Below, one piece after another: positions 1 through 11,053 of a stretch of DNA of 11,053 bases. Position 1 is the first letter of the stretch. Each line of letters opens with the position of its first letter. A model generated the notes under the pieces. It ran no database searches. It was not told the origin of the DNA and was given only the letters and a program-made list of their open reading frames with translations. The stretch spans positions 70,594 through 81,646 of the forward strand of contig JBJCIZ010000744.1 of the NCBI GenBank assembly GCA_051294375.1, written 5' to 3'. This DNA is from Paraspadella gotoi. Its lineage: Eukaryota > Animalia > Chaetognatha. A program made the translations under genes and the position numbers.

Positions 1-1052
<1,052 letters not shown>

Positions 1053-1283
1053 CTCTTCACGCGGTCGGCGAGATTCTTGGCGACCGAGGAATTGCTGGAG
1101 GACGAGTTGAGCGTTGGCTGTTGTTGCCAGCAGCGCCGCCGCCGCCGCCGCTGGTGCTGTTGGCGCCGGCGCCGCTGTTAGAGTTAGTGTTGTTGGAGGA
1201 GTGAGAGGAGGAGGAGGAGGTGGAGGCGGCGCCGGGTGAGTGACCGGGTGAGGTAGCCGACGACGACAACGACGTCGACGCAC
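1053..1283 (-). CDS. SoxN: SoxB1/SoxNeuro-like gene, second coding exon (Ser/Gly/Asn-rich linker plus start of HMG box, ...AKNLADRVKR); internal 1-nt frame discrepancy
   Basis: Acceptor atttccctctccAG|GT at 1285-1284. The entry frame reads GASTSLSSSATSPGHSPG...GGGGGAAGNNS. The 3' end in a shifted frame reads LNSSSSNSSVAKNLADRVK-AG|GTGAGG (donor 1052-1051), and AG joins the G of the next exon to give the Arg of VKRPMN. Confidence 0.85.
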
Positions 1284-1462
1284 CTGGAGAGGGAAATAAA
1301 TGGGGGGATGCGGAATATATGGGTTGACAGATGTTGACAGGTGCGGATGGGTTGAGATATCTCGATTGGTATCGGGACGAAACTTTTAAAGAAAAATACA
1401 TATATTTAGTTTTAATATATACAATCTGGAAAAATTATGAATTAGTACGATGAGCGACAAAT

Positions 1463-1465
<3 letters not shown>

Positions 1466-1502
<37 letters not shown>
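1466..1502. repeat. (AT)n microsatellite
   Basis: Direct inspection. Confidence 0.95.
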
Positions 1503-1506
<4 letters not shown>

Positions 1507-1669
1507 ATATATTTACATTATTATTTACAAATAGTTCCCTTTTTAATTACTTTGTAATCTAAAGAGGAATAAATCATTAAATGTCTTTTTTTATATTGTT
1601 GCTTTTTTATTTTATCAAACAAAATTCTCTCTCACGAAATTTGATTAAAAATTTCTTCTCTGGGTGAGA

Positions 1670-1706
<37 letters not shown>

Positions 1707-1814
1707 TTTTCCACGCGAAGGATCATCGTTTTTAATTCGATTTCATTATTAAATTAATAAAAATTAAAAGGACGGAGATTGAGAAAGTAATTAGTAGGGA
1801 AGGAGAGAGAGAGA

Positions 1815-1903
<89 letters not shown>
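1670..1903. repeat. Two (GA)n microsatellites (about 1670-1706 and 1803-1903)
   Basis: Direct inspection. Confidence 0.95.
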
Positions 1904-1905
<2 letters not shown>

Positions 1906-2285
1906 AAAGAAAAAAAATTCGTCGTCTCGCTCGACGAAATAATGAATTAATTATCCAATTAATCAATTATTTAATCTCGACGCGAATTAGATAGGTAACA
2001 AAAAACTTCAAACGAGGTCCGTATCTAAAATCTCACGCCCGAAGTTTAATGATCGTTAACATCTCGAGACGTGTTGGTCTTAAATATGTTTAAGCCGCTC
2101 AATTCGAAGAAATTAAGATACGCAATAAATCCGTCTTGATAAAATGTTTAAAAAAAGTTCTTTTTTTTATTGAAAGATTTAAGTGAATTTTTTTCCGCTT
2201 TGTTTCAAAGAAAAAAAATTGGCCAGTTCTTTATCGGTAAATTTTAAGGGCATGGTCTTGAACAGTAAAAATATTCGTATGAATT

Positions 2286-2678
2286 TGGTACAACCAATAT
2301 AAAAATTATCCATTCATTAAATAAATAAGCTATCTTGCCCTTGACTTTGGATAGTGGTTTAAGGCCTCCATCACTCTTACAAGATAATGACATTGCAAGT
2401 CCCTGCAAGCTTTCAATCAAGACTCTCTCACTATTAATTATTAAAAAGTAACAAAGTAGAAGCACAAAAAGATTGAAAAAAATTATTATGTAACTGAAAC
2501 ATTCTTTGAAATATTATACTACTTCATAGGGAAGCCAGGTACTCAGGGAGTAAATAAATGAGACTGTGAGAGAGTCTTGATTGAAAGCTTGCTAAGAGAG
2601 ATGGAAGCCTAAAATCACCAAAGCCTGTCCAAAGTCAGGGGCAAGATAGCTTATTTATTAAATGAATGGATAATTTTT
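2286..2678. mobile_element. Dispersed repeat 'A' present as an inverted pair (about 2286-2430 and 2567-2678); MITE/fold-back-like
   Basis: gcaagctttcaatcaagactctctca (2405-2430) is the reverse complement of 2567-2592. aaaaattatccattcattaaataaataagctatcttgccc (2301-2340) is inverted, with one mismatch, at about 2639-2678. Further copies occur at about 6453-6805 and 9464-9504. Confidence 0.7.
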
Positions 2679-2711
2679 GCGTGTTCGAATCAAGTGGAGG
2701 TCACCAGTGTG

Positions 2712-3132
2712 TATAATAAAGCGTAGCAAAAATATAAAAATCAAGTGGAATCGAAATTCGAATAGTAGATCACGAACTGGCTTGTGGCTGTGAACATTTT
2801 TAAATAAAAAAAAATTACTTTTATTTTTCAATTTTCGCTTACGCCCATAATATGGGCCATATTTATATATAGTACTCACCATAGAAAATGTCGAAATAAA
2901 AAAAAAATAAAAAATATAGTTTTTTGAATTTTTGGCCAACTTAATGAAGGAATTTTTTATTAAGACTTATATTTTCTTTTATCAACTTTTTATGAGGAAT
3001 TCGAATCTGTAAGTACTATGTATAAATATGGGCGTACGCGAAAATTGAGAAATTTAAAAAAAATTGTATATATCAATGTTCATGAACAACTATTCGAATT
3101 TTGATCTGCAACTTTCACTACGCCTTAGTATA
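2712..3132. mobile_element. MITE-like element 'B' with long degenerate terminal inverted repeats and TA ends (Tc1/mariner-type by inference)
   Basis: Ends tataataaagcgtag / ctacgccttagtata (13/15 inverted match). Nested inverted blocks: aaattcgaatag / ctattcgaattt, tgaacatt / aatgttca, and 2823-2876 versus 3012-3053. Confidence 0.65.
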
Positions 3133-3134
3133 AG

Positions 3135-3345
3135 AATCCAAGTGAGCTGAAGAGTGCCATACGCAACTTCTTTAACCCCCTCTAACAGCCATGGACCGGG
3201 TCCTGGGGGTTGGAGCTTTTCCAGGTCCCCAAGGCGGCTTACGGCCGACCTCACGCTTCCCGCAGGGTAAGTACCGGGTTGGGACTGAACCCAGTACCAT
3301 AGTGGTCATGATCTGATGGCTTTACTCAATGAGCCAGCGGGTCAC
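3135..3345 (-). mobile_element. tRNA-derived SINE-like element
   Basis: A-box-like TGGCTCATTGAG (3336-3325) and B-box-like GGTTCAGTCCC (3291-3281) at tRNA spacing, followed by a GC-rich non-tRNA body in an AT-rich intron. No clean cloverleaf; 3' boundary uncertain. Confidence 0.55.
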
Positions 3346-3376
3346 GACTGAATTCAATGCCCGACTACAAACTCAC

Positions 3377-4034
3377 CCAAGTGATGAGAGTGAAGGTGAC
3401 CAGAAATGGACGAGTGAGTGTGAAGCGACGGTGGGTTCGGCAGCGGCGGACTCGTCGGCGGGCCGCTCTCGCCGCCGCTGACGCTCAGCAGCGCCCCCAT
3501 CGAAGTCCCGTGTCCGCCGACGTGCAGCGGCGAATGCTGCGGCTGCTGCGAGGAGGACTGACCGACTCCGCCGACGACGGAAGCATTGTTCGACATGTGA
3601 TGTTGATGCAGCGAGTGATGGTGATGATGCTGTAGTGAGTGATGCTGGGGTGGCGGAGGAGGGTGATGATGATGATGATGGGCCGAGTAGGCCGAGGTAA
3701 GTCCGTGATACGCCCCGCCGCCGCCGCCGGAAAGTCCGCCGACGCCGCCGCCGGGCGAATGCAACGCCGCCGACGCCGCGGAGACGTGATTTGCGTGGAG
3801 GTGCGTCGAAGACGGCGAATGTCCCATCGACGCCGGATGCATGACGCCGACGCCAGCCGCGGCAGAGGCGCCGCCGCTGCCGCCGCCCATGGAAGACGGC
3901 GTCGGGGGCGGAGAGCCGAGGTCGGAATCGGCGCCGGTGAGCGGCTTCACGTCCTGCGTGTCCATCGTCGTGTGGACGGCGCCTGGTGTGGGTGAGTTCA
4001 AGTGCTGGTGCATCGAGGCCGAGTACAGCTGCAT
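3377..4034 (-). CDS. SoxN: SoxB1/SoxNeuro-like gene, first coding exon (His/Gly/Ser/Pro-rich N-terminus)
   Basis: GC-rich ORF MQLYSASMHQ...HSHHLG with poly-His/Gly/Pro tracts. It contains TMDTQDVKP, resembling the SoxB1 N-terminal motif (Sox2 MMETELKP). It ends at the consensus donor TTG G|GTGAGT (GT 3376-3375, phase 1), which matches the phase of the acceptor at 1284/1283. Confidence 0.85.
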
Positions 4035-4738
4035 TTGGGAGTAAGTATTCTGTAGCGGCAGAGAGCAGAGAGGGAGAGATAGCAGAGATAGACGGATTTA
4101 CGTCCGGGGGAAAATGGGAACGAAGAATGGAACCGGAAATGAACGAGCGCCCGGTTTCACTCCGGTTCGGTTGCCGGTCTTTCCTTTTCAACTTCTTTCC
4201 GGCGGATTTCGATTCGGCGACGCGAAGAGAGAGAGAGAGAGAGAAGGAGGAGAGAGGAGCGAGGAGAGAGAGAGAGAAGAGAAGAGAGAGAGAGAGAGAG
4301 AGAGACGGCGTGGATTCACCGAAATCGGCGTCGTTTCGCCGATCGCGGCGTCGCCATTTTAGGGCGCCGGGGGGAGAAGGAAATTTCAAGAAATGCGATC
4401 GCCGGTCTTTCCTTTGATCGTATGAAAATGCGAGCAGAGGGAAAAGCGGAGAAATGAAAATGCGAGCAGAGGGGAAAGCAGAGAAATGAAGTGATCGGTC
4501 CCTCTCGACTTTTTTTGAAGATTTTGGTCGCACGAAGTGTAAACGAAAAGTGGGCGACTGAGATTTGACGCGAAATTCGGCGTGGATTTCGAAGCGCCGC
4601 GAGGTCGAGGCTGTGGCTAAAAGAGAGAGAGAGAGACGATTCGTCTTTTGACGCCACCTGTCCGACGAGAGAGAGAGAGATAGAGAGAGAGTTTCTTTTT
4701 TGACGATTGAAATTCGCAGAAAGAAATTTGCTTTTCAC
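4035..4738 (-). other. Probable 5' UTR portion of the Sox exon
   Basis: Strong acceptor-like site (T-rich tract, cttttcAG|G at 4740-4739) with CTAAC about 40 nt upstream. I found only one ATG on the minus strand across these 704 nt. Confidence 0.5.
4422..4490. repeat. 32-bp tandem duplication
   Basis: atgaaaatgcgagcagaggg(a/g)aaagc(g/a)gagaa at 4422 and 4454. Confidence 0.9.
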
Positions 4739-4922
4739 CTGAAAAGAAAAAAATAAAAACGGAAGATAAGTTGGATGAAGGTTAGGACTAAAATAGTACA
4801 TTAGCGTCCGAAGTTGACTTTTACCATAAATTAATACTTTTATTTTCGAGATGAGTTATTAATAACTTAAAAGGAAATTCTTCATGGATCGTGAGTCCAT
4901 AAATTCAGCGATCGTCAACATG

Positions 4923-5092
4923 ATTGGACGATCGTTCCACCAATGAGAGCGCTTAAATTGAGGCTTAAAAAGTTGGATTTTTAGGGTTAGTGGTTATATT
5001 CTCGGGAAATTTAAAGTCGTATCTCAGACGTGGATCGAATTTTTCGACCAATCGGATCGTTCGTATCGGTCCAACCAGTGGAAAGGACCAAT
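4923..5092. promoter_or_regulatory. Cluster of four CCAAT boxes (candidate NF-Y promoter element)
   Basis: ATTGG 4923-4927; CCAAT at 4940, 5048 and 5088, two of them as gaCCAATc; just upstream of the putative 5' UTR. Confidence 0.35.
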
Positions 5093-5590
5093 CAGGTTGA
5101 CATTTAACTCCGGATGAGATCGAAAAAATATCACGATTTTTGTTTTTTGAAGCCAAATCCACGAGAATCGAAAAACTAGAAACAGGTTTGACTGCTTTAT
5201 TTTTTCTTTTGTTTTGGTTTTTTGTTTGTTTTTTTTTGTTTTGTTTTCTCTGTTTTAAAATTAAATCGTAATTTCCGCCTTCCAAATTTGATCTTATCCG
5301 CTGGAGATTGGCTTTTGGCTTTTTTCAACATTTTGACATTTTTTTTTAATACATAATTTGTCGTTTTTTAGTTTTCGTCATATTTTTTTTTAGATTTTTT
5401 TTATTTATTTGCGTCAGCTAATCAATTATTTTTTCTCGTGAGAGATTTTTTTTTCTTTTTTTTTTTGGCTTAACGATATAGATTCACAAGAAGACACGAG
5501 ACGTCGTTTCACGAACGACGCACACGACATCGCGAGCGAGATAGAGACAGAGACAGAGAGAGAGAGTCAGACAGAGACACTGAAACAGAG

Positions 5591-5615
5591 NNNNNNNNNN
5601 NNNNNNNNNNNNNNN
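5591..5615. other. Assembly gap (25 N) within a GA/GACA repeat
   Basis: Run of N. Confidence 1.
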
Positions 5616-5714
5616 ACAGAGGCAGGGGAGCATAATGAGAGTGAGATGAGAGTCAAAGAGAGAGAAAACAGCGAAGTGGAAAGCGAAATGAAAAAAAAAA
5701 TCGCGTTCTTTTCT

Positions 5715-5718
5715 TTCT

Positions 5719-5766
<48 letters not shown>

Positions 5767-5815
5767 GCTCTCTCTCTCTACCCTCTCTCTCGTCTCTCTC
5801 TCTCCTCCTCTCTCA
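5715..5815. repeat. (CT)n imperfect microsatellite
   Basis: Direct inspection. Confidence 0.95.
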
Positions 5816-6094
5816 AGGCTCGCTTTTTGCTTTTTGCCGTCGGCGAAAACAGAACTAACGGACGTGCATCCACGAGAAATCTCCATGACCAACGACGACG
5901 ACGACGAAGCACGCCGGAAATCCTTTGCGCTTTGCGTCTCTCCCCTCGCCCGCCGCGAGAGCAGAGAGAGAGAATCTCTCCCTCTCGCACGTATGTTTCC
6001 GCCGGCGACAACTGGCTAAGAGTCGAGAGAGGAGGAAGAGCGAGAGAAAGGAAGAGGAAAAATATCCGTCTCTCTTTTTCCTTCAGAGTCGATG

Positions 6095-6197
6095 GTCGTT
6101 CGTCGTTGTTCGTCGTCGTTCGTCGTCGTTCGTCGTTCGTCGTCGTTCGTCGTTCGTCGTAGCCACCCTCATCGTCATCGTAGCTTTACGTCGTTAA

Positions 6198-6226
<29 letters not shown>
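6095..6226. repeat. (TCG/TTCG)n tract followed by a complementary (ACG)n tract
   Basis: 6095-6160 tcgtcgttcg units; 6198-6226 (acg)n. Confidence 0.9.
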
Positions 6227-6228
<2 letters not shown>

Positions 6229-6603
6229 TTCGTCATTCAATTTTTGTGCGTGAGTTTTTTTTTTCCTTTATTATCTGAAAAATGTTTATATATTTAGACA
6301 AGAAATTGCGGATTCAACAGTTGAACTTTGAATTAGAAAATGAAACTAAATTAATTTAACACTATCCCGTGAGTATTAAATGAGTTCCTGATATTTATAA
6401 TAATATTTGTTCAAAAGCTCCCAATACATTTATACTACTTACAAACTAGTCGGTGAGAGTCGGGATTAAAAGCGAGCAGAGTTCTCCTCTGTGATTTTCC
6501 TGTAAGAGAGATAGAGGCCTTAAACCACCATAGTCAGAGACAATATAGCTTATTTATTTAAGCAAAGTTCGAAATTAGTTTCTTCAACGATTTTTATTTT
6601 TGT

Positions 6604-6643
6604 ACGGACATGTTTCGACTCTTTTTCGAGTCTTCATCAGCGT
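6604..6643 (-). ncRNA. Minimal type I hammerhead ribozyme motif (canonical core)
   Basis: ACG-CUGAUGA-A-GACUC-GAAAAA-GAGUC-GAAA-CAUG-UC^CGU. Stem I ACG/CGU, stem II GACUC/GAGUC, 1-bp stem III capped by the palindrome CAUG, predicted GUC cleavage between 6607 and 6606. Confidence 0.8.
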
Positions 6644-6679
6644 TGATGAAGACTCGAAAAAGAGTCGAAACATGTCCGT
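6640..6679 (+). ncRNA. Mirror hammerhead motif with a C3>U core change (UUGAUGA)
   Basis: GCG-TTGATGA-A-GACTC-GAAAAA-GAGTC-GAAA-CATG-TC-CGT. Confidence 0.6.
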
Positions 6680-6997
6680 ACAAAAATAAAAATCGTTGAA
6701 GAAACTAATTTCGAACTTTGCTTAAATCTCAACTCAACGAAACTGAAAGGATTAATACAATAGCTTATTTATTAAATGAATAAATAATTTTTATATTGGT
6801 TGTATGAACATAACATATCATGAAGTTAGAAAATCGTCGTTTTCATCGGAAAAAGACAAAAAATCGGAAAACCCTTAAAAGATTACAGGCAAACCGAAAG
6901 TAATCTCTCTCTCTCTCTCTCTCTCTCTCTTTCAGACGTTGTTTATTTAATTTTTTCTTCTTCATCTTACATAATCTTTTTTTATTTCATTTATGAC

Positions 6998-7093
6998 TAA
7001 TTCATTCCATCATTTCATTCCATCATTTCATTCCATCATTTCATTCCATCAATTCTTTTCCATCATTTCATTCCATCATTTCATTCCATCATT
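6998..7093. repeat. 13-bp minisatellite (TTCATTCCATCAT)n
   Basis: About 7 tandem copies, one degenerate. Confidence 0.9.
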
Positions 7094-7354
7094 TCTTTCC
7101 CGTTCCCTAATATGGGCAAGTTCATTGACCTCTCCATTCCTCTACCATACCTTTCTTCATTTCAGCCTCACCTTTCCTCCTCCTTCTCCTCTTCCTCTTC
7201 CTCCTCCCGCACCCTCTCCCTCGTCCCAGCGTTGCCATAGATACAGAAATGAGGGAAAGAAAAAAAACGACAACAACGACGACGACGACGACGACGACGA
7301 CGGCTGTCAATATAATCATGGGCTACCCGTCTAAGTTCTCATCTAGAAAACGGG

Positions 7355-7396
<42 letters not shown>

Positions 7397-7550
7397 AAAC
7401 GCTGACGCCGACTAGGACGCTGGAGCTCTCGTCTCCTCCGTTTCGCGTAACGCGTTTTGTCGTCGTTACGTCGTTACCGGGTCGGATGGATTTGCGTCCT
7501 GAATAGCGAATCTATGGAATGGGAGGAGTCCCCAGAGTGAGTTCCAAGGT

Positions 7551-7669
<119 letters not shown>

Positions 7670-7761
7670 TGACAAACAGCAAGAGGGAGACCGAGTGGAC
7701 AGGGGGGGTGGATATAGAAGAATCAAAAAAGTTTGGGGGAAAAAGAAGAAGGAGAGAAAAA

Positions 7762-8000
7762 GGAGGAGGAAGAGGAGGAGGAGAAGTAGGAAGAGGAGGA
7801 GGAGGAGAAGGAGGAGGAGATAAATAAGGAAAGTCGAAGAAAATATTGGGACGAAAAAACATGGCGCCCACAACGATGAGTACAATGACGACGACAATGA
7901 CGACGACGACGACGATGACGACGATGATGACGACGACGATGACGACGAAGAAGAAGAAAAAGACGACGACGAAGAAGAAGAAAAAGACGACGACGATGAG
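7762..8000. repeat. (GGA)n and (GAC/GAT/AAG)n trinucleotide low-complexity tracts
   Basis: Direct inspection. Confidence 0.9.
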
Positions 8001-8681
8001 GAAATATTATTCCATCTCCGAAGATCTAAGTCGAGAAGTCGCGAATCGTAGATGAGATTAGAGATGGGATTAGAGATGAGATCAGAGATTCCATCTCAAG
8101 TCCGAGGATGATGAAAGGTTAACGATCGACGGAATCCGAAACAAGAAATTGAGTTTTTCTCTCATTTTTAAATAATCAAATATATTCATTAAATTATTCA
8201 TTATCGGTCGCTATATTTTACTTTACTTTCTTCAGAAATTACCATATGATTCTTTTCTTTGATCGATTTTCCGATCTTAATTTGCTTAGCGCACTTTTAA
8301 AAAGATTAAATTAATGATTTTATATTTAGCAAATATACACCTATTACTTATAATATAATAAAGAAAAAAATATTAAGTTGGGTCAATTTCTTTTTAATAT
8401 CAAAATTAAAAATCAAAAGTTGTTCAACTACCATAAATGATTTCTTTAAGAACCAAATTTGGCGGTAAATGAATTTTTTCTCCATATTTTTTCAAACAAC
8501 CTCAGAGGGCATCTATGATAATCCGCATACGAGAAAAAGTTGTTTTTGCCAAAAAAAGTGAGGTTTTTCCGAAAATTTAGGCCATTTGGGAGGTCACATC
8601 GCAGGACTAACAATATCGTGAAAGCAAAAAGATTCAAGAGGCAAAAACTATCTCTTTCTCGCTTGATAGAATCGTCGTCAC

Positions 8682-8739
8682 CTGATTGGTTGGATTCAAC
8701 CAATCAGCTTCCAAGAAGATGAAAACAATGGTTCCATTG
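8682..8739. promoter_or_regulatory. Palindromic double CCAAT motif next to a consensus Sox site
   Basis: CTGATTGGTTG-gatt-CAACCAATCAG (8682-8707); AACAATGG (8724-8731) overlapping CAATGG-tt-CCATTG (8726-8739). Confidence 0.35.
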
Positions 8740-8952
8740 GCGTCTCGTATCTCGCGTCTTGGATCCCTTTTTCTGGCTTGAAAAACGATTGTTCTCTTGT
8801 AGATAGAATTCTTGGCTTTCATACTCCTGCGTGAGTTTCACTGTCGATATTTCTCCTTAATAAATATAACTCCGATTTTTTACTTAAAATCTCGTCTATT
8901 TACTATTTTGCCATGTTGTAGTTTATTCTAGAAAAGTTTTAAGTCTATTATC

Positions 8953-8963
8953 ACTCTCTCTTG

Positions 8964-8996
<33 letters not shown>

Positions 8997-9090
8997 TCTC
9001 CCCCCCCTCCCACTCTCTTTCTGATCGTTCTTCTGAACACCAAGATGAAAACGACGATAACGACAACGAAAACTACGGGAATGGAAAGTC

Positions 9091-9121
<31 letters not shown>

Positions 9122-9164
9122 GAGAGAGAGAAGAGAGAGAGAGAGAGCGAGAGAGAGAGAGAGA
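8953..9164. repeat. (CT)n tract (about 8953-9000) and (GA)n tract (about 9093-9164)
   Basis: Direct inspection. Confidence 0.95.
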
Positions 9165-9463
9165 CGGGGGGGCGTGGGTCGTTTCCTTTTCAATGGAATC
9201 CAACCCAAATGATTTGGAGTCTCGCTAATCACTTAACTTATCTTTCTCCCATTTTTTTCCTAAACTTTGACACTTTAACAATTAACTAAGTTTTGATTAT
9301 TAACTATAAAACCAATAAATGATAATTTGTGTTTTACTAGCTCATTATTTAATGTGGTTTCTAACTAATATATTGATTTTGATTTTGAGTTTCTCCCGAG
9401 AACGCTCGTTTAATAAACTTGATTGATTCAATATATGAAATATATGAAATTTCATAAATTGAA

Positions 9464-9504
9464 TGGTACAACCAATATAAAAAATAGCCATTCATTTAAT
9501 AAAT
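9464..9504. mobile_element. Short fragment of dispersed repeat 'A'
   Basis: tggtacaaccaatataaaaaatagccattcatttaataaata closely matches 2286-2327. Confidence 0.7.
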
Positions 9505-9901
9505 ACGTTACAAACATGGCATTTTTTTCTTATCTTCGCTTTCAGTTTACGCAAGTCATTATTCTTCATAGCTGTACATTGTATTTTTGGAACATGACGC
9601 GACATATTTTGCCAGGAGCAATGCATTATTTAAAAAAAATATAAAACCATCCTTCATATATTTAGGTATTTTTTCACTGTTAACTTTTTCACTCTTAACC
9701 AATAGACTTCATATTTTAACAATTACCATACAGACATTCCTACCACTTCATACTAATTGAAATATAACTCTCATTTTCATAATTTATAATTAAAGTACTT
9801 AACAAACATATCTTCATCTCTCAAACGGACTTCTCCATTTTCTTTCTCTCTTTCTTTCTTCTTTTTCTTTTCCGAGTAAATCTTTCTTTCGCGAGTCCGA
9901 A

Positions 9902-9904
<3 letters not shown>

Positions 9905-9960
<56 letters not shown>
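9905..9960. repeat. (CT)n microsatellite
   Basis: Direct inspection. Confidence 0.97.
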
Positions 9961-9963
<3 letters not shown>

Positions 9964-10024
9964 CTCTCGATATCTAGAGCAAGTCTGATTATCCCTGTCG
10001 ATGTGTGAGGCGAGGACGTAATGA

Positions 10025-10140
10025 TCTAAAACCAGAATCCAGTCCTCGTTCGTCGTCGTTCGTCGTTCGTTCGTCGTCGTCGTTCATCGTAGTCGTTCGT
10101 CGTCGTTCGTCGTTCATCGTAGTCGTTCGTCATTCGTCCT
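10025..10140. repeat. (TCG/TTCG)n low-complexity tract
   Basis: Direct inspection; same style as 6095-6160. Confidence 0.9.
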
Positions 10141-10280
10141 TGTCCTTTTCTTCGTCGTCATCATTCCCTACTTCCTTCAGATCATCTTCGTTGTCATCAT
10201 TATTCCCGTCGTCATTGTCATCCTTGTTTTAAATCTTAAGCTTCATCTCCTCTGTTCATCGTCATTAGCATCTTCGTTGT

Positions 10281-10479
10281 CGTCGAAGTCATCTCTAACA
10301 GCGAGGGGGTATAGGAAAAGGGGGCGAGGGTGAAGGACCCTTTTCACCATGGCGTCGAAGTCATCTCTAACAGCGAATGGGGTATAGGAAAAGGGGGCGA
10401 GGGTGAAGGACCCTTTTCACCATGTCGTCGAAGTCATCTCTAACAGCGAGGGGGTACAGGAAAAAGGGGCGAGGGTGAA
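10281..10479. repeat. 72-73-bp tandem repeat, about 2.7 copies
   Basis: cgtcgaagtcatctctaacagcga...ggggcgagggtgaa units start at 10281, 10353 and 10426. Confidence 0.95.
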
Positions 10480-10524
10480 ATGAAACTTTAACCTAAATCA
10501 TCCCCTTCTCATTCTCTTTCTCAA

Positions 10525-10755
10525 CTTCATCTTTTCTCATCTTCATCTTTTCTCATCTTCATCTTCATCTTTTCTCATCTTCATCTTTTCTCATCTTCAT
10601 CTTCATCTTTTCTCATCTTCATCTTCATCTTTTCTCATCTTCTTCTTTTCTCATCTTCATCTTCATCCTTTCTCATCTTCATCTTCATCTTTTCTCATCT
10701 TCATCTTTTCTCATCTTCATCTTCATCTTTTCTCATCTTCATCTTCATCTTCTCA
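10525..10755. repeat. Compound (CATCTT)/(CATCTTTTCT) minisatellite
   Basis: Direct inspection. Confidence 0.95.
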
Positions 10756-11053
10756 GTCGTCCTGACTTTACAGGGCGTTGAAAAATAACGAAATATAACA
10801 AATCAAGTGTGATACATAGCTATTTTAGTGTAATAAAGTCTGTAGAATTCGATGATGATAACCATTTTTTTGTATAGTCTCATCTTCTTTGTCGGAAATG
10901 ACGATTTTTGCAGCATATAAGGTACTATTAAAGTGGAGCAAACATTGTAGAGTATAAGAAACTCAAATTATTAAGATTTTATAAAAGCCATATTTAACTT
11001 GTAGGCTGGAACCCCGAGTTGGCGGGGAAAAAAGTTTTCTCGAAAATAGATCT

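What the first reader, a model, noticed from the sequence alone, without database searches (positions are those of the whole stretch)
6545..6773. 172-bp palindrome made of two back-to-back hammerhead ribozyme motifs, with a tail and 14-bp TSD: a tiny, very young Penelope-like insertion
Seen: identical 84-bp inverted arms around GCGT. Each arm reads outward as hammerhead core, stem II, GAAA-CATG-TC, then AATAAA. The right arm has a 32-nt unpaired extension, and atagcttatttatt is duplicated on both flanks. Established: Penelope-like element pLTRs carry minimal type I hammerheads with a 1-bp helix III and palindromic tetraloop, thought to act as dimers, and often insert with an inverted pLTR copy and a short 3' tail. 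Inference: this is a roughly 200-bp ORF-less insertion that folded back exactly at the 5' edge of the ribozyme, so either an extreme truncation product or a member of a non-autonomous palindromic retrozyme-like family.
Basis: partly seen in the sequence, partly recalled or inferred. Interest (0 to 1): 0.85.

Follow-up and report, generated by a model that had tools for sequence, protein, structure and literature searches.

The report
Mirror-image Penelope retrotransposon stub
This 200-base mirror-image insertion is likely a dead stub of a Penelope-type jumping gene, likely made when both cut DNA strands copied the front end of the element's RNA and the two short copies joined; the same shape is common in other animals, so it is a clue to how these elements insert rather than a new ribozyme element.

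Summary
The 84-bp arms, 32-nt tail and 14-bp duplication are as described. The insertion sits in a high-copy host repeat whose two intact copies in this window carry the 14-mer once, so the duplication is a real TSD. Only the minus strand has a full hammerhead core; the plus strand has U at position 3. The two motifs lie on opposite strands, and read-through RNA is predicted to bury both in an 84-bp hairpin. The unit is a small, near-identical multicopy family and also occurs without the mirror arm. In other animals' DNA the same hammerhead form lies in head-to-head pairs in 45 of 84 evaluable rows; 21 distinct loci have a TSD, 20 of them a one-sided 26-43-nt tail, with fold-back points spread from -11 to -290. 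This is the short extreme of known Penelope-like insertion anatomy, not a fixed palindromic family. Likely mechanism: two-ended target-primed reverse transcription. No parent ORF was found and reads do not bridge the centre. The scan noted this kind before (127 notes, at least 23 genomes).

The parts
6545..6558 (.). left copy of the target-site duplication (14 bp; last 3 nt also match the element)
6559..6639 (-). left arm: inverted pLTR fragment, sense on the minus strand, ending at the short end point (6556-6639 if the 3-nt overlap is counted)
6640..6643 (.). 4-nt centre; on the minus strand it supplies stem I (5' side) and C3 of the hammerhead
6604..6643 (-). minimal type I hammerhead, canonical core: 3-bp stem I, extra A, 5-bp stem II, 1-bp helix III with palindromic tetraloop; predicted cut between 6607 and 6606
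   Evidence: motif description in PMC4209133
6640..6679 (+). second hammerhead copy with U at position 3 (core not canonical); site equivalent to the cut lies between 6676 and 6677
6644..6727 (+). right arm: pLTR fragment, sense on the plus strand
6728..6759 (+). one-sided tail (32 nt; 32-37 given the ambiguous junction letters), element sequence shared by several copies
6760..6773 (.). right copy of the target-site duplication (first 1-4 nt may also match the element)
6455..6558 (.). left half of the older, unclassified high-copy repeat that was hit
6774..6804 (.). right half of the same host repeat
2289..2427 (-). uninterrupted paralogue of the host repeat: carries the 14-mer once (empty-site proxy)
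2570..2678 (+). second uninterrupted paralogue, 14-mer once

Best explanation
It is a 201-bp head-to-head insertion with a one-sided tail and a target-site duplication, likely a dead-on-arrival stub of an endonuclease-bearing Penelope-like element that was likely built at the target by two reverse-transcription events, one from each nicked strand. Shown: the anatomy, the duplication, the multicopy unit, and the same anatomy in relatives. Inferred steps: (1) the element's RT-endonuclease nicked both strands of an AT-rich site up to 14 nt apart; (2) each 3' end primed on uncleaved sense RNA, one at the short site (6724-6727, helped by 3 matching letters) and one 32-37 nt further on, which makes the tail; (3) both cDNAs ran through the hammerhead and stopped within about 4 nt of its core; (4) their ends met through the 6-nt near-palindrome 6639-6644, were filled in, and the top-strand version of the mismatched centre was fixed. 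The stub has no ORF; read-through RNA would form an 84-bp hairpin that blocks both hammerheads, so it likely neither cuts nor moves. Odds: Penelope-like truncated insertion about 0.9; two-ended priming given that, about 0.75.
For: TSD real: two paralogous empty sites. Anatomy equals the published one: inverted pLTR, 31-bp tail and 9-bp TSD in Pen2a_Av (PMC3846280); inverted truncated copy and 30-40-bp tail (PMC8557442); opposite-strand hammerhead pairs 100-700 bp apart (PMC4209133). Biochemistry of an anole element: both strands cut and extended, ATT preferred, two RT start sites that bound the tail, unprocessed RNA as template, predicted dimer (PMC11167929); here the left TSD copy ends in ATT. 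Family contigs: exact-arm contigs at depth 800-867 against 88-106 for single-copy contigs in X1, 1694 against 102-180 in X3; arm-to-tail contigs only 493 and 1085, and arm contigs end at 6726/6727, so several copies likely stop at the same short site (rough). Related contigs match the top strand through 6644 and then diverge (loose ends at 6644; X3 record 9), so the centre reads as native sequence of the left arm joined to the right arm with 1 shared letter. A tail-primed strand folding on itself would put this loop on the other strand, and a left-primed one could not make the tail (sequence logic). Relatives: 24 of 41 evaluable rows have a TSD against 3 of 150 random controls; 21 distinct loci, TSD 10-18 bp, tail 26-43 nt in 20; in 3 of 3 asymmetric loci with both a TSD and a traceable middle (L014, L029, L063) the tail is on the arm that is shorter at its 5' end, as here. 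Hairpin -136 kcal/mol; hammerhead fold -1.0 against -10.1 for the best monomer fold.
Against: No RT or GIY-YIG ORF of this family was seen: no genome. Among 59 ORFs from AT-rich related loci the only RT hit (L045) is on the opposite strand and looks LINE-like by recalled motifs; only L094 has a GIY-YIG-like end upstream of its hammerhead, with no Pfam hit and a weak Atlas lead (score 0.88, family on 17% of members). The proposed end-to-end pairing is weak (-3.4 kcal/mol, 4 bp). PMC11167929 describes RT start sites as not homologous to the cut DNA, whereas 3 letters match here, and it does not propose this origin for inverted copies in the parts read. PMC3846280 explains the same junction palindromes by self-priming on an antisense template, which the loop polarity does not exclude. 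None of the 48 head-to-head rows in relatives has a gapless centre as close to the core as this one (nearest -11.5), so why both copies stop here is unexplained. The relatives come from a pattern-selected, truncated scan (110 of an estimated 520 stretches) of other animals.
Confidence: 0.68

Rival explanations
1. Same Penelope-like origin, but the palindrome formed before integration by self-priming of an antisense RNA (or a hairpin intermediate), and the endonuclease then trimmed the two ends unequally to leave the tail.
For: Proposed in PMC3846280 from palindromes at inverted junctions; tail ascribed to endonuclease-mediated resolution in PMC8557442. The centre is a near-palindrome and the loop polarity fits an antisense strand folding back.
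Against: PMC11167929 maps two RT start sites on sense RNA exactly to the tail ends and shows extension of both strands. Letters matching the target at the short end (3 nt) and probably at the tail end (1-4 nt) fit priming at both ends. Several relatives have 91-227 nt of native unpaired sequence between the arms, which needs no terminal hairpin.
Confidence: 0.16
2. A non-autonomous palindromic family (retrozyme-like): the whole mirror unit is itself transcribed and mobilised.
For: The unit is near-identical in several copies; a few other contigs run a short way across the centre with mismatches (X1 record 4 and X3 record 12 at 6606-6656 with 5 other letters; X4 record 18 and X6 record 27 at 6595-6650). 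cis pLTR sequences suffice for mobilisation in trans (PMC3846280).
Against: The unit also exists with non-mirror upstream sequence (X9 record 21; loose ends at 6642 and 6644). Family contigs branch at 6640-6644. Read-through RNA is an 84-bp hairpin that hides the hammerheads. Relatives show a spread of centres within one family, not a fixed one. Retrozymes are head-to-tail tandems of canonical hammerheads (PMC7229834).
Confidence: 0.08
3. The centre (or the whole palindrome) is an assembly or fold-back library artefact.
For: The window is a gapped scaffold (N run at 5591-5615), and perfect palindromes are a known artefact class (own knowledge).
Against: A fold-back chimera would mirror the flank as well; here the right side goes on into a family tail, the second TSD copy and the missing half of the host repeat. 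Single-copy contigs of two samples run from the left flank into the inverted arm with no differences, 26 and 18 letters past the junction (less than the tool's 31-letter bridging rule). The same anatomy recurs in 21 independent loci.
Confidence: 0.05
4. A functional RNA locus (miRNA-like hairpin or working ribozyme pair) near the Sox gene.
For: Any read-through transcript would give a long perfect hairpin; miRNA models score on it, all below their thresholds.
Against: Arms are still 100% identical and sit in a repeat with a fresh TSD, which points to a recent insertion; the hammerheads are on opposite strands and one lacks C3. No expression of this locus was shown.
Confidence: 0.03

Closest known systems
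Typical insertion of endonuclease-positive Penelope-like elements, e.g. Pen2a_Av of Adineta vaga (PMC3846280, passages read; PMC8557442, passages read)
   Same: Head-to-head inverted pLTR copy, 30-40-bp tail on one end only, TSD, AT-rich target, insertion into another repeat.
   Different: No ORF and no direct pLTR pair: reduced to 81-84 nt plus 116 nt; junction right at the hammerhead's 5' edge; TSD 14 bp against 8-10 bp in the passages read.
Poseidon element of Anolis carolinensis (PAc; PMC11167929, parts 1-2 of 4 read)
   Same: Hammerhead followed within about 120 nt by two end points that bound a tail; ATT at the cut; hammerhead left uncleaved in the copied RNA.
   Different: In PAc the ORF starts at stem II; here the AUG in the core reads 17 codons to a stop. 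Three letters match between target and element here.
Minimal PLE hammerheads (PMC4209133, parts 1-2 of 4 read)
   Same: Type I, short helix I, extra nucleotide between 9 and 10.1, G10.1-C11.1 pair, palindromic helix III loop; opposite-strand pairs were already reported in Schistosoma.
   Different: Pair is back to back with no spacer rather than 100-700 bp apart; helix II 5 bp and helix I 3 bp; one copy has U3.
Metazoan non-LTR retrozymes (PMC7229834, passages read; bioRxiv 10.64898/2026.07.22.740005, part 1 of 5 read)
   Same: Short, non-coding, type I hammerhead, long TSD, PLE-related.
   Different: Those are head-to-tail tandems of 150-450-bp units that cut out a circular RNA; this is a head-to-head pair that cannot release a unit.

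Membership tests
Endonuclease-positive Penelope-like elements | ORF with PLE reverse transcriptase and GIY-YIG endonuclease in the parent element | not testable with these tools
   No genome held; the stub has no ORF; reads show at most 30 letters beyond the unit. In relatives only a weak lead (L094).
Endonuclease-positive Penelope-like elements | Inverted, 5'-truncated copy joined head to head | tested here: met
Endonuclease-positive Penelope-like elements | 30-40-bp tail at one end only | tested here: met
   32 nt; shared by several copies
Endonuclease-positive Penelope-like elements | Target-site duplication at an AT-rich site | tested here: met
Endonuclease-positive Penelope-like elements | Minimal type I hammerhead in the pLTR | tested here: met
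   Descriptor hit on the minus strand; aligns with 31 relatives chosen for good stems (core letters were imposed by the search pattern). Rfam uninformative.
Hammerhead ribozyme (function) | Self-cleavage after the GUC | not testable with these tools
   Monomer fold disfavoured (-1.0 against -10.1 kcal/mol); the helix III palindrome self-pairs at -4.6 kcal/mol. Published minimal motifs cut weakly as dimers (PMC4209133) or only with protein (PMC11167929).
Metazoan non-LTR retrozymes | Head-to-tail tandem units with a hammerhead in each, same strand | tested here: not met
   Copies are head to head on opposite strands; no tandem at this place.
Metazoan non-LTR retrozymes | Expressed unit-length linear and circular RNA | not testable with these tools
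   Only contigs available; X9's RNA status is a guess.
   No listed contig bridges the exact centre (8 pieces shown per run for X1 and X3, 113 not shown); non-mirror upstream contexts exist.

The most novel reading that the evidence does not exclude
Inverted pLTRs of Penelope-like elements are made at every insertion by a dimeric enzyme copying two RNAs at once, one per nicked strand, and the minimal hammerhead serves mainly as an RNA-RNA pairing signal (through its palindromic helix III loop) that brings the two templates together, like a retroviral dimer signal, rather than as a cutter; this stub would be the smallest record of that event, with both copies running off an RNA end just before the hammerhead.
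Probability: 0.15. Interest if true: 0.75.

Novelty: new member of a known kind. Interest (0 to 1): 0.3.

Why it matters
As an object it is ordinary: one more truncated Penelope-like insertion. Its value is as a clean footprint. How these elements make inverted ends and tails is called undefined in PMC8557442 and was explained by antisense self-priming in PMC3846280, while PMC11167929 supplies two RT start sites and cutting of both strands. An unmutated stub with readable junctions gives exact predictions (nick positions, both start sites, the join) for the in vitro system that now exists. Three full-text searches found no paper in the held library stating the two-ended model for these palindromes; the scan's own notes state it for other genomes. 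Practically, such stubs are perfect hairpins that can be mistaken for miRNA precursors, MITEs or new ribozyme elements.

Tried and rejected
No genome was held, so copy number, parent ORF and centre sharing could not be counted directly. Contigs: no listed piece bridges the centre or the tail-TSD junction in X1 or X3, and depth at 6765-6773 was 0 at 96% likeness; 4360 and 113 pieces were not shown and a filter drops records, so this neither supports nor refutes the assembly (graph cleaning of thin links between high-copy repeats is my guess). Runs X4 and X6 (another study) show no depth at 6562-6584 although parts of the left flank are covered; this hints that the young subfamily or this insertion is missing there, but these runs also have holes in the flanks, so it is not evidence. 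Joints skipping 219-252 nt come with other letters between and are read as paralogues of the host repeat, not as empty alleles. Viral scan: 1 hit (L001), inside a phage-like coding sequence, a chance match. Rfam: no hammerhead at any threshold tried. Look-alike search among the scan's notes by sequence and nearby place: nothing; genome notes concern twister elements, not this family. No start of a long ORF in the unit: the core AUG gives 17 codons; one frame is open for 37 codons without Met. 5 of 12 asymmetric relatives had a middle that matched no other locus and could not be oriented. No covariance model was built because the aligned relatives were chosen for pairing. Supplements of PMC11167929: 3 text files, none held the 4 terms searched; its figures S1-S2, which map start and cut sites, could not be seen and bear on the 3-letter match.

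Full report
Observation. The window holds two 84-nt arms, 6556-6639 and 6644-6727, fully complementary around a 4-nt loop. A 32-nt unpaired stretch follows the right arm (6728-6759), and a 14-mer is repeated exactly at 6545-6558 and 6760-6773. In 2000 shuffles of the flanks the best direct repeat was 12 letters, and 1 of 2000 shuffles of 6300-7000 gave a hammerhead-descriptor hit. The last 3 letters of the left 14-mer also belong to the arm, so 201 nt lie between the duplicated copies and the boundaries are ambiguous by a few letters. Read outward, the minus strand gives a complete minimal hammerhead (3-bp stem I, canonical core, one extra A, 5-bp stem II, 1-bp helix III with a palindromic tetraloop); the plus strand has U in place of C3. 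Rfam found no hammerhead here nor in 5 of 5 related loci.

The duplication is a TSD. Both flanks are halves of one older repeat. Two uninterrupted copies in the same window (2289-2427 minus, 2570-2678 plus) carry the 14-mer once and continue as the right flank does; a third, partial copy at 9464-9505 is diverged there. This also argues against a fold-back chimera, which would mirror the flank. The host is an animal by its intron-split Sox gene; no genome was held.

The family in this animal. Twenty runs were listed, 8 of one organism with a third or more of the words; 5 were laid, all as contigs. Single-copy contigs of X1 and X3 run from the left flank into the inverted arm without a difference, to 6584 and 6576; that is 26 and 18 letters past the junction, under the tool's 31-letter rule. 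Exact-arm contigs have depth 800-867 in X1 (single-copy contigs 88-106) and 1694 in X3 (102-180), so the unit is likely present in roughly 8-17 near-identical arm copies; this is my rough ratio, and the tool warns that summed depth is no copy number. Contigs joining arm to tail have depth 493 and 1085, and arm contigs end at 6726 and 6727, so several copies likely end at the same short site; variant tails explain part of the gap. Tail contigs end at 6761 (X1) and 6760 (X3), and an X9 contig aligns to 6763, so 1-4 letters at the tail junction may be shared with the target. That X9 contig (364 nt, 1 other letter, 2 gaps) holds 6644-6763 with 46 upstream letters that are not the mirror arm (record 21). 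Loose ends at 6642 and 6644 show two other upstream contexts; in one, the top strand is matched through 6644. No listed contig bridges the centre or the right junction; this is inconclusive (see Tried and rejected).

The same anatomy elsewhere. Unimposed pairing was common: stem II of 4 bp or more in 77 of 111, stem I of 3 bp or more in 82 of 111, both in 59. The 111 rows fall into 101 clusters. An inverted copy lies head to head upstream in 48 of 111 rows, or 45 of the 84 rows with at least 300 nt upstream, while only 1 row has an inverted copy within 900 nt downstream (103 rows have at least 300 nt there). Seven of the 48 touch a contig edge and were dropped; 24 of the other 41 have a flanking direct repeat scoring 10 or more, against 3 of 150 random placements. 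Removing three duplicates (L060 counted twice, L043, L075) leaves 21 of 38: TSD 10-18 bp (median 13, one mismatch allowed from 12 bp), tail 26-43 nt in 20 and 8 nt in one. Centres range from -11.5 to -290 relative to C3 (one poor gapped case at +3); this window is at -1.5. So the finding is the short extreme of a continuous series. A direct link to a Penelope ORF was weak: 59 ORFs from AT-rich loci gave one RT hit, on the opposite strand and LINE-like, and one locus has a GIY-YIG-like end.

Literature. PMC3846280 (passages) describes inverted pLTR, 31-bp tail and TSD as the typical Penelope structure and proposes antisense self-priming. PMC8557442 (12 of 14 passages) generalises the inverted copy and 30-40-bp tail and calls the cycle undefined. 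PMC4209133 (parts 1-2 of 4) defines the minimal hammerheads, notes opposite-strand pairs, low activity, and an intron ending at helix I in Drosophila virilis. PMC11167929 (parts 1-2 of 4; supplements searched) shows cutting and extension of both strands, ATT preference, two RT start sites equal to the tail ends, and use of unprocessed RNA. PMC7229834 (12 of 39 passages) and bioRxiv 10.64898/2026.07.22.740005 (part 1 of 5) define retrozymes as tandem units. Searches found no paper stating a two-ended origin of these palindromes; subscription papers are not covered.

Mechanism. Both sense 3' ends point outward, as expected if each nicked strand primed its own cDNA. The short start (6724-6727) and the long start (6759-6763) are 32-37 nt apart. 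The copied RNA still had its hammerhead, so it was uncut. The top strand reads native left-arm sequence to 6644 and then right-arm sequence, the product expected if two cDNAs ending about 4 nt before the core paired through the near-palindrome 6639-6644 (weak, -3.4 kcal/mol) and were filled in. A single tail-primed cDNA folding on itself would leave the loop on the other strand, and a left-primed one could not make the tail; 3 of 3 informative relatives also have the tail on the arm with the shorter 5' end. Antisense self-priming with later trimming is not excluded. Why synthesis stopped here (RNA start, splice junction, capture by the near-palindrome, or chance) is open. As for function, the two motifs are on opposite strands, read-through RNA folds into an 84-bp hairpin of -136 to -139 kcal/mol, and even the free monomer prefers a non-catalytic fold, so the locus likely neither cuts nor moves; it could be a source of double-stranded RNA.

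Earlier notes. My two-ended reading was written before the first look-up. The scan holds 127 notes with these words in at least 23 genomes; they agree, pointed me to PMC3846280 and to the cut-site check, and lent the title's wording. They are not independent evidence.

Verdict. Real, young, well preserved, and a new member of a known kind. Interest 0.3; higher only if the two-template or pairing-signal model is shown.

Noticed in passing
window 161-331 and about 1030-1290, 3354-4050 (minus strand): Intron-split Sox gene: HMG box (Pfam PF00505), best solved relative SOX-2. The insertion lies about 2.5 kb upstream of its first long coding stretch, across an N gap at 5591-5615. The upstream exons were read from open frames only.
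   Followed up: partly
window 2289-2678; 6455-6804; 9464-9505: Unclassified, very high-copy repeat. Two copies at 2289-2427 and 2570-2678 face each other as a 390-bp inverted structure; its conserved end carries a small hairpin. MITE-like or Helitron-like, not tested.
   Followed up: partly
window 10281-10479: 73-bp tandem, 2.8 copies, 94% matches, each with a GC-rich inverted stretch.
   Followed up: no
window 561-821: 57-bp tandem, 4.6 copies, built of telomere-like units, inside a Sox intron.
   Followed up: no
L063, L031, L056 (hammerhead region): The shorter inverted arm begins 3, 10 and 10 nt before the predicted hammerhead cut, near but not at the cut; no clear sign of cleavage in vivo.
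   Followed up: partly
L094:1-195: Peptide resembling the end of a Penelope GIY-YIG domain (recalled motif) about 190 nt upstream of a same-form hammerhead, same strand; Pfam silent, Atlas lead weak.
   Followed up: partly
window 6608-6653: Many diverged relatives of this hammerhead exist in the same animal, differing by indels in loop II (tables 2 and 4).
   Followed up: no
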